Source of the DNA: an uncultured Bacteroidota bacterium | Lineage (GTDB): Bacteria; Bacteroidota; Bacteroidia; 2-12-FULL-35-15 | DNA length: 64,000 nucleotides | Direction: 5' to 3' | Assembly: GCA_903847205.1 (NCBI GenBank) | Contig: CAINDA010000028.1 | Span: forward strand, 4,603-68,602 | Shown here: positions 1 through 64,000 of the stretch, piece after piece | Layout of the letters: every line of letters starts with the position of its first letter | How positions within the stretch are numbered: position 1 is the stretch's first letter | Made by a program: the position numbers and the translations under genes | The notes under the pieces: generated by a model | Seen by the model: only the letters and a program-made list of their open reading frames with translations | Told to the model about the DNA's origin: nothing | Databases searched by the model: none

Positions 1-105
1 AACGGTTCGGCTGCATCAGAGGGCACTTATTTTTACATTATCAAAGCCTCCGATTTTGATTCAAAGCAGTATGATAAGCAGGGAGCATTTCAATTGACTA
101 AATAA
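1..105 (+). CDS. 3' end of an upstream gene. The C-terminal tail (..GTYFYIIKASDFDSKQYDKQGAFQLTK*) resembles a T9SS type-B (CHU_C-like) sorting domain.
   Basis: An open frame enters from the window edge and ends with TAA at 103-105. The GTYFYII motif is typical of gliding-motility-associated C-terminal domains. A terminator follows. Confidence 0.35.
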   Translation, partial: NGSAASEGTYFYIIKASDFDSKQYDKQGAFQLTK

Positions 106-173
106 AAACAATTGGAAAATCAGCAGCCTTAATTTTAAATTACAGAATTATTATAAATCAGTATCAGCACAAA

Positions 174-214
174 ATCCCCCTTCCTCATTTCGAAGAAGGG
201 GGATTTTGATTTTT
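174..214 (+). terminator. Rho-independent terminator for the upstream + strand gene
   Basis: Perfect 9-bp stem tcccccttc/gaaggggga (175-183 pairing with 195-203) and an 11-nt loop, followed by ttttgattttt. Confidence 0.55.
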
Positions 215-427
215 AGAAATGGAGGGATTTACATCCAGCCCATATCTGTTTTGATTTTGTGCCTGCTTCCCTGACAATCTCTATGGCCGCCGCAAGAACT
301 AAACAGCACTGTTGATACTATAAATAAAAATACTAAAATTAGTTTGTTCTTCATGGGATCAGGTTTTTTTGAGTCTTAACGTAGTAAATATGTATTTGTT
401 TCAATTGTTGAAAAACAAAATATTTGT

Positions 428-1672
428 TTAAAAGGCAGCTATCTTATCCGAAATATACTGCCCCGATTTTAATTTGCCGACAATTTTAGAAAACGCATCA
501 ATAGTGTAATTAACATCTTCAAGCGTATGAACAGCTGTAGGGATTATCCGAAGAATAATCATGCCCTTTGGAACAACAGGATAAACAACCATTGAACAGA
601 AAATATTGAAATTTTCGCGCAGATCTAAAATCAGATTGGTAGCTTCAGGAATGGAACCGTTCATAAAAACAGGGGTTACCGGTGAATTGGTTACGCCGAT
701 TTCGAACCCTGCTTTTTTCAAACCGCTCTGCATCGCATGTGTAATTTCCCAAAGTTTATTTTTTAATTCGGGATGATTGCGCATTAATTCAAGGCGTTTC
801 AATGCACCAATCACTAAAGGCATTGGAAGTGATTTTGCGAATATCTGAGAACGCATATTGTATCTAAGGTATTCCACAATCTGCTCATCGCTCGAAATAA
901 AGCCGCCTATCGATGCAAATGATTTGGCAAATGTTCCGAAATAAATATCTATCTGATCCTGACATCCTTGCTCCTGGCCGGTTCCCCCGCCTGTAGCACC
1001 CATTGTGCCGATGCCGTGTGCATCATCAACAAATAAACGGAAATTATATTTTTTCTTTAATGCAGCAATCTCTTTTAATTTACCCTGATCGCCGCGCATA
1101 CCGAATACTCCTTCGGTGATTAATAAAATAGAGCCGTTTTGTTCCTCAGCTAATTTTGTTGCTCTCTGTAATTGTTTTTCGCAGTCTTCAATATCATTGT
1201 GTTTGAATACATAACGTTTACCCATGTGCAGGCGTACACCGTCTAAAATACAGGCATGTGCTTCGGCATCATAAACAATAACATCGTGGCGGTCAACTAA
1301 ACAGTCAATTGCTGAAATCATTGCCTGGTAGCCGAAATTGCAAAGGATGGTATCTTCTTTTTTAACAAATGTTGATAATTCAGACTCTAATTGCTCGTGA
1401 AAATTTGAATTTCCGCTCATCATGCGTGCTCCCATTGGTGTTGCAAAGCCGTACTTTACAGCTGCATCACCGTCTGCCTTGCGCACTTCCGGGTGATTAG
1501 CCAATCCTAAATAATTGTTCAAACTCCAGTTTAAACGTTCTTTACCGCGAAACATCATGCGTGGTGCTATGTCGCCTTCCAATTTTGGAAATGTAAAATA
1601 GCCATGCGATTCTTTTGCGTGCATCCCTATCGGGCCGCGGTTTGCTTTAATCTTTTCAAATAAATCTTTCAT
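428..1672 (-). CDS. PLP-dependent alpha-oxoamine synthase (serine palmitoyltransferase / cysteate-fatty acyltransferase / KBL-BioF family)
   Basis: 414 aa with a GTFAKSFASIGGFI PLP-lysine motif and a DDAHGIG motif. The N-terminal YFTFPKLEG resembles Bacteroides Spt. Length is typical for the family. Confidence 0.85.
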   Translation of the reverse strand: MKDLFEKIKANRGPIGMHAKESHGYFTFPKLEGDIAPRMMFRGKERLNWSLNNYLGLANHPEVRKADGDAAVKYGFATPMGARMMSGNSNFHEQLESELSTFVKKEDTILCNFGYQAMISAIDCLVDRHDVIVYDAEAHACILDGVRLHMGKRYVFKHNDIEDCEKQLQRATKLAEEQNGSILLITEGVFGMRGDQGKLKEIAALKKKYNFRLFVDDAHGIGTMGATGGGTGQEQGCQDQIDIYFGTFAKSFASIGGFISSDEQIVEYLRYNMRSQIFAKSLPMPLVIGALKRLELMRNHPELKNKLWEITHAMQSGLKKAGFEIGVTNSPVTPVFMNGSIPEATNLILDLRENFNIFCSMVVYPVVPKGMIILRIIPTAVHTLEDVNYTIDAFSKIVGKLKSGQYISDKIAAF

Positions 1673-1865
1673 ATTGCTGTTGTTGTTCTTGTTTCAGAAA
1701 TTGCAGTGCGAAGTTAACAGATTCTGCCTGATTTACAAAGGTTTTTTTACCGGCTGTGGTGTATTGTAAATAAGTTTCTTCATCAATGATAGATTTATGT
1801 TCATAAGGTTTAAAACAAGCACGCTGCTTGGTCGTTCGCGGGCGGAAATTCTGCAGCTTAAACAA
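1656..1865 (-). CDS. Small hypothetical ORF (69 aa) that overlaps the Spt-like start by 17 nt
   Basis: ORF track only. I recognise no domain. Q-rich C-terminus. It may be spurious. Confidence 0.2.
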   Translation of the reverse strand: MFKLQNFRPRTTKQRACFKPYEHKSIIDEETYLQYTTAGKKTFVNQAESVNFALQFLKQEQQQQYERFI

Positions 1866-1958
1866 ATTCTAAATTCAAATTTTAATTGAAAATGGCATGA
1901 GTAAATTTTATGTTATGCCTTATATTTGCATACTTAAATTGATTTCAGCTTTAACAAT

Positions 1959-3536
1959 TTGATCTCCATGACAACACTCAATCTTAATCCAATTCAAAAT
2001 CCGATTAATAAAAAAAAGCTTTATGAAATGGAGGAAGCAAGCTCACAGCAGATTGAACAGGTCTTTAAAACAGCCCGCAGGATGCAGGATATTGTAAAAA
2101 ATATGCCCGTTGAAAAACGCGTTGAAGAGATTTTGAAAATCAATGATTATGTTATTGCTCACCGCGAAGAAATAATTACACGTATTGTTGAAGAGACCGG
2201 TAAATCAAGGTTTGATGCATTGAGTTCCGAAATTTTTGAAGTTTGTGACCTAATAGATTATTTAAAAAAAGTTGCTCCGAAATTATTAAAAGATAAAAAG
2301 GTTCATACGCCCATTGTGCTGATGGGCAAAAAATCTAAAGTTGTATTCGAACCATTAGGAACCGTATTGATAATCACTCCCTGGAACTACCCTTTTTATC
2401 AAATGCTGCTGCCTTCTATTTTGGCATTTTTAGCTGGGAATACCGCAATAATAAAACCTTCCGAGCTTACGCCTCTTAAAGGGTTAATAGAAAGAGTGTT
2501 GACCGAAAGCGGTTTTTTGAAAGATGCGATTCAGGTTATTTACGGCGGCAGAGAGACGGGAAAACAGCTGATAGATGCCCAGCCGGATAAAATACATTTT
2601 ACCGGAAGTGTGCAGACAGGAAAAAAAATAATGGCTCAGGCCGCTCAATACCTTATTCCGGTTGACCTAGAGCTTGGGGGGAAAGATCCTGCCATTGTAT
2701 TTGAAGATGTAAATATTGAACGCACCGCAAATGGGCTCCTGTGGGGAAGTTTCACCAACAGCGGTCAGTCATGTACTTCAATAGAGAGAGTGTATGTTCA
2801 GGAAAGTATTTATGATGAGCTGATAAAAAAATTGTATTACAACATCAGTAAACTTAAGGTTTCTGATGAAAATAGAAATTACCTTGAGCCGGGAGAGTGT
2901 GATATGGGATGTATGACTTCTGAATCACAGATTCAGACAGTGGAATCGCATATTCTTGATGCCGTTGAAAAAGGGGCTAAAGTAATTATCGGAGGAAAAA
3001 GGGCGCCGGGCTCACTGCATTTCCCGCCTACTTTAATTGTGGACGTGAACCATACGATGAAAATTGTTATGGATGAAACATTCGGACCTGTGCTGCCCGT
3101 TATGAAATTTAAAACAGAAAAAGAGGCAGTTCAGCTGGCAAATGATTCGCCTTACGGGCTCAGTGCAAGTGTCTGGTCAAAAGACTTAGCCAGAGCGGAA
3201 CGCGTTGCCAAAAATTTAAAAACAGGCAATGTTTCTATTAACAACTGTATGTTGACGGAAGCCAATCCTGCCTTGCCTTTCGGCGGAATAAAAAACAGCG
3301 GGATAGGCCGTACTAAAGGCGAATGGGGCTTATTCAGTTTTGTTAATGTAAAAGCAATACTGATAGACAAACAGAGTTCAATCATTGAAGCGCAGTGGTA
3401 TCCGCATACAAAAACTAAATACGATTTATTAACCAGCCTTATTATTTCGCTTTTTTCACGCTCCAGAAATTTAATTAAATTTGCTGCAGTTGGGATGAAG
3501 CTTGATAAAATAGGTTCTAAAGAAAAAATTAAATAA
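1959..3536 (+). CDS. Aldehyde dehydrogenase family protein with an extended C-terminus
   Basis: ELGGKDPAIVFEDVN and FTNSGQSCTSIERVYV are ALDH catalytic Glu/Cys motifs. 525 aa with a hydrophobic C-terminal tail, as in fatty-aldehyde DH. Confidence 0.85.
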   Translation: MISMTTLNLNPIQNPINKKKLYEMEEASSQQIEQVFKTARRMQDIVKNMPVEKRVEEILKINDYVIAHREEIITRIVEETGKSRFDALSSEIFEVCDLIDYLKKVAPKLLKDKKVHTPIVLMGKKSKVVFEPLGTVLIITPWNYPFYQMLLPSILAFLAGNTAIIKPSELTPLKGLIERVLTESGFLKDAIQVIYGGRETGKQLIDAQPDKIHFTGSVQTGKKIMAQAAQYLIPVDLELGGKDPAIVFEDVNIERTANGLLWGSFTNSGQSCTSIERVYVQESIYDELIKKLYYNISKLKVSDENRNYLEPGECDMGCMTSESQIQTVESHILDAVEKGAKVIIGGKRAPGSLHFPPTLIVDVNHTMKIVMDETFGPVLPVMKFKTEKEAVQLANDSPYGLSASVWSKDLARAERVAKNLKTGNVSINNCMLTEANPALPFGGIKNSGIGRTKGEWGLFSFVNVKAILIDKQSSIIEAQWYPHTKTKYDLLTSLIISLFSRSRNLIKFAAVGMKLDKIGSKEKIK

Positions 3537-3537
3537 G

Positions 3538-4923
3538 ATGGCAGCAACGTATGATTTCATAATTATTGGTTCAGGAACTTCAGGCGGAGTGCTTGCACAC
3601 AACCTTCAAAAATCAGGAGCAAAGTGCCTTTTGATAGAGGCCGGTAAGTATTTCAAAAAAGAGACCTTTCCAAAAAATGAAGCAGATGCTTCTACCCAGC
3701 TGTATTGGGGCGGAGGATTGGAATTTAATGAATCAGCTACAATGGCATTTCTCCGCACAAGGGCGGTAGGAGGTACTTCTATTGTAAACCAGTGTTTGAT
3801 GAACCGCTTTGATGACATCGCTTTCAGGGATTGGAAAACACAATCAGAAGTTGGCTTTTTTAATGAAAAAGATATGTCGTCCTATTATGAAAAGGTTGAA
3901 AAGGCTTTGGTACTGCATACTTTTGATAAAAGTGAATTTAATAACAATGCAAAAAAATTTACGGCAGGATGCGATAAGCTGGGTTATAAATGGGATTACC
4001 TTCAAAGAGGCCAGTCCGACTGTGCTTTAGATAAAGGGAACGACTGCATCGGCTGTTTAGGCGGCTGCCGAAGGGATTCCAAGCAAAGTACTATGGTGGC
4101 GTTTATTCAGAAAGCTGAAAAAATCGGGCTTGAAATTTTAACCGAATTTACTGTTGACAGCGTTGAAAATAAAACTGATTCCGTTCTTGTAAAAGGAGAA
4201 AAAGCTGGGCAGAAACAAGTGCTTACAGCTAAAAAAATAATATTAGCCGGCGGTTCGTTCGGCAGTACCGGTATCCTGCTTCGTTCTGGTTTTAAAGATC
4301 GTCTTCCTGCATTAGGAAAATATTTTTCTTCACATCCGCAGTTTATGTCATTCGGTATTTATGATGAATACATTGATTCTCACAAAGGGGCTTTCCAATC
4401 GGTAGCTTCTAAAGACCCATCATTCAGACAGAAAGGGTTTAAGCTGGAGAATGTATTTGCTTCGCCGATATCAATAGGCATGTTATTCAATTCAGTGGGG
4501 AAACGCCACCAGGAGCTGATGAGGCAGTACCGCAATATGGCATGCATTGAAGTGGCTGTAAGAGATGAGCCTTCCGGAGAAATATTCCTGAATAAAAAAG
4601 GAAAAGTGGTGGTAAGAAAAGAGCTTACAACACGTGATAGGAGCAGAAGGGACCAAGGGTTAGAGGTAATTCAAAATATTTTTTCAAACAGCGGCGCCAA
4701 GGAAGTGGTGCATTCGCCTTATTATTTCGGACTTCACCTGATGGGCGGATGTGTTATCGGCTCCAACGCCCAAACCTCGGTTGTTGATCCCGATTTCAAA
4801 GTGCATGGAATGGATAATATTTATATTTCAGATTCGAGCATTTATCCGAATGCACCCGGTATTAACCCTTCATTAACGATTATGGCTCTTTCACAAAAAT
4901 TAAGTGAACAATTAACACGCTGA
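3538..4923 (+). CDS. GMC-family FAD-dependent oxidoreductase
   Basis: N-terminal DFIIIGSGTSGGVLA Rossmann FAD motif and a C-terminal GMC-like HxxG..D region. Start is 2 nt after the ALDH stop, suggesting translational coupling. Confidence 0.8.
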   Translation: MAATYDFIIIGSGTSGGVLAHNLQKSGAKCLLIEAGKYFKKETFPKNEADASTQLYWGGGLEFNESATMAFLRTRAVGGTSIVNQCLMNRFDDIAFRDWKTQSEVGFFNEKDMSSYYEKVEKALVLHTFDKSEFNNNAKKFTAGCDKLGYKWDYLQRGQSDCALDKGNDCIGCLGGCRRDSKQSTMVAFIQKAEKIGLEILTEFTVDSVENKTDSVLVKGEKAGQKQVLTAKKIILAGGSFGSTGILLRSGFKDRLPALGKYFSSHPQFMSFGIYDEYIDSHKGAFQSVASKDPSFRQKGFKLENVFASPISIGMLFNSVGKRHQELMRQYRNMACIEVAVRDEPSGEIFLNKKGKVVVRKELTTRDRSRRDQGLEVIQNIFSNSGAKEVVHSPYYFGLHLMGGCVIGSNAQTSVVDPDFKVHGMDNIYISDSSIYPNAPGINPSLTIMALSQKLSEQLTR

Positions 4924-4927
4924 TCAC

Positions 4928-5326
4928 ATGTCAAAAATATTAAGCAAATCAGCTCTTATAGCTGTTAACAGAATTGGAGATATTATTATACCTCATTCAA
5001 ATGAATTTCCTTCTTTCTCCGAAGCGGGAGGCATAGAACATATTGATGATATTATGTCATATACTCCGCCTGGTGATGTAAAAGACCTGAACATGGTACT
5101 GTCTATTTTGGCATACTGCCCAGGGTTTGTCCTTAACATACTTGTTAAACAAATGCTTTCCAGCAATAAAAAAACAGGCCCGCTTTCTCCTATTCTACGT
5201 CAGCTTGATATCGGTTTAAGAGGCATTGTATTTACCTGCTATTACTCTGGGAAAACCGGAAGCAGCTACAAGGGTAAAAATCCTTTAGATATTATTGGTT
5301 ACAAGATTACCAGACTTGAGGATTGA
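4928..5326 (+). CDS. Hypothetical small protein, probably an accessory subunit co-transcribed with the GMC oxidoreductase
   Basis: 132 aa. Starts 5 nt after the GMC stop. GMC oxidoreductases in Bacteroidota are commonly paired with a small subunit. Confidence 0.45.
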   Translation: MSKILSKSALIAVNRIGDIIIPHSNEFPSFSEAGGIEHIDDIMSYTPPGDVKDLNMVLSILAYCPGFVLNILVKQMLSSNKKTGPLSPILRQLDIGLRGIVFTCYYSGKTGSSYKGKNPLDIIGYKITRLED

Positions 5327-5424
5327 TATAACCCCGGTTATATTAAATCATTTAAACAATTTCTGCTAATTGTAATTTGACTTATAAAGCTTTTTTCAAT
5401 TTCACCAACGCTTCCTCTGCTTGA

Positions 5425-7842
5425 ATGAAACAAGCTTTAAAATTAGTATTCCTGCCCGCTTTCATTTTTTTATACAGTTATTCCTATTGTCAAAATACGG
5501 TTAAAGGAAAAGTTATTTCAAATACTACTTTAGAGCCTCTGGCTTTTGTAAATGTTCAATTCAATAACGATAATCGTTTAAGAGCATCAACAGATATTAA
5601 CGGTAATTTTGTTTTCAGCCTTCCTCAAAAAATTACCTCACTTACCTGCTGCTACATCGGTTACCAGCAGCTCACTATAACGCTGAATTCAGATATTAAA
5701 GAAAACAAAGAACTCTTGCTGAGAATGGTTCCTGTTTCATTTCAGTTAAATGAAGTTATTATTAAAGCCGGCGAAAACCCCGCTGACAGGATCATCCGGA
5801 AGGTAATTGAAAATAAAGATTTAAACAACCCGGAAAAAATTCCCTCCTTTAAATACAATTGTTACAATAAAACTATTTATGATTTTCTGCCGGCTGATAC
5901 CATTAGTGCAGGAATCGATTCTTCTAGAATAAATAAAAAATTAAAAGGCGGACATCTGCTGATTATGGAATCTGTTACCGAAAGAAAATTTACTGCACCA
6001 GATAACAGCGAAGAAAAGATAATAGGGACAAAGGTTTCGGGATTCAAGCGTCCTTCATTTGCCTCGCTGTCAACAGACTTTCAGCCTTTTTCTTTTTATA
6101 AGGATATTATTAAAATATTTGATATTAATTATCTAAACCCAATCAGCAATGGCAGTTTGAAAAGATACCAGTTCAGGCTGGAGGATACGCTCTTTCAAAA
6201 CAGCGATACAGTTTTTATTATTTCTTTCAAGCCCCTGCCGGGAAAAAATGCGGAGGCTTTAAAAGGAGTGCTTTACATTAATACAAATAAGTATGCGATT
6301 CAAAATGTAATTGCAGAGCCGTTTGAAAAAGGGTTTGTAGATATTAAAATACAGCAGCAGTATTCCTTTGTAGATAATAAACAATGGTTTCCGCAGCAGT
6401 TGAATTTCGAATTAAAAATGATGAAGTATCCTTCCAAAAAGATGGGAACAAAAGCCAACGGAAAAAGTTATATCCAAAACGTTGAGTTAGGGGCTGTCCT
6501 TAACAAAAAAGATTTCGCGCTTGAAGCTGTTTCAATGGATCCTGAAGCAAGCGGCAGAGATGAACTCTTTTGGAATAAATACCGCCCTGAAGCTTTAAGC
6601 AAAAGGGAAATAACTACCTACCAGGTGATAGACAGCTTCGGAAGAAAACATAATTTCGAGGGAATCCTTCATCTGATTGAAAAAATAAACCTGAATAGAA
6701 TCCCTGTTAAGTTTATTGATATTGATGTACCGCAGACACTGGTGTATAATAAATTTGAAGGCACAAGGATCGGCACTGGTATTTATACAAATGAAAAAGT
6801 ATTCAAACCTATTGTTGTTGGTGGTTTTTTCGGGTACGGACTTAAAGATTTACAATGGAAATACGGTGGTGAATTTGTTTGGACAATAAACAAAAATAAA
6901 GAGTTAAAAATAAAAGCGGCTTATAAAAATACCCTTACAGAAACAGGCGGTTCGGGACTTAATTTTTTTAACGGCGGTTTGCTTGACTTCAGGTCGGCAA
7001 TCGCTTCACAGATGGATAGAATACAACAGAACTCTGTTTCTATTGGTTTCCGGGCTTTGAGGTATGCCGAAATTGATCTTGCTCTGAATCATACCATCGT
7101 TACTCCCCAGTATAATTACGCCTTTCAGCTGAACGAGGCGCAGCAAATAAGCAATTATACCAGCAGCGATATTACAGTACACATGCGGTATGCCTACAAA
7201 GAAAAACTGATTACCTCTTTTAACCAAAGAATGAGTATGGGCTCAAACTATCCCGTAGTTTTTTTGGCTTACACTAAAGGAATTAGAAATTTTTACAACA
7301 GCGGATTTGATTTTAATAAAGCCGAAGCAAGGATTGAGAAATCTTTTTTTACAAAAAATATAGGAGAAACAACTTTCAGAATTGAAGGCGGGTTTATTGA
7401 CAAACCTTTGCCTTACGGGCTTTTGTTTACAGGCGAAGGAAGCCTCGACAACAGTTTTCCTTTCCCGCTTAAAAATTCTTTTCAAACGGCTGCCCCGTAT
7501 GAATTTTTATCCGATAAGTATTTCAATTTTCATTTTGCTCATGACTTTGGCGCTCTGCTTTTTAAACTAAATAAATTTAAACCTCATATTTCAATTCATC
7601 AAAGCATAGGCTGGGGAAGCTTATCAGATAAGGAGAGCCAGCAGCTTATTCAATTCAAAACCAAAGAAAAAGGTTTTTATGAAACCAGGCTTCGGGTTGA
7701 CAATATCATTAAGCTGAATTATTTAAACATTGCCTACATAGGTTTAGGCACAGGTATTTACTATAGATACGGCCCTTATTCATACCCAAATCCGGCAGAC
7801 AATTTAGTACTGAAGTTCAGTCTTAGTTTCTCAACAAAATAA
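5425..7842 (+). CDS. Carboxypeptidase-regulatory-like domain / DUF5686-type large outer-membrane-associated protein
   Basis: Signal peptide. N-terminal VKGKVIS..INGNFVF is a CarbopepD_reg-like fold. The ~800-aa size and Y/F-rich beta-like C-terminus are typical of Bacteroidota DUF5686 proteins. Confidence 0.55.
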   Translation: MKQALKLVFLPAFIFLYSYSYCQNTVKGKVISNTTLEPLAFVNVQFNNDNRLRASTDINGNFVFSLPQKITSLTCCYIGYQQLTITLNSDIKENKELLLRMVPVSFQLNEVIIKAGENPADRIIRKVIENKDLNNPEKIPSFKYNCYNKTIYDFLPADTISAGIDSSRINKKLKGGHLLIMESVTERKFTAPDNSEEKIIGTKVSGFKRPSFASLSTDFQPFSFYKDIIKIFDINYLNPISNGSLKRYQFRLEDTLFQNSDTVFIISFKPLPGKNAEALKGVLYINTNKYAIQNVIAEPFEKGFVDIKIQQQYSFVDNKQWFPQQLNFELKMMKYPSKKMGTKANGKSYIQNVELGAVLNKKDFALEAVSMDPEASGRDELFWNKYRPEALSKREITTYQVIDSFGRKHNFEGILHLIEKINLNRIPVKFIDIDVPQTLVYNKFEGTRIGTGIYTNEKVFKPIVVGGFFGYGLKDLQWKYGGEFVWTINKNKELKIKAAYKNTLTETGGSGLNFFNGGLLDFRSAIASQMDRIQQNSVSIGFRALRYAEIDLALNHTIVTPQYNYAFQLNEAQQISNYTSSDITVHMRYAYKEKLITSFNQRMSMGSNYPVVFLAYTKGIRNFYNSGFDFNKAEARIEKSFFTKNIGETTFRIEGGFIDKPLPYGLLFTGEGSLDNSFPFPLKNSFQTAAPYEFLSDKYFNFHFAHDFGALLFKLNKFKPHISIHQSIGWGSLSDKESQQLIQFKTKEKGFYETRLRVDNIIKLNYLNIAYIGLGTGIYYRYGPYSYPNPADNLVLKFSLSFSTK

Positions 7843-8171
7843 TAAGAACCCCACTTCCCTTTCTTATATGCCTTTTCGGGGGAGCTTGTAAAAAAAATAA
7901 TTATTTGTCGTTGATAAATTAATTCCTTTAAAAGCTGAGGTTATTTAATTAACTTTGTTATACAGAAAAAAATATTAGAAGAAAATCATAAAGTCAATGA
8001 CCTTTTTCACTTTCAGAAATTTTTAATTCAATCAATTTTCTTGTCAATACGGCACTTTGTTTGTGAAAAGCATCGACTTTTTTTCATAAATAAGTGGTTT
8101 GAAATTATTTATATTTCAAATAAATATTTCTTAATAGAATCAATTTTAAAATAAAAAAAATATCCGTTCAA

Positions 8172-9074
8172 ATGATGACAAAAAATTATATACTTCTCTC
8201 CATTTTACTTTGTTCATTTTTTTTAAAGCCTGCCAAGGCGCAATCAGATAAGGTGGCTGCAGACAGCAGTAAACTTAAAATAATGACGTGGAATCTGTAC
8301 ATGCGTCCGCGCCAGGTGTTCCACAACGGCCAGCTGAAAAGGGCACATGCTATTGTAACGCAGTTAAAAGATAAAGACTATGATCTGATTGTATTTCAGG
8401 AAACTTTTGACAGAAAGGCAAGAAACATTATCTGGAACGGACTCAAAGAAAAATTTCCTTACCAATCAGGAAGTCCTAAAAAGAAACGTTTATTCAAACT
8501 AAATACTGGTGTTTTTATGATCAGCAAACTCCCTTTAGAAGTGGTTGACAAAATATTTTTTTCAGTATGCGGCGGTTCTGATTGTTTTGCGGTGAAAGGC
8601 GCAGTTCTGATAGACGTTGTTAAAAATAATCATAAAGTTCAAATCATCGGCACCCATCTGCAGGCAGCTGAAGGCAGGCACATGACAGGGCAGAAAATCA
8701 GGCAGATTCAATACGAAGAAATTAAAAACAAATTGATGATTCCTCATGAAGAAAAAGGCGTTCCTCAGTTTTTCGTAGGCGACTTAAATACTTCGAAAGA
8801 TGATAAAGTAAGCTATTCGCAGCTGCTTACTGCTATGGATGTTGAAGACGGAGAAATAACGGGAGACAATCAATTTTCTTCAGCAGGAGTTCAGAACGAT
8901 TTGAAAGAGGCCGGTGATAAACCGCATTTGATAGATTATATTTTATGCAGGAAAAACGGATGTGTTGTTAATTTTAAACAGCGCTGCGTTAAAATTTTTC
9001 AGCAGACATGGGGTAAAAACCATAAAGATCTTTCTGATCACTACGCTGTATATGCAGAGATTGAGCTTAAATAA
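8172..9074 (+). CDS. Secreted endonuclease/exonuclease/phosphatase (EEP) family protein, sphingomyelinase-C-like
   Basis: Signal peptide MMTKNYILLSILLCSFFLKPAKAQ. MTWNLY..DLIVFQETFD and GDLNT are EEP catalytic motifs. Confidence 0.65.
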   Translation: MMTKNYILLSILLCSFFLKPAKAQSDKVAADSSKLKIMTWNLYMRPRQVFHNGQLKRAHAIVTQLKDKDYDLIVFQETFDRKARNIIWNGLKEKFPYQSGSPKKKRLFKLNTGVFMISKLPLEVVDKIFFSVCGGSDCFAVKGAVLIDVVKNNHKVQIIGTHLQAAEGRHMTGQKIRQIQYEEIKNKLMIPHEEKGVPQFFVGDLNTSKDDKVSYSQLLTAMDVEDGEITGDNQFSSAGVQNDLKEAGDKPHLIDYILCRKNGCVVNFKQRCVKIFQQTWGKNHKDLSDHYAVYAEIELK

Positions 9075-9272
9075 ATGAAATTGGTTTTCATTTTTAAAAT
9101 TGCTTCAGGATTATTTTTTTTAAGGACGGTAAATTTATTGTTTACTGTCCTTTTTTCATGTCTGCCGGCGCGGGATAATTTAATTTAATAAAAAGGAGGA
9201 CGCTTTTTGTTCCTAAAATAATTTCGATAAATTTATTCTTTTATTTCTTCATCCAATTTCAATCCCTAATAA

Positions 9273-11120
9273 ATGAGTACTCCGGATAACAGCCAAGCTG
9301 AATCAATTAAGAAAATAGATGAAACAAATCAATTGGTTTGGCGCATGCGCGGCAATCCCCCGAAGGGAATGGATTTGTTTGAGTTATGCACGGAAGCTCT
9401 TGAAAAATCCATATCTATTAATTATCACTTAGGAAAAGCTCAAAGTCTTTTAAATATGGGCATTAGATCCTTTATTGTAAAGCATGATTCTGATTTAGCC
9501 TTGTCGCAGATACAAGAGGCTAATCAGCTGTTTAAAGAGATGAAAAGTGAAAAATGGCTTGCTAATTCTCATCTGACACTTGCAATAATATTTACCAGCA
9601 TTGGTAAATCGGAATCTGCATTATCTAATGCATTAAGAGGAATCAGTTTTTACGAAAAAAGGGAAAATGATACTTTTGATAGAACAATGTCCTTTTATGT
9701 TTTAGGCACTGTTTATAAAGATTTAAAAAAGTACAGCGAGGCAGAGAATTATTACAAAATCGGAGTTTCTGGCGACAATGCAGATGATTCCTTATGGGTA
9801 GGCAGAATATATTCGGGACTTTCCAATATTTATTCCGGCCAGGAAAAATATGATGAAGCAATTGAGATGGGATTTAAAGCTCTTGATATTCTAAAGTCTG
9901 AGAAAAATATTGTCGGGGAAAGCCGTGCTTTAAATGATATCGGAGCCATTTATAAAAAACAAAAAAAATATCCTCAGTCATTGAATTATTTCCTTAAAGG
10001 ATTAGAATTGCGCGAATCTCTTGAACTTGTTCAATTTGCTTTATCAAGCCATGTTGATATTGCCGAATTGTACTGCGAAGTCGGCCAATCGGAAAATGCA
10101 ATTATTCATCTTAAAAAAGCGGAACAAAAAGCAATTGATACCAAGCTTTTTTCGAGGCTTTCTAAAATATATCATGATCTCTCTGCAATTTATAAAAGGG
10201 ATTCGGACTATGAACAGGCGCTTTTTTATAATGAAAAGTATGTTCAAATAACGATTGATACACAGGAAAGTGAAATTGAGAATAAAATTAAAATTCTGCA
10301 ATCGGAACTTTTGCGTGAAAAAGAAGCCGAAATAGAAAGATTAAAAAATGTTGAACTTAAATCTGCTTACGATTTGATTGAATTAAAAAACAAAGAAATT
10401 TTAGATTCAATAAATTATGCAAAACGCATTCAGTATGCACTTTTGGCGCACGAAGAGCTGCTGAACAATAATCTGAAAAAATATTTTATTTTATTTAAGC
10501 CTAAAGACATTGTCAGCGGAGATTTTTACTGGGCGTCAAAAAAAGGCGATGATTTTTTTCTGGCCTGCTGCGATTCCACAGGCCATGGCGTTCCAGGAGC
10601 TTTCATGAGTTTATTGAATGTTTCTTTTTTGAACGAAGCTGTTAATGAAAAAAATATATTAAATCCCGATGAGGTGCTGAACCACATTCGTGACCGCCTG
10701 GTTCAAAGTCTCGACGGCGGACAGGACGGAATGGATGCAACTTTAGTGAAAATTAATGGAAACAAAATAAGTTATGCTTCAGCAAATAATTTTCCTTTGC
10801 TTATACGGGACAAACAGCTGATAATGCTCAATGCAGATAAAATGCCCGTTGGTAAAGGATACAAATCAGAGAGTTTCAGCCTGTTCGAAACTGAGTTAAA
10901 AGAAGGAGACAGTTTGTATTTTTTTACAGATGGTTTCTCAGATCAGTTCGGCGGGCCTGCGGGCAAAAAATATAAGTACAAACAGCTTGCAGATCTTCTC
11001 CTTAAAAATACTGAAGAAGATATGGAAGTTCAAAAAGAAAAATTAAATGAGGCCTTCAATGCCTGGCAGGGAAATTTAGAGCAGGTGGATGATATCTGCA
11101 TTATTGGAATTAAATTTTAA
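9273..11120 (+). CDS. TPR-repeat protein fused to a PP2C/SpoIIE-type serine phosphatase domain
   Basis: N-terminal TPR-like repeats and a coiled coil. C-terminal DFYW..CCDSTGHGVPGAFMS..DGMDATLV..DGFSDQF are PP2C (RsbU/SpoIIE) motifs. Confidence 0.8.
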   Translation: MSTPDNSQAESIKKIDETNQLVWRMRGNPPKGMDLFELCTEALEKSISINYHLGKAQSLLNMGIRSFIVKHDSDLALSQIQEANQLFKEMKSEKWLANSHLTLAIIFTSIGKSESALSNALRGISFYEKRENDTFDRTMSFYVLGTVYKDLKKYSEAENYYKIGVSGDNADDSLWVGRIYSGLSNIYSGQEKYDEAIEMGFKALDILKSEKNIVGESRALNDIGAIYKKQKKYPQSLNYFLKGLELRESLELVQFALSSHVDIAELYCEVGQSENAIIHLKKAEQKAIDTKLFSRLSKIYHDLSAIYKRDSDYEQALFYNEKYVQITIDTQESEIENKIKILQSELLREKEAEIERLKNVELKSAYDLIELKNKEILDSINYAKRIQYALLAHEELLNNNLKKYFILFKPKDIVSGDFYWASKKGDDFFLACCDSTGHGVPGAFMSLLNVSFLNEAVNEKNILNPDEVLNHIRDRLVQSLDGGQDGMDATLVKINGNKISYASANNFPLLIRDKQLIMLNADKMPVGKGYKSESFSLFETELKEGDSLYFFTDGFSDQFGGPAGKKYKYKQLADLLLKNTEEDMEVQKEKLNEAFNAWQGNLEQVDDICIIGIKF

Positions 11121-11192
11121 TATTTGGCAAGGCTCATTGAAAAAGTAAAAACCTTAATCAGAAAAATGAGTAATATGAATTAAAGAGAAAGC

Positions 11193-11231
11193 AAAAAACT
11201 GCAAGACTGTAATAAGTCTTGCAGTTTTTTT
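11193..11231. terminator. Bidirectional rho-independent terminator between convergent genes
   Basis: A6 - ctgcaagac (11199-11207) - 8-nt loop - gtcttgcag (11216-11224) - T7. Confidence 0.7.
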
Positions 11232-11286
11232 ATCAGGTTAACGCTCTGAAAATGCTCTGAAATAAAGCTCTTTAGTAAACAAATTA

Positions 11287-14200
11287 CTATTGTACTATTA
11301 TTTTTTTATTCGCGATTGTTCCTTTTTCAGAAACAATTTGCACAAAATAAATACCGGCAGTCAGTTCTTCTTTTTCGATAACCAGCTTGTTTCCTGAAAA
11401 GTTAATTGTTTTAACTTCTTTACCAACCACATCAATAATTTTTGCAGTTCCGTTTTTTATTTCTTTAGAAAACGAAATTGATGTCTGCGATGAAAATGGA
11501 TTTGGATAAATACCAATCACTGATGCACTGTTTTTTTCTTGTATGCCAAGTGTCTGGTTTATTGAGATAGAATCATTTTGCACTGTAAACATCTGCGTTA
11601 CTCCGGCAGCATTATCTGCCTTAACACAGCATCCGGACAGGTGAAGCACCGCAGGCCCTGTTAATGAATTTTTAATCTGAAATTTAAAGTCTGCAATTTT
11701 TCCGAAACCGCCTGCATCTGTATGGTCAATCCTTGTAACAGCGCCGTAAGCGGTATTTGCTAATTCATCAATTTTAGCAATCTTTATTGCATTGGTACCC
11801 GGTGTGCCTATCCAGCTGGCCGGATAAGAAATACTTTCTGTTCCGGTTTGAATAAGCGACGCATCAAAATTGATATTAAATGAAACACCATATAAGCTGC
11901 TTATCGGCGAACTTGAAGTACCTAGCCATAGTTGGGCATCTATTATGCTTCCAGCTGTATAAGAGCTTCCGGAGATTACAAAATACATATCTGATGTTCT
12001 TATTCCTGAATTATTATTTTGAACCGGTGCAATTGCATGAGTTAAACTGAAATTCAAAGTAATTGCAAGAGTATCACTGGCATCAATCACTCCGTCTCCA
12101 TTGCAGTCAGCATGTTTAATATCATGTCCGTTGGCCTGAGCAGTTCCCCAATTAGCGACAGCAAAAGCCTGCCAGCTGTTATCCACACTTGCTCTTGGTG
12201 TTCCTGTCTGAGAATAAAATAAACCGATAGGTAATAAATCGTCATTGTTTACAATAGAATCGTTATCAGCATCGCCTGGCCAAACTGCCGGACTTACTGT
12301 TACAGTTACTGAAGCGCAGGATGTAGTATTACAGCCGCCAGCAGCTCTTACATAATAAGTAGTGGTTACAAGAGGTGAAACAGAAATTGAACTTCCTGTT
12401 CCAACAAGTGTTCCGCCGCAGCTGCCAGTGAACCAGCTGTAAACAGCACCGCCTCCGCCTAAAGTTCCGCCGGTTTCAGTTAATGTTGATGATAGTCCCG
12501 CATACACAATGTTTGGGCTTGCTGCTGCCGATGCCGGAGCAGTGGATAAAGAATTAACAGTAAGTGCAAGTACGAAATTTGTTGGATTTGTACAGCCGTT
12601 GGCAGAAACAGCATAAATGTAAGTGACATTTATTGGAGAAGCTGTAGTATTGGTAAGTATTTCATTTGGATTGCCCATGCCTGAAGCTGCTGGATTGCTG
12701 ATACCGACAACCATTGCTCTTGTCCATGTAAATGCTGCGCCTGATGTGCCGCTCGCAGGGACATAATTGAATGCAGTTCCGCTGCAGATTGCCGGAGGTG
12801 ATAATGAACTGCTTAATGAAGGTATTGGATTTACTGTTACAGTAACGTTTTGATTAACGCTGCATCCGTTTGCAGTAACTGTATAAACGTAAATAACATT
12901 TATAACATTTTGGCTTGTATTGGTAAGTGTTTCGTTGGGATTGCCAGTACCCGAAGCTGCAGGATTGCTGATACCTGTTATAACAGCCCTTGTCCATGCA
13001 AATGTTGCACCCAATGTGCTGCTTGTAGGTACATAATTGAAAACAGATCCGCTGCAAATTGCAGTCGGCGTTAAGGTGCTGTTTAGGGAGGCACCAGAAG
13101 TGCTGCTGCTTATGCTGTTAGAATTTGAACCGGTAGTGCATCCATTGCCAGCCCGCACGCGGTAATAATAAGTTACGTTTACTGTCAGCCCTGTTACATT
13201 AAAGGTAGTCATATTGCCTGTATTCAAATTATTGTAACCCGTTACAAAATTTGAAAACGCGGGATCAGTTGCAACATCTAAAAAATAAGTGGATGCGCCG
13301 GCTGCAGCAGCCCAATTGGCATCAAAAGAGGAACACATGATGTTGGAAGCAGCTGTTGCCGTTGAAGAAATGGCAGCAGCATTAAATGTTATGGTGTTTG
13401 AATTTAAACTTGTGCCGCAGCCATTCATTGCCCGCACACGGTAATAATAAGTGGTGTTTATTGTTAAGCCTGTGATATTATAAGTAGTAACATTGCCGAC
13501 ATTCAAATTATTATAACCCGAAACAAACGTTGAGAATGCAGCATCAACAGAAACATCCAGAAAATAGGCTGTTGCACTTCCAACTGCTGACCAGTTTGCA
13601 TTTAAAGAAGTGCAGGTTAAGTTGGTAGGTGCTGCTGCAATTGGAGCAGCAGGCAGCGGGTTTACTGTAATAACTACACTAAACGCCGCTGGGTTTGTAC
13701 AGCCGTTAGCGGTAACTGTATATACATAAGTAACATTTACAGGAGCTGCGGATGTATTAACTAGAACTTCATTCGGGTCACCGCTTCCAGAACCTGCAGT
13801 ATTGCTGATGTTTGCAACTGCTGGTCTTGTCCATGCAAATGCTGCACCCGATGTTAAACTTGCGGGAACATAACTAAAAGCAGTACCGCTGCAAATTGCA
13901 GGCGGTGTTAAGGAGCTGTTTAAACCCGGGGTTGGATACACTGTGGCAACAACATTATAAGAGGAAATATTTGTGCAGCCGTTTGCAGAAACAGTGTAAA
14001 TGTAAGTTGTATTCACAGGGGCTGCTGTTGTATTAATTAGTGTTTCGGCTGGGTCGCCAGCGCCGCTGCTGCTGCTGTTGCTGATGCCGGATACGGAAGC
14101 TCTTGTCCATGCAAATGATGCGCCCGATGTTGCACTTCCGGGTGTATAGCTGAAAAGAGAACCGCTGCATGTGCTGGCTGTTAAACTGCTGTTTAAAAAT

Positions 14201-15957
14201 GGCATCGGGTTTACAGTTACGAGCACGTTTTGAGTATCGCTGCATCCACTTGCGTTAAGTGAAAAAGCATAAGTAACATTAATCGGATTTGATGAAGTAT
14301 TGATAAGTGTTTCATTTGCATTGCCCGCTCCAGCAGCCGCAGGCTCCGTGATACCTGAGATAAGAGCTCTTGACCATGAAAAGGTTGTACCTGATGTAAG
14401 GCTTGCAGGTACATAACTGAATACTGATCCGCTGCATAATGCAGACGGTGTTAAAGTGCTGCTTAACGCAGGTATAGGCCTGACTGTTAAAGTTACACTG
14501 TATGCAGATGGGTTTGTACATCCGTTGGCGGTAACTGCATATACATAAGTAACATTTACAGGAGCTGCAGATGTATTAACAAGTACTTCATTCGGGTTGC
14601 CGCTTCCAGAACCTGCAGTATTGCTGATGTTTGAAACTGCTGGTCTTGTCCATGCAAATGTCGCACCCGATGTTAAACTTGCGGGAACATAATTAAATGC
14701 AGTACCGCTGCAAATTGCAGATGGTGCTAAGCTGCTGCTCAAACCCGGAGTTGGATATACTGTGGCAGCAACAATAAAATTGGAGATATTTGAGCAGCCA
14801 TTGGCAGAAACAGTGTAAATGTAAGTTGTATTTACGGGTGATGCTGTTGTATTAATTAGTGTTTCGGCTGGGTCGCCTGCACCGCTGCTGCTGCCGTTGC
14901 TGATGCCTGATACGGAGGCTCTTGTCCATGCAAATGAAGCGCCGGATGTAGCACTTCCGGGTGTATAGCTAAAAAGGGAGCCGCTGCATGTGCTAGCTGT
15001 TAAACTGCTGTTTAAAGCGGGTGTCGGGTTTACAGTTACGATAACATTTTGACCTCCGCTGCATCCATTAGCGTTAAGTGTAAAAACATAAGTAACATTA
15101 ATCGGATTTGATGAAGTATTGGTAAGTGTTTCATTCGGATTGCCCGCTCCTGAAGCCGCAGGCTGTGTGATACCTGAGATAAGAGCCCTTGACCACGAAA
15201 AAGATGTACCTGATGTTAAGCTTGTAGGTACATAACTGAATACTGTACCGCTGCACAATGCAGGTGGTGCTAAAGAGCTGCTTAATGCCGGTATAGGCCT
15301 TACTGTGAAAGTTACACTATATGCAGATGGGTTTGTACATCCGTTGGCCGTAACTGTATATACATAAGTAACATTTACTGGGTTTACTGTTGCGTTGTTA
15401 AGAACTTCGCTTGGATCTCCGCTTCCGCTGGCAGCGCTATTGCTGATACCAGATACTACAGGACGTACCCAGGCGAATGTGGCGCCGGATGTACCGCTTG
15501 CAGGTGAATAATGAAAAGTAACACCGCTGCAAATTGCCGATGGTGATAAGCTGCTGCTTAATGCAGGTATCGGATTTACAATGATTTTTCCGTACGCGAC
15601 AGCAGGGCTGCCTGTTCCGGTTGTAGTAATGGTATAATAAAAAGTGCCGGATACTGAGGGCGCGCCGCTGACAGTATATGTTCCTGCACTATAAAGACCT
15701 GATACACCCGTGGGCAGTCCGGTAATTCCGGCGCCGGTTGCTGTACCGCCTACATTATAGTTAATAACAATTATCAGGCTGTTGTTACAGACAGCCTGGG
15801 TATCTAGGCCTGAAGTCAAATTAATTGTCTGCTGAGCAGAAGCCTTATTAAAACCAGCGAAGGCCATTAACATAATAACTGCTGCCAGTATGTTAAAAGC
15901 CGTGGCTGCTTTTTTTAAGACATTGCTGCTTTTTGAATAGTAGTTTTTCGTTTCCAT
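11287..15957 (-). CDS. Giant T9SS-secreted adhesin-like protein (1556 aa). Contains tandem Ig/PKD-like ~90-aa domains, two FN3-like domains, dockerin-like and cohesin-like modules, and a C-terminal Por secretion tail.
   Basis: Signal peptide. Over 10 repeats of the pattern ..LCSG..F.Y.P...TSG..F.W.R......ANGC... Two ..TYYYRVRA(M/G)NGCG FN3-like ends. DADNDSIVNNDD and DCNGDGVIDASD are dockerin-like Ca loops. C-terminal YPNP...GIYFVQI is a T9SS CTD. Confidence 0.85.
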   Translation of the reverse strand: METKNYYSKSSNVLKKAATAFNILAAVIMLMAFAGFNKASAQQTINLTSGLDTQAVCNNSLIIVINYNVGGTATGAGITGLPTGVSGLYSAGTYTVSGAPSVSGTFYYTITTTGTGSPAVAYGKIIVNPIPALSSSLSPSAICSGVTFHYSPASGTSGATFAWVRPVVSGISNSAASGSGDPSEVLNNATVNPVNVTYVYTVTANGCTNPSAYSVTFTVRPIPALSSSLAPPALCSGTVFSYVPTSLTSGTSFSWSRALISGITQPAASGAGNPNETLTNTSSNPINVTYVFTLNANGCSGGQNVIVTVNPTPALNSSLTASTCSGSLFSYTPGSATSGASFAWTRASVSGISNGSSSGAGDPAETLINTTASPVNTTYIYTVSANGCSNISNFIVAATVYPTPGLSSSLAPSAICSGTAFNYVPASLTSGATFAWTRPAVSNISNTAGSGSGNPNEVLVNTSAAPVNVTYVYAVTANGCTNPSAYSVTLTVRPIPALSSTLTPSALCSGSVFSYVPASLTSGTTFSWSRALISGITEPAAAGAGNANETLINTSSNPINVTYAFSLNASGCSDTQNVLVTVNPMPFLNSSLTASTCSGSLFSYTPGSATSGASFAWTRASVSGISNSSSSGAGDPAETLINTTAAPVNTTYIYTVSANGCTNISSYNVVATVYPTPGLNSSLTPPAICSGTAFSYVPASLTSGAAFAWTRPAVANISNTAGSGSGDPNEVLVNTSAAPVNVTYVYTVTANGCTNPAAFSVVITVNPLPAAPIAAAPTNLTCTSLNANWSAVGSATAYFLDVSVDAAFSTFVSGYNNLNVGNVTTYNITGLTINTTYYYRVRAMNGCGTSLNSNTITFNAAAISSTATAASNIMCSSFDANWAAAAGASTYFLDVATDPAFSNFVTGYNNLNTGNMTTFNVTGLTVNVTYYYRVRAGNGCTTGSNSNSISSSTSGASLNSTLTPTAICSGSVFNYVPTSSTLGATFAWTRAVITGISNPAASGTGNPNETLTNTSQNVINVIYVYTVTANGCSVNQNVTVTVNPIPSLSSSLSPPAICSGTAFNYVPASGTSGAAFTWTRAMVVGISNPAASGMGNPNEILTNTTASPINVTYIYAVSANGCTNPTNFVLALTVNSLSTAPASAAASPNIVYAGLSSTLTETGGTLGGGGAVYSWFTGSCGGTLVGTGSSISVSPLVTTTYYVRAAGGCNTTSCASVTVTVSPAVWPGDADNDSIVNNDDLLPIGLFYSQTGTPRASVDNSWQAFAVANWGTAQANGHDIKHADCNGDGVIDASDTLAITLNFSLTHAIAPVQNNNSGIRTSDMYFVISGSSYTAGSIIDAQLWLGTSSSPISSLYGVSFNINFDASLIQTGTESISYPASWIGTPGTNAIKIAKIDELANTAYGAVTRIDHTDAGGFGKIADFKFQIKNSLTGPAVLHLSGCCVKADNAAGVTQMFTVQNDSISINQTLGIQEKNSASVIGIYPNPFSSQTSISFSKEIKNGTAKIIDVVGKEVKTINFSGNKLVIEKEELTAGIYFVQIVSEKGTIANKKIIVQ
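12880..15400. repeat. Intragenic near-identical DNA super-repeats (~814-bp period, about 3 copies; each encodes 3 Ig-like domains)
   Basis: Near-identical ~50-nt strings gggtttgtaca(g/t)ccgtt(a/g)gc.gtaactg.atatacataagtaacatttac.gg recur at ~13692, ~14507 and ~15320. The protein segments are >85% identical. Confidence 0.8.
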
Positions 15958-16016
15958 AATTGTTATTTTATGATGGTTTAAAAATATTCTATATTATCTT
16001 TGGAAGAATGATGAAA

Positions 16017-16024
16017 CAAATGTA
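16017..16024 (-). promoter_or_regulatory. Candidate Bacteroidota sigma-A -7 box (TAcaTTTG) upstream of the adhesin gene
   Basis: Reverse complement of caaatgta matches the TAnnTTTG consensus ~60 nt upstream of the start. No clear -33 TTG at canonical spacing. Confidence 0.2.
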
Positions 16025-16123
16025 GAATACAAAAACAAATAAAAAACACCTGTTTTGTGTGATGCGGTTTTGGTTTTGTAAACTGCGAATTTTAAAATTG
16101 CAGCATTATTAAGATTAGGAGTT

Positions 16124-16867
16124 TTAACGGGCGTATCTTTTAATCAATTCCGACAATTCTGTTTTTACACTTCTGGAAACAGGAATGTCGCAGTCGTCAA
16201 TCATTTCAATAATACCGCTGTCTTTTGCGGGGCTGAATTTTTTAATATATTCCAGATTTATAAGATGAGAATTATGGCAGCGGAAAAAACTTTCGCCTTC
16301 TAAAGAAGCTTCAAGAGATTTTAAATTTTTAGTGACAAGCCGTATTTTATTATCAATGGTATATACCTTTGAATAACTTCCGTATGCTTCTATCCGGATG
16401 ATGTCTTTAATATTAATATACTCCGAACCATTAGTGGTAGGCAGTGTAAGCTTGCCCGATAATGCAGTTTTTAATTTTTCAGTCTGTACCTGAGGAATAC
16501 CCTGCTTCCCAATTTTTTCAGAAATGCGGCTTACAGCATTTATCAGCTCAATGATATTAATAGGTTTTAATAAATAATCAGCTGCGCTTACCTTAAAAGC
16601 TTTAATGGCAAATTGATTATAAGCTGTAACAAATACCACTTCAAATCTTCTGTTTTCGAACTGTTCTACCAGTTCCAATCCTGTCATCTGAGGCATTTCT
16701 ATATCCACAAAAACCAAGTCAGGATTTTTATTTTGAATTTCTTTAATTCCGTCTTTGGCTGAGAGTGCCGTACCAATTATTTCTACTTCTGGGCAGAATT
16801 CTTTCACAGCTATTTCTAAGGCAGTTACAGCATTCTTTTCGTCATCAATTATTACGGCTTTAATCAT
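16124..16867 (-). CDS. LytTR-family response regulator (CheY receiver + LytTR DNA-binding domain)
   Basis: DDE..D receiver motifs (IIDDE, VFVDIEMP, KP) and a C-terminal LytTR-like region. Sits next to a sensor kinase. Confidence 0.85.
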   Translation of the reverse strand: MIKAVIIDDEKNAVTALEIAVKEFCPEVEIIGTALSAKDGIKEIQNKNPDLVFVDIEMPQMTGLELVEQFENRRFEVVFVTAYNQFAIKAFKVSAADYLLKPINIIELINAVSRISEKIGKQGIPQVQTEKLKTALSGKLTLPTTNGSEYINIKDIIRIEAYGSYSKVYTIDNKIRLVTKNLKSLEASLEGESFFRCHNSHLINLEYIKKFSPAKDSGIIEMIDDCDIPVSRSVKTELSELIKRYAR

Positions 16868-16895
16868 AAATTAATAGGTTGATTTGTTAATTGTT

Positions 16896-19187
16896 TCAAG
16901 CAATATTCAAATTGTTTGATGAACTAAATAAACAGGGTAAAATAAATTCAACTCTTGTTCCGCAGGCATTTCCGGCCTCATCTTTTAAATCAAAATATTT
17001 TAAAGGCATATCTGTATTATATAGTGAATTTAATATTTTTAAGCGCTGGTCGGTTGCCTTAATTCCAAATGATTCACGGTTTTTTTTATTTTCAGTTGTT
17101 TTTAATGATGCAGTCCGGCCGATACCGTTGTCTTCAACAGAACACAGCAGAAATTCTTTGGTTAATTTAATATCAATAGTAAGTTTTCCTTCGCCTTCTT
17201 TAGGCATAAGGCCGTGTCCGATTGCATTTTCAACAAAGGGCTGGAAAATCAATGGGGGGACAAGAAAATTTTCCGGAATAATGCCTTCTTCAATATTAAT
17301 AGAGGCAGTAAACCTGCCGATGAATCTCCTCTCTTCTAAATCTATATAAACCAAAAGGGTGTCAAGCTCTTCTCTAAGCGAGATATGGTCAAGCTGTGAC
17401 TGCTCAAGCACCTTCCGGATTAAGCCCGAAAATTCAGAAAGATAAAGACTTGCCTTTAATTTATCATTCCTGAAAATAAAACTTTGAATGGAATTTAATG
17501 AATTAAAAATGAAATGCGGATTCATTAATTTCCTGACCGATATGAGCATATAATGCGACAAGTCATTCTTCAATGTTTCCTGAAGTTTTTCAGTGTATTT
17601 TAAGTTGTCAACCAGTTTGTCGCGCTGTACGGTTATTTCGCTGTTCTGCTGGTTCAGTTCTGTGTTTTTTTTCTCAATAATGATGTTCTTTTCTTCTAAT
17701 AAATATTTTTGTTTTGTAATCTCTTCGTTTTGTATTTCTACTTTTTCTTTCTGGCTTTCGATAACACGTTTTTGTTTTGTTGTAATGCGAAGTGAGCGCA
17801 AAATTAAAGCGGCAAACAACATTGTTAAAATTAAGCCGCCCATAACCGACCAAATAATTATCTGCTGTTTCTTTTTAGCTGCTTCGTGCAATGTCAACTC
17901 CTTATCATGCGCCGCCTGAATCATCATTTCATTTTTGTTAAATTCATAACTCATCTCTTTATGAACTATCTCATAATTTTTTTCCTCATTAAAAATGGAA
18001 CCCTTTGCAGCGGCAGCTTTTTTATAGTGTTCTAATGCTTTTTTATATTCCCCCATCTTCGTATAAAGTTCACTCAGATTTTCATTGCCGGTTTTTATAT
18101 CTGCCAGACTGCCTATCTGCTCAGCAGTTATTAAGGATCTCTGCAGGTATTTTTCTGCAGCGGGGTATTTTTTTATTGTTGTATAAACTAAGCCGATGTT
18201 ACCGAGTTTGATTGCAATTCCGTTTTTATTTCCCAGGTCTTCATCTATTTTTAATGCCTTGAAATAGTATTCAAGGGCGATTGCATAGTTCTGCTGACCA
18301 TTAAAAACACTTCCTATGTTATCGAAATTATTTGCAATTACTTTTTTATCTCCGAGTTCTTCAGCAAGTTTTAATGATCGGAAATAATAATACAATGCTT
18401 TTGTGTAATCGTTTTGGTTTTCGTATACAATCCCGATATTGCCGAGATTGTTTGTAATGCCGTTTTTATCATTAAGTTCTTCAGAAATTTTTAATGCTTT
18501 GAAAAAATAAGTAAGGGCCTTGGGGTATTTGTTTTGATACTTATATATAATTCCGATATTGTTATATGAAGAAGCTATTCCGGTTTTATTGTCAAGTTCT
18601 TCCGAAATCTGTAATGCTTTGAAATAATAGTCTAAGGCCTTCGAATAATTACCCTGCCTGCTGAAAATAACGCCGATGTTTCCCAGCCATTTTAGAATTA
18701 CTTTTTTATCTCCCAGCTCTTCTGAAATTTTCAAAGTTTTTAAATAACATTCCAAAGCTTTTGGGTAATCGCCCTCTTCATAATAAACGCTGCCAATATT
18801 GCCGTAAGCGCCCGCAATTCCTTTTTTGAAATTCAGCTGCTGCGCAAGTTCTAATGCTGTATTGCCGTAATACATTGCAGTGTCGTAATGCCCTTTTTTA
18901 ATATATTCCCAGCATAATTTGTAAGAATGAATTACTTTATTGGTGTCAGGTTTATCGTTTTGAAAAAGCTTAACGAGGGAGTCTGCTTTATTCTGCTGTG
19001 AAAAAGAAAAACAAGCGGAGACTACAAAGCAGCAAGTGACAATAAGCTTCAAATTTTTTATACGGCCGGATTTGCAAAAATGAATTGTTTCGCAAAATTG
19101 GGAGAAGCGTGGAAAGGCAGACAAAGTTTTATTTCTTTTTAGGTAAGTCATAAAATTGGAAATTGTTCCATTACTACAAATATGCAA
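16896..19187 (-). CDS. TPR-repeat sensor histidine kinase (LytS/His_kinase + HATPase_c) with a TM helix and a coiled coil
   Basis: Multiple TPR units (..YY.KAL.I.EEL.DK.G..). A TM segment, then HFIFNSLNSIQSF (His_kinase H-box) and ENAI.HG..DNGIG ATPase motifs. The true start may be an internal Met. Confidence 0.8.
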   Translation of the reverse strand: MHICSNGTISNFMTYLKRNKTLSAFPRFSQFCETIHFCKSGRIKNLKLIVTCCFVVSACFSFSQQNKADSLVKLFQNDKPDTNKVIHSYKLCWEYIKKGHYDTAMYYGNTALELAQQLNFKKGIAGAYGNIGSVYYEEGDYPKALECYLKTLKISEELGDKKVILKWLGNIGVIFSRQGNYSKALDYYFKALQISEELDNKTGIASSYNNIGIIYKYQNKYPKALTYFFKALKISEELNDKNGITNNLGNIGIVYENQNDYTKALYYYFRSLKLAEELGDKKVIANNFDNIGSVFNGQQNYAIALEYYFKALKIDEDLGNKNGIAIKLGNIGLVYTTIKKYPAAEKYLQRSLITAEQIGSLADIKTGNENLSELYTKMGEYKKALEHYKKAAAAKGSIFNEEKNYEIVHKEMSYEFNKNEMMIQAAHDKELTLHEAAKKKQQIIIWSVMGGLILTMLFAALILRSLRITTKQKRVIESQKEKVEIQNEEITKQKYLLEEKNIIIEKKNTELNQQNSEITVQRDKLVDNLKYTEKLQETLKNDLSHYMLISVRKLMNPHFIFNSLNSIQSFIFRNDKLKASLYLSEFSGLIRKVLEQSQLDHISLREELDTLLVYIDLEERRFIGRFTASINIEEGIIPENFLVPPLIFQPFVENAIGHGLMPKEGEGKLTIDIKLTKEFLLCSVEDNGIGRTASLKTTENKKNRESFGIKATDQRLKILNSLYNTDMPLKYFDLKDEAGNACGTRVEFILPCLFSSSNNLNIA

Positions 19188-19353
19188 TAAAAATTCCTCA
19201 TTATCCAGTACTTCAAATTCTCTTCTGTAAGGGGTTTGGAAACCGGCGGGAGTTTTTTTTAATTTGAATTGTACAGAAAATATTTTTCAAGAAGGGGTTT
19301 AACAAAGCGTCAGCATTATACTTCAGAATTTTCATTGTTAATAATTTTTAAAT

Positions 19354-19378
19354 AAAAAGCCCGGCACTGCGTCCGGGC
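19354..19378 (-). terminator. Rho-independent terminator of lpdA
   Basis: On the minus strand: gcccgg - loop - ccgggc followed by UUUUU. Plus-strand sequence aaaaagcccggcactgcgtccgggc, immediately 3' of the lpdA stop. Confidence 0.65.
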
Positions 19379-19419
19379 TCCTCATTTGTAATTCAATAAA
19401 ATTTATCATTCCTACTGTT

Positions 19420-20805
19420 CTACATGTGTATCACTTCGCCGTAAGCAGCAGCTGCAGCTTCCATAACGGCTTCACTCATAGTTGGGTGAGGGTGAACAGT
19501 TTTAATCAGTTCGTGGCCGGTTATTTCTAATTTACGCGCTGCAACAATTTCAGCAATCATTTCAGTTACGTTTGCACCAATCATGTGAGCGCCTAAAAGT
19601 TCACCGTATTTTGCATCAAAAATTAATTTTACAAAACCGTCTTTTGCCCCTGCAGCGCTTGCTTTACCGCTTGCAGAAAATGGAAATTTACCAACTTTGA
19701 TTTCGTAGCCGGCTTCTTTTGCTTTCGCTTCGGTATAACCTACTGATGCTATTTCTGGCTGACAATAAGTACATCCGGGAATGTTATTGTAATCAAGTGC
19801 TTCAGGAGACTGACCTGCAATTTTTTCTACACAGATAATTCCTTCAGCACTTGCAACATGTGCTAATGCCTGTCCGCCCACACAGTCGCCTATTGCATAA
19901 TAGCCTGGAATATTTGTCTGGTAATATGGGTTTGTTAAAATTTTTCCTTTGTCAGTGGCAATGCCGGCATCTTCCAGTCCTAAATTTTCTAAGTTTGCCT
20001 GAATACCAACAGCAGAAAGCACAATATCACATTCAATAATTTCTTCTCCTTTTTTTGTTTTGATTTTTACTTTGCAGCTGTCACCTTTTGTATCAACACT
20101 TTCAACATTAGAATCAAGCATTACTGTAATCCCGATTTTTTTAAATGAACGTTCCAGCTGCTTAGAAACCTCAGCATCTTCAACAGGGACAATGCTCGGC
20201 ATAAATTCAACCAAAGTAACTTTAGTTCCCATTGCAGCATAAAAATATGCGAACTCACTTCCGATTGCTCCTGAACCAACCACTACCATTGATTTTGGAA
20301 GTTTTGGGAGTGTCATTGCTTCACGGTAACCGATTATTTTTTTACCATCCTGCGGCAGATTAGGTAATGCACGGGAGCGTGCGCCAACAGCCAGTAAAAT
20401 GTTTTTAGCTTCGTATATTGTTGCTTTACCATCGGCAGTTACTTCTACTTTTTTGCCGGGTTTAACTTTGCCTGTTCCGGTGATAACATCAATTTTATTT
20501 TTTTTCATCAAAAATGCAATTCCTTTGCTCATGCCGTCAGCTACATCACGGCTGCGTTTTACTACAGCGCCAAAATCTGCTTCGCCGCCATTCACTTTAA
20601 TGCCGTAATCTGCAGCGTGATTCAGATATTCAAATACCTGCGCGCTTTTTAACAAAGCTTTGGTAGGAATACATCCCCAGTTTAAGCAGATGCCGCCTAG
20701 GTTTTCACGTTCAACAACAGCCGTTTTTAAACCCAGCTGTGAAGCTCTGATGGCTGCCACATATCCGCCGGGACCGCTTCCTATAACTATTAAATCGTAA
20801 TTCAT
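19420..20805 (-). CDS. lpdA: Dihydrolipoyl dehydrogenase (E3)
   Basis: MNYDLIVIGSGPGGYVAA..GGICLNWGCIPTK redox-active disulfide motif. A second NAD Rossmann fold. C-terminal HPHPT..E dimerisation motif. 461 aa. Confidence 0.9.
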   Translation of the reverse strand: MNYDLIVIGSGPGGYVAAIRASQLGLKTAVVERENLGGICLNWGCIPTKALLKSAQVFEYLNHAADYGIKVNGGEADFGAVVKRSRDVADGMSKGIAFLMKKNKIDVITGTGKVKPGKKVEVTADGKATIYEAKNILLAVGARSRALPNLPQDGKKIIGYREAMTLPKLPKSMVVVGSGAIGSEFAYFYAAMGTKVTLVEFMPSIVPVEDAEVSKQLERSFKKIGITVMLDSNVESVDTKGDSCKVKIKTKKGEEIIECDIVLSAVGIQANLENLGLEDAGIATDKGKILTNPYYQTNIPGYYAIGDCVGGQALAHVASAEGIICVEKIAGQSPEALDYNNIPGCTYCQPEIASVGYTEAKAKEAGYEIKVGKFPFSASGKASAAGAKDGFVKLIFDAKYGELLGAHMIGANVTEMIAEIVAARKLEITGHELIKTVHPHPTMSEAVMEAAAAAYGEVIHM

Positions 20806-21085
20806 ATTTTGTAGGTTTAAATATTCAAGATTTATTTTTCAACGCTTCAGACATGCTGTCTTTAAGCACAAGTGTTTGTAATGTTTAGTTTTAATGCGAA
20901 AGGCGAAATTAGCAAATTATTTTGGAATACTGTCGTGCAGGATTTAAGTCAGAAATAAATTTATGAGACGTGCCGATTATTATAATTGGTAAGATTTTTT
21001 GTGATACTTTTAAACTCCGAATGAGGGTATAAAATTCGGTTTTTTTAATTTTTAACTGAAAGGACATACCATAAAACAGCTTAAA

Positions 21086-22840
21086 ATGAAATATATAATT
21101 TCGTATGAAAAACCCCACAATCATTATATCAATATTGAATTCAGAGCTGGTAAAATAAATCAGGAAGAGCTGCTGATTCAGCTTCCATCATGGCGTCCTG
21201 GGAGATATGAACTTGGAAATTTTGCAAAAAATATTCAAAAATTTGCAGTGTCTGATGAAAATGGAAATTCTTTAAGATTTAATAAAATCACAAAAGACTG
21301 CTGGAAGGTCCAGACCACGGGCATTTCGGAAGTTCGGGTGAAATATAATTATTTCGCTTCAGAATTAAATGCAGGCTCAACATTTTTGGATGCATCGCAG
21401 CTGTATATGAACCCCGTTAACTGCTGTGTTTATATCCCGGACCGTATCAATGAATCATGTGAATTAGAATTAATTCTGCCCGCTGATTATTCTGTTGCGG
21501 GCGCGCTTGCCCATTCTCCAGATGGGAAAGCAGGGGAGAAGTGTTTTGTTCTGAGTGATTTTCATGAATTGGCTGATACCCCTTTTATAGCAAGTAATTC
21601 GCTGCAGCATAATCAGTTTATTTGTTTCGGGGTTGAGTTTAATGTTTGGTTTCAAGGTGAGTGTAAGCCCGACTGGCCGAAGCTTACAAGTGATTTTCTG
21701 AAATTTATAAATGAGCAGCTTCTTGTAATGAAAGAATTTCCTTCAAAATCATATCACTTCTTATACCAGATACTTCCTAATAAAATCTATCATGGCGTGG
21801 AGCATAAAGCCTCTACGGTTATTGCACTTGGGCCCGGTTATGAATTAATGAAAGAAAATTTGTATGAAGATTTATTGGGGGTGAGCTGTCATGAATTATT
21901 TCATGCGTGGAATATTAAAACCATCCGCCCGATTGAAATGCAGCCGTATGATTACACGAAAGAAAATTATTCAAAACTGGGTTATGTCTGCGAAGGCGTA
22001 ACAACTTATTACGGCGATTATTTTCTATTTCGTTCGGGTGCATACAGCCAAGAACAGTATTTTACTGCCTTTGATGAACGCATGCAGAAGCACTTTGATA
22101 ATTTCGGGAGATTTAATTTATCTGTGGCCGATTCATCTTATGATACATGGCTGGATGGTTATGTTCCCGGGGTTCCGAACCGCAAAACATCTATTTATGA
22201 TGAAGGCTGCCTGCTTGCTTTTGTAACTGATATTTTTATCAGGAAAAATTCAAAAAATAAATATTCATTAGATGATGTAATGCTTTATTTATATAATGAG
22301 TTTGCTTTAATGGGAAAAGGATATTCGGATACAGACTATAAGTCGGCAGTGGAGCACTTTGCAGGTGCATCATACGATTTAATTTATTATAATTATATCA
22401 GCAGTGCATCTGATTATGAGCCCATACTGCGAGATGCGATGGAATATATCGGCTGCGAACTGGCATTGATTCCGGCAGCAAAATTTCATGAAAGCAGCTT
22501 AGGAGTTAAAGCTTCTGAGGTAAACGGCGCCTGCAGAATAACTGCTGTTTATCCCAATTCTGCTGCTGATTCGGCCGGTATCTCAGTTAATGATGAAGTG
22601 CTTTCTGTGAACGGTATGCAGATTAGGCCTGATGGTTCAGGAACAAATTTTATGGAGTGGTGCAATTATTTTGGTAATATTCCTTTTACTTTGACAGTTT
22701 CATCAAGCGGGATTGTTAAGCAGCTGAAAATAATTCCGCAGTTAAATCAGTATTACAAAAAGGCCTGCATAAAAATACTTGCTTCGCCTGATAAAAATCA
22801 AAAAGATAATTTTAATAAATGGAGCGGCGTTAAATTTTAA
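21086..22840 (+). CDS. M61 family glycyl aminopeptidase-like metallopeptidase with a C-terminal PDZ domain
   Basis: HELFHAWN HEXXH-type motif in M61 context. PDZ-like region (ITAVYPNSAADSAGISVNDEVLSVNG). Confidence 0.75.
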   Translation: MKYIISYEKPHNHYINIEFRAGKINQEELLIQLPSWRPGRYELGNFAKNIQKFAVSDENGNSLRFNKITKDCWKVQTTGISEVRVKYNYFASELNAGSTFLDASQLYMNPVNCCVYIPDRINESCELELILPADYSVAGALAHSPDGKAGEKCFVLSDFHELADTPFIASNSLQHNQFICFGVEFNVWFQGECKPDWPKLTSDFLKFINEQLLVMKEFPSKSYHFLYQILPNKIYHGVEHKASTVIALGPGYELMKENLYEDLLGVSCHELFHAWNIKTIRPIEMQPYDYTKENYSKLGYVCEGVTTYYGDYFLFRSGAYSQEQYFTAFDERMQKHFDNFGRFNLSVADSSYDTWLDGYVPGVPNRKTSIYDEGCLLAFVTDIFIRKNSKNKYSLDDVMLYLYNEFALMGKGYSDTDYKSAVEHFAGASYDLIYYNYISSASDYEPILRDAMEYIGCELALIPAAKFHESSLGVKASEVNGACRITAVYPNSAADSAGISVNDEVLSVNGMQIRPDGSGTNFMEWCNYFGNIPFTLTVSSSGIVKQLKIIPQLNQYYKKACIKILASPDKNQKDNFNKWSGVKF

Positions 22841-22864
22841 GCAGCTAAAAAAAATAAAAAAAAC

Positions 22865-23305
22865 ATGGAAGATCAAGAAATTTTAAATGAAAATCCGGCA
22901 CCAAAGCGTCCGGTTTTTTTAACAGTATTATGTATTTTAACTTTTATTTCTGCCGGTCTTGGAGGACTATCTGAATTGTTAACACCTCTTTATTCAGATG
23001 TGATGATAGATTTTTTGAAGAGCAACCCGAAATATGACGAAGCCGCGATGGGAGAAACCATAGCTATGCTTCATGCAGGCTGGGGATTTTATTTTACGGT
23101 ATTTGTGCTGTCATGCGGGTCTTTCACTGGTGCTTTTTTAATGTGGAAATTAAAAAAAATAGGATTTCATTTTTATTCCCTGTCTAACCTGGCAATTTTA
23201 TTTGTGCCGATGTTAATGATGGGAACAGCAATCAGCTGGGCTGGAATATTACTTACAGCCTCTTTCATTGCGTTGTATGCGCTGAATCTAAAGTATATGA
23301 AATAA
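22865..23305 (+). CDS. Hypothetical polytopic membrane protein (146 aa)
   Basis: Four predicted hydrophobic helices. No recognisable domain. Confidence 0.45.
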   Translation: MEDQEILNENPAPKRPVFLTVLCILTFISAGLGGLSELLTPLYSDVMIDFLKSNPKYDEAAMGETIAMLHAGWGFYFTVFVLSCGSFTGAFLMWKLKKIGFHFYSLSNLAILFVPMLMMGTAISWAGILLTASFIALYALNLKYMK

Positions 23306-23361
23306 ATTATCTGCTGAATTCCTCCGTCTCCTGCAAATGCAATGTGGATGGAGTAATGCAG

Positions 23362-24369
23362 CTACCGCTTCTTCCAATAGCCTACAAAAAAAATTATCAA
23401 ACCAACAAGACCCATCGCGAAAGTGAAGACGGTTTGTCCTGCATGAATGAGTGTTGCCAAGGTTTTTCCGACTATGCCGGTAACTCCATACAGCAGCACA
23501 ACCTGCCCAACCAAAAAATGATAAGCTCCCATTCCCCCGCCTTGTATGGGAATGGAGCGTCCGATTGTGCCGATACTGAGAATAGTGAGACAGGCTCCCC
23601 ATGTTAAAACGGAGGTTTCTTCAAAAACAAAGAACCAGAAGTAGGTCATTAAATAATAACATACCCAAATTAAAAAAGTATAAAATATAAAAAGTTTTTT
23701 TTCTTTAAGTTTTGAAATGCCTGCCAATCCTTCTTTTAAGCCCTGGATGAACTGCAAAAGAATTTTCGGAGATTTTTCGCTGATAGTTTTTCGGAAATAA
23801 AAAAACAAAACAGAACTGCATATTATTACCGCCGAAACCACCATTAAAACTATGCTGTTACCGGCGATAATCTTGACAATAACGCCTTCATAAAAAGGCT
23901 TAAAAACATTGTTCTGGAAAAAATCAATTATTTTATCGAACTGAAGCATAAGCGTGAGAAGCAGCACAATTATTAAGCTGATAATATCAACTACCCGCTC
24001 AATGATCACCGTACCCAGCAGCTGCATAAAAGGAATGTTGTGCTGTTTTTTTATTGATAAACAGCGGGTAATTTCTCCAAGGCGCGGGAAGCAGAAATTT
24101 ACAAAATAGCCGATAGACAGGGCTGCGAAAGTGTTTGAAAATCCGGCTTCATATCCGATTGCTTTGATAAGCATCTGCCAGCGCAATACCCTGAAAACAT
24201 ATACTAACACTGATACGATCATTACCAGGTAACACCATGAATAATTCCCTGTGTTCAATGTCTGCTTTAGTTGCGCAATATTTAAACCGCTGAAGAAGAG
24301 CCACGACAGGGTTAATCCGGTGCCGAGCAAAACAATGTATTGTATTATCTGAAGATGTTTTGGTTTCAA
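23362..24369 (-). CDS. Lysylphosphatidylglycerol-synthase-TM-region / flippase-like (UPF0104) membrane protein
   Basis: 335 aa, about 8 TM helices. An RLGE/RxxR cytoplasmic loop motif (FPRLGEITRCL) typical of the LPG_synthase_TM family. Confidence 0.6.
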   Translation of the reverse strand: MKPKHLQIIQYIVLLGTGLTLSWLFFSGLNIAQLKQTLNTGNYSWCYLVMIVSVLVYVFRVLRWQMLIKAIGYEAGFSNTFAALSIGYFVNFCFPRLGEITRCLSIKKQHNIPFMQLLGTVIIERVVDIISLIIVLLLTLMLQFDKIIDFFQNNVFKPFYEGVIVKIIAGNSIVLMVVSAVIICSSVLFFYFRKTISEKSPKILLQFIQGLKEGLAGISKLKEKKLFIFYTFLIWVCYYLMTYFWFFVFEETSVLTWGACLTILSIGTIGRSIPIQGGGMGAYHFLVGQVVLLYGVTGIVGKTLATLIHAGQTVFTFAMGLVGLIIFFVGYWKKR

Positions 24370-25066
24370 CGTTTTATTTTGGCCTGAAATTACAAGAATA
24401 AATAATACAAATGTGTCAGTTTTAAATCAGTCTGGAATAAAGTTTCTGTGCGTTAAAAGCCGTCATCAGCAATTTAACTAATTGAAGAAATCTTTTTAGA
24501 AAGATGCATCTCATTTGGCGTACTGAGTTTTTCGCAAAGGTTGATGTTTTTATTTTTGCTGCCTCATATAATTAAACAAACACCCATTGGCGAAAGTCAA
24601 TAGGTACAGTATTTTCAGTAAAAGCAGAATTTAAATTTATCATCAGTATTTTGTCAGCAATGAATTTTGGCAGTAAAACTTTCGACCTGATTTAAAACGG
24701 CTGTTAATGAAATAGGTTAATATTTATCTGTATTCATAGGCCTTTCATGAATACTGAATAAATCGTGCCTAGCAATAAAATGAGTTTAAAGTCGTAAATG
24801 CACTGTTTACAGCTATTTCGGGCTGTATTAAGTGGAATTCAAGTATCAATGTTGAAAAAGACGTTTACTTTAACTATTATTAACATTTGGTTTATAACTT
24901 TTTTTTTACATCTTTGCAAATCTTTAATCGGAAATGAAATATAATTCAATATATTTTGTTAGTAGTAATTAAAACACACCCGGAGTGATTTTCATTTGAG
25001 CACTGAATGCTGTAAATAAAACCTCTGCTTCACAAGAGTGCCGGTGTGCAGTAAATTTTATTTATA

Positions 25067-25966
25067 ATGAAAAAAATCAATTTAATACTTTTTCTCTTTT
25101 TTGCTTTCTGTACTGCATTTGCAGGCACTAAAGGCGGTGCTATGATTGCACATCACGAAAGAACCGGAACTGATACTGTTCCCTATTCAATAGATTTAGA
25201 AGAAATTTCTGATTATTATGATTCATTAGTTTCTTTCCCTGCTTATGATCTATACTGCGGCTGGGATACAGTAAATACCCACTCCATTAAATTTAATATT
25301 GAATCATTAAAAAACGGCGAAAAACAAATTGTTTTGAATAATAAAAACAGCTGTGGTTTTGTACAGCCTTTTTTGGGAAATATAACTTCTTCTTTCGGGC
25401 CCCGAAAAAGACGTTTCCATTATGGAACCGACATTAATTTAGAAACCGGCGATGCTGTCGGCGCTGCATTTGACGGCAAAGTACGCATCGCTAAAAAAAG
25501 CAGCACTTACGGCAATCTGGTTGTGATACGCCACAGCAATGGCTTGGAAACATATTACGCACATTTATCGAAAATTAATGTGGAAACGGGGCAGGAAGTA
25601 TTTGCAGGGCAGATTATCGGATTAGGTGGAAACACCGGCCATTCACATGGGAGCCACCTGCATTTTGAAGTTCGTTATTTGGGCCAGCCCATCAATCCTC
25701 AGGATATTATTTCTTTTACTGAACATAAATTGGTTTCTGATACACTTTGTTTGAGTGAAAAAACCTTTGATTATATTTCAGAAATTAAAAAGACCGGCGG
25801 CAGAAATTTCGCAGGCTCCAAAGCTGCAAAAGTTTACGTTGTAAAAAAAGGAGATACATTGTTTGCAATTGCCCGTAAATACGGCTCTTCGCCGAAAGAT
25901 CTCTGCCACAAAAACAAATTGAAAACTTCTTCTAAACTGCACCCAGGCCAAAGAATTAAAATTTGA
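25067..25966 (+). CDS. M23 family metalloendopeptidase with a C-terminal LysM domain
   Basis: HYGTDIN..D and GNTGHSHGSHLHFEV zinc-ligand motifs. C-terminal YVVKKGDTLFAIARKYG..KLHPGQRIKI is LysM. Confidence 0.85.
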   Translation: MKKINLILFLFFAFCTAFAGTKGGAMIAHHERTGTDTVPYSIDLEEISDYYDSLVSFPAYDLYCGWDTVNTHSIKFNIESLKNGEKQIVLNNKNSCGFVQPFLGNITSSFGPRKRRFHYGTDINLETGDAVGAAFDGKVRIAKKSSTYGNLVVIRHSNGLETYYAHLSKINVETGQEVFAGQIIGLGGNTGHSHGSHLHFEVRYLGQPINPQDIISFTEHKLVSDTLCLSEKTFDYISEIKKTGGRNFAGSKAAKVYVVKKGDTLFAIARKYGSSPKDLCHKNKLKTSSKLHPGQRIKI

Positions 25967-26019
25967 TTTTTGTATTTGAATTTCGGATAGAGACCACATC
26001 AGTACGTTACAGAAATCTT

Positions 26020-28137
26020 TTAATACCCTTCTTCTTTCAATAGATATTCCTTTGTCTGGGAATTATAATAGGCAATTTTTGAATCCTTCTCTAATTTCAG
26101 AATGCTGCCTTTATATACTGTAACAGCAGCTAATTCGCATGGTATCACTAATGCACCTGATTCATCAATGAAGCCCGTTTTATTTTCAATTACAACTTTG
26201 CACAATCCATTTTTAAACTCATCTGCTTCATCAAATAAAAAATCTATAGCTGTTTTTCCTTCTTTGTTAATGAAACCGATTTTTCCGTTCTTATCAGAGA
26301 CTTTAGCAAGGCCGTTAGTAAATTCATCAGCGGATTGGTAAGCATACCGTATCTGTAATTTCATTTTCATGTCGATATACCCCCATTTGTTTTTCCGCTG
26401 CACAGCAGCCAAACCTTCGTTATATGGTTCAATGCGGTCGAAATCTTTTGGTGTAACGTATTTACCGGTTTTGTCAATCAATCCCTGTTTTTTATTTTTT
26501 ACTGCCACAGCTAACCCGTCTTTAAATTTAATTGCCAGCATTGAAGTGCTGTTGTAATCATAATCAAGAGGAATAAAAATTTTTCCGTTACGGTCGGCAA
26601 AACCATATTTGTTGTCATTCACAACCATGATTGCATCTTCAGCCAATTCGCCTAATACATCATATTCACAGGGAATTAAATATTCGCCGTTTTTTTTGAT
26701 GATTCCGTATTTCCCTTCCGATTTTACTTTGGCAGTTCCATTAATAAATTTCCCAACCCATTCATAAATGCAGGGAATTATAAAGATGCCCGAAGAATTT
26801 ATAAAACCGCTTTTGCCGCCTGATTCAACGCCTGCAAGGCCTTCGCTGAAATCATCTGCTTTGCTGAATTTAATTGGTATTACAGTATTTCCAGTTTCAT
26901 CCAGATAACCATATTTTTCTTGCTTGGAAGCGGCAGCAAGCCCTTCGGAGAATTCATAAATTTCATCATACACTAAAGGAGTAATTAGTTTACCGTTTTT
27001 ATTTATAATTCCAGATTTTTTGTTTTGCTGTACAACCGATAAGCCATGCTTAAAATCCTCTACCTGGTCGTAAATAAATGGAATAGCAACTTTACCGGAT
27101 TTATTTATAAAACCTGATTTGCCGTTCATTCCGCATTCTGCATAGCCTTCCGAAAAATCCTCAACCCATTCAAAGGCGCACGGAACCATTATAACGCCCG
27201 TACTGTCGGCAAAGCCCCATTTTCCATTTTGGCGGAATGGAAATAGTTGCTTCTGCGATAATTCAATATCCTTATCTACAATTTTAGAAAACGGCGAATC
27301 AGGAAAATCAATTTTAAATTCAACCAGGGATTCTGTTTTATAATCGGCCGAGTAGATGCCGTAAATATTATGCCATGCAATATCGACATTCTGATTTTTG
27401 GGGTATTTTTTTATAAAATTATGATATTCATCAATTGTGCCATTGGGTGTAGAAAGCGCATAAATTGAATTTTCTACTTCATCGATGTAAGGGCTTTTGG
27501 GATATTTTGCCATGTACTTTTCATACTCGTCGATTGTATTGTTTTTTGTTGATGCCTGGAAAAGCTTGTAGGTATAGAGATCCTGGGCTTCATGAAGTTC
27601 CTTGGCCAATGGATATTTCTCAATAAATTGTTTGTAGTCCTGGTAAGTATCTTTCTTTTTTGCTTCCTGGAAAGCAATGCTGTTGCGAAGATCAATTGCA
27701 TCAAAACATTCTGGTGCGGTACAATATTGTTCAATAAATTTATCAAGCTTAGCAATGGTGTTCTGACTTTTATAAATTTCAAATGCTTTATGATGTATTT
27801 CTTTCTTTAATGAGTCGATGGTTTTCTGGGTGACATTAAAACTTAAATAAAATGCTTTTTGTTTTGGTGTAACGGTAAGGAAAGAAATATCGGAGATAAT
27901 AATATACTTATAAGCACTGTCGATATTGGAGAAGGGGTTATCGCTGCGGAAATAAATGATACTTAATCCGTAAGCAGCGGCGCATTTTTCTTTTTTTACA
28001 GTTTTTTCGAAAAGACGTTTCGCTTCGAAATAATTGTAAGCTTTCAGTGCGGAAAAAGCTTTTGAAATTGTTTTACCGCTTACGGCATTTACAGAACAAA
28101 ACAAAACAAATAAAAAAGCAATTTTTAATCTGTGCAT
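26020..28137 (-). CDS. WG-repeat (KWG-type beta-repeat) containing protein with an N-terminal TPR-like region
   Basis: Signal peptide. Over 12 repeats of GKWGFID..G..VIP..YD.V..F.EGLA. Confidence 0.7.
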   Translation of the reverse strand: MHRLKIAFLFVLFCSVNAVSGKTISKAFSALKAYNYFEAKRLFEKTVKKEKCAAAYGLSIIYFRSDNPFSNIDSAYKYIIISDISFLTVTPKQKAFYLSFNVTQKTIDSLKKEIHHKAFEIYKSQNTIAKLDKFIEQYCTAPECFDAIDLRNSIAFQEAKKKDTYQDYKQFIEKYPLAKELHEAQDLYTYKLFQASTKNNTIDEYEKYMAKYPKSPYIDEVENSIYALSTPNGTIDEYHNFIKKYPKNQNVDIAWHNIYGIYSADYKTESLVEFKIDFPDSPFSKIVDKDIELSQKQLFPFRQNGKWGFADSTGVIMVPCAFEWVEDFSEGYAECGMNGKSGFINKSGKVAIPFIYDQVEDFKHGLSVVQQNKKSGIINKNGKLITPLVYDEIYEFSEGLAAASKQEKYGYLDETGNTVIPIKFSKADDFSEGLAGVESGGKSGFINSSGIFIIPCIYEWVGKFINGTAKVKSEGKYGIIKKNGEYLIPCEYDVLGELAEDAIMVVNDNKYGFADRNGKIFIPLDYDYNSTSMLAIKFKDGLAVAVKNKKQGLIDKTGKYVTPKDFDRIEPYNEGLAAVQRKNKWGYIDMKMKLQIRYAYQSADEFTNGLAKVSDKNGKIGFINKEGKTAIDFLFDEADEFKNGLCKVVIENKTGFIDESGALVIPCELAAVTVYKGSILKLEKDSKIAYYNSQTKEYLLKEEGY

Positions 28138-28263
28138 AAACTAATTTCAATTTTTCCCAAAATTAACAATATCAGCTGAGTGCTGCATTTCTTTTTACCA
28201 ACAGGATTGTTTTAGTTGTATTTTTGGAGAATAGTTTTATGATTTTAATTAATTAAACATATC

Positions 28264-28461
28264 ATGTTTTCGAAAGGACAGCTGGTTTTTGCGCTCTTGT
28301 TTTTTGTTGCTTTTGTGATAGCCATATCATGGGCGTATATCAAAGATAAAAAAGGAAATTCTTTTTTCTTTAAAGGAACTTATAAAATATTATTGTTTGT
28401 TGTTTTTGTTTTTTTCGCGCTTTTCGGCGTCGTAAAAATAAAACATCATTTTTTCCCTTAG
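28264..28461 (+). CDS. Small hypothetical membrane protein (65 aa)
   Basis: Two hydrophobic helices. ORF track only. Confidence 0.3.
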   Translation: MFSKGQLVFALLFFVAFVIAISWAYIKDKKGNSFFFKGTYKILLFVVFVFFALFGVVKIKHHFFP

Positions 28462-28592
28462 TTGATTTTGGTTAGAGCCCAAAACAATATTCCTCTCTGA
28501 GAGTTATGTATGATTATTGAAGAAACCTTGTGAGAAGGAAGCGGAAAATTATACCGCAGCCAAAATTCTCTTTTGGATTTTAAATAAAATTA

Positions 28593-29864
28593 TCAGCTTG
28601 AAAATTTTCTGCGTGGAGGAAACCGCTTACTGCCGCCAGCCGGATTTTTATTTGCTGCAGTTCCGCTATCAGGTTTTTTTGCTGGTCTGTTAAAACTTCT
28701 TCTTTCTGGGCGCTCTGCTTCTGCCTTTCTTGGGTTATTAAACGCAGGGCCTTCCATTACATCCATTTTATTTCCGAGCAGTTTAAGTATGTCTTTAAAA
28801 TATGCTTTCTCTTCTGATGCGCAGAATGAAATTGCGGTTCCTCCGGCTCCGGCTCTGCCTGTTCTGCCAATGCGGTGAATATAAGTCTCGGCAACCTCCG
28901 GCAGTTCATAGTTTATTACATGAGAAAGTTTATCAACATCAATTCCTCTGGAAGCTATATCGGTTGCTATCAGCAGACGTACTGTTCTGTTTTTAAATCC
29001 TTCAAGCGCCCTTTGTCTGGCGTTCTGTGATTTGTTCCCGTGAATAGCTTCTGCTTTAATACCGACTTTAACTAAATCTTTCACTAATTTATCAGCCCCG
29101 TGTTTTGTTCTGGTAAATACAAGTGCATGATCAATTTTTTCTTTTTCAAGAACAAATTTCAATAAATCTTTTTTGTCCTGTTTTTCAACATAATAAACTG
29201 ATTGTTTTACTGCTTCGGCAGGAGCTGAAATAGTTGCTACCTGCACCGCTACCGGATTTTGTAAAAGTCCGTCGGCTAATTTTCTGATTTCGGGAGGAAC
29301 AGTTGCAGAGAAAAAAACAGTCTGGCGTTTCGGCGGGAGTTTAGTTATGATTCTTTGTATATCCCTGATAAAGCCCATGTCCAGCATTCTGTCCACTTCG
29401 TCAAGCACAAAAAATTCAACTGTATGTAGTTTTATAATACCCTGATTCATCAAATCAAGTAATCTTCCGGGTGTAGCAATTAGCACATCAATCCCGCTGT
29501 CCAAAGCCTTTATCTGGTGATGCTGAGAAACGCCGCCGAAAATAACTGTGTGTTTTATGTTCAGATTTTTTCCGTAATCGGAAAAGCTTTGTCCGATTTG
29601 AATTGCTAATTCCCTTGTAGGCGCAAGAATCAAAGCTTTAATTCCGAAAGATTTCCGAATCAATTGTTTTGCGTGAAATAATTGTAATATCGGCAATGCA
29701 AAAGCTGCTGTTTTACCAGTACCTGTCTGTGCACAGCCAAATACATCTTTTCCCTGGAGTATATATGGTATTGATTTTTCCTGAATAGGGCTGGGGCTTG
29801 TGTAGCCTTTTTGTTTCAAAGCCCGGCAAAGCGGTTCAATTATATTTAAATTTTCGAATGTCAT
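28593..29864 (-). CDS. DEAD-box ATP-dependent RNA helicase (RhlE-like)
   Basis: Q-motif. AQTGTGKT (motif I), PTRELA, DEVD (motif II), SAT, HRIGRTGRAG (motif VI). Basic RG-rich C-terminal tail. Confidence 0.9.
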   Translation of the reverse strand: MTFENLNIIEPLCRALKQKGYTSPSPIQEKSIPYILQGKDVFGCAQTGTGKTAAFALPILQLFHAKQLIRKSFGIKALILAPTRELAIQIGQSFSDYGKNLNIKHTVIFGGVSQHHQIKALDSGIDVLIATPGRLLDLMNQGIIKLHTVEFFVLDEVDRMLDMGFIRDIQRIITKLPPKRQTVFFSATVPPEIRKLADGLLQNPVAVQVATISAPAEAVKQSVYYVEKQDKKDLLKFVLEKEKIDHALVFTRTKHGADKLVKDLVKVGIKAEAIHGNKSQNARQRALEGFKNRTVRLLIATDIASRGIDVDKLSHVINYELPEVAETYIHRIGRTGRAGAGGTAISFCASEEKAYFKDILKLLGNKMDVMEGPAFNNPRKAEAERPERRSFNRPAKKPDSGTAANKNPAGGSKRFPPRRKFSS

Positions 29865-30095
29865 TTTTTTTGTTTTAAAATTAGTAAATGTGAGCCGGCT
29901 GTATGAATAATACAGCTGTAGATAAACTTTTTGTTATCAATAAAAAGGGTTGTGAAATTTAAAGAGGTGTGAGAAGGAGCGATGCAAAACAGTCTTTAAA
30001 ATACAAATCTAATATTCTCTAGCTCAAAGATACGTATTTAATTTAAGTATGGATGAGATTGACTGAAGAGGGATAAAATAATTAAAAAAAATATT

Positions 30096-31376
30096 TTATT
30101 TAAAGAGCGCATTGATATGATTGCGCAGGAGTTTTTGTTCTGTTTTCGACTGAGTTAATTTCAACGCAAGTTCAAAATTTCTTTTGGCTTCCTCCGTCTG
30201 GTTCAGTTTTAACGAGATTTCGCCGAGCAGGCTGTAATATAAATAATATGATTCTAATTTTTGTCTGCCTTGTACTGCCTCTAATTCAGTTTGTGCAGCA
30301 ACTGCGCCGTTCAGCTGCAGCACGGCAACAATACGGTTTAATTCTGTAACAGGCGATGGCGAAATCCGCTGCAGCCATTCATAATATCCAAGAATATTTT
30401 TCCAATTTGTTTTTTCAAAACTTTGCGCTGTGCAGTGTTCAAAAGCGATTGCAGCTTCTAAGTGATAACTGCTGATGGTACTGCCGAAAGCCGCTTTGTT
30501 CATATATGAATTTCCTTCGCTTATTAAAACTTTGTTCCATTTGCTGCGGTCCTGTAAAGGAAGTAAAATTATTTCTCCTTCAGAGCTGAGGCGGCTGCCG
30601 CTTCTGGAAGAATGAAAACACATCAGTGCAAGCAGTGCATATACTTCAGGTAACTGCGTGTACTCGTTTTCTGCGAGGAGCCTGCAAAGGGTGACAGCCT
30701 CTTCAATTATATCATTTCTAATTAAATTTTCGGAATGAGTTGAATTATATCCTTCGTTAAAAATGAGGTAAATGCTGTTTAATACACTATTAATCCTATT
30801 ATTTATTTCATCCTTGCTGGGGATTACCAGCCTGATTTTATTCTGTCTGAAAAACTCTCTTGTTCTGTAAAGCCTCTTAGAAACGGTATCTTCAGAGGTA
30901 AGGAAGGCTTTAGCAATTTCGCTGGTGCTGAAACCGCAGAGTGTTTTAAGAATAAGGGTGATTTGATTTTCTTCAGAAATATCAGGATGGCAGCAGGCGA
31001 ACATCATTCTTAACTGATCATCTTTTATTAAATGTTCTTCAAACAATTGATTAAAGGTTGTTTCAACGGTGTAACCCGAAGCAAGCAAAAAGTGAGTTTC
31101 GCTGTCGCCGAATGAAATACTGCTTTTTTGTTTTTTGATTAAGTTGAGGGCTTTATTTTTTGCAGCGATAAACAGCCATGCTTCCGGCTTTGCGGGGATG
31201 CCTTTTAATTTCCAGTGCTCAAGAGCAGAAATCAACACATCCTGAACTACATCTTCGGCGAGCTCAATATTATGAGAACCGAATATGCGTGTAAGCACAG
31301 AAACCATCTTTCCCGCCTGGTGACGGAAAAGATGGTTAACAGTGCTTTCTACAATTTGATCAGAGGAACTTGACAT
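30096..31376 (-). CDS. Sigma-70/ECF-type RNA polymerase sigma factor with a long C-terminal (DUF6596-like, TPR-like) extension
   Basis: Region 2 (VQDVLISALEHW) and region 4 HTH (CGFSTSEIAKAFLTSEDTVSKRLYRTR), followed by a ~230-aa helical domain. This type often neighbours YciI-like genes. Confidence 0.75.
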   Translation of the reverse strand: MSSSSDQIVESTVNHLFRHQAGKMVSVLTRIFGSHNIELAEDVVQDVLISALEHWKLKGIPAKPEAWLFIAAKNKALNLIKKQKSSISFGDSETHFLLASGYTVETTFNQLFEEHLIKDDQLRMMFACCHPDISEENQITLILKTLCGFSTSEIAKAFLTSEDTVSKRLYRTREFFRQNKIRLVIPSKDEINNRINSVLNSIYLIFNEGYNSTHSENLIRNDIIEEAVTLCRLLAENEYTQLPEVYALLALMCFHSSRSGSRLSSEGEIILLPLQDRSKWNKVLISEGNSYMNKAAFGSTISSYHLEAAIAFEHCTAQSFEKTNWKNILGYYEWLQRISPSPVTELNRIVAVLQLNGAVAAQTELEAVQGRQKLESYYLYYSLLGEISLKLNQTEEAKRNFELALKLTQSKTEQKLLRNHINALFK

Positions 31377-31394
31377 TTAGTAATGTCAAATTAA

Positions 31395-31778
31395 TTAATT
31401 ATTGGAATGTAATCCAACTTTGTTTCCTTCGGTATCCAGGAAAAATGCCATGTGGCCCATCTTGTTGCCGATATCAGTTTTAGGCATCAGTACTTTGCCT
31501 CCGGCTTTTTCAATTTTACTTAATGCTGTTCCAAGATCAGGATTAGCATTTAAATAAATTACCGCACCGTCTCCGCTTGGTTTATGCATTGGCCCTTGCA
31601 CTAATGCACCTGCAACTTTTCCGTTCGCTCCTTCACCTGGGAAAAATGCCATCTGCATTCCCATGTTTTCCTGCTGCTGCATCTTAACAGAAAAAACTTC
31701 TTCATAAAATTTTTTTGCTCTGGCGATATCACTTGCTGCAATTTCGAACCAGTTTAGAATGTTTACTTTTTCGTTCAT
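31395..31778 (-). CDS. VOC/glyoxalase-family protein
   Basis: 127 aa. Paired beta-alpha-beta-beta-beta pattern with an N-terminal WFEI..D motif. Family-level call only. Confidence 0.65.
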   Translation of the reverse strand: MNEKVNILNWFEIAASDIARAKKFYEEVFSVKMQQQENMGMQMAFFPGEGANGKVAGALVQGPMHKPSGDGAVIYLNANPDLGTALSKIEKAGGKVLMPKTDIGNKMGHMAFFLDTEGNKVGLHSNN

Positions 31779-31902
31779 GTTGGTTTTGGTTTTAAATTAT
31801 TATTTATTATTTGTTGAAATCAGGCTTTGTAGAATTAAATGAGATGCTTAAAAAATCGCCCCTGCCCCTACAAAAAAGAAGGGGGACAAAAAAATTGTAA
31901 AA

Positions 31903-32583
31903 TTACCATTCAACCCACTCTCCTTTGGGATGAACCCACATAGAGGAAGCTGGTTTGGATGCATATATATTATATAATCCAGAGTTTTGAAATTCAGGAC
32001 TCATGTAATGTTTCATCATGCCATCAGCACTCATCCAAACATCAACTCCTAATATCTCCAATGCTTCCGGAGAGCTGGGTGCAGCCATTCTTGAATAAAA
32101 TGCGTGAGAAACCATTCCGTTTGCACGTGCTATTTTTACAGTTCCTTCCATTGCCGGATTATGAATTGCAGCGGCTTCTTCAAGAGATTTAACTGTTCCG
32201 CGCACCAAGCCGATAAATTTTTCGTTTTTGCCGGTTGGGGCAGGGAAATTGAAATTCAAAAAGTCGTCTATCTTGGTCCATACAATTGCTTCTCTGGAGG
32301 CAAACATCATCTCGGCTCCTCCCTGTACCTGCGGGTCGCTGAAAAACTGATTAAGGCCTTCCATGCTGTTCCATATGTCCATGAATAATAAATCGCCCTT
32401 AAACGATTTTTCTGCGTCAACTGGCATAAATGTCATATGGCTCATGTCGCCAAGTGATTTGGCAGCTGCCACTCCGCCGGGGTTTCCGGCAGTTTGATTA
32501 TGAAGCTCGCATGCGGCTTCAATACTTGAAGGCTTAACTTTGCCCATAACGGTAAGCAGATTAAAAGTCATTTTTTGTTTCAT
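31903..32583 (-). CDS. Hypothetical protein with two internally duplicated ~100-aa halves. The likely start is the internal Met at 32583, not 32697.
   Basis: The upstream 38 codons of the long ORF look like AT-rich non-coding sequence and would overlap the neighbouring small ORF. The halves ..MSHMTFMPVD..DIWNSMEGLNQF and ..MVSHAFYSRM..DVWMSADGMMKHY are similar. Confidence 0.45.
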   Translation of the reverse strand: MKQKMTFNLLTVMGKVKPSSIEAACELHNQTAGNPGGVAAAKSLGDMSHMTFMPVDAEKSFKGDLLFMDIWNSMEGLNQFFSDPQVQGGAEMMFASREAIVWTKIDDFLNFNFPAPTGKNEKFIGLVRGTVKSLEEAAAIHNPAMEGTVKIARANGMVSHAFYSRMAAPSSPEALEILGVDVWMSADGMMKHYMSPEFQNSGLYNIYASKPASSMWVHPKGEWVEW

Positions 32584-32653
32584 GGGGATTTTTTTGTTTT
32601 TAGGATTTTTTTTTAAATAATTTTGAGTGTTCAATTTTGGCAGATTCAGAAAA

Positions 32654-32902
32654 TTATTTACTGCTGTTTTTAGCTTCATTGTACCCGTCTGCAGCAAAGC
32701 AGATATTAATAATTAAAACAGCGGCAAACATTATGTTATGAAGTAAAGGACTCAAAGCCTGAAGCTGCAGTTCCACATAAGTGAGTGCTATCGCGCCAAG
32801 TGTAAAACCAATACCTAGTACGGTGCGTTTTTGGTTGTAAATGTAACCGGCACCCATAAAGAAAAAATTAAGTACTGCTGCGATCCAAGGGTTCTTTTTC
32901 AT
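32654..32902 (-). CDS. Small hypothetical membrane protein (82 aa)
   Basis: Two or three hydrophobic helices. ORF only. Confidence 0.35.
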   Translation of the reverse strand: MKKNPWIAAVLNFFFMGAGYIYNQKRTVLGIGFTLGAIALTYVELQLQALSPLLHNIMFAAVLIINICFAADGYNEAKNSSK

Positions 32903-32982
32903 TTTGGTTGTTTTTTAGTTTATATTCTGATGGTTTATATACTAAAGACAAACAAGACTTTAAAATTTGGACAAATTTTTAA

Positions 32983-33381
32983 TTATTTTTTCAAATATTT
33001 TTTCATTGGTGTCCAGTAATATTCTTTCCATCCGCTTTTTAGCGATTCCACGCTAATTTCAGGGACTTCGGCTTGAGTGAAGGTTAGTTTTGTTCCTTTG
33101 TCTTTCTTTTCGAAAAGGAAAGTGCAAGTTGTATAATAATCATCAGGCCAGCCGTTTTCGGCGAAATGCCATGCCTGTATAATTTTTTTGCCGTCTTCTA
33201 ATTCGATGTTATAACCTGTGCAGTAACCGTCAAACACTTCAAATTTTCCTTTAATTTTTTTACTGACTTTTACATCGCCGCCTACAAAAGCAGCGTATTT
33301 TTTTTTATCCATTAGTAAGTCATACACTTCCTTTGGAGAAGCGGCAAATGTTACCGTCTGTTTAATTGTTTTAGTTTTCAT
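32983..33381 (-). CDS. SRPBCC-superfamily protein (Aha1/AHSA1-like)
   Basis: 132 aa with typical Aha1-like SRPBCC spacing (..ASPKEVYDLLMD..FVGG..W..). Adjacent to stress genes. Confidence 0.65.
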   Translation of the reverse strand: MKTKTIKQTVTFAASPKEVYDLLMDKKKYAAFVGGDVKVSKKIKGKFEVFDGYCTGYNIELEDGKKIIQAWHFAENGWPDDYYTTCTFLFEKKDKGTKLTFTQAEVPEISVESLKSGWKEYYWTPMKKYLKK

Positions 33382-33446
33382 GTGTCAATAATTTTATTTG
33401 ATTTTTATTTTTTTTCTGGATTTTACATTGTGAAATAAAAAGAAAA

Positions 33447-33800
33447 TTATACTGCACTCATAGTACCTATTTCGCGGATCTCTACCGTTCCGCTTTCTGC
33501 TTCAAGGTTGGGACAGCCTTCTGAAATTTTAACGGCTTCATTAAAGCCTGCAGCTTTTATCAGTACATAGCCTCCAAGAATTTCTTTGCCTTCCATAAAA
33601 GGGCCGTCGGTCAACTTCTTTTGGCTTCCTTTTATAACCCTTCCTTCGTTTGTTAAAGGCTGGGCGCCGGTTAAGTGACCGCTTTGTGCAATTCCGCCGA
33701 TCCATTCCTGCCAGCGTTTCATGTGAGCTTCAATTTCGTTTGGTGATAATTGTTTACGTTCCGCATCGCCCCCGCGGAATAATAAAAGATATTCTTTCAT
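33447..33800 (-). CDS. YciI-like (YCII-related) protein
   Basis: 117 aa. MKEYLLLFRGG N-terminus and a conserved His/Asp pattern typical of the YCII family. Confidence 0.75.
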   Translation of the reverse strand: MKEYLLLFRGGDAERKQLSPNEIEAHMKRWQEWIGGIAQSGHLTGAQPLTNEGRVIKGSQKKLTDGPFMEGKEILGGYVLIKAAGFNEAVKISEGCPNLEAESGTVEIREIGTMSAV

Positions 33801-34108
33801 GATGTTTGGTTTTAAGATTTATATACTAAAGACAAACTAAAAGATAATAATAGGACAATTTAGGAAAATATTTTTTAATCGGCATTCAGGCGAAGTTAAC
33901 AAATCATAAAATCTTTTAGCAAAGTCTTATCAAAACTCTGAGGAAGCTTCAAACAGGATGATTTAAACTTTGATTTGTTTTTTTAAGAATGATTTCTATT
34001 TACCTGTGGCTCCCAAAAAAATTGGATAAGCTTTTTTGGCATTATGGAATAAGGAGAGAAATTGTTTTAGTTGTCCATTAGGCATGGACTAATTGTACAT
34101 TACTTGAA

Positions 34109-34453
34109 TTATTTACCGTACATCTTTTTTCGGTGCTGGATACCCCAGTCCTTTAGGGCATCAATTACTTTTTCAAGTGACTCTGCGTAAGGTGTAAGAA
34201 CGTACTCAATGGTTACCGGCAGCGAATCATAAACAGTCCTTTTGACCAGCAGGTTAATTTCGAGCTCTTTTAATTCTTTTGACAGCATTCTTGAGGTGAT
34301 TTTCGGGATTTGTCTTTCTATTTCCTTAAATCTTGTATTGCCGGCCGACATAGCAATAATTATCTGGAGTTTCCATTTGCCGTTTATTACATCAAGCGCA
34401 TCTCTTATAGGTAAAAGAGATTTAAGGCAGGCAGTATGATTTTTATTTTCCAT
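34109..34453 (-). CDS. HxlR-family winged-helix transcriptional regulator
   Basis: 114 aa. C..L..I.GKWK..I (HxlR signature). Divergent from a DsbA-like gene, which is a common pairing. Confidence 0.8.
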   Translation of the reverse strand: MENKNHTACLKSLLPIRDALDVINGKWKLQIIIAMSAGNTRFKEIERQIPKITSRMLSKELKELEINLLVKRTVYDSLPVTIEYVLTPYAESLEKVIDALKDWGIQHRKKMYGK

Positions 34454-34627
34454 CGAAGTTTAACTTGGTATATTCGAGTATAGCGGTATATTATTGTATA
34501 TCACTTACATTTGTATAGCAAATGTATGTAATTTTGTGTTTAGGAATATAAGTGCATAAAAATATTTTAAAATTTTCCTCTCACGGCATTAGGTGAGAAA
34601 TAAAATTTCTTAAAATAAAAAAGACAA

Positions 34628-35266
34628 ATGAAAATAGAAATATGGAGTGATGTAATGTGCCCTTTCTGCTATATCGGGAAACGAAAATTTGAAACCGCTT
34701 TAGAAGGATTTGAGCACAAAGACAAGGTGGAAGTTGTCTGGAAAAGCTTTCAGCTGAACCCTGATATGAAAACAGAACCTGGCAAAAATATTAATCAATA
34801 TCTGGCTGAAATTAAAGGCTGGTCATTGGAGCAGGCGGAAAAAATTAACAAGCAGGTAACAGAAACTGCGAAAGCAGCCGGTCTAAATTACAATTTTGAT
34901 AAAGCTGTAATTGCTAATTCTTTTGATGCACACAGGCTTATTCAATTGGCAAAAAAAAATAATAGAGGTGATGCAGCTGAAGAGCGATTGTTTAAAGCAT
35001 ATTTTACTGAAGGAAAAAACATTGCTGATGCTGAAATATTAGTTCATTTGGGTATTGACATTGGGCTTGACGCTACTGATGTAAAAACCATGCTGGCGGG
35101 CCAAGATTATACTGACGAAGTAAAAAAAGATATTTATGAAGCGCAGCAAGTTGGTGTAAGAGGAGTTCCTTTTTTTGTAATTGACCGCAAATATGCAGTT
35201 TCGGGAGCTCAGGAGAGTGCTGTATTTACTCAGGCTTTGAATAAGGCCTGGGCCGAAAAAGTATAA
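34628..35266 (+). CDS. DsbA-family dithiol-disulfide isomerase (FrnE-like)
   Basis: N-terminal CPFCY active site at residues 11-15. 212 aa thioredoxin fold with a helical insert. Confidence 0.8.
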   Translation: MKIEIWSDVMCPFCYIGKRKFETALEGFEHKDKVEVVWKSFQLNPDMKTEPGKNINQYLAEIKGWSLEQAEKINKQVTETAKAAGLNYNFDKAVIANSFDAHRLIQLAKKNNRGDAAEERLFKAYFTEGKNIADAEILVHLGIDIGLDATDVKTMLAGQDYTDEVKKDIYEAQQVGVRGVPFFVIDRKYAVSGAQESAVFTQALNKAWAEKV

Positions 35267-35282
35267 GATTTACAGAAAACAA

Positions 35283-37280
35283 TTAATTGCAGTATCTCTT
35301 CATAACGTTATAAGCCTCTTTCATGCCCAATTCGCCGGCTTTGCTTAAATCAATGCAGCCTTTTTCTCTCTGCTCCATAAAAATAAGCACTAAACCTTCG
35401 TTGTAAAACGCTTCCGGAAAATCAGGCTCAGAGCCCAATGATTTTGAAAGGTCGCTGAGTGCAGCTGGGAAGTCGCCCAAAGAGATTTTTACAGCAGCCC
35501 TGTTGAAATAGGCAAACGTAAAATTCGGGTCTAATTTTAATGCTTTAGAATAATCATTAATAACTAAATCATAGCTGGGATCATAAACCGATTTCTGCGC
35601 TTTGCCCGACGCGTTGCCGTTTAAAGAGATCTGCGTAGTTTCTTTATCGAAAGAATGAATAAGTGTAAGCAGCTTAAAACGCGTATTCGCCCTGCTGAAA
35701 TAACCAACAATGTTGTTTGTATCAAGAGATATTGCTTTATCATAATCGGCAAGGGATTGGTTGTAGTTTTTTATAGAACTATTTAAAACGGCCCTCTCTA
35801 AATAATAGGCCGCATTTAATTTGATGCTCTTAACAGAGTCCATCCGGCCTATTTTTTCTGAAGTCTTCATTTGATTAACACTGTCGGCTGAACTAACAAG
35901 GGTTACCATATCATTGTTATAATATTTCTTTTTTCGGGTATCATACACTTTTATTTTTTTTCCTGATTCAGGAAATAATGCTATTTCATATATTGGCAGA
36001 GGCTGTATATCAATATTGTTATACTGAACTTTTGAAGACGGATTTTCTTTGCTTCCAAAATCGCTGTTCAAGGCTGTGAGCTTAATCAGTTTAATACCTT
36101 CGCTGAAATTCATGCTGTCGTTTTTGGAATAATTATGATGCTTTACCGCTTCGGATTTTTTATAATCTTCCATCGCGCCTTTTATATTATGAAGGTCTTT
36201 TTTGATCAGCGATCTGTTGTAGTAAGCATCCGCAAATTCGGGGAACAGTTCAATCACTTTATCATAATCTTTTAATGCACTTTTTTTATCGCCGATTTTA
36301 TATTTTACTCCTCCGCGGTTATAGTATGCCTGAATATTATTAGGGTTTAAAATCAGTACTTCATCATAATCATCAATAGCGGATTTATATTTTTCAATAT
36401 CGCATTTTAAAATTGCCCTGTTAAAATAAGCAGCTGCATTGAAAGGGGAGAGGCGGATTACTTTGTTCAAATCTGTCATAGCCTCTTCAAATTTTTTGTC
36501 CTGCATTTTTAGCAATGCCCGCTGCATCAAAGCAGGACCATTAGCAGAATCCTGGCTGAGAACGAAATTAAAATCAATCAGGGCTAAATCTTTTTTTGAA
36601 AGCGCATTTAACGCCATTCCGCGCTGTATATAGGCATATAGGTTGTTTCTGTTAATTTTTATTGTTTTATTAAAATCTTCAATTGCTTCTTCATGTCTGC
36701 CCAAGCCATCTTTGGCTGCACCTCTGATTATATAAAGAGTTTCGTCTTTCATCTTTAATCTTAGTGCATGGGTGCAGTCATTAATCGCTGATTCATTTTG
36801 ATTGAGTGTAAGAAACAGCACAGCACGGTTCGAATAAATTCTGGCATCATTAGAATCAATTGAAATGGCAATTTGGTAATCATCAAACGCACCTGAAAAA
36901 TCATATAATTTATCGCGTGTAACTGCTCTGTAAAAAAATAATTCTTCAAGGTGCGGGAATATGGATATCGCCTTGGTATAGTCTTTTTCAGCACCCATAA
37001 AATCATCCAGCTGGAACTTAGCAAAGGCTCTTAAAAAATATCCTTCGTAAAGTTCAGGCTCAACCTGGATAGCAATATTGAGTTTTTCGATTGCTTCGGT
37101 GTAATTGTTTTTACTTAATTCATATCTGCCAAGCTGCAGATAACTTCCTTTTATCTGAGCATCGGCATTTGAAAGAAAAAACAAAATAAAAACGAGTGTG
37201 ATTATATTTCCTTGACTCTTAAACATAGTATACATCTGTTTTTCAGGAAAATTAATTTTTTCAATTAAAGAAGTCTGCAA
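35283..37280 (-). CDS. Secreted tetratricopeptide-repeat protein (665 aa)
   Basis: Signal peptide after an internal Met. More than 12 canonical TPR units (AxxYxxRGxxxxxLxxxxxAIxDF..). Confidence 0.7.
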   Translation of the reverse strand: MQTSLIEKINFPEKQMYTMFKSQGNIITLVFILFFLSNADAQIKGSYLQLGRYELSKNNYTEAIEKLNIAIQVEPELYEGYFLRAFAKFQLDDFMGAEKDYTKAISIFPHLEELFFYRAVTRDKLYDFSGAFDDYQIAISIDSNDARIYSNRAVLFLTLNQNESAINDCTHALRLKMKDETLYIIRGAAKDGLGRHEEAIEDFNKTIKINRNNLYAYIQRGMALNALSKKDLALIDFNFVLSQDSANGPALMQRALLKMQDKKFEEAMTDLNKVIRLSPFNAAAYFNRAILKCDIEKYKSAIDDYDEVLILNPNNIQAYYNRGGVKYKIGDKKSALKDYDKVIELFPEFADAYYNRSLIKKDLHNIKGAMEDYKKSEAVKHHNYSKNDSMNFSEGIKLIKLTALNSDFGSKENPSSKVQYNNIDIQPLPIYEIALFPESGKKIKVYDTRKKKYYNNDMVTLVSSADSVNQMKTSEKIGRMDSVKSIKLNAAYYLERAVLNSSIKNYNQSLADYDKAISLDTNNIVGYFSRANTRFKLLTLIHSFDKETTQISLNGNASGKAQKSVYDPSYDLVINDYSKALKLDPNFTFAYFNRAAVKISLGDFPAALSDLSKSLGSEPDFPEAFYNEGLVLIFMEQREKGCIDLSKAGELGMKEAYNVMKRYCN

Positions 37281-37538
37281 AGGTTATGATATTATTGTAA
37301 AGATAAAAATCGAATAAATATTTTTCCAGAATATCTAGGTTAAAAATTTTAAACTTGAAAAGGTTTTGATCAAGCGGGTTTTACAGAATAGTATTAAATT
37401 CTATTTTTGCAGATATCCAAAATGCTTGTTTATGTTTTTGTACATCTACACAATAAGCCCGCTTATATATTAAATCATTCTTTTTGCATATTTGGATGTC
37501 CGGTTATTAATTAAGTAAATATCTTTGAGAGACAATAA

Positions 37539-38576
37539 TTGAATATGAATAAAAAACAAATTATAACCGCCATTATTCACATACTTGTGTGGGCTCTTTT
37601 TTTGTCTATTCCTATTTTGTTTTTCAGTAATCCGCAGGGTGAACACGCTCCTCCCTTTCATAAAGATTTTTTCGGGCTAACAGAAATTATTTCATATTTA
37701 ACCTTTATAGGATTTTTTTATCTGAATGCTTATGTTCTTATTCCGGTTCTTTTATCGAAGAAAAAAACTATCGTTTATATTGCAACAGTAGTAGTTTTAA
37801 TTATCCTGATTGCTTCTGTTAATGCGGCAGTGAGTGATTTTTACAAGCCTCATCTGCATCCCAGAACTTTTATGCGGTTATTTGGTTTTAAATTATTTCC
37901 CTGCATTTTTAATTTCGCTATCAGCACAAGTTATAGAATTATTATAGATAATGTTGAAGCAGCAAAAACCAGAAAAGAAAAAGAGAATGAAAATTTAAAA
38001 AGCGAACTTTCTTTTTTACGGTCGCAGGTGAGCCCGCATTTTATGTTTAATGTTTTAAACAATATGGTGGCTCTTGCCCGAAAAAAATCGGATCGTTTGG
38101 AGCCGGCTTTAATTGAGCTGTCTAATTTAATGAGATATATGTTATATGAATCCGGTGAAGAAAAAGTAAGCGTCAATAAGGAAATTGAATATCTTAAAAG
38201 TTATATTGATTTGCAGATGCTGCGTTTTGGCGATGATGTTAAAGTTAATTTTGATGCAGTCCGTAAAACGGATACAGATAATTTTATTGAACCTATGCTG
38301 TTTATCCCTTTGGTTGAAAATGCTTTTAAGCATGGAATGGGCTTAGTAGAGAATCCTGAAATAAACATACAGCTGATCATAAATGAAGAGTCTATTTTTA
38401 TCCGCGTTATAAATAAATTCAACAGCCGTGAAACTTCAGGCAAAACTGGTAATTCAGGTATTGGACTGAGTAATTTAGAACGTCGTTTGAATTTGTTGTA
38501 TCCCGGTAAATATGAGCTCAAACTCTCAAATGAGAATAATCAATTTATCGCCGCTTTAAACTTAAATTTGAAATGA
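37539..38576 (+). CDS. LytS/YpdA-type membrane sensor histidine kinase
   Basis: Four N-terminal TM helices, then SPHFMFNVLNNMVALARK (His_kinase H-box) and NAFKHG..GIGLSN ATPase motifs. Stop overlaps the regulator start. Confidence 0.8.
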   Translation: MNMNKKQIITAIIHILVWALFLSIPILFFSNPQGEHAPPFHKDFFGLTEIISYLTFIGFFYLNAYVLIPVLLSKKKTIVYIATVVVLIILIASVNAAVSDFYKPHLHPRTFMRLFGFKLFPCIFNFAISTSYRIIIDNVEAAKTRKEKENENLKSELSFLRSQVSPHFMFNVLNNMVALARKKSDRLEPALIELSNLMRYMLYESGEEKVSVNKEIEYLKSYIDLQMLRFGDDVKVNFDAVRKTDTDNFIEPMLFIPLVENAFKHGMGLVENPEINIQLIINEESIFIRVINKFNSRETSGKTGNSGIGLSNLERRLNLLYPGKYELKLSNENNQFIAALNLNLK

Positions 38577-39289
38577 TGCGCTGCCTGGCAATAGATGATG
38601 AAACACTTGCGCTGGATCTGCTTGAAGATAATATCAGGCAGATTCCCTTTTTGCATCTGGTAAAGCGCTGCAAGAATGCTTATGAAGCAATTGAAGTATT
38701 ACAAAAGGAAGAAATTGATTTAATATTTTTGGATATTCAGATGCCCGGAATTACCGGCCTGCAGTTTCTGAAAAGCTTGAAGTCGCCTCCGATGGTGATT
38801 TTTATTACTGCCTATAAAGAACATGCACTTGAAAGTTTTAATTTGGATGTGCTGGATTACCTTGTTAAACCGGTTTCTTTTGAACGTTTTTTGAAAGCAT
38901 CAAATAAAGCTTTGGATTATTATAATTTGAAACAAAAGCTGGTACACACATCGTCGCCAGCTGCTGATTTTATATTTGTAAACGCTGAATATAGTCTTGT
39001 GAAAATTACAATTGCAGACATATCTTATGTAGAAGGATTAAAAGATTATATTAAAATTCACCTTGTAAATGCTGTAAAACCGGTTATTACGAGGATGAGT
39101 TTAAAAGGTATTGAGGAAAAACTGCCATTCGGGAAATTTTTTAGGATACATAAATCGTTTATTATTTCAATTGATAAAATTACTTCCATCCGAAAAAACC
39201 GGCTTTTTATAAAAGAGACAGAACTGCCTCTGAGCGATCTTTACAAAGATAATTTGTATAAAATTATAAGCCCAGAAAATATAATATAA
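38573..39289 (+). CDS. LytTR-family response regulator
   Basis: Receiver motifs (AIDDE, DLIFLDIQMP, KP) and a C-terminal LytTR domain. Overlaps the kinase stop by 4 nt. Confidence 0.85.
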   Translation: MMRCLAIDDETLALDLLEDNIRQIPFLHLVKRCKNAYEAIEVLQKEEIDLIFLDIQMPGITGLQFLKSLKSPPMVIFITAYKEHALESFNLDVLDYLVKPVSFERFLKASNKALDYYNLKQKLVHTSSPAADFIFVNAEYSLVKITIADISYVEGLKDYIKIHLVNAVKPVITRMSLKGIEEKLPFGKFFRIHKSFIISIDKITSIRKNRLFIKETELPLSDLYKDNLYKIISPENII

Positions 39290-39367
39290 AACCTTTTACA
39301 AATTGTTAGTGGACACCCAAGTTGTTCTCAAAAAAATGCTTTTATATAAATTGGATTCCAAATTTAT

Positions 39368-40438
39368 TTATAATCCAATTAAAAATTCTAAAGTGTCCAC
39401 ACCGTCGGCATAATCCGATAACGAAGGACATTGAGCTGTCCCGAAGGGTATAGAATTGTTGATTTGAGAAGTTTTAGAAACAACGCACTGCAGTAATTCT
39501 TTATCCGCTTCGATTCTTTTATTCAGACTTTTCAAATCATGATAAAATTCATAAAATAAAACACCTATCGGAGATGAATACGCACTGTCTTCTTTTAATA
39601 ATAAAAAATTATTATCTAATAATGATGGCTGGCTGCTCATCAAATAAACTGTGCGGTTGTATTCGTAATTATTCCCGTACTTATTATTGTTTACAATGTT
39701 TTTGAATTGAAAAATTGATTCGTAAAAAGTTTCAAAATTATACCCTCTCGGAACAAATAGTTTAGATACATTCCGGCAGCCTAAACCAAAATATTGAAAA
39801 ATATCTTTTCCCAAAAGTTTCATATCGCCTCTTTCTTCTGCACCTGTGAGAACTGCAGCCGAATTCCGATTTTTGCGGATGATGTGAGGATATTTTCCAA
39901 AATAATATTCAAAATAACGTGATGAATTATTACTGCCTGTTGCTATAACTGCGTCGATGTTTTTTAAGGGGCCTTCCGTAAATTCAATAAAACTGCTGAA
40001 TTCAGGTTCAATAACAATTAATATTTTTGAAATAAACGGCAGCAGCAATTTATCCTCCGATGATAATTTGCCGATAAATTTATTTCCTGATAACAGAACA
40101 CACAACATATCGTGGAAGCCTGCCATTGGGATGTTTCCTGCCATGATAACGGCAACACTCAGTGCTTCTTTTTTCTCATTTAAGTTTTTTATGTATTTCG
40201 AAAGCCAATCTATCATTGGTTCTGGATTCAGGCTGAATGCAATTGAAGCAATTGCATTGCGGACATTATCCTCGGTAAACCAGCCGTTGTGAAAGTGGAC
40301 CGACTGAATAAGGCTGTTAAAATCGCTGTAAAATCTTTCGTTTAGAGCATTATCAATCTGTTTTTCCTCTTGTTCAGAAAACTGTTTTAAAAAAGTTCCT
40401 AATGTTACAAAGGTTTTTATTCGGTTATCTATTGTCAT
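39368..40438 (-). CDS. Acyl-CoA reductase (LuxC-like) family protein
   Basis: 356 aa. Its size and its divergent pairing with a 4Fe-4S ferredoxin gene match the Flavobacteriia/Sphingobacteriia acyl-CoA reductase loci I recall. Family assignment only. Confidence 0.45.
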   Translation of the reverse strand: MTIDNRIKTFVTLGTFLKQFSEQEEKQIDNALNERFYSDFNSLIQSVHFHNGWFTEDNVRNAIASIAFSLNPEPMIDWLSKYIKNLNEKKEALSVAVIMAGNIPMAGFHDMLCVLLSGNKFIGKLSSEDKLLLPFISKILIVIEPEFSSFIEFTEGPLKNIDAVIATGSNNSSRYFEYYFGKYPHIIRKNRNSAAVLTGAEERGDMKLLGKDIFQYFGLGCRNVSKLFVPRGYNFETFYESIFQFKNIVNNNKYGNNYEYNRTVYLMSSQPSLLDNNFLLLKEDSAYSSPIGVLFYEFYHDLKSLNKRIEADKELLQCVVSKTSQINNSIPFGTAQCPSLSDYADGVDTLEFLIGL

Positions 40439-40526
40439 TTTTTTATAATTCTAAACTTGCTGTTCAAGCTTTGTAGTATATTTGTGAAATATTTTTTTAC
40501 AAAACTAACAAAAACAAAAGACTCCT

Positions 40527-40877
40527 ATGGCGATTAAAATAACAGAAGAGTGCATTAACTGCGGGGCATGCGAACCTGAATGTCCAAATAATGCAATATA
40601 TGAAGGCGGAAACGAATGGCGTTTCTCAGACGGCACTTCTATAAAAGGAATGTTTACAGCAAAAAGCGGTTTATCCGCTGACGGCGATGCGGCACAGACA
40701 CCTGTGGCAATGGATATATATTATATTGTTGCGGATAAGTGTACTGAGTGCACTGGATTTCATGACGAGCCTCAATGTGCGGCCGTGTGTCCGGTTGACT
40801 GCTGTGTTGATGACGAAAACTGGAGAGAAAGCAAAGAAGATTTAATGGAGAAAAAAAATGCGATGCATATTTCCTAA
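40527..40877 (+). CDS. 4Fe-4S dicluster ferredoxin
   Basis: [12 protein letters not shown] and [21 protein letters not shown] cluster motifs. Confidence 0.8.
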
Positions 40878-40896
40878 AATATAATTATTGAATATT

Positions 40897-40937
40897 AAAA
40901 TGCCGTCGGGTTAAGCCACAGACGGCATTTTTATTTT
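40897..40937 (+). terminator. Rho-independent terminator after the ferredoxin gene
   Basis: tgccgtc (40901-40907) pairs with gacggca (40921-40927). tttttatttt follows. Confidence 0.55.
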
Positions 40938-41081
40938 ATTGTAAACTTGAATTTATTCTTTAGAAACCTTTGCATAATTAAACAGTTTTATCAAGAAAAT
41001 TAGAAGGTGTTTGATGAATCTTAAAAATAGAAAGAAATAATCCATTCACAATTCCGTTTATAATTTCATACTTTTGAGTAA

Positions 41082-42059
41082 ATGAATAAACTATTTTTCC
41101 TGTTTTTGTTTTTATTTTCATTAAATGCCGCTGCACAGGATAAAAATGCAGACAGATTGTTATTGCGCTTATACAGCGATACTTTAAAAATGTGCTCCAC
41201 TAAATTATACAGCGCAAAAACCGATCAGGATAAAAAGAAATATAACCAGCTGCTGCTTAACACTTTTGGAAGAGCCTTGAATGTTGATAATTCATTTGAC
41301 TATCCATTTGATTCATTAAATTTTGCTGAAATACTGCAGCCTCCGGATAAAACATTCAGAATAATAAATTGGAATGTTCCTTATGAGGACGGTACTCAAG
41401 AGTATTTTGGATTTATTCAGGAAAAATTTACTGTAGTAAAAAAGGGAGGCCTTTTCAAGACAGAAAAAAAGGAAACAATGCTGCTATTCCCTTTAATTGA
41501 CAAGTCAGCCGAAAATAATAATCCAGAAAATTCCATCAGCGATAATACAAAATGGTATGGTATGCTTTACAGTAAAATTATTGTAAAAAAAACGAAGAAT
41601 AAAACATATTATACCCTTCTGGCGTGGGACGGAAATGATAAGTTCACTAAGAAAAAAATTATTGATGTTCTTACATTTGATAAAAAGGGTATACCTCATT
41701 TCGGAGCAGCTATTTTTAATATGCAGAAAAAATTTCCCAAGAGGGTGATTTTTGAATGTGCGGCTTCTTGCTCAATGTCCTTAAGGTATAACTCCAAAAA
41801 GGATTCTATTGTATTCGATCACCTGGCGCCCGATCAGCCAGGGTTAGAAGGGCAGTTTCAATATTATTGCACCGATATGAGTTATGATGGTTTTGGTTTC
41901 AAACATGGCAAATGGAATTACGGTGTAGATTTGAATGCCGTAAATGATAAAGATGCAAATGATAAATATTATAATGACCCTCATAAAGCAAATGCTGCCG
42001 GGCGCGAAAGCAAAACAATTATTCCGGCAGCCAAAAAGAAAAAGAAAAAGAAAAAGTAG
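41082..42059 (+). CDS. Secreted hypothetical protein with a poly-lysine C-terminal tail
   Basis: Signal peptide MNKLFFLFLFLFSLNAAAQ. Ends AAKKKKKKKK, encoded by (aaaaag)4. Confidence 0.5.
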   Translation: MNKLFFLFLFLFSLNAAAQDKNADRLLLRLYSDTLKMCSTKLYSAKTDQDKKKYNQLLLNTFGRALNVDNSFDYPFDSLNFAEILQPPDKTFRIINWNVPYEDGTQEYFGFIQEKFTVVKKGGLFKTEKKETMLLFPLIDKSAENNNPENSISDNTKWYGMLYSKIIVKKTKNKTYYTLLAWDGNDKFTKKKIIDVLTFDKKGIPHFGAAIFNMQKKFPKRVIFECAASCSMSLRYNSKKDSIVFDHLAPDQPGLEGQFQYYCTDMSYDGFGFKHGKWNYGVDLNAVNDKDANDKYYNDPHKANAAGRESKTIIPAAKKKKKKKK

Positions 42060-42114
42060 CCTGCTTTAGAATGATGATTTTTTATACTTTATGTTTTAAG
42101 ACCTATTCTGGTTA

Positions 42115-43272
42115 CTAATAAAATGTTTCTCCCTTTTTAGCCATTGTTTTTAATAACACGCAGGGCCTGTATCGGTCTTCAGAATAGAGATTGTATAAAT
42201 TTTCGAGGATGTCTAATATATTCTGAAGCCCTAATTCATCTGCCCATTTCAATAATCCTTTTGGATAATTTACACCTTTGGTCATTGCCGTATCTATATC
42301 TTCTTTTGATGCCAGCTGAAGATAAAAGGCATCAACAGCTTCATTCATCAGCATTGCAACAACACGGTAAAAAATAGTTTTACCTAATTCTTCATTCTGC
42401 TTAGGCTTTGGCATCACAGAACCTTCGGCATAATTGTAATAACCTTGTCCAGACTTTCGTCCGAACCATTTTGCTTCGTATAAGCGTTTTTGTGTTAATG
42501 AAGGTTTGAAACGCGGCTCGTAAAAAAACTGCGTCCATACACTTTCTGTAACTTTATAATTTATATCGTTTCCAATAAAATCCATGAGTTCAAACGGTCC
42601 CATTTTAAAACCGCCGAATGTTTTCATTGCCCAGTCAATCGTTGCAAAATCTGCAATGCCTTCTTCATAAATGCGGATGGATTCCCCGTAGAATGAACGT
42701 GCAACGCGGTTAACAATAAAGCCTGGAGTATCTTTTGTAAGAACAGTTATTTTGCCCCAACTGTCAATCAACTTTTTTGAATTTACTGTAACCGCTTCAC
42801 CCGTTGTGAGCGCAGGAATAATCTCCACCAAAGGCATTAAAGGAACAGGATTAAAGAAATGAATGCCGATTACACGTGCAGCATTTTTGCATACAGAAGC
42901 AATTGAAGCAATTGATAATGAAGATGTGTTACTTGCTAATATGCAGTTTTCGGAAACAGTGGCTTCTAAATCAACAAACAGTTTTTGCTTTATTTCTAAA
43001 TTTTCAACTACTGCTTCAATAATTAAATCGCAGTTTTTAAATTGGTTTAAATCAGTGGCAAATTGTATTCTTCCGAAAATTTCTTTCGCAGCCTGCTCTG
43101 TGATTTTTTGTTTCTCAGATAATTTTTTTAAGGTGATTTCTAAATTGCCTTTTGCTTTATCAAGCGCTGCTTGATTCGTATCAAATACAATTACCTGATG
43201 CCCTGCAGTTGCTGCTACTTGAGCAATTCCTGCCCCCATTGCGCCAGATCCTATTATTCCTATCATAATCAA
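42115..43272 (-). CDS. 3-hydroxyacyl-CoA dehydrogenase (NAD-binding), PaaH/PaaC-like, with a C-terminal extension
   Basis: GIIGSGAMGAGIAQV Rossmann motif, 3HCDH N and C domains. Located in the paa cluster. Confidence 0.85.
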   Translation of the reverse strand: MIMIGIIGSGAMGAGIAQVAATAGHQVIVFDTNQAALDKAKGNLEITLKKLSEKQKITEQAAKEIFGRIQFATDLNQFKNCDLIIEAVVENLEIKQKLFVDLEATVSENCILASNTSSLSIASIASVCKNAARVIGIHFFNPVPLMPLVEIIPALTTGEAVTVNSKKLIDSWGKITVLTKDTPGFIVNRVARSFYGESIRIYEEGIADFATIDWAMKTFGGFKMGPFELMDFIGNDINYKVTESVWTQFFYEPRFKPSLTQKRLYEAKWFGRKSGQGYYNYAEGSVMPKPKQNEELGKTIFYRVVAMLMNEAVDAFYLQLASKEDIDTAMTKGVNYPKGLLKWADELGLQNILDILENLYNLYSEDRYRPCVLLKTMAKKGETFY

Positions 43273-43371
43273 ATACTAATCTCCCGGAAAGGGAATGATG
43301 GTTTTAATTAATAAATTTTGCATAAACTATTACATCCTGAATATCCCTCTTCCTAAGAGAAGTGAGGAATT

Positions 43372-44151
43372 CTACTCTCCTTTAAAAACAGGTTTTCTCT
43401 TTTCAAAAAAAGCACTCACGCCTTCATTGTAATCGTAAGTCTGCGCTGCGCGCACCTGCATATCAGCTTCACATTCCAGCTGCTCGCTTAACGTATTATT
43501 CAATGAATTGTTTAACATGCGTTTGGTAAAACCTAAAGCTTTGGTTGGCAGGTCTGCAAGTGTTTTTGCAATGACCATTGCTTCAGTGTGGAGCATATCA
43601 TCGGCAGCTGTTTTATAAATCATACCCATTTTTTCAGCATCAGCTGCGGAAACTTTATCACCTAACATCATCAATGCAGAAGCCTTTCCAAAGCCCACCA
43701 GACGGGGGAGAAAGAAGCTTCCGCCGTTATCGGGAACGAGACCTATTTTACTAAATGCTTGAATGAAAGCGACTGAGCTGGCTGCAATTACAATGTCACA
43801 TGCTAAAGCTATGTTTGCTCCAGCTCCGGCAGCAACTCCGTTAACGGCGCAGATAACGGGTTTTTCGATGGCACGTATTTTTAGAACAATCGGATTGTAA
43901 TGCTCACGGACAATGCGTTCAATGCCTGGGCCGCTTTTATCTAAAGCTTCAGATAAATCCTGCCCAGCACAAAATGCTTTTCCTTCACCCGTAAGATAAA
44001 CAGCGCGGATTGTTTTATCCGAGGCGGCTCTGTCTAATGCATCCTGAAGCAGCAATGCCATTTCGCGGTTAAAGCTGTTGAATTTATCAGGGCGGTTAAG
44101 CGTAATTTTTAAAACGCTTCCATCAGTTTCTGTTTTAATAAATGCTGACAT
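43372..44151 (-). CDS. Enoyl-CoA hydratase/isomerase (crotonase) family, PaaG/PaaF-like
   Basis: 259 aa. An oxyanion-hole AFCAGQDL motif. Paa-cluster context. Confidence 0.85.
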   Translation of the reverse strand: MSAFIKTETDGSVLKITLNRPDKFNSFNREMALLLQDALDRAASDKTIRAVYLTGEGKAFCAGQDLSEALDKSGPGIERIVREHYNPIVLKIRAIEKPVICAVNGVAAGAGANIALACDIVIAASSVAFIQAFSKIGLVPDNGGSFFLPRLVGFGKASALMMLGDKVSAADAEKMGMIYKTAADDMLHTEAMVIAKTLADLPTKALGFTKRMLNNSLNNTLSEQLECEADMQVRAAQTYDYNEGVSAFFEKRKPVFKGE

Positions 44152-44247
44152 AATTTATGGATTGATTTGGATTCAAATATAATCTTTTGGGAACAAAGCC
44201 AAATGTACAAACTTTGTAATTCATCTATGAATGAGAACAATTATTCA

Positions 44248-44739
44248 TCAAATACATTTAAAATAATCGAAAGGTTCTTTGCAGTCCAGACAGCGGTATA
44301 AGGCTTTACAAGCTGTGGAACCGAACTGCGAAATCATTTCTGTGTTTTTTGATCCGCACTGAGGGCATTTTAATTCGCGGGATTTTCCCATCAATACTCC
44401 TTTATCAATGGAGCTGTGATCTGGAGGTGCGATACCGTATGCACGCAGTTTTTCTTTTGCCGCATCGCTTATCCAGTCAGTTGTCCAGGCGGGTGAATAA
44501 ACTAATTCAATTTTTACATTGGTTATTCCGATTTCTTTGAGTTTGATTTTAATATCATCTTCAATTACTTTCATTGCCGGGCAGCCACTGTAAGTAGGCG
44601 TAATTACAATGGTACAAAGAGAGCCGTCCCATTTTACATCCTGCAGAATGCCTAATTCAATAATATTTATGACAGGTATTTCCGGGTCAGGAATTTCAGA
44701 AAGAAGATTGAATATTTGATCTTTGGTATGTAAGGCCAT
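44248..44739 (-). CDS. paaD: Phenylacetate-CoA oxygenase subunit PaaD (PaaJ in the older nomenclature)
   Basis: 163 aa. N-terminal SUF/Mrp-like domain and a C-terminal CPQCGS..C..C zinc ribbon. Follows paaC. Confidence 0.8.
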   Translation of the reverse strand: MALHTKDQIFNLLSEIPDPEIPVINIIELGILQDVKWDGSLCTIVITPTYSGCPAMKVIEDDIKIKLKEIGITNVKIELVYSPAWTTDWISDAAKEKLRAYGIAPPDHSSIDKGVLMGKSRELKCPQCGSKNTEMISQFGSTACKALYRCLDCKEPFDYFKCI

Positions 44740-44902
44740 TTGTAAATATATCTTAACCCAATTTTAATATTACTATTTTCAGACAGAGCCTGAAATGCTT
44801 AGTTTCGCTTTGTTAAAGCAAGACCTGTCAGGTTTTTAAAACCTGACAGGTCTATTACCCAAAAAAATATTTCTATTCTTTACAAACTGGCTTTTGCCGA
44901 TT

Positions 44903-45661
44903 TTACCAATTGGCATTAGGATAAGATCTTGGTATATACTGCATTTCGGCGAGCAGAAAACCTAAATGTTCACTGTGTCTGCCTTCTCTGCTGCCTTTTT
45001 GTTTAATGTTAGCGGCGGGAATCTCCAGCTTCGCTTCAGAAATTACTTCTCTCACACGTTTTTCCCAGGCTTCTTTTACTTTATTTAAATCAACAGCAAT
45101 GCCTTCATTAATCAATATTGCATCAACTTCATTCATATCAAATAAATCAGGAGTATACATCCACAAATCATTTAGTGCAGTCTGCATCCTCTTATGACTT
45201 TCTTCTGTACCATCGCCTAAGCGGTACATCCATTCGGTTGTGTGACGCAGGTGATAGGTAATTTCTTTATGTGATTTAACTGCAATGGCGGCAATGGTTT
45301 CATCCTTGCTTGTTTTTAATTCTTCGTATAAAAAGAAAGTATAAACATCATATAAGAACTGGCGGGCAATGGTAACAGCATAATCGCCGTTAGGCTGCTC
45401 TGTTAATAATAAATTGCGGTATTCCCGTTCGCTGCGTAAATACGCCAAATCATCTTCTGTACGGCCTTTCCCTTCCACCTGTGCAGCATAAGTTAATAGT
45501 GCTGATGCGTTGCCGACAAAATCCAAAGCGATATTTATCAATGCAATATCTTCTTCCAGAATGGGGCCGTGTCCGCACCATTCAGAAAGCCGGTGGCCTA
45601 TTATCAAACTGCTATCGCCTAAGCGGAGAAGGTATTCAAATTTTGCTTCTTGTAAATTCAT
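44903..45661 (-). CDS. paaC: 1,2-phenylacetyl-CoA epoxidase subunit PaaC
   Basis: 252 aa with a ferritin-like fold. Gene order paaB-paaC-paaD. Confidence 0.8.
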   Translation of the reverse strand: MNLQEAKFEYLLRLGDSSLIIGHRLSEWCGHGPILEEDIALINIALDFVGNASALLTYAAQVEGKGRTEDDLAYLRSEREYRNLLLTEQPNGDYAVTIARQFLYDVYTFFLYEELKTSKDETIAAIAVKSHKEITYHLRHTTEWMYRLGDGTEESHKRMQTALNDLWMYTPDLFDMNEVDAILINEGIAVDLNKVKEAWEKRVREVISEAKLEIPAANIKQKGSREGRHSEHLGFLLAEMQYIPRSYPNANW

Positions 45662-45752
45662 TTTTTTAAAGTATTATGTATTTAGTATTATGTATTATGA
45701 ACCGGGTATTCTATTATCTTAATACTCCGTACTTAGTACTTAATACTTTCAA

Positions 45753-46040
45753 CTATAAATATTTCACCCCTTCCGGGATTTTATAAAATGTCGGGTGGCG
45801 GTAAGGTTTATCATTTGCCGGTTCAAAAAATGCACCCTGATCTTCGGGGCTTGATGCCGATATTGCTGCAGCAGGAACTACCCAGATGCTTATTCCTTCG
45901 CTTCTGCGCGTATATACATCGCGTGCATTCTGCATTGCCATTTCCGCATCAGGAGCATGAACGCTTCCTACATGTTTGTGCGGTATTCCGGGATTCCCTT
46001 GTACAAATACTTCCCATAAAGGCCATTGTGTATCACTCAT
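45753..46040 (-). CDS. paaB: 1,2-phenylacetyl-CoA epoxidase subunit PaaB
   Basis: 95 aa. Conserved WPLWEVF..HVGSVHA..A motif. Confidence 0.85.
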   Translation of the reverse strand: MSDTQWPLWEVFVQGNPGIPHKHVGSVHAPDAEMAMQNARDVYTRRSEGISIWVVPAAAISASSPEDQGAFFEPANDKPYRHPTFYKIPEGVKYL

Positions 46041-46092
46041 AATTAAACTTTTTTAATAATTATTTTTGAAGATTATATATGTTTTGTATGTT

Positions 46093-46707
46093 TTATTTTA
46101 TTTCATTTTGCTTCATCATCGAAGCAATTATTTTTTCATTGTCATGACTGCTTTTTTCAAATGCCGAAATTATCCGCTGCTTTTCAGTTTCTTTTTTGTC
46201 CTGGCTTAATTTTTTCGTTGCTTGAATATCGGTTATTGTAATTTGAAATGCCGTAATTCCTTTTAACATTTTTGTTTTATAATCCATTGGAAGTTTATCC
46301 CATTGAGTTTTGTATTCTTTTTCAAAATTGTTAATCATACTTTCCAAAACAGCAAATGATTCTTTTTGTTCAGTAATTATTCTCCCTTTCCCGTAAACAT
46401 GCACTGCCATGTAATTCCAGGTGGGAACATTTATTTCGCTGTCGTAGTATTGGGGAGAAATATAGGCATGGGGCTCTGTGAAAACTACTAATACATTATT
46501 GTTTGTTATCTGCTTCCACTGCGGATTAGCTTTTGCAAAATGCGAAGTCAAAATAATTTCGTTTTCAGTTTCTGTAACAACAAAAGGTAAATGCGATGCA
46601 GTTTGAAAATTATCTTTTACTGTTATAATTGATGCAAAGCTGTATGTCCTGATGAAATTTAAAATTTCTTTTTTATCCGCTGCTAAATAATCTTTAGGAA
46701 TATACAT
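46093..46707 (-). CDS. PaiB-family FMN-binding putative transcriptional regulator
   Basis: MYIPKDY...EILNFIR..SFA.IIT.......ASHLPF closely matches the B. subtilis PaiB N-terminus. Confidence 0.75.
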   Translation of the reverse strand: MYIPKDYLAADKKEILNFIRTYSFASIITVKDNFQTASHLPFVVTETENEIILTSHFAKANPQWKQITNNNVLVVFTEPHAYISPQYYDSEINVPTWNYMAVHVYGKGRIITEQKESFAVLESMINNFEKEYKTQWDKLPMDYKTKMLKGITAFQITITDIQATKKLSQDKKETEKQRIISAFEKSSHDNEKIIASMMKQNEIK

Positions 46708-46808
46708 TACCAGATAATTTTTATTTTTTTAATTGTTAAACCGTAGTATAAACAGTCTTATTCTTGAATGATAAAAGATAATTATAAAATCGAAAAAAAA
46801 TTTTGATT

Positions 46809-47375
46809 CTAATTTTCCGCCAATGGTTTTGCGGGCAGATTAATTTCAAATGCTTCCCATTTGTGTGCCCCTCCATTCCAGAAATATTGGATCGATTTTC
46901 CGCCGTTGGTATCATAAACTAAATAATATCCTTTGCCGTCATTTGAATCGTAATAACTTTTCATCATAACTTCTCCTGTTGCGCCCGGCAGAGGGGTTTC
47001 AGGTAAGTTAATTTCGAATGCATCATATTTATGAGCACCGCCGTTCCAGGAATACTGGATAGATTTTCCAGTTTTTGTATCCCAGGCTATGTAATATGAT
47101 TTACCGTCGTTGTGATCAAAATATACATCAAACATTATATTACCCAGCGCCCCTGCAACTGGTTTTTCCGGAATATTAATTTTAAAAGATTCCCATTTGT
47201 GTTCGCCGCCGTTCCAGCTGTATTGAATCGACTTTCCTGTTTTAATATCCCATGAAATGTAATAGGCTTTTTTATCGTTGATATCATAAAAGGATGTCAT
47301 CCGGATATTATTTTGGGCTTTAATGCAGGTGCTGCTGAGAATGATGAAGAATAATATAAGTTTTAAAATTTTCAT
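46809..47375 (-). CDS. Secreted hypothetical protein made of three tandem ~58-aa repeats
   Basis: Signal peptide. Three repeats of YY(I/L).(W/Y)D.KTGKSIQY.WNGG.HKW..F.INLPE.P. Confidence 0.55.
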   Translation of the reverse strand: MKILKLILFFIILSSTCIKAQNNIRMTSFYDINDKKAYYISWDIKTGKSIQYSWNGGEHKWESFKINIPEKPVAGALGNIMFDVYFDHNDGKSYYIAWDTKTGKSIQYSWNGGAHKYDAFEINLPETPLPGATGEVMMKSYYDSNDGKGYYLVYDTNGGKSIQYFWNGGAHKWEAFEINLPAKPLAEN

Positions 47376-47428
47376 ATTTAATTTGTTTTTTGTGATTTAT
47401 TATAAAAGAATTTATAATACGTCTTCTC

Positions 47429-48370
47429 TTATGCCATAGCTTTTTCCTTTGCCTGCTTTGCTGCATACGCAGTTGCAGCCTCGCGCACCCATTGTCCCTT
47501 TTTGTCGGCTTCTACTCGTGCTTTCAGTCTTATTGCATTGCATACTCCATTGCCTTTGATGACTTCAAAAAATTCTTCCCAGTTAATTGGGCCGTGTTCA
47601 TAGTGGCCGGTCTTCTCATTAAATTTCATTGCAGGATCAGGTACTTTAAGTCCGATGAAATCAGCCTGCGGAACAGTGCGGTCAATAAAGCGTTCCCGGA
47701 TTGCATCATTGCTTTCCATCTTCACTTTCCATCGCATCAGCTGTTCACTGTTCGGCGATTGATCGTCGCTTGGACCGAGCATCATTATAGAAGGCCACCA
47801 CCAGCGGTTAAACGCATCCTGAGCCATTTCTTTCTGCTCTGGCGTACCTTGTGCAAGGTGCATCATTATTTCATATCCCTGACGGTTGTGAAAACTTTCT
47901 TCTTTGCAGATACGCACCATTGCACGGGAGTAGGGGCCGTAAGAACCGCGTGCCAATGCAGTCTGGTTCATTATGGCTGCGCCGTCCACTAACCAGCCTA
48001 TTGCGCCGATATCAGCCCATGTAAGAGTCGGATAATTAAAAATGCTTGAATATTTTGCCTTGCCGGAATGCAATTGTTCTAACAGCTCTTTGCGGTCAAT
48101 ACCAAGGGTTTCAGCAGCACTGTATAAGTACAAACCATGCCCGCCTTCATCCTGAACCTTTGCCAATAAAATTGCTTTTCTGCGAAGGCTTGGAGCACGT
48201 GTAATCCAATTGCCTTCGGGAAGCATCCCTACAATTTCTGAATGAGCGTGCTGACTCATCATTCTAATCAATTGTTTGCGGTATGCTTCGGGCATCCAAT
48301 CTTTGGGTTCTATTTTCTGACCTGCAGCAATTTTTGCTTCAAATTGTTCCAGCTGTTTCGACTCTTCCAT
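47429..48370 (-). CDS. paaA: 1,2-phenylacetyl-CoA epoxidase catalytic subunit PaaA
   Basis: 313 aa. Di-iron ferritin-like ligand motifs (..E..GH.. x2). Confidence 0.85.
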
Positions 48371-48473
48371 TGGCTCTTGATTTTCTTCTGCAATTAAGTT
48401 TTAAAAATAGTTATAAAAATAGGGTTTTTATCCGCAATTACAAATTACATTTGGATATCAAAAAATATTTTAA

Positions 48474-50771
48474 ATGAAAAGTATTAGAAAAATATACTGC
48501 CTCTGTTTTTTTAATACAGCTGTATTGATGATTATCAACGGCGCAGCAACAGCTCAAATTAAAAACTTGCTTGTAAACAGTTACGATAATATTGTAAAAC
48601 TGAACTTCGAAACAGCATCTCCTTCTCTCACTTATACCGGCATTAATCATGGGTTTGAAGCTGTTTCTCATGCTGAAGACGGCTTAGGAAATATTTTATT
48701 TTTTGTGAATGCTGATGGAGTGTATAATGCTCATAATGTTTTAATGCCCGGCTCCGGAAAAATTTATGCGAATTCATCTGCCACTGAAATCGATATCTGC
48801 CCCTTTCCGGATAATCCGAATAAATTTTATATTTTTTATAATGCTGAACTCTGTTCCAGCTTATACTACAGCGTGGTTGATATGAAATTAGATCATGGAC
48901 TCGGCGATGTGGTGAGCTTAAATACTGAAATAGATTCAGCAAATGTTTCAGAAGGACTTGAAGTTATTAAACGCCCCTGCCGCAATAGTTATTGGCTGCT
49001 GGCCTATGTGTGTGATATAGGTTTTAAGAGATATTTAATTGATGAAAAAGGTGTTTCTGAAGGAACAATTATTTATGATTATTCCGGTCCGGAAATTTTT
49101 GTGGGACGCGGTGAACTGGATTATAACAATGGCAGAATGGGAATGTCGTTTGCTAACAGCCCCATCTCTACTGCCTTTGTATGTGATTTTGATGCGTCTT
49201 CAGGAATTATTACTAATCCTAAAACAATCATCCTGCCTGATGGAGGGCAAGGGCTTTACGGAATGGAATTTTCGCCTGACGGATCAAAAGCATACATGTC
49301 TAACTGGTATGAAAACAAAAAAGATAATTTATTTCAGTATGATTTTGCGACAGAAAAAATCAATTCATTTTTTATTACTTCAACACCTGCCGATAAAATT
49401 GAAGCTGTAACAGGGCCGGGACAGATTGAATTAGGTACTGATGGGAAATTATATATCCCGTTTGATAAGGGAAATCAAATTACTGTTGTAAGTAATCCGA
49501 ATTCCCTGACTCCGGAGTTTTCGAAAATTACTACTACTTCTAAATTAGCTTTAGGGGTTTCTGACCATATTCAATCGGAAATGTATAAGACACAGAATAA
49601 TTTTACATTCAGCCATGTTTGCCTAGGTGAAACAACTAATTTTATTTCTAAAGCTTCTGAATGTTCTGATCATCTTCCAAAAGTAATATGGAATTTCGGC
49701 GATAATGCCAGCGGAAAGAAAAACACTTCAACAGCTTTAAGCCCTTCTCATTATTACGCTTCAGCTGGTGATTATAAAGTAAATTTGTATTTAACAGATT
49801 CAATCGGCACCGATACTATTTCTCATATTGTTTCAATCTCAGCACATCCAAAAGTAAATCTTGGAAATGACACATCCATATGCAAAGGGATGACAATTGT
49901 ATTAAATCCGCACACAGCGGCTTCCAGTTTCAGCTGGTCCACTTCTGAATACCAGCCGAAAATTAAAGTTTATGATGCAGGAAAGTATTGGGTAAATGCT
50001 GCTAATAAAGGATGTTCAAGCTCCGATACAATCCTGATTAAAGCAAGACCGTTACCTGTTGTTAATATCGGACCGGATTTATATCTCTGCGATAGTCTGC
50101 CGCAGACATTAGATGCAGGGCCGGATTTTAAATCATATATATGGTCAACTGGAGAAAAAACTCAGAGCATAAACGCTCCCGGGATTAAATACTGGGTTTC
50201 GGTTTCAAATGGGCTGTGCTGGGCTTCCGACAGCATTGAAATAACATATCAGGCGGTGCCAAAGGTATATCTGGGGAAAGATATTATCCTTTGCGGAAAT
50301 GATTCGGCAGTATTGAATGCAGGTAATATAGGTGCTGAATTTTTGTGGTCAACAGGCGATACTTCCCGTATTATAAAAGTGAATAGAACCGGAACATATT
50401 ATGTTACTGCAAACAACGGCTTATGCACTTTTTCAGATACCGTAAATGTGATTAACCGCGGTTTTATTCCAGTAATTAAAGTTCCGAATAAATTTAAAAT
50501 CGACAGCAGCAACGTTAATCCTTCATTAAAAATTATCACTGAAAATTTAAAATACTTTCATATTAAAATACTTAACACCGCAGGTAAATTGGTGTATGAA
50601 TCACTCGACTTGGCAAAAGGCTGGAATGGTAAAACGCTTGATTCAAAGAAAGCCGCAGACGGCATCTATCATTATACAATTGAATACAATACTCCTTGTA
50701 AAGATGAGAAAGAGATAAAGAAAGGCGTGTTTACTTTAGCGAGAGAAGTGATTGAAAATCAAAAAAAATAA
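48474..50771 (+). CDS. T9SS type-B (CHU_C / gliding-motility-associated C-terminal) sorting-domain protein with a PKD domain
   Basis: Signal peptide. PKD-like WNFGD..S....SHYY..G.Y.V.L. Repeated LG.D..(I/L)C Ig-like modules. C-terminal IPN.F....NVNP.L.I..E.L.Y....I.N..G.LVYES.D..KGWNG......A.DG.Y.Y. Confidence 0.75.
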   Translation: MKSIRKIYCLCFFNTAVLMIINGAATAQIKNLLVNSYDNIVKLNFETASPSLTYTGINHGFEAVSHAEDGLGNILFFVNADGVYNAHNVLMPGSGKIYANSSATEIDICPFPDNPNKFYIFYNAELCSSLYYSVVDMKLDHGLGDVVSLNTEIDSANVSEGLEVIKRPCRNSYWLLAYVCDIGFKRYLIDEKGVSEGTIIYDYSGPEIFVGRGELDYNNGRMGMSFANSPISTAFVCDFDASSGIITNPKTIILPDGGQGLYGMEFSPDGSKAYMSNWYENKKDNLFQYDFATEKINSFFITSTPADKIEAVTGPGQIELGTDGKLYIPFDKGNQITVVSNPNSLTPEFSKITTTSKLALGVSDHIQSEMYKTQNNFTFSHVCLGETTNFISKASECSDHLPKVIWNFGDNASGKKNTSTALSPSHYYASAGDYKVNLYLTDSIGTDTISHIVSISAHPKVNLGNDTSICKGMTIVLNPHTAASSFSWSTSEYQPKIKVYDAGKYWVNAANKGCSSSDTILIKARPLPVVNIGPDLYLCDSLPQTLDAGPDFKSYIWSTGEKTQSINAPGIKYWVSVSNGLCWASDSIEITYQAVPKVYLGKDIILCGNDSAVLNAGNIGAEFLWSTGDTSRIIKVNRTGTYYVTANNGLCTFSDTVNVINRGFIPVIKVPNKFKIDSSNVNPSLKIITENLKYFHIKILNTAGKLVYESLDLAKGWNGKTLDSKKAADGIYHYTIEYNTPCKDEKEIKKGVFTLAREVIENQKK

Positions 50772-50802
50772 AAATAGTTTTGAGGTCTGTTTTAATATTT
50801 TC

Positions 50803-50893
50803 CGATAAAGCTGCCCGCATATTTCGACCGGCTCAATATGACAGCACGCGGTCAGTCTGAGCTTGTCGAAGACTGTGCGTTGGAGACAGCAAT
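50803..50893. repeat. Dispersed intergenic repeat family 2, copy A (modules in M2-M1 order)
   Basis: aagctgcccgcatatttcgaccggctcaatatgacagcacgc + ggtcagtctgagcttgtcgaagactgtgcgt. The matching copy is at 61541-61618. Confidence 0.7.
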
Positions 50894-50921
50894 GTTTTTT
50901 TATAAAATCTAAACAGACTCC

Positions 50922-52100
50922 TTAAATTGATACTAAGTTTTCCTTTTGATTTACACCTGCGGTTCCATTATCCATAATTATTTTCCAGCTGTCCCATTGT
51001 ATCTTAAACCAGATTAGAACAACTGGTAATGCCTTTATTTTATAGGGTTCAAAAAATTCCTGGCGGATGAAACGCGGGATTAAATCTGTAGGTGCAAATT
51101 CACAGAATATAATTAAGAAAATAAATAATCCAGTATTTACTTTTGAGGATGGTGCATTAAAAAACCATATTACTGCGCCGGTTACAGCTACTATATACGT
51201 TGCCGATTCTGCCATTTGATTGAAGGCGCATAAAAAAGTAAGCACCGAACAGATTAACAGCCCCTGCAATTTTAATTTTATTTCTTCTGATTTAAACATT
51301 CCAGGAAGTATGGGAGCGCATACTATCAGCAGGGCAGGGACTTGTATTATTAAATCATTAAACTGCAGTCCAAACCAGGAGCGGAGAATTCCCATGAATG
51401 AAAACGGAACTGAATAAGCTGCAATGGAAGAAAATTCGCTTTTATATAAAGCGGCTAATTCGGGAATTGAAATAAAAATTAAAGGCAGCGCCATGAAACC
51501 TATAAAGCTTAATGCTGATGCACTGATGAAGGCAGGTTTTCTTTTTGCCATAAAGAATAATGCCGCTGCTGCGAAGCCGTATATTTTTATAAATAAATTG
51601 AGCATACATAATACTGCCGCCCAGGCTTCTTTTTTATAAATAAAACATGCGTAAGAAAACAGCATGACTGCCGTAACCAAAGCATTTATTTGTATGTTCT
51701 GAATGGATGTTACTAATTCGGGAAGTATAGAAAGCAATATCAAAGAGCCTTTGCGCTCATCGTTTTTGAAAACATATTTAAGCGCATAAAACAGCGCTGC
51801 CGAATTTATAATGTTCCATATTAAAACACCTACGGATACAGGCATAAATGAGAATGGCGCTGCAAGTATTGCAAATGAAGGACTGTAGCGGTAGAGATCG
51901 TAATATAAATCGGGATGGAGGAGATAAGGGTTCTGGTGATGACGCAGTAAATCGAAAGAATCAACGAAGATTAAATAGTTATTATATTTTCCTAAAATAA
52001 TTTTCGGAATTGTAGCTCCTATTGTTACTATCAGATACAGCCAGAATAATGTTTTATAATTAAAACCAATGCGCTGTTTCAGGGAATTCAAAAAACTCAT
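50922..52100 (-). CDS. DUF2029/GT87-like polytopic membrane glycosyltransferase (GT-C type)
   Basis: 392 aa, about 10 TM helices. Conserved N-terminal region typical of DUF2029 membrane mannosyl/glycosyl-transferases. Translationally coupled to the GT2 gene (4-nt gap). Confidence 0.55.
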   Translation of the reverse strand: MSFLNSLKQRIGFNYKTLFWLYLIVTIGATIPKIILGKYNNYLIFVDSFDLLRHHQNPYLLHPDLYYDLYRYSPSFAILAAPFSFMPVSVGVLIWNIINSAALFYALKYVFKNDERKGSLILLSILPELVTSIQNIQINALVTAVMLFSYACFIYKKEAWAAVLCMLNLFIKIYGFAAAALFFMAKRKPAFISASALSFIGFMALPLIFISIPELAALYKSEFSSIAAYSVPFSFMGILRSWFGLQFNDLIIQVPALLIVCAPILPGMFKSEEIKLKLQGLLICSVLTFLCAFNQMAESATYIVAVTGAVIWFFNAPSSKVNTGLFIFLIIFCEFAPTDLIPRFIRQEFFEPYKIKALPVVLIWFKIQWDSWKIIMDNGTAGVNQKENLVSI

Positions 52101-52103
52101 TGC

Positions 52104-52856
52104 TTAATTAATTTTATAATAACCTTTTATGCGGCGGATAAATATTTTTATTAAACTTCCGAATAAATTGAAGGAGTCAGATATAAAAGCTACAGTAGTT
52201 GTTTCCTGGTCGTATTTAAAATTAACGGGCATTCCTTTTATCGACAGGTTGTTTGCACGCACCATCACCAGCAGTTCTAAATCAAAACTAAAATCATTCT
52301 GCTGCGATTTAAATAACAAAGGTTTTATATCATCAACAAAAAACATTTTTAATCCTGCCTGATTATCTTCTATGCCCGGTATCAATAATATCTGCGCAAG
52401 CTTGTTGTAGATACGGCTGCTTAAATGCCTTGTAAATATATATCTGAAAAAAGAAGGAGGTATTAAATACCGAGAATCGGGATGAACACGGTTTGCGATA
52501 AGCAGTTCTTTGGCTGAAATGTTTTTGTAAAAGAAATCGATGTTGGATAAATCGTAAGCTAAATCGGGGTCGGTAAAAACCATGAGCTCGGTGGGGCATA
52601 CCGCTATTGCATGTTTTATTGTTCCGCCTTTACCTAAGTTGTGTTCGTTTTTTAAAACTGTATATCTTGCTTTATTCGGCGATGCTGCAGCTGTTTCGTT
52701 GAGTATGGCAAGCGTGTTATCGGTTCCGCCGTCTTCGATAAATAGTACCTGCACATGCTCTCTGCTGTTTAAATAAGCATCAATAACTGCAAATGATTCT
52801 CGTATAAATGAACTTGAATTATAGCAGGGGAAAACGATGGTTAATTTAGGAGCCAT
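52104..52856 (-). CDS. GT2-family glycosyltransferase, polyprenyl-phosphate sugar synthase-like (ArnC/DPM1/GtrB-like)
   Basis: LTIVFPCYN..S......I......EVIFVEDGGTD, a DxD (DPD) motif. 250 aa. Confidence 0.75.
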   Translation of the reverse strand: MAPKLTIVFPCYNSSSFIRESFAVIDAYLNSREHVQVLFIEDGGTDNTLAILNETAAASPNKARYTVLKNEHNLGKGGTIKHAIAVCPTELMVFTDPDLAYDLSNIDFFYKNISAKELLIANRVHPDSRYLIPPSFFRYIFTRHLSSRIYNKLAQILLIPGIEDNQAGLKMFFVDDIKPLLFKSQQNDFSFDLELLVMVRANNLSIKGMPVNFKYDQETTTVAFISDSFNLFGSLIKIFIRRIKGYYKIN

Positions 52857-53628
52857 AAATTTTAGTAAGCGGTACTATTCGGGCGTTAAGATAGATAAAA
52901 TCTTTCAATTCTGATAAAACCTGCATCTCATTTACTCGCTGTTTATTGTAACTGTCAGCAAAATCGACGCTGGTTGTTTCGTAACCGGGATGCACAATCC
53001 ATAAAGCTTTTGTTACATTATTTGCATGCAGAAACTGGAACTGTTTTTTAAGTTTTTCGGAGGTAAAGTTTTCTCCCATTATATTTAAGCCGAATACGGG
53101 AAGCTCATTTTTTAAGGAAGACGCCGAATTATTAAACAGCCATTTTTTTATTCCCCCGTCAGGAGAAATTTCTCTGCCTAAGCGCACATAAGGTATGTTG
53201 TGCTGCTTCGCGAATTCGTTTAACAAGCCTGCAACCTTGGGTATAATATGTATGTGCTGGTGTGTATCAATATGTGTAATAGGCCGGCTGTATGTCCGTT
53301 TTAGCTGATTATACTGCGCTTCAAGTTCTTTTTCGAGCGTGCTGAGCTTTAGTTTTTTGAAATAAAACTGCTGTGCTATTTTAAAAGGACTGTTTAAAAA
53401 GGGCGTGAAATTATTTTTTGTGCTTGCCAGATTAAAATGAAGTCCCACTGATATGTTTTCCTTTTCGGAAAGTAATTTCATGCGGGCATCATCTGCATTC
53501 TGCACCATTACACTGGTTGATGAAACCAAACCCTGCTTCATCATTTCTAAAATACCATCGGAAATAGGTGTGCTGAAACCGTAATCATCGGCATTGATGC
53601 ATAAATCTATTTTGCTGAGGGTATTCAT
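52846..53628 (-). CDS. YdjC/ChbG/HpnK-family carbohydrate deacetylase
   Basis: ADDYGFS..I..GI..L...G.V.STS.M metal-binding N-terminal motif. Overlaps the GT2 start by 11 nt. Confidence 0.75.
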   Translation of the reverse strand: MNTLSKIDLCINADDYGFSTPISDGILEMMKQGLVSSTSVMVQNADDARMKLLSEKENISVGLHFNLASTKNNFTPFLNSPFKIAQQFYFKKLKLSTLEKELEAQYNQLKRTYSRPITHIDTHQHIHIIPKVAGLLNEFAKQHNIPYVRLGREISPDGGIKKWLFNNSASSLKNELPVFGLNIMGENFTSEKLKKQFQFLHANNVTKALWIVHPGYETTSVDFADSYNKQRVNEMQVLSELKDFIYLNARIVPLTKIYGS

Positions 53629-53699
53629 TCGGGCAAAAATAAGGGTTTTTATTTTGCTGTGTATTTTAATGTGTTAGATTGCAGACGGATTTTCTGGAT

Positions 53700-53800
53700 G
53701 TGTTATGCGCAGTTAATCTTTACAAATGACAGAAAGTATCTGTGTTCCTGCTAAGTCTAAACCTCCCGCTCACTCGGCGCGGCCTGCCTGTTTCAGCAGG
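53700..53800. repeat. Dispersed intergenic repeat family 1, copy a (partial)
   Basis: ttatgcgcag..tctttacaaatgacagaaag..ctcactcggcgcg shares motifs with the copies at 54969-55060 and 56880-57050. Confidence 0.5.
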
Positions 53801-53850
53801 AATTATTTTTTCTATTTATATTTCTATAAATTTTCTATCTTCGCTGGTAT

Positions 53851-54948
53851 ATGAAAACAAATCAAATTCAGGAATTTTACCAGCTGCTTAAAAGCGACAA
53901 TCTTTCATTTATATATCAAGGTGATTTTAGCGACGGTATTACCGACAAAATAATTGCCCTGAGCGAATACAGTCTTGAAGACAAACATGAAATGGGAGAA
54001 ATAAGGAGAAAAGTTTCTTTTGTTATTATAGAGTGTTTTCAAAACATTGTAAGACATGGAAATGACGCCCGGAATAAATCCAACAGAACAGTAACATCTC
54101 CAGGCCTATTTTCTACTAGAAATACGAAAGACTGTATTTATATTGCTTCGGCTAATTTGATTGAAAAAGAAAATGTTGCTCAACTGACGGAAAAACTCGA
54201 AAGCCTGAACAAATTGAATAAAGAACAAAAGAAAGATCTGCATATTGATATTTTGAAAAATGGCAAACTTTCGGATAAAGGCGGTGCTGGCCTTGGATTT
54301 ATTGAGATGGCAAGAAAATCTGAGAACCCGCTGGAATTTACTTTTGAGAATGAGAATGATAAACTTTCGTTATTTTACCTGATGTTGAAAATGCATAGTA
54401 AAGGTGTGGTAAGCGAAAAATACGTTTCGATGCAAAGCGTAATTGAATCGTACGATTTAATGCGGAAAGAAAATATATTAATGATTTACAAAGGGGATTT
54501 TTCGCAGGAAACTGTTATTCCTATGCTTAAAATGGTTGAACATAATTTAAACAAGCATAAAGAAGGGCTTCATTTTACAAAGAAAATAGTGCTGGTGCTT
54601 ATTGAAATGCTGCAAAATATATCGAAACATGCTATTGAACTGAATGGTAAAAGAGATTCGATATTTATGATTGGTAAAAACAACAATAAATACATTATTT
54701 GTACCGGCAATATGGTTGACTCTGCTTCTTCAGAAAAATTAAAAACTAAAATAGATGCAGTTAACAATTTGAACCCGGAAGACTTGGTTGTTTTATACAA
54801 GAAGAAATTGAAAGAAAACGCATCCACTGAAAGGGGAGCCGGGCTGGGGATAATAGATATTGCCAGAGAAAGCACTGAAAAAATAGTATTCGATTTACAG
54901 CCGGTAGAAGGCGGGTTGCAATTTTTTTCATTATGTGTTCAAATATGA
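53851..54948 (+). CDS. Protein made of two tandem SiaB/RsbW-like GHKL ATPase (anti-sigma-factor-type Ser kinase-like) halves
   Basis: Each ~180-aa half has I(Y/K)GDFS, an N-box-like E.FQNIVRHG / EMLQNISKHA, and a G2-box GGAGLGFIEMARKS / ERGAGLGIIDIARES. Confidence 0.5.
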   Translation: MKTNQIQEFYQLLKSDNLSFIYQGDFSDGITDKIIALSEYSLEDKHEMGEIRRKVSFVIIECFQNIVRHGNDARNKSNRTVTSPGLFSTRNTKDCIYIASANLIEKENVAQLTEKLESLNKLNKEQKKDLHIDILKNGKLSDKGGAGLGFIEMARKSENPLEFTFENENDKLSLFYLMLKMHSKGVVSEKYVSMQSVIESYDLMRKENILMIYKGDFSQETVIPMLKMVEHNLNKHKEGLHFTKKIVLVLIEMLQNISKHAIELNGKRDSIFMIGKNNNKYIICTGNMVDSASSEKLKTKIDAVNNLNPEDLVVLYKKKLKENASTERGAGLGIIDIARESTEKIVFDLQPVEGGLQFFSLCVQI

Positions 54949-54968
54949 ATTTATCAAGCATTAATGCT

Positions 54969-55060
54969 GATATATGATATTCTGTGCATCGTAGCTTTTA
55001 CAAAGATTCAGTTACCTATCTCCTGCTGTTTTCATTAAACTTCGCGCCTACCTGGGCATT
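54969..55060. repeat. Dispersed intergenic repeat family 1, copy b
   Basis: gatattctgtg..cttttacaaa..aacttcgcgcctacctggg. It overlaps the last codons of the downstream lipoprotein gene. Confidence 0.6.
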
Positions 55061-55416
55061 TTAATAATAGTATTTTTATCGGCTTTCCCTAGCTCATAAA
55101 ATATCGGCTTGTAGTTTTCCTTGGTTAAATAAATGCTCACCTTTTTATTGATACACTTTCTGACTACTGCAGGGATATGCAATTCAAAGTTTCCATTTTT
55201 ATCGGATGAAGTATTCACAACTATACTTGGCATACAATTGTAATTCTGGAGCGTAATTGTTACGTTTTCTAAAGGAATGCTGTCATGTTCTGATACCACC
55301 TGCCCCTTGTAAACTGCACTGCATCCCAAATTGAATAATAATACTATAGGCATAATTATTATCGAGTATAAGTATTTGGTTTTTTTCACCTTTTTATCAA
55401 TGACTTTATTATTCAA
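55048..55416 (-). CDS. Small lipoprotein with a carboxypeptidase-regulatory-like (CarbopepD_reg) fold
   Basis: Lipobox LFNLGC. GQVVSEHDSIPLENVTITLQNY..DKNGNFEL pattern. Paralogous N-terminus to the next gene. Confidence 0.5.
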   Translation of the reverse strand: MNNKVIDKKVKKTKYLYSIIIMPIVLLFNLGCSAVYKGQVVSEHDSIPLENVTITLQNYNCMPSIVVNTSSDKNGNFELHIPAVVRKCINKKVSIYLTKENYKPIFYELGKADKNTIIKMPR

Positions 55417-55432
55417 TATTTGCCGATTTTGA

Positions 55433-55486
55433 AAGTTCGTCAGTATGCCGGTTAAATTAAGCGCAGCTGTATGCTGCGCTTAAGGG
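55433..55486. repeat. Conserved leader motif with a 10-bp hairpin (copy 1), directly upstream of the lipoprotein gene
   Basis: aagttcgtcagtatgccggttaaattaagcgcagctgtatgctgcgcttaaggg. Stem taagcgcagc (55458-55467) pairs with gctgcgctta (55473-55482). Confidence 0.75.
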
Positions 55487-55521
55487 CAAATGAAAATAAT
55501 AATTAATAATCAATTATTAAA

Positions 55522-56010
55522 TCAACGCACTGCATCTGCAATTAATTTTTCGAAAACTCCGGTACTTTTTATTTCTATATTGGGGATAGCTGTGTTGTAG
55601 CATTTTATCTCCATCAAAGTTGCAATTACTGCAGTTTTTTCTCCCGCTTTTTTCACTCTGATATTCCATTCTCCGGTGATATATAAATACTTTTCCTTAT
55701 CAAGTGAATTAACCACAACAAAGGCGTTTGGATTAATTAAATGCCCGTCAACTTCGGTGGAAAATGTTAAAGAACTTTCTTTAGATACTATTAACCCGCT
55801 GGGTTCTTCAATAATTCTGATGGATATTCCTTTGGCGGCTAGTAAATCAATTACCTCTGACCAAACTTCATCTACCGTTTTGGCTGATTCAATATGAAAC
55901 GATGAATCTTGATATTTTCCGATAAGAGCCGTACGCTGTACATTACATGATGTGAAAAGTAATACTATCGGCAACATTATTACAGAGTAAATGTGTATTG
56001 TTTTTTTCAT
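55522..56010 (-). CDS. Hypothetical lipoprotein (162 aa), paralogous signal region to 55048..55416
   Basis: Lipobox LLFTSC. Shares the Y.YS.IM.PIVLLF N-terminus with the neighbouring gene. An A10 tract lies immediately 5' of the start codon. Confidence 0.5.
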   Translation of the reverse strand: MKKTIHIYSVIMLPIVLLFTSCNVQRTALIGKYQDSSFHIESAKTVDEVWSEVIDLLAAKGISIRIIEEPSGLIVSKESSLTFSTEVDGHLINPNAFVVVNSLDKEKYLYITGEWNIRVKKAGEKTAVIATLMEIKCYNTAIPNIEIKSTGVFEKLIADAVR

Positions 56011-56054
56011 TTTTTTTTTGGTTAATTGTTATTACTATTTTTTATGATTTTAAA

Positions 56055-56110
56055 AAGTTCGGCAGGATGCCGGTTAAAGAAAGCGCAGCGGGATGCTGCG
56101 CTTAACGGGG
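56055..56110. repeat. Conserved leader motif with a hairpin (copy 2)
   Basis: aagttcggcaggatgccggttaaagaaagcgcagcgggatgctgcgcttaacgggg. About 80% identical to copy 1, with the same stem. Confidence 0.75.
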
Positions 56111-56116
56111 GTGCAG

Positions 56117-56503
56117 TTAAGGATTTTCTTTAATAATAAGCAGAATTGCCTTTTTTAATTTAGGAATAAAATCAGTACAAATTTCAAAGACAATCTCAGA
56201 TTGAAGCTTTTCATAATGATGAGAAATAATATCACGCAGACGAATAATTTTCACCCACTCAATTTCTGTATGCTTATCCAGTATTTCAGGATACTTTTCT
56301 TCAATTTTCTTTAAATTTTCACCTATTGCCTGCAAACGCATCATAGTTGCATCAAATAAGGTAATACCATGCGAAGACGAATCATAATCACCAGGATTTT
56401 TAATATCTTTTGTACATATATTTATCCTATGAATATGCTCAAGAATATATTCTAATTTTGAAATAAGAACATCATTTTTAGGCATAGATAATTTCTTTTT
56501 CAA
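56117..56503 (-). CDS. hepT: HepT-like (DUF86) HEPN ribonuclease toxin
   Basis: 128 aa. C-terminal RDIISHHY (Rx4HxY HEPN motif). Overlaps the upstream nucleotidyltransferase gene by 26 nt. Confidence 0.75.
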   Translation of the reverse strand: MKKKLSMPKNDVLISKLEYILEHIHRINICTKDIKNPGDYDSSSHGITLFDATMMRLQAIGENLKKIEEKYPEILDKHTEIEWVKIIRLRDIISHHYEKLQSEIVFEICTDFIPKLKKAILLIIKENP

Positions 56504-56768
56504 TAATTGTAAGAAAACGTGTAGATAAACTGCGGCTTTTAGTTACCAAGTCTACTTTTTTGTTCAACAGCTTTTCTAAATACAAATAAGCACCCATCAA
56601 TGAATCAAAAGATGGTTTTTTAAATTGAATTAAAATATCCACATCACTTTCGGCGGTTTCATCACCTCTGGCATAAGAGCCAAATACTCCAATTTCTTCA
56701 ACTCCAAAAGCATTCGAAAGATAATTTTTTTGGGATCTGATTGATTCTATGACGCTTTGATTCTTCAT
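56478..56768 (-). CDS. mntA: MntA-like minimal nucleotidyltransferase antitoxin
   Basis: 96 aa. GSYARG...SDVDIL is the pol-beta NTase signature. Confidence 0.8.
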   Translation of the reverse strand: MKNQSVIESIRSQKNYLSNAFGVEEIGVFGSYARGDETAESDVDILIQFKKPSFDSLMGAYLYLEKLLNKKVDLVTKSRSLSTRFLTIIEKEIIYA

Positions 56769-56879
56769 GTGAAAACAAATTTACAAAAAATAGCAAAGGA
56801 GCACTATGATGAATGAATAATTTATGGGGGAAGGCGGGGTTTAGTTTTTTTATTTTAGTATTTTGGTTGAACTGTCGTT

Positions 56880-57050
56880 GCGCGCTATATGTGATATTCT
56901 GTGTAGGATAAGCGCAGCTTACCTTTTACAAATGACACGAAGCAGCTGCCATCTTGCTTTCGCCGAACTTCGCGCCTACTGGGGCTATTCAATAAACTGT
57001 GTAAGTGTTATCTGCCCTCTTGCTTTCGCTGAACTTCGCGCCTAGTGGGA
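56880..57050. repeat. Dispersed intergenic repeat family 1, copy c, with an internal 45-nt tandem duplication
   Basis: gatattctgtgtaggataagcgcagc..cttttacaaatgacacgaag..cttgctttcgccgaacttcgcgcctactgggg, then cttgctttcgctgaacttcgcgcctagtggg. Confidence 0.65.
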
Positions 57051-57063
57051 TATTATAATCTTT

Positions 57064-57585
57064 TTAATTAAGCCTATCATACTTTCTTTTATATTCGTTG
57101 ATAACCTCTCCCTTTTTTGCTTCTAAAGTTCTTTCTAATTGTAATAACTTTACCAACTCTTCATCAGAAAAATTTGTGGATCTATGATCTGATCGATTTA
57201 TTCCAATTAATTCTAAAATTTCACTTTCATACTTAAGCTGTTTATAGCCATATCTTTTATTATATCTAAATATCATAATCACATATAGCTTGTCTTCGAT
57301 CGGTTTAATTGTTTTTTTTAACTCCAGTTTCCAATCATTTTTCAAAAAACTATTCATTTTATATTTTTTATCGACCAATTTCCTCGCACTATTTATTAGG
57401 TCAGGCAAGTCTTCGGGTGAACTGATTGTTTGCCCCCATTTATTTTTTATATTCATACCAGTTGCCCATGAACTAAGCATATAAACTCCTCCACCTATAA
57501 TGAGTATAAAAATTAAAATTAAAATCCCTTCCATACGAATTTGAGTTTTGTTTCTGATCGATTTACATCGGCGGCAATTTTTCAA
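57064..57585 (-). CDS. Hypothetical single-pass membrane protein. A 173-aa ORF; the likely start is Met17 at ~57537.
   Basis: A TM helix ILILIFILIIGGGVYMLSSW followed by a charged K/E-rich soluble domain. Very AT-rich. Overlaps or abuts the upstream HEPN-like gene. Confidence 0.4.
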   Translation of the reverse strand: MKNCRRCKSIRNKTQIRMEGILILIFILIIGGGVYMLSSWATGMNIKNKWGQTISSPEDLPDLINSARKLVDKKYKMNSFLKNDWKLELKKTIKPIEDKLYVIMIFRYNKRYGYKQLKYESEILELIGINRSDHRSTNFSDEELVKLLQLERTLEAKKGEVINEYKRKYDRLN

Positions 57586-58024
57586 AAAATTCCTTCACTA
57601 AATAGCGAAGGATTGGTGTAGTTATTGAAAGTATTTCTTTATCTCTCTTAGAATTTAAGCCCTTATTTCCATGAAATAGATTACATCTTACTTGATATAA
57701 ACACCACATTACAGTTGATAAATCTACAACTTCAATTTTTACTTGATTATTCTTTTTGGGGCGCTCGTCTTTTATTGATTTTAAAGATAAAATTTTATCA
57801 AACTCATTTTTATATTGTTTATAAACCCGATTAAAAATTTCTTTTGTATCCGAATCTTGAATAATCATTTTTATGGCGGTTCTTTCGGTTTCAGTTGTAA
57901 CTGCGACATAATAGCAATTAAAGGCTATCCAATAACAAATAAATTTATTTACATCTTCTTGTTCATTTTCGCCTTTTTTAATCCAATCATTCATTATTCC
58001 ACAAGTAATTTCTGCTGATGCCAT
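57563..58024 (-). CDS. Hypothetical protein with a HEPN-like Rx4HG motif (153 aa)
   Basis: QVRCNLFHGNKG at residues ~111-122 fits the HEPN Rx4-6H catalytic motif. The rest is predicted all-alpha. No closer family call is possible. Confidence 0.35.
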   Translation of the reverse strand: MASAEITCGIMNDWIKKGENEQEDVNKFICYWIAFNCYYVAVTTETERTAIKMIIQDSDTKEIFNRVYKQYKNEFDKILSLKSIKDERPKKNNQVKIEVVDLSTVMWCLYQVRCNLFHGNKGLNSKRDKEILSITTPILRYLVKEFFEKLPPM

Positions 58025-58072
58025 AGAATTTATTTTAGTCCGTTTTAATTAATTCTAAACAGTGTGATAATC

Positions 58073-58276
58073 TTAAAGGTTCGGTTCTTCCAAAAAATTT
58101 TTATCAAGGTTATTACATAAGCATAGAATGGGACTTCCATTTTCATTCAAGGAAGGGCCAAATTTAAAGTATTGCTGTCCTTCTTTGATTACAACATCTA
58201 TTATTTGATAAATATTATTATCATTAGAATTTCTACGCGTATATTTCTTTCCTTTTTTTTTCTTATTTTCTTTCAT
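58073..58276 (-). CDS. Small basic hypothetical protein (67 aa)
   Basis: Lys/Arg-rich N-terminus (MKENKKKKGKKYTRR). First gene downstream of a -7-like promoter box. ORF only. Confidence 0.3.
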   Translation of the reverse strand: MKENKKKKGKKYTRRNSNDNNIYQIIDVVIKEGQQYFKFGPSLNENGSPILCLCNNLDKNFLEEPNL

Positions 58277-58328
58277 TAGTTGAATAATTTATGATGTTGT
58301 ATATTTTATATAACTATATGTTTAAAGA

Positions 58329-58336
58329 CAAATATA
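58329..58336 (-). promoter_or_regulatory. Candidate -7 promoter box TAtaTTTG for the 67aa / HEPN-like / TM operon
   Basis: Reverse complement of caaatata matches the Bacteroidota TAnnTTTG consensus ~53 nt upstream of the start codon. Confidence 0.3.
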
Positions 58337-58343
58337 TCCAAAT

Positions 58344-58374
58344 AAAAAAGACGAAGCCCCCGGCTTCGTCTTTT
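58344..58374. terminator. Bidirectional rho-independent terminator ending the 58395..59048 gene
   Basis: A6 - gacgaagcc (58350-58358) - ccc - ggcttcgtc (58362-58370) - tttt. A 9-bp perfect stem. Confidence 0.65.
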
Positions 58375-58394
58375 AAAGTTTTATAAAAACATAA

Positions 58395-59048
58395 TTAATT
58401 CTGTACAAATACCGAACGTGTAATACTTGCCGGGCCGGTACCTGCGGCGTTATGAGCAAATACTTTAATATTTATTCCGGCGCCAAGAGGGAGGCCGCTT
58501 AAAGTTTCGTGTGAAGTAGCATTTGCAATAAAACTTATAGGTGCGGCACCTGCAGCAATATTTATCTGTTTATTGTTGCTTAATGTAACTGCAGCTTCGG
58601 CACCCACAAAAGCAATAATGCTGTATTTTTCAACACCTGCCATTGGTATTATCTGCACAACTATATTACCGTTTTTAGAAGTTAAATCTTTTATAACAGC
58701 CTGTCCGGGTAAAACAGAAGGTGTGCGTTCAGTGGCAGTGTTTTCGAAACCTGCACTGTGAATTTTAGCAACATCTTCACCGCAGTTTAATGTTACATAT
58801 TCGCCTACCTCAGTAAGCATAGTGCATGAATCGATTAAAGTACTATCATACACATCTTTATCAGCTTTTCTGTTGTTATAGGCATTTAAGCATACAACGC
58901 CTTGAGCTGTTATAGCAGCCGGTGTATGAGGCGGGTTAGGATAAGCGGCATTGTTAAGCATTTCGGTGCCCACGTTTGAGAGGATGCCTGCTGTTATAAG
59001 GCCGTTTTTTCTTGTCCAAGTATCTTTAACTTTTGGTTTTAGTGACAT
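58395..59048 (-). CDS. Hypothetical protein with a C-terminal fibronectin-type-III-like domain and no signal peptide
   Basis: The C-terminus ..GAGINIKVFAHNAAGTGPASITRSVFV resembles FN3 F-G strands. The N-terminal ~110 aa are unassigned. The gene is monocistronic, with its own terminator. Confidence 0.45.
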   Translation of the reverse strand: MSLKPKVKDTWTRKNGLITAGILSNVGTEMLNNAAYPNPPHTPAAITAQGVVCLNAYNNRKADKDVYDSTLIDSCTMLTEVGEYVTLNCGEDVAKIHSAGFENTATERTPSVLPGQAVIKDLTSKNGNIVVQIIPMAGVEKYSIIAFVGAEAAVTLSNNKQINIAAGAAPISFIANATSHETLSGLPLGAGINIKVFAHNAAGTGPASITRSVFVQN

Positions 59049-59177
59049 ATTTCTTTTGTTAAATGTTTTCGAAACAAAGAAAAAGAGTCCCTGAAATTTA
59101 TTTTATGATACTGCTCATAATCATTTCTGCTTTTTCGCAAGTTTTAAAATAGAGAATAAATTTTTTGGCAGCGAGCA

Positions 59178-59199
59178 TTTTTGGCAGTTTCTGCCAAAA
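59178..59199. promoter_or_regulatory. Operator-like palindrome ttttggcag-ttt-ctgccaaaa, with a partial upstream direct copy
   Basis: 9-bp arms (59179-59187 / 59191-59199). ttttttggcagcgagc precedes it at 59161-59176. Confidence 0.4.
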
Positions 59200-59226
59200 T
59201 AAATTCTGAACAAGGCTGTAAAAACA

Positions 59227-59406
59227 TTATCATAGCTATGATAATGTTTATCATAGGTATGATAGAAGTTATCATAGCTATGATAAACTCTTTCAAAGGT
59301 ATGATAGAAGTTATCATAGCTATGATAACGTTTATCAAAGGTATGATAGCTGTTATCATAGCTATGATAAACTCTTTCAAAGGTATGATAGACTTTATCA
59401 TAGCTT
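59227..59406. repeat. Phased tandem array of 8.5 x 21-bp palindromic units (42-bp higher-order period)
   Basis: The perfect 18-bp palindrome TTATCATAGCTATGATAA occurs at 59227, 59269, 59311, 59353 and 59395 (truncated). It alternates with TTTATCATAGGTATGATAG-like half-degenerate units at +21. Confidence 0.9.
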
Positions 59407-59425
59407 GTTTAAACATCCTGCAAGA

Positions 59426-59607
59426 CCTCACCCCCGGCCCCTCTCCTTGAAAAAGGAGAGGGGAGCCATAATTTTAAGAATTTGAATGGATACAGAATAG
59501 AACCCCTCTCCTTTTTCAAGGAGAGGGGCAGGGGTGAGGTGAATGAGTGTTTTGGTTTATGTGATAGAACCCCTCTCCTTTTTCAAGGAGAGGGGCAGGG
59601 GTGAGGT
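59426..59607. repeat. Three REP-like hairpin elements (copy 1 inverted relative to copies 2 and 3)
   Basis: cctcacccc.gcccctctcctt-GAAA-aaggagagggg has an 11-bp stem and a GNRA loop. Copy 1 is at 59426-59466; reverse-complement copies are at 59499-59541 and 59567-59607. Confidence 0.85.
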
Positions 59608-59694
59608 AAATTAATAATTGCTCGTCTTGTATAAAAGAATTAAATTGCAGTGCAAATCGAAAGAATTATAAATTAATTTCTAATCTATCACGAT

Positions 59695-61425
59695 ATGAAA
59701 AAACATATACTCTTATCAGCTTTAGCATTTTTAACTTTTATAACTATTGAATGCCATGCACAGCTGCCAACCGGCAGTATAGCTCCCGATTGGACTTTTA
59801 CTGACATAAACGGTGTAAGTCATCATTTGTATGCCGATTTAGATGCAGGTAAAACTGTTTATCTTGATTTATCAACTACATGGTGTGCCGGATGCTGGGA
59901 TTGGCATACGAGCGGTTATATTGAAACACTCTGGCAGAATCACGGCCCTATTGGTCAGCCAGGGGTTAGCCCGAGTTCAACAAATGATATTCTTTTTTAT
60001 CTGATGGAATGCGACGGCTCAAATAATTATGCCTGCCTTATAGGCGATAATGTTAATTGTACAAATGTTTACAATGAAGCAAGCATGGGCAATTGGGTTA
60101 CAGGAACCAATTATCCGATAATTGATCCGCCGTCGCCTGCCATTGATGTATTCAATACTAATTACCAGAGCGGCAGTTACCCTACAATTTTTGTGATTTG
60201 TCCCGACCGCTCCTTAACAAACTATTGGAATAATGCTCCGCCGGATATGTATCAGGCTGCAACCTGCGCCACTGCTTCAGCAGGAGCCGATGCCCGTATG
60301 AGAGTAATGGATTTATTTCCGCCCCTGCTCGAATCCTGCGACAGCGTTATACCGGCATTTCATATTTCAAATAATGGAAGCAGTACGTTAACCTCGGCCA
60401 ATATTGCCTTTAAAGTGGATGGTATAACTCAAAAAAATTATCATTGGACAGGCAGCCTTCCCACTTATCACGATGCATTAATCAGCGGCATCAAAGTAGG
60501 TTCATCAGTGCCGGGCCATCATACTGCTTCAGTTGTAGTTTCCAGCCCCAACGGACTCACTGACCCTACACCATCAAACAATACTGCAGCACTGTCATTT
60601 AATATTTATCCTTCCGTTGGCCCGCTGGTTTCAGAATCATTCGAAGCTTCCGGAATACCATCTTCCTGGACTATCGGCAATGGCGGACATGCGCCAACCT
60701 GGACAACAGGTTCTGTAGGCTATAATTCTTCGAAATCTGCTTTTTTAAATTGGAACGACAGCATTCCTGATATGTATGAAGTAGATTTGTTTAATATTAA
60801 AGCGCAGTCGTTTGCCAATGCAGGTTCTGCTTCATTAACGTTTGATGTTGCTTATTGCGAAAGCTTTTATCAATATAATCTTGCAGAATTAGATGTTGAA
60901 ATTTCTACCGACTGCGGTATTACATGGCTATCAAAATATGCGAAAATCGGCAATGCTTTGGCCACAAAGCCCTATAGCAACAACCCTTTTGTCCCTGCAT
61001 CTGCAGCAGATTGGAGACATGAAACAGTAAATTTAACATCCGCTGCCGGGCAGTCGCATGTGTTAATTCGCTTTAAAGCAACTTCAGCTAACGGCAATAA
61101 TTTATATATCGATAATATTAATGTAACCGCTGCAGTTACCACAGGCATTGAAGAAGCAGGAAGGATTAATACAATAAATGTTTATCCTAATCCGATAACA
61201 AATAATGCAACTATTGATTTTAACTTAGTTAAAGATGCTGATAATGTATCAATTTTGCTGGTGAATGAACTTGGCCAGGAAGTATTAAATAAAAATCTCG
61301 GGCATTTAAGTTCAGGAGAACAAAATTATAATCTTAATGTTTCCGCATTAAATAATGGATTGTATTTATTGAAAATTAAAACCGGCGAAAATATAATCAC
61401 CAAAAAAGTATTTATAGATAAATAA
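59695..61425 (+). CDS. T9SS-secreted protein with an N-terminal thioredoxin-fold (CxxC) domain and a C-terminal Por secretion tail
   Basis: Signal peptide. DWTFTDINGVSHHLYADLDAGKTVYLDLSTTWCAGCW is a redoxin-like motif. C-terminal VYPNP..N.ATIDF......V.I.LVN.LGQEV......GLYLLKIKTG is a T9SS CTD. Confidence 0.7.
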   Translation: MKKHILLSALAFLTFITIECHAQLPTGSIAPDWTFTDINGVSHHLYADLDAGKTVYLDLSTTWCAGCWDWHTSGYIETLWQNHGPIGQPGVSPSSTNDILFYLMECDGSNNYACLIGDNVNCTNVYNEASMGNWVTGTNYPIIDPPSPAIDVFNTNYQSGSYPTIFVICPDRSLTNYWNNAPPDMYQAATCATASAGADARMRVMDLFPPLLESCDSVIPAFHISNNGSSTLTSANIAFKVDGITQKNYHWTGSLPTYHDALISGIKVGSSVPGHHTASVVVSSPNGLTDPTPSNNTAALSFNIYPSVGPLVSESFEASGIPSSWTIGNGGHAPTWTTGSVGYNSSKSAFLNWNDSIPDMYEVDLFNIKAQSFANAGSASLTFDVAYCESFYQYNLAELDVEISTDCGITWLSKYAKIGNALATKPYSNNPFVPASAADWRHETVNLTSAAGQSHVLIRFKATSANGNNLYIDNINVTAAVTTGIEEAGRINTINVYPNPITNNATIDFNLVKDADNVSILLVNELGQEVLNKNLGHLSSGEQNYNLNVSALNNGLYLLKIKTGENIITKKVFIDK

Positions 61426-61540
61426 AAAAGCAGTAGTCCTCTTTTATAATTCCAAAACATTTTCTGAAAATAATAACCTTCAAATGCTCTCGATATAGTT
61501 TATCCTGAGTGAAGCCGAAGGACTCGAACTAACTCGGCGT

Positions 61541-61618
61541 GTTGTCACTCTGAGCTTGTCGAAGAGTGTGCGTAAGCTCCCCCGCATGTTTCGACAGGCT
61601 TAACATGACAGCGCACAT
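61541..61618. repeat. Dispersed intergenic repeat family 2, copy B (modules in M1-M2 order, imperfect inverted symmetry)
   Basis: gtcactctgagcttgtcgaagagtgtgcgt + aagctcccccgcatgtttcgacaggcttaacatgacagcgcac. Confidence 0.7.
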
Positions 61619-61636
61619 AAAAATATTTTAATCAAA

Positions 61637-61672
61637 AAAAAGAACCTCCCCGTTTCCGGGAAGGTTCAATTC
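61637..61672 (-). terminator. Probable groEL terminator
   Basis: Minus strand: ccttccc-ggaaac-ggggagg (one mismatch) followed by UUCUUUUUUUU. Confidence 0.45.
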
Positions 61673-61698
61673 ATAAAATTAATATAAGCTTTTGATGA

Positions 61699-63345
<1,647 letters not shown>

Positions 63346-63512
63346 TTATTTATTGATTAATTATTTGTTTGTTGTTTTTTGTTTAGTCCCCCTTGTGGGT
63401 TTTAGCTTGTGTGATAGAGAAAGGGGGAGCGCTGGCTCTGTGTGCTGCAGGGGGATGTTACCCGCTTCGCTTTTCTCCATTTCTCCAACTCTCTAATTCT
63501 CTATTTCCCTAA

Positions 63513-63815
63513 TTATACTATCGCGAAAATATCAGTCTCGCGCATAATCAAATAATCTTTGCCTTCAATTTGTACTTCAGTACCGGCATATTTTCCGTAC
63601 AATACGGTATCGCCAACTTTCACTGCTGGTTTGTTGCCTTTTTCATCAATATCGCTTACTGCAATAACTTTTCCTCTTTGAGGTTTTTCTTTTGCAGTAT
63701 CAGGAATAATAATTCCTCCTTTTGTTTTTTCTTCAGCTGCAGCAGCTTCAACTACTACTCTGTTTTGAGTACCTGCAACAGGCTCAATGTTTACTTTTGT
63801 GTGTGCTTTTGCCAT
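63513..63815 (-). CDS. groS: Co-chaperonin GroES
   Basis: 100 aa. [14 protein letters not shown] mobile loop and [16 protein letters not shown]. Confidence 0.9.
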
Positions 63816-63960
63816 TTTTATTTATTGTTTTAAAGGTTAATTAGTTTATAGTCCCGCATGTGCGGGATTTAAATGCTCCCGACTTTGTCAGTTATTATGC
63901 CAAAGCAGGTATTCATAGTTATAAAGGACAATTTTGCAGTTCAACGGTTAATTGCAATAA

Positions 63961-63995
63961 AAAATGTCAGACTTTGGTGACAGTCTGACATTTTA
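63961..63995. repeat. Perfect 13-bp inverted repeat aaaatgtcagact-ttggtga-cagtctgacatttt at the window edge
   Basis: Read directly from the sequence. It may be a terminator or operator for a gene beyond the window. Confidence 0.5.
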
Positions 63996-64000
63996 AATAT

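What the first reader, a model, noticed from the sequence alone, without database searches (positions are those of the whole stretch)
59227..59406. Array of 8.5 helically phased 21-bp palindromic repeats (42-bp higher-order unit), resembling a plasmid centromere (sopC-like) or an iteron origin
A perfect 18-bp palindrome TTATCATAGCTATGATAA recurs every 42 bp (four full copies plus one truncated). Between the copies, at +21 bp, sit half-degenerate versions (TTTATCATAGGTATGATAG, cTTTCAAAGGTATGATAG, TTATCAAAGGTATGATAG). A 21-bp period equals two helical turns, so a dimeric DNA-binding protein would be stacked on one face of the helix. This is the organisation of partition centromeres (F sopC has 12 x 43-bp units, each with an inverted repeat), of iteron origins, and of high-cooperativity operator arrays. 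No parAB, rep or obvious regulator gene is in the window, so the array looks orphaned. It lies inside an AT-rich island next to toxin-antitoxin and HEPN genes, which points to a remnant or cis-site of a mobile element. The uniform 21-bp phase also creates stop-free frames on both strands (ORFs 59144..59431 and 59181..59450), which are almost certainly artefacts.
Basis: partly seen in the sequence, partly recalled or inferred. Interest (0 to 1): 0.7.

Follow-up and report, generated by a model that had tools for sequence, protein, structure and literature searches.

The report
Phased repeat array partnered with orphan gene
The 21-bp palindromic repeat array is real, and it is not an orphan: the same kind of strictly phased array sits beside every relative I could inspect of the neighbouring 217-aa gene (an unknown helical domain plus an Fn3 domain), so array and gene form a conserved, apparently undescribed two-part module in Bacteroidota.

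Summary
Positions 59227-59405 hold 8.5 units of 21 bp (42 bp x4.3, 84 bp x2.1). A perfect 18-bp palindrome alternates with a degenerate copy, and the motif occurs nowhere else in the window.

The reading as an orphaned centromere or iteron remnant is only partly right. The array lies 178 bp upstream of a 217-aa gene (58395-59048, minus strand). That gene belongs to a family of about 60 clusters of ~220-aa proteins with no Pfam, NCBIfam, PHROG or PADLOC match. The structure model (pLDDT 93.5) shows an orphan three-helix N-domain followed by an Fn3 domain.

All six family loci with enough flanking DNA carry a 21-bp-period array of quasi-palindromic boxes 160-330 bp upstream of the gene. Protein identity to the window ranges from 25% to 35%. 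A seventh, distant homologue has its array just 3' of the gene. The box sequences are locus-specific. In one locus, 13 units keep an exact 21-bp register with a conserved 12-bp core and randomised spacers. Arrays are identical, or differ by one base with the same copy number, in assemblies from different samples.

Best explanation (confidence 0.45): this is a phased DNA binding-site array that is coated cooperatively by a dimeric protein, probably the adjacent gene's product. Rivals are an RNA-level repeat, as in type III toxin-antitoxin systems, and a regulator encoded elsewhere.

No par or rep gene is in the window, and neither the array nor the protein family has a plasmid or phage match.

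The parts
59227..59405 (.). Tandem array of 8.5 units of 21 bp, with a higher order of 42 bp x4.3 and 84 bp x2.1. A and B boxes alternate, and dyad centres fall every 10.5 bp.
59227..59244 (.). A box 1, the perfect 18-bp palindrome TTATCATAGCTATGATAA
59269..59286 (.). A box 2, identical to A box 1
59311..59328 (.). A box 3, identical to A box 1
59353..59370 (.). A box 4, identical to A box 1
59395..59405 (.). Truncated fifth A box (TTATCATAGCT)
59248..59265 (.). B box 1, TTATCATAGGTATGATAG (imperfect palindrome)
59290..59307 (.). B box 2, CTTTCAAAGGTATGATAG. On the minus strand it reads TACCTTTG, which matches the Bacteroidetes -7 consensus TAnnTTTG.
59332..59349 (.). B box 3, TTATCAAAGGTATGATAG (minus strand reads TACCTTTG)
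59374..59391 (.). B box 4, CTTTCAAAGGTATGATAG (minus strand reads TACCTTTG)
58395..59048 (-). Partner gene encoding a 217-aa protein: an N-terminal arm, three long helices (an orphan domain), then a C-terminal Fn3 domain. It has no signal peptide by visual inspection of the sequence.
59049..59226 (-). 178-bp leader between the array and the start codon. Homologous loci have leaders of 160-330 bp.
59093..59100 (-). Candidate -7 promoter box TAAATTTC (7 of 8 to TAnnTTTG), about 45-52 nt upstream of the ATG. This is a consensus match only.
59179..59200 (.). Small hairpin TTTTGGCAG-TTT-CTGCCAAAA in the leader, preceded by a direct repeat of TTTTTGGCAG (59162-59171 and 59178-59187)
59425..59611 (.). 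Three GC-rich REP-like hairpins (CCCCTCTCCTT-N4-AAGGAGAGGGG, with extended arms) on the side of the array away from the gene. They probably act as an insulator or terminator. A comparable strong hairpin flanks the arrays in L250 and L058.
59181..59450 (+). Spurious 89-aa ORF across the array. It was called as a gene in the ENA contig.
59144..59431 (-). Spurious 95-aa ORF across the array

Best explanation
The array is the cis-acting DNA half of a conserved two-part module. One part is a run of 8-20 quasi-palindromic boxes on a strict 21-bp register, which is two helical turns. The other part is a gene for a ~220-aa protein with an orphan three-helix N-domain and an Fn3 domain. The gene lies next to the array, usually 160-330 bp downstream of it.

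Proposed mechanism. Dimers of a sequence-specific protein bind each box. The most likely candidate is the product of the adjacent gene, because it is the only component that travels with the array and diverges along with the box sequence. Since the boxes are exactly two turns apart, the dimers line up on one face of the helix and bind cooperatively. This builds an extended nucleoprotein complex upstream of the gene's own promoter. The complex would autoregulate the gene and possibly the divergent neighbour, or mark the locus in the manner of a centromere or iteron array.

Shown here: the array is real; its association with the gene family is conserved; the box core and the phase are under selection; the array is stable between samples; it is non-coding; it is absent from the plasmid and phage collections.

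Inferred: that a protein binds the array, which protein that is, and what binding achieves.
For: (1) All six family loci with enough flanking DNA carry a period-21 array upstream of the gene. These are the window; L248, with 35% protein identity, where the array is 42 bp x4.9 and 84 bp x2.5, a palindromic A box AAAAGGTTACCCAACCTTTTT alternates with a degenerate B box, and the array ends 160 bp from the ATG, the same architecture as the window; L250, with 29% identity and 12 units; and L241, L245 and L247, with 25-28% identity.
(2) L058 was fetched only because it matched TATGATA-N14 three times. It nevertheless encodes a distant homologue of the N-domain (E 1.5e-3 among about 4,450 ORFs) directly beside an 11.4-unit 21-bp array.
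(3) About 100 kb of control DNA holds no other period-21 array of 4 or more copies.
(4) L245 has 13 units in an exact 21-bp register. Its core AAGTRTAYACTT carries about 2 bits at 6 of its 12 positions (1.0-1.6 at the others), and its spacers carry about 0-0.2 bits. That pattern indicates old duplications with selection on core and phase. In the window, all 8 variable columns of the 42-bp unit fall outside the 18-bp A palindrome (P = 0.006).
(5) Asymmetric cores occur in both orientations within one array (L245, L247), as expected for two-fold symmetric recognition of duplex DNA.
(6) Box sequences are locus-specific. They are related between proteins 67-85% identical and unrelated between distant ones.
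(7) In the distant homologue the array lies 3' of the gene. A cis DNA site tolerates that position; a promoter operator does not.
(8) Candidate -7 boxes lie about 45-55 nt upstream of the ATGs, which would put the arrays upstream of the likely promoters.
(9) The protein has no conserved catalytic-type residues. It does have a conserved basic cluster at R60, K61 and K64 plus K8.
(10) Arrays are identical, or differ by one base with no copy-number change, between samples.
Against: There is no direct evidence that the 217-aa protein binds DNA. Its N-domain matches no known DNA-binding fold, and all fold hits are to the Fn3 domain. Fn3 domains are typical of extracellular or phage-structural proteins. 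The isoelectric point varies across the family (5.5-9.8, median 9.0), and the window protein is near neutral. G-U-compatible mismatches outnumber A-C mismatches 45:22 on the gene strand. That hints weakly at RNA pairing, although base composition could explain it. In L058 the array lies between the stop codon and a terminator-like hairpin, so there it is probably transcribed. Only about seven loci could be inspected, and three of them are closely related to each other.
Confidence: 0.45

Rival explanations
1. RNA-level module. The array is transcribed into a multi-hairpin repeat RNA. In the window each A box would give a 7-bp stem with an AGCU loop, and in L248 an 8-bp stem with an ACCC loop. 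This RNA would bind the adjacent protein or be processed by it. The closest analogy is a type III toxin-antitoxin pair, where a repeat RNA neutralises the protein, or an RNA scaffold.
For: The architecture resembles type III TA systems: a tandem repeat array next to a small protein gene, locus-specific repeat sequences, and a 42-nt higher-order unit at 4.3-4.9 copies. The neighbourhoods contain toxin-antitoxin and defence genes: MNT/HepT and a DzbB-like HEPN protein in the window, DUF4258/DUF2283 in L245 and PemK in L250. In L058 the array lies between the stop codon and a terminator-like hairpin. The RNA folds strongly (z = -11.6 and -12.3). G-U-compatible mismatches exceed A-C mismatches 45:22 on the gene strand.
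Against: The protein is not ToxN-, CptN- or TenpN-like (no Pfam or PADLOC hit; the fold is a three-helix domain plus Fn3). No terminator lies between array and gene; instead there is a 160-330 bp leader with its own candidate promoter. Cores flip orientation within an array, which would change the RNA but not a symmetric DNA site. Spacers are random while the register is exactly two helical turns. Strong folding is trivial for any array of palindromes.
Confidence: 0.2
2. Operator or upstream activating array for a regulator encoded elsewhere, for example one of the many LytTR response regulators of Bacteroidota, whose sites classically repeat every 21 bp. It would control the Fn3 gene, the divergent neighbour, or both.
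For: The position is upstream of the gene and within a divergent intergenic region. Two LytTR regulators are encoded in the window. From my own knowledge, not tested here, LytTR sites are 9-bp repeats with 12-bp spacers, which gives a 21-bp period. In the window G(C/G)TATGATA recurs every 21 bp.
Against: Box sequences differ completely between loci, and two loci came from the same metagenome sample (the window contig and L244 are both from ERZ27313292). A separate regulator would be needed for each locus, and none is conserved nearby. Arrays of 8-20 sites are far larger than ordinary operators. The boxes are palindromic, whereas LytTR sites are direct repeats, and the LytTR consensus GTT core is absent. 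In L058 the array lies 3' of the gene.
Confidence: 0.18
3. One reading: a plasmid-type partition centromere (sopC/parC-like) or an iteron replication origin left behind by a mobile element.
For: The organisation is iteron- or centromere-like, with phased repeats, inverted repeats inside each unit and locus-specific sequences. The surrounding region is a variable island: an 88%-identical homologue sits in a different genomic context, and toxin-antitoxin genes are adjacent.
Against: No ParA/ParM/TubZ, ParB/ParR, Rep, integrase or relaxase was found in the window or in any homologous neighbourhood I could inspect. The array and the protein have no match in the plasmid or phage collections. The array and an intact partner gene are conserved together across deep divergence, which argues against decay. 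The window is ordinary chromosome (paa operon, groESL, housekeeping genes).
Confidence: 0.07
4. A neutral minisatellite or a stack of amplified promoter-like boxes with no specific binding function.
For: The 84-bp units are 93% identical, which shows recent amplification in the window. Three B boxes read TACCTTTG on the minus strand, a perfect match to the -7 consensus. My own estimate is that such a match has about a 5% chance per unit.
Against: The association with one gene family is conserved, the register is strict, and cores are conserved while spacers are randomised. Arrays are identical, or differ by one base with the same copy number, across samples. The -7-like boxes are not shared by the arrays of other loci.
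Confidence: 0.05
5. A repeat-protein coding sequence, with heptad repeats IIAMI... read from either strand.
For: ORFs of 89 and 95 aa are open across the array, and a gene caller called the 89-aa one.
Against: No homologue was found at E <= 10. Both strands are open only because 21 is a multiple of 3 and the unit is palindromic. The equivalent arrays have unrelated sequences, and L058 is open in four frames.
Confidence: 0.01

Closest known systems
Plasmid partition centromeres with a cognate binding protein: F sopC (12 x 43-bp units, each with an inverted repeat, downstream of sopB), R1 parC (10 x 11 bp) and pSK41 parC (4 x 20 bp). Details are from my own knowledge.
   Same: Tandem, helically phased units, each with an inverted repeat. 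The array lies next to a small gene, either upstream or downstream. The repeat sequence is specific to each system. Binding is expected to be cooperative and on one face of the helix.
   Different: No partition NTPase is present. The neighbouring protein is neither RHH nor ParB/HTH. The location is chromosomal, with no plasmid or phage homologues. Binding has not been tested.
Iteron arrays with an adjacent initiator gene: R6K and pPS10 22-bp iterons, and the four dyad-symmetric 19-bp iterons of lambda ori bound by O dimers. Details are from my own knowledge.
   Same: The period is about 21-22 bp. Cores are conserved, spacers are variable and the register is strict. Palindromic units occur, as in lambda. 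The array sits beside a ~220-aa gene. The sequence co-diverges with the gene.
   Different: The protein fold is a three-helix domain plus Fn3, not winged-helix Rep or lambda O. No DnaA boxes, AT-rich unwinding element or helicase loader were seen. There is no sign of a replicon.
Type III toxin-antitoxin systems: ToxIN (5.5 x 36-nt repeats, a terminator, then toxN), CptIN and TenpIN. Details are from my own knowledge.
   Same: A tandem array of 2-5.5 copies of a ~36-45-nt unit lies next to a single small protein gene. The module is self-contained and has two components. It sits among toxin-antitoxin and defence genes, and its repeats are locus-specific.
   Different: The protein is unrelated to ToxN. 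The base period is 21 nt and the units are palindromic. A 160-330 bp leader, not a terminator, separates array and gene. Units change orientation within an array.

Membership tests
Partition centromere (sopC/parC/parS type) | A cognate partition NTPase (ParA, ParM or TubZ) is encoded with the site | tested here: not met
   Pfam scans of about 50 window ORFs and the precomputed Pfam tables of the neighbourhoods show none.
Partition centromere (sopC/parC/parS type) | An adjacent centromere-binding protein of the ParB/HTH or ParR/ParG RHH class | tested here: not met
   The adjacent protein has no Pfam, NCBIfam or PADLOC hit. Its model is three long helices plus Fn3. Fold hits are to Fn3 only.
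Partition centromere (sopC/parC/parS type) | Tandem, phased repeats that each contain a binding site | tested here: met
Partition centromere (sopC/parC/parS type) | Confers plasmid stabilisation or incompatibility | not testable with these tools
   This needs a cloning and stability assay.
Iteron replication origin | An adjacent Rep initiator (winged-helix) gene | tested here: not met
   No Rep family hit. The fold is not winged-helix.
Iteron replication origin | Direct repeats of 17-22 bp with a conserved core, variable spacers and a fixed register | tested here: met
   (L245, L250, window). The units are quasi-palindromic and occur in both orientations.
Iteron replication origin | DnaA boxes or an AT-rich unwinding element next to the iterons, or replicon activity | tested here: not met
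   No DnaA box with up to 1 mismatch in 58000-60500. No GC-skew switch. Replicon activity cannot be tested here.
Type III toxin-antitoxin (ToxIN/CptIN/TenpIN) | A ToxN/AbiQ-family endoribonuclease toxin downstream of the repeats | tested here: not met
Type III toxin-antitoxin (ToxIN/CptIN/TenpIN) | A Rho-independent terminator between the repeat array and the toxin gene | tested here: not met
   Only a weak hairpin without a U-tract lies at 59179-59200. The terminator scan found none in the leader. The leaders of other loci lack one, by inspection of the sequences.
Type III toxin-antitoxin (ToxIN/CptIN/TenpIN) | The repeats are transcribed and processed into unit-length RNAs | not testable with these tools
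   No transcriptome data are available for these uncultured genomes.
LytTR-regulator binding sites | 9-bp direct repeats with the consensus [TA][AC][CA]GTTN[AG][TG], separated by about 12 bp | tested here: inconclusive
   The 21-bp spacing fits. By inspection, the boxes are palindromic and lack the GTT core. No model-based scan was run.
Fur-box array (TGATAAT-N-ATTATCA) | The 7-1-7 inverted repeat is the conserved element | tested here: not met
   The spacer-centred dyads TGATAA-N3-TTATCA match 10-13 of the 14 specified positions. They lie over the most variable columns, while the conserved dyad is the unit centre.
NrtR operator (21-bp palindrome) | Conserved core GT-N7-AC (PMC2330246) | tested here: not met
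   This core is absent from the boxes.
Known RNA families (Rfam 15) | A match at the gathering score | tested here: not met
   Only sub-threshold matches to miRNA hairpin models.

The most novel reading that the evidence does not exclude
The array and its ~220-aa partner form a new class of self-contained two-component module in Bacteroidota. One component is a locus-specific, helically phased nucleic-acid array. The other is a cognate binder built from an orphan three-helix domain and an Fn3 domain. The module would work without any NTPase or replicase. It could be a new kind of nucleoprotein switch or chromosomal centromere-like mark. If the array acts as RNA, it could be a new toxin-antitoxin-like or defence module resident in variable islands.
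Probability: 0.3. Interest if true: 0.85.

Novelty: new variant of a known kind. Interest (0 to 1): 0.68.

Why it matters
If the adjacent protein binds its own array, the three-helix-plus-Fn3 family would be a new sequence-specific nucleic-acid-binding architecture, with a built-in natural series of cognate sites: each locus has a different box sequence on the same 21-bp frame. That series would make its recognition code directly testable. It would also show that iteron- or centromere-like cooperative arrays exist as stand-alone chromosomal modules, outside plasmids and phages. The module recurs next to toxin-antitoxin and defence genes and T9SS cargo genes, which raises the possibility of a role in genetic conflict or in surface-protein regulation. 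On the practical side, gene callers currently annotate these arrays as hypothetical proteins, and assemblers often break contigs at them.

Tried and rejected
(1) Exact and degenerate searches for the window's box sequence found nothing of the same kind. The two-unit pattern gave 0 hits in viral, genome and metagenome collections. The 16-mer and 18-mer palindromes gave only single, chance-level hits, apart from L209, an unrelated low-GC locus with two tandem 24-bp copies.

(2) The loose pattern TATGATA-N14 x3 returned more than 120 mostly unrelated 21-bp arrays, including Borreliella lp17 repeats and plasmid iterons. Only L058 turned out to be relevant.

(3) BLAST of the array against plasmids and phages gave only short chance matches.

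(4) Searching with the translated array ORF as a proxy for DNA found nothing.

(5) No DNA was available for the 88%-identical homologue P0002. Whether its upstream 100-aa ORF is an array could not be checked.

(6) Rfam gave only spurious miRNA hairpin matches.

(7) A sigma-54 promoter reading of the TTTGGCA motifs in the leaders was rejected: by inspection the GG-to-GC spacing is wrong by 2 bp in each locus (sequences).

(8) Fur-box and NrtR readings were rejected.

(9) No conserved motif is shared among the leaders beyond AT-rich words.

The afdb50 fold library was unavailable.

(11) The N-domain profile found nothing in the PDB or Pfam.

(12) The literature searches found no description of such arrays.

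Full report
OBSERVATION. Reading the sequence and running Tandem Repeats Finder confirm an array at 59227-59405. It has period 21 x8.5 copies, period 42 x4.3 (86% matches) and period 84 x2.1 (93%). In a 21-bp register, a perfect 18-bp palindrome, the A box TTATCATAGCTATGATAA, starts at 59227, 59269, 59311 and 59353, and a truncated copy starts at 59395. It alternates with degenerate B boxes: TTATCATAGGTATGATAG, CTTTCAAAGGTATGATAG (twice) and TTATCAAAGGTATGATAG. Allowing up to 3 mismatches, the 16-mer core occurs 9 times in the window, 8 of them in the array. Shuffles give a mean of 0.42 and none reached 9.

CONTEXT IN THE WINDOW. The array lies in a 646-bp divergent intergenic region. On one side is a 217-aa gene on the minus strand (58395-59048), whose start codon is 178 bp from the array. 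On the other side is a 576-aa T9SS-sorted protein on the plus strand (59695-61425; Por_Secre_tail). Between the array and the T9SS gene sit three GC-rich hairpins (59425-59611). Beyond the 217-aa gene lie small unknown genes, a weak DzbB-like HEPN protein and an MNT/HepT type VII toxin-antitoxin pair. Pfam scans of about 50 ORFs across the window show ordinary Bacteroidota chromosome: the paa operon, groESL and T9SS cargo genes. No ParA, ParB, Rep, integrase or transposase was found. The window does hold two LytTR response regulators, an HxlR regulator and an ECF-type sigma factor. There are no tRNA genes, no Rfam family, no DnaA boxes and no skew switch.

THE BOX SEQUENCE IS UNIQUE. A degenerate two-unit pattern gave no hit in IMG/VR, in 185,579 species-representative genomes or in JGI metagenomes. 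The 16-mer and 18-mer palindromes alone occur only singly, at about the chance rate. BLAST against 72,556 plasmids and 50,697 phages gave only short chance matches. The window sequence is identical to an ENA metagenome contig over the region.

THE KEY RESULT: THE ARRAY HAS A CONSERVED PARTNER GENE. The 217-aa protein has no Pfam, NCBIfam, PHROG or PADLOC match. A word-indexed search found only the protein itself and an 88%-identical protein that sits in a different genomic context. An exhaustive HMMER scan of 1.84 billion cluster representatives found 80 hits. About 60 of them are full-length proteins of ~216-230 aa at 25-35% identity, and they align end to end (A1).

I fetched DNA for every homologue the tools allowed. 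Every locus with enough flank has a period-21 array upstream of the gene.
- L248 (35% identity) has an array of 42 bp x4.9 and 84 bp x2.5. A palindromic A box, AAAAGGTTACCCAACCTTTTT, alternates with a degenerate B box, and the array ends 160 bp before the ATG. This is the same architecture as the window with a completely different sequence.
- L250 (29% identity, on a 1.63-Mb contig) has 12 units with the core GAAAnGnGCnCTTTTC, ending about 175 bp before the ATG.
- L241/L242, L245/L246 and L247 (25-28% identity to the window protein) have 13-20 units.
- L252 has only 127 bp of flank and is uninformative.

There is also an independent check. L058 had been fetched earlier only because it matched TATGATA-N14 three times. 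It proved to encode a distant homologue of the family's N-domain (E 1.5e-3 among about 4,450 ORFs, with the SGGF motif conserved). That gene lies immediately beside an 11.4-unit 21-bp array of ATACCTG-N4-CAGGTAT boxes. In this case the array is 3' of the gene and is followed by a terminator-like hairpin. In about 100 kb of control DNA there is no other period-21 array of 4 or more copies. The array is therefore not orphaned.

EVIDENCE OF SELECTION ON THE ARRAYS. L245 has 13 consecutive units in an exact 21-bp register with no indel. The core AAGTRTAYACTT carries about 2 bits at 6 of its 12 positions and 1.0-1.6 bits at the rest. The 5-6 spacer columns carry about 0-0.2 bits. This means the duplications are old and that selection acts on the core and on the phase. 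L250 shows the same pattern. In the window, all 8 variable columns of the 42-bp unit fall outside the 18-bp A palindrome (P = 0.006) and also outside the right half of the B box. Asymmetric cores appear in both orientations within one array (L245, L247). Dyad centres recur every 10.5 bp. Arrays recovered from different samples are identical or differ by one base, with no copy-number change, so these are not hypervariable contingency repeats. Box sequences are related between proteins that are 67-85% identical and unrelated between distant ones.

HOW IT MOST LIKELY WORKS. Quasi-palindromic boxes two helical turns apart, with conserved cores, free spacers, strict register and indifference to orientation, are the signature of a phased array of sites for a dimeric DNA-binding protein that assembles on one face of the helix. 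The box sequence differs at every locus, and two loci come from the same metagenome sample. The only component that always accompanies the array is the ~220-aa gene. Its product is therefore the most economical candidate for the binder. The module then resembles a centromere or iteron array with its cognate protein, where the specificity of each copy diverges. Candidate -7 boxes lie about 45-55 nt upstream of the ATGs, which would put the arrays upstream of the promoters. The 3' position in L058 shows that adjacency matters but position does not, which fits a cis DNA site better than a promoter operator. I put this at 0.45. The binding itself and the identity of the binder are inferred, not shown.

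RIVALS.
(a) An RNA-level repeat in the manner of type III toxin-antitoxin systems (0.2). The layout, the 42-nt unit, the toxin-antitoxin and defence neighbourhoods, the probably transcribed array in L058 and a 45:22 excess of G-U-compatible over A-C mismatches on the gene strand speak for it. Against it are the non-ToxN fold, the lack of an intervening terminator, the flipped units and the strict two-turn register.
(b) A regulator encoded elsewhere, such as a LytTR protein (0.18). The period fits, but the locus-specific palindromic boxes, the size of the arrays and the 3' array in L058 do not.
(c) A remnant of a plasmid centromere or iteron origin (0.07). No par or rep genes are present, there is no plasmid or phage homology, and array and gene are conserved intact together.
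(d) A neutral minisatellite or a promoter stack (0.05). Three B boxes read TACCTTTG, a perfect Bacteroidetes -7 consensus, on the gene strand, but the other loci do not share this.
(e) A coding repeat (0.01). There are no homologues, and the frames are open only because 21 is a multiple of 3.

NOVELTY. I found no description of such arrays or of this protein family in the literature searches or in any family library. The array type, phased cognate sites, is a known kind. The partner protein, the stand-alone chromosomal setting and the absence of any NTPase or replicase are new. I therefore class it as a new variant of a known kind, with a real chance (about 0.3) that it is a new class of two-component nucleic-acid/protein module.

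LIMITS. Only seven loci could be inspected, and three of them are closely related. There are no transcript or binding data. Taxonomy is inferred from T9SS and SusC-like hallmarks and from the record title of L058.

Noticed in passing
window 62153-64000 (groEL 5' part and groES): The window is identical to ENA contig k141_120166 from 53695 to about 62175. Inside groEL the two diverge (about 72% identity). From 62153 to 64000 the window is 100% identical to a different contig family (L237/L238), whose sequence downstream of groEL is DM13/ligA. The window's source contig is probably a chimeric join, or a recombinant, inside groEL.
   Followed up: partly
window 59425-59611: Three copies of a GC-rich hairpin element (CCCCTCTCCTT-N4-AAGGAGAGGGG with GGGGTGAGG arms), one inverted relative to the other two. 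They occur nowhere else in the 64-kb window. A Logan contig (L003) breaks inside the third copy, which suggests that the element is repeated elsewhere in the genome (REP-like).
   Followed up: partly
L209 365-420 (metagenome contig OLNY01011516.1): This is the only other place where the 18-mer occurs more than once. Two tandem 24-bp copies of ATTTATCATAGCTATGATAAATAT lie beside several TATCA...TGATA palindromes, upstream of an unknown gene in a low-GC organism. It looks like an unrelated operator cluster.
   Followed up: partly
window 57563-58024 (minus strand): A 153-aa protein with a weak match to the C-terminal part of the Dazbog defence protein DzbB (PADLOC, E 1.5e-5). It is followed by a 173-aa protein with no family match and by the MNT/HepT pair, which makes this a small defence/toxin-antitoxin islet.
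   Followed up: no
window 59695-61425; L245 386-1342; P0002 locus: A T9SS-sorted (Por_Secre_tail) gene is the divergent or near neighbour of the array-gene module in three of the contexts. This could be chance, given how many T9SS cargo genes Bacteroidota carry.
   Followed up: no
L058 4536-4556 and 5715-5738: The same leader motif, AATACTAACCAACAACG, precedes both the distant family homologue and the large gene downstream of its array. This suggests a shared promoter or 5'UTR element.
   Followed up: no
L004-L155: A scan for TATGATA at 21-bp spacing returned more than 120 unrelated 21-bp tandem arrays across bacteria and archaea. Examples are 7-14 copies just upstream of a gene on Borreliella lp17 plasmids, iteron-like repeats on small Desulfurella and Helicobacter plasmids, and palindrome-containing arrays in Flavobacterium and Thermophagus. 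Their contexts were not examined, except to check for family homologues.
   Followed up: partly
L241 1385-1804: The array region of this homologue is itself a large inverted structure on a 21-bp frame. CAACCATAC-type units come first, then palindromic CAACTAGTCTAGTTG units, then the first unit type in reverse orientation.
   Followed up: no
window 53851-54948: A protein with a duplicated SiaB-family kinase domain (DUF6272 x2) is encoded next to the island.
   Followed up: no
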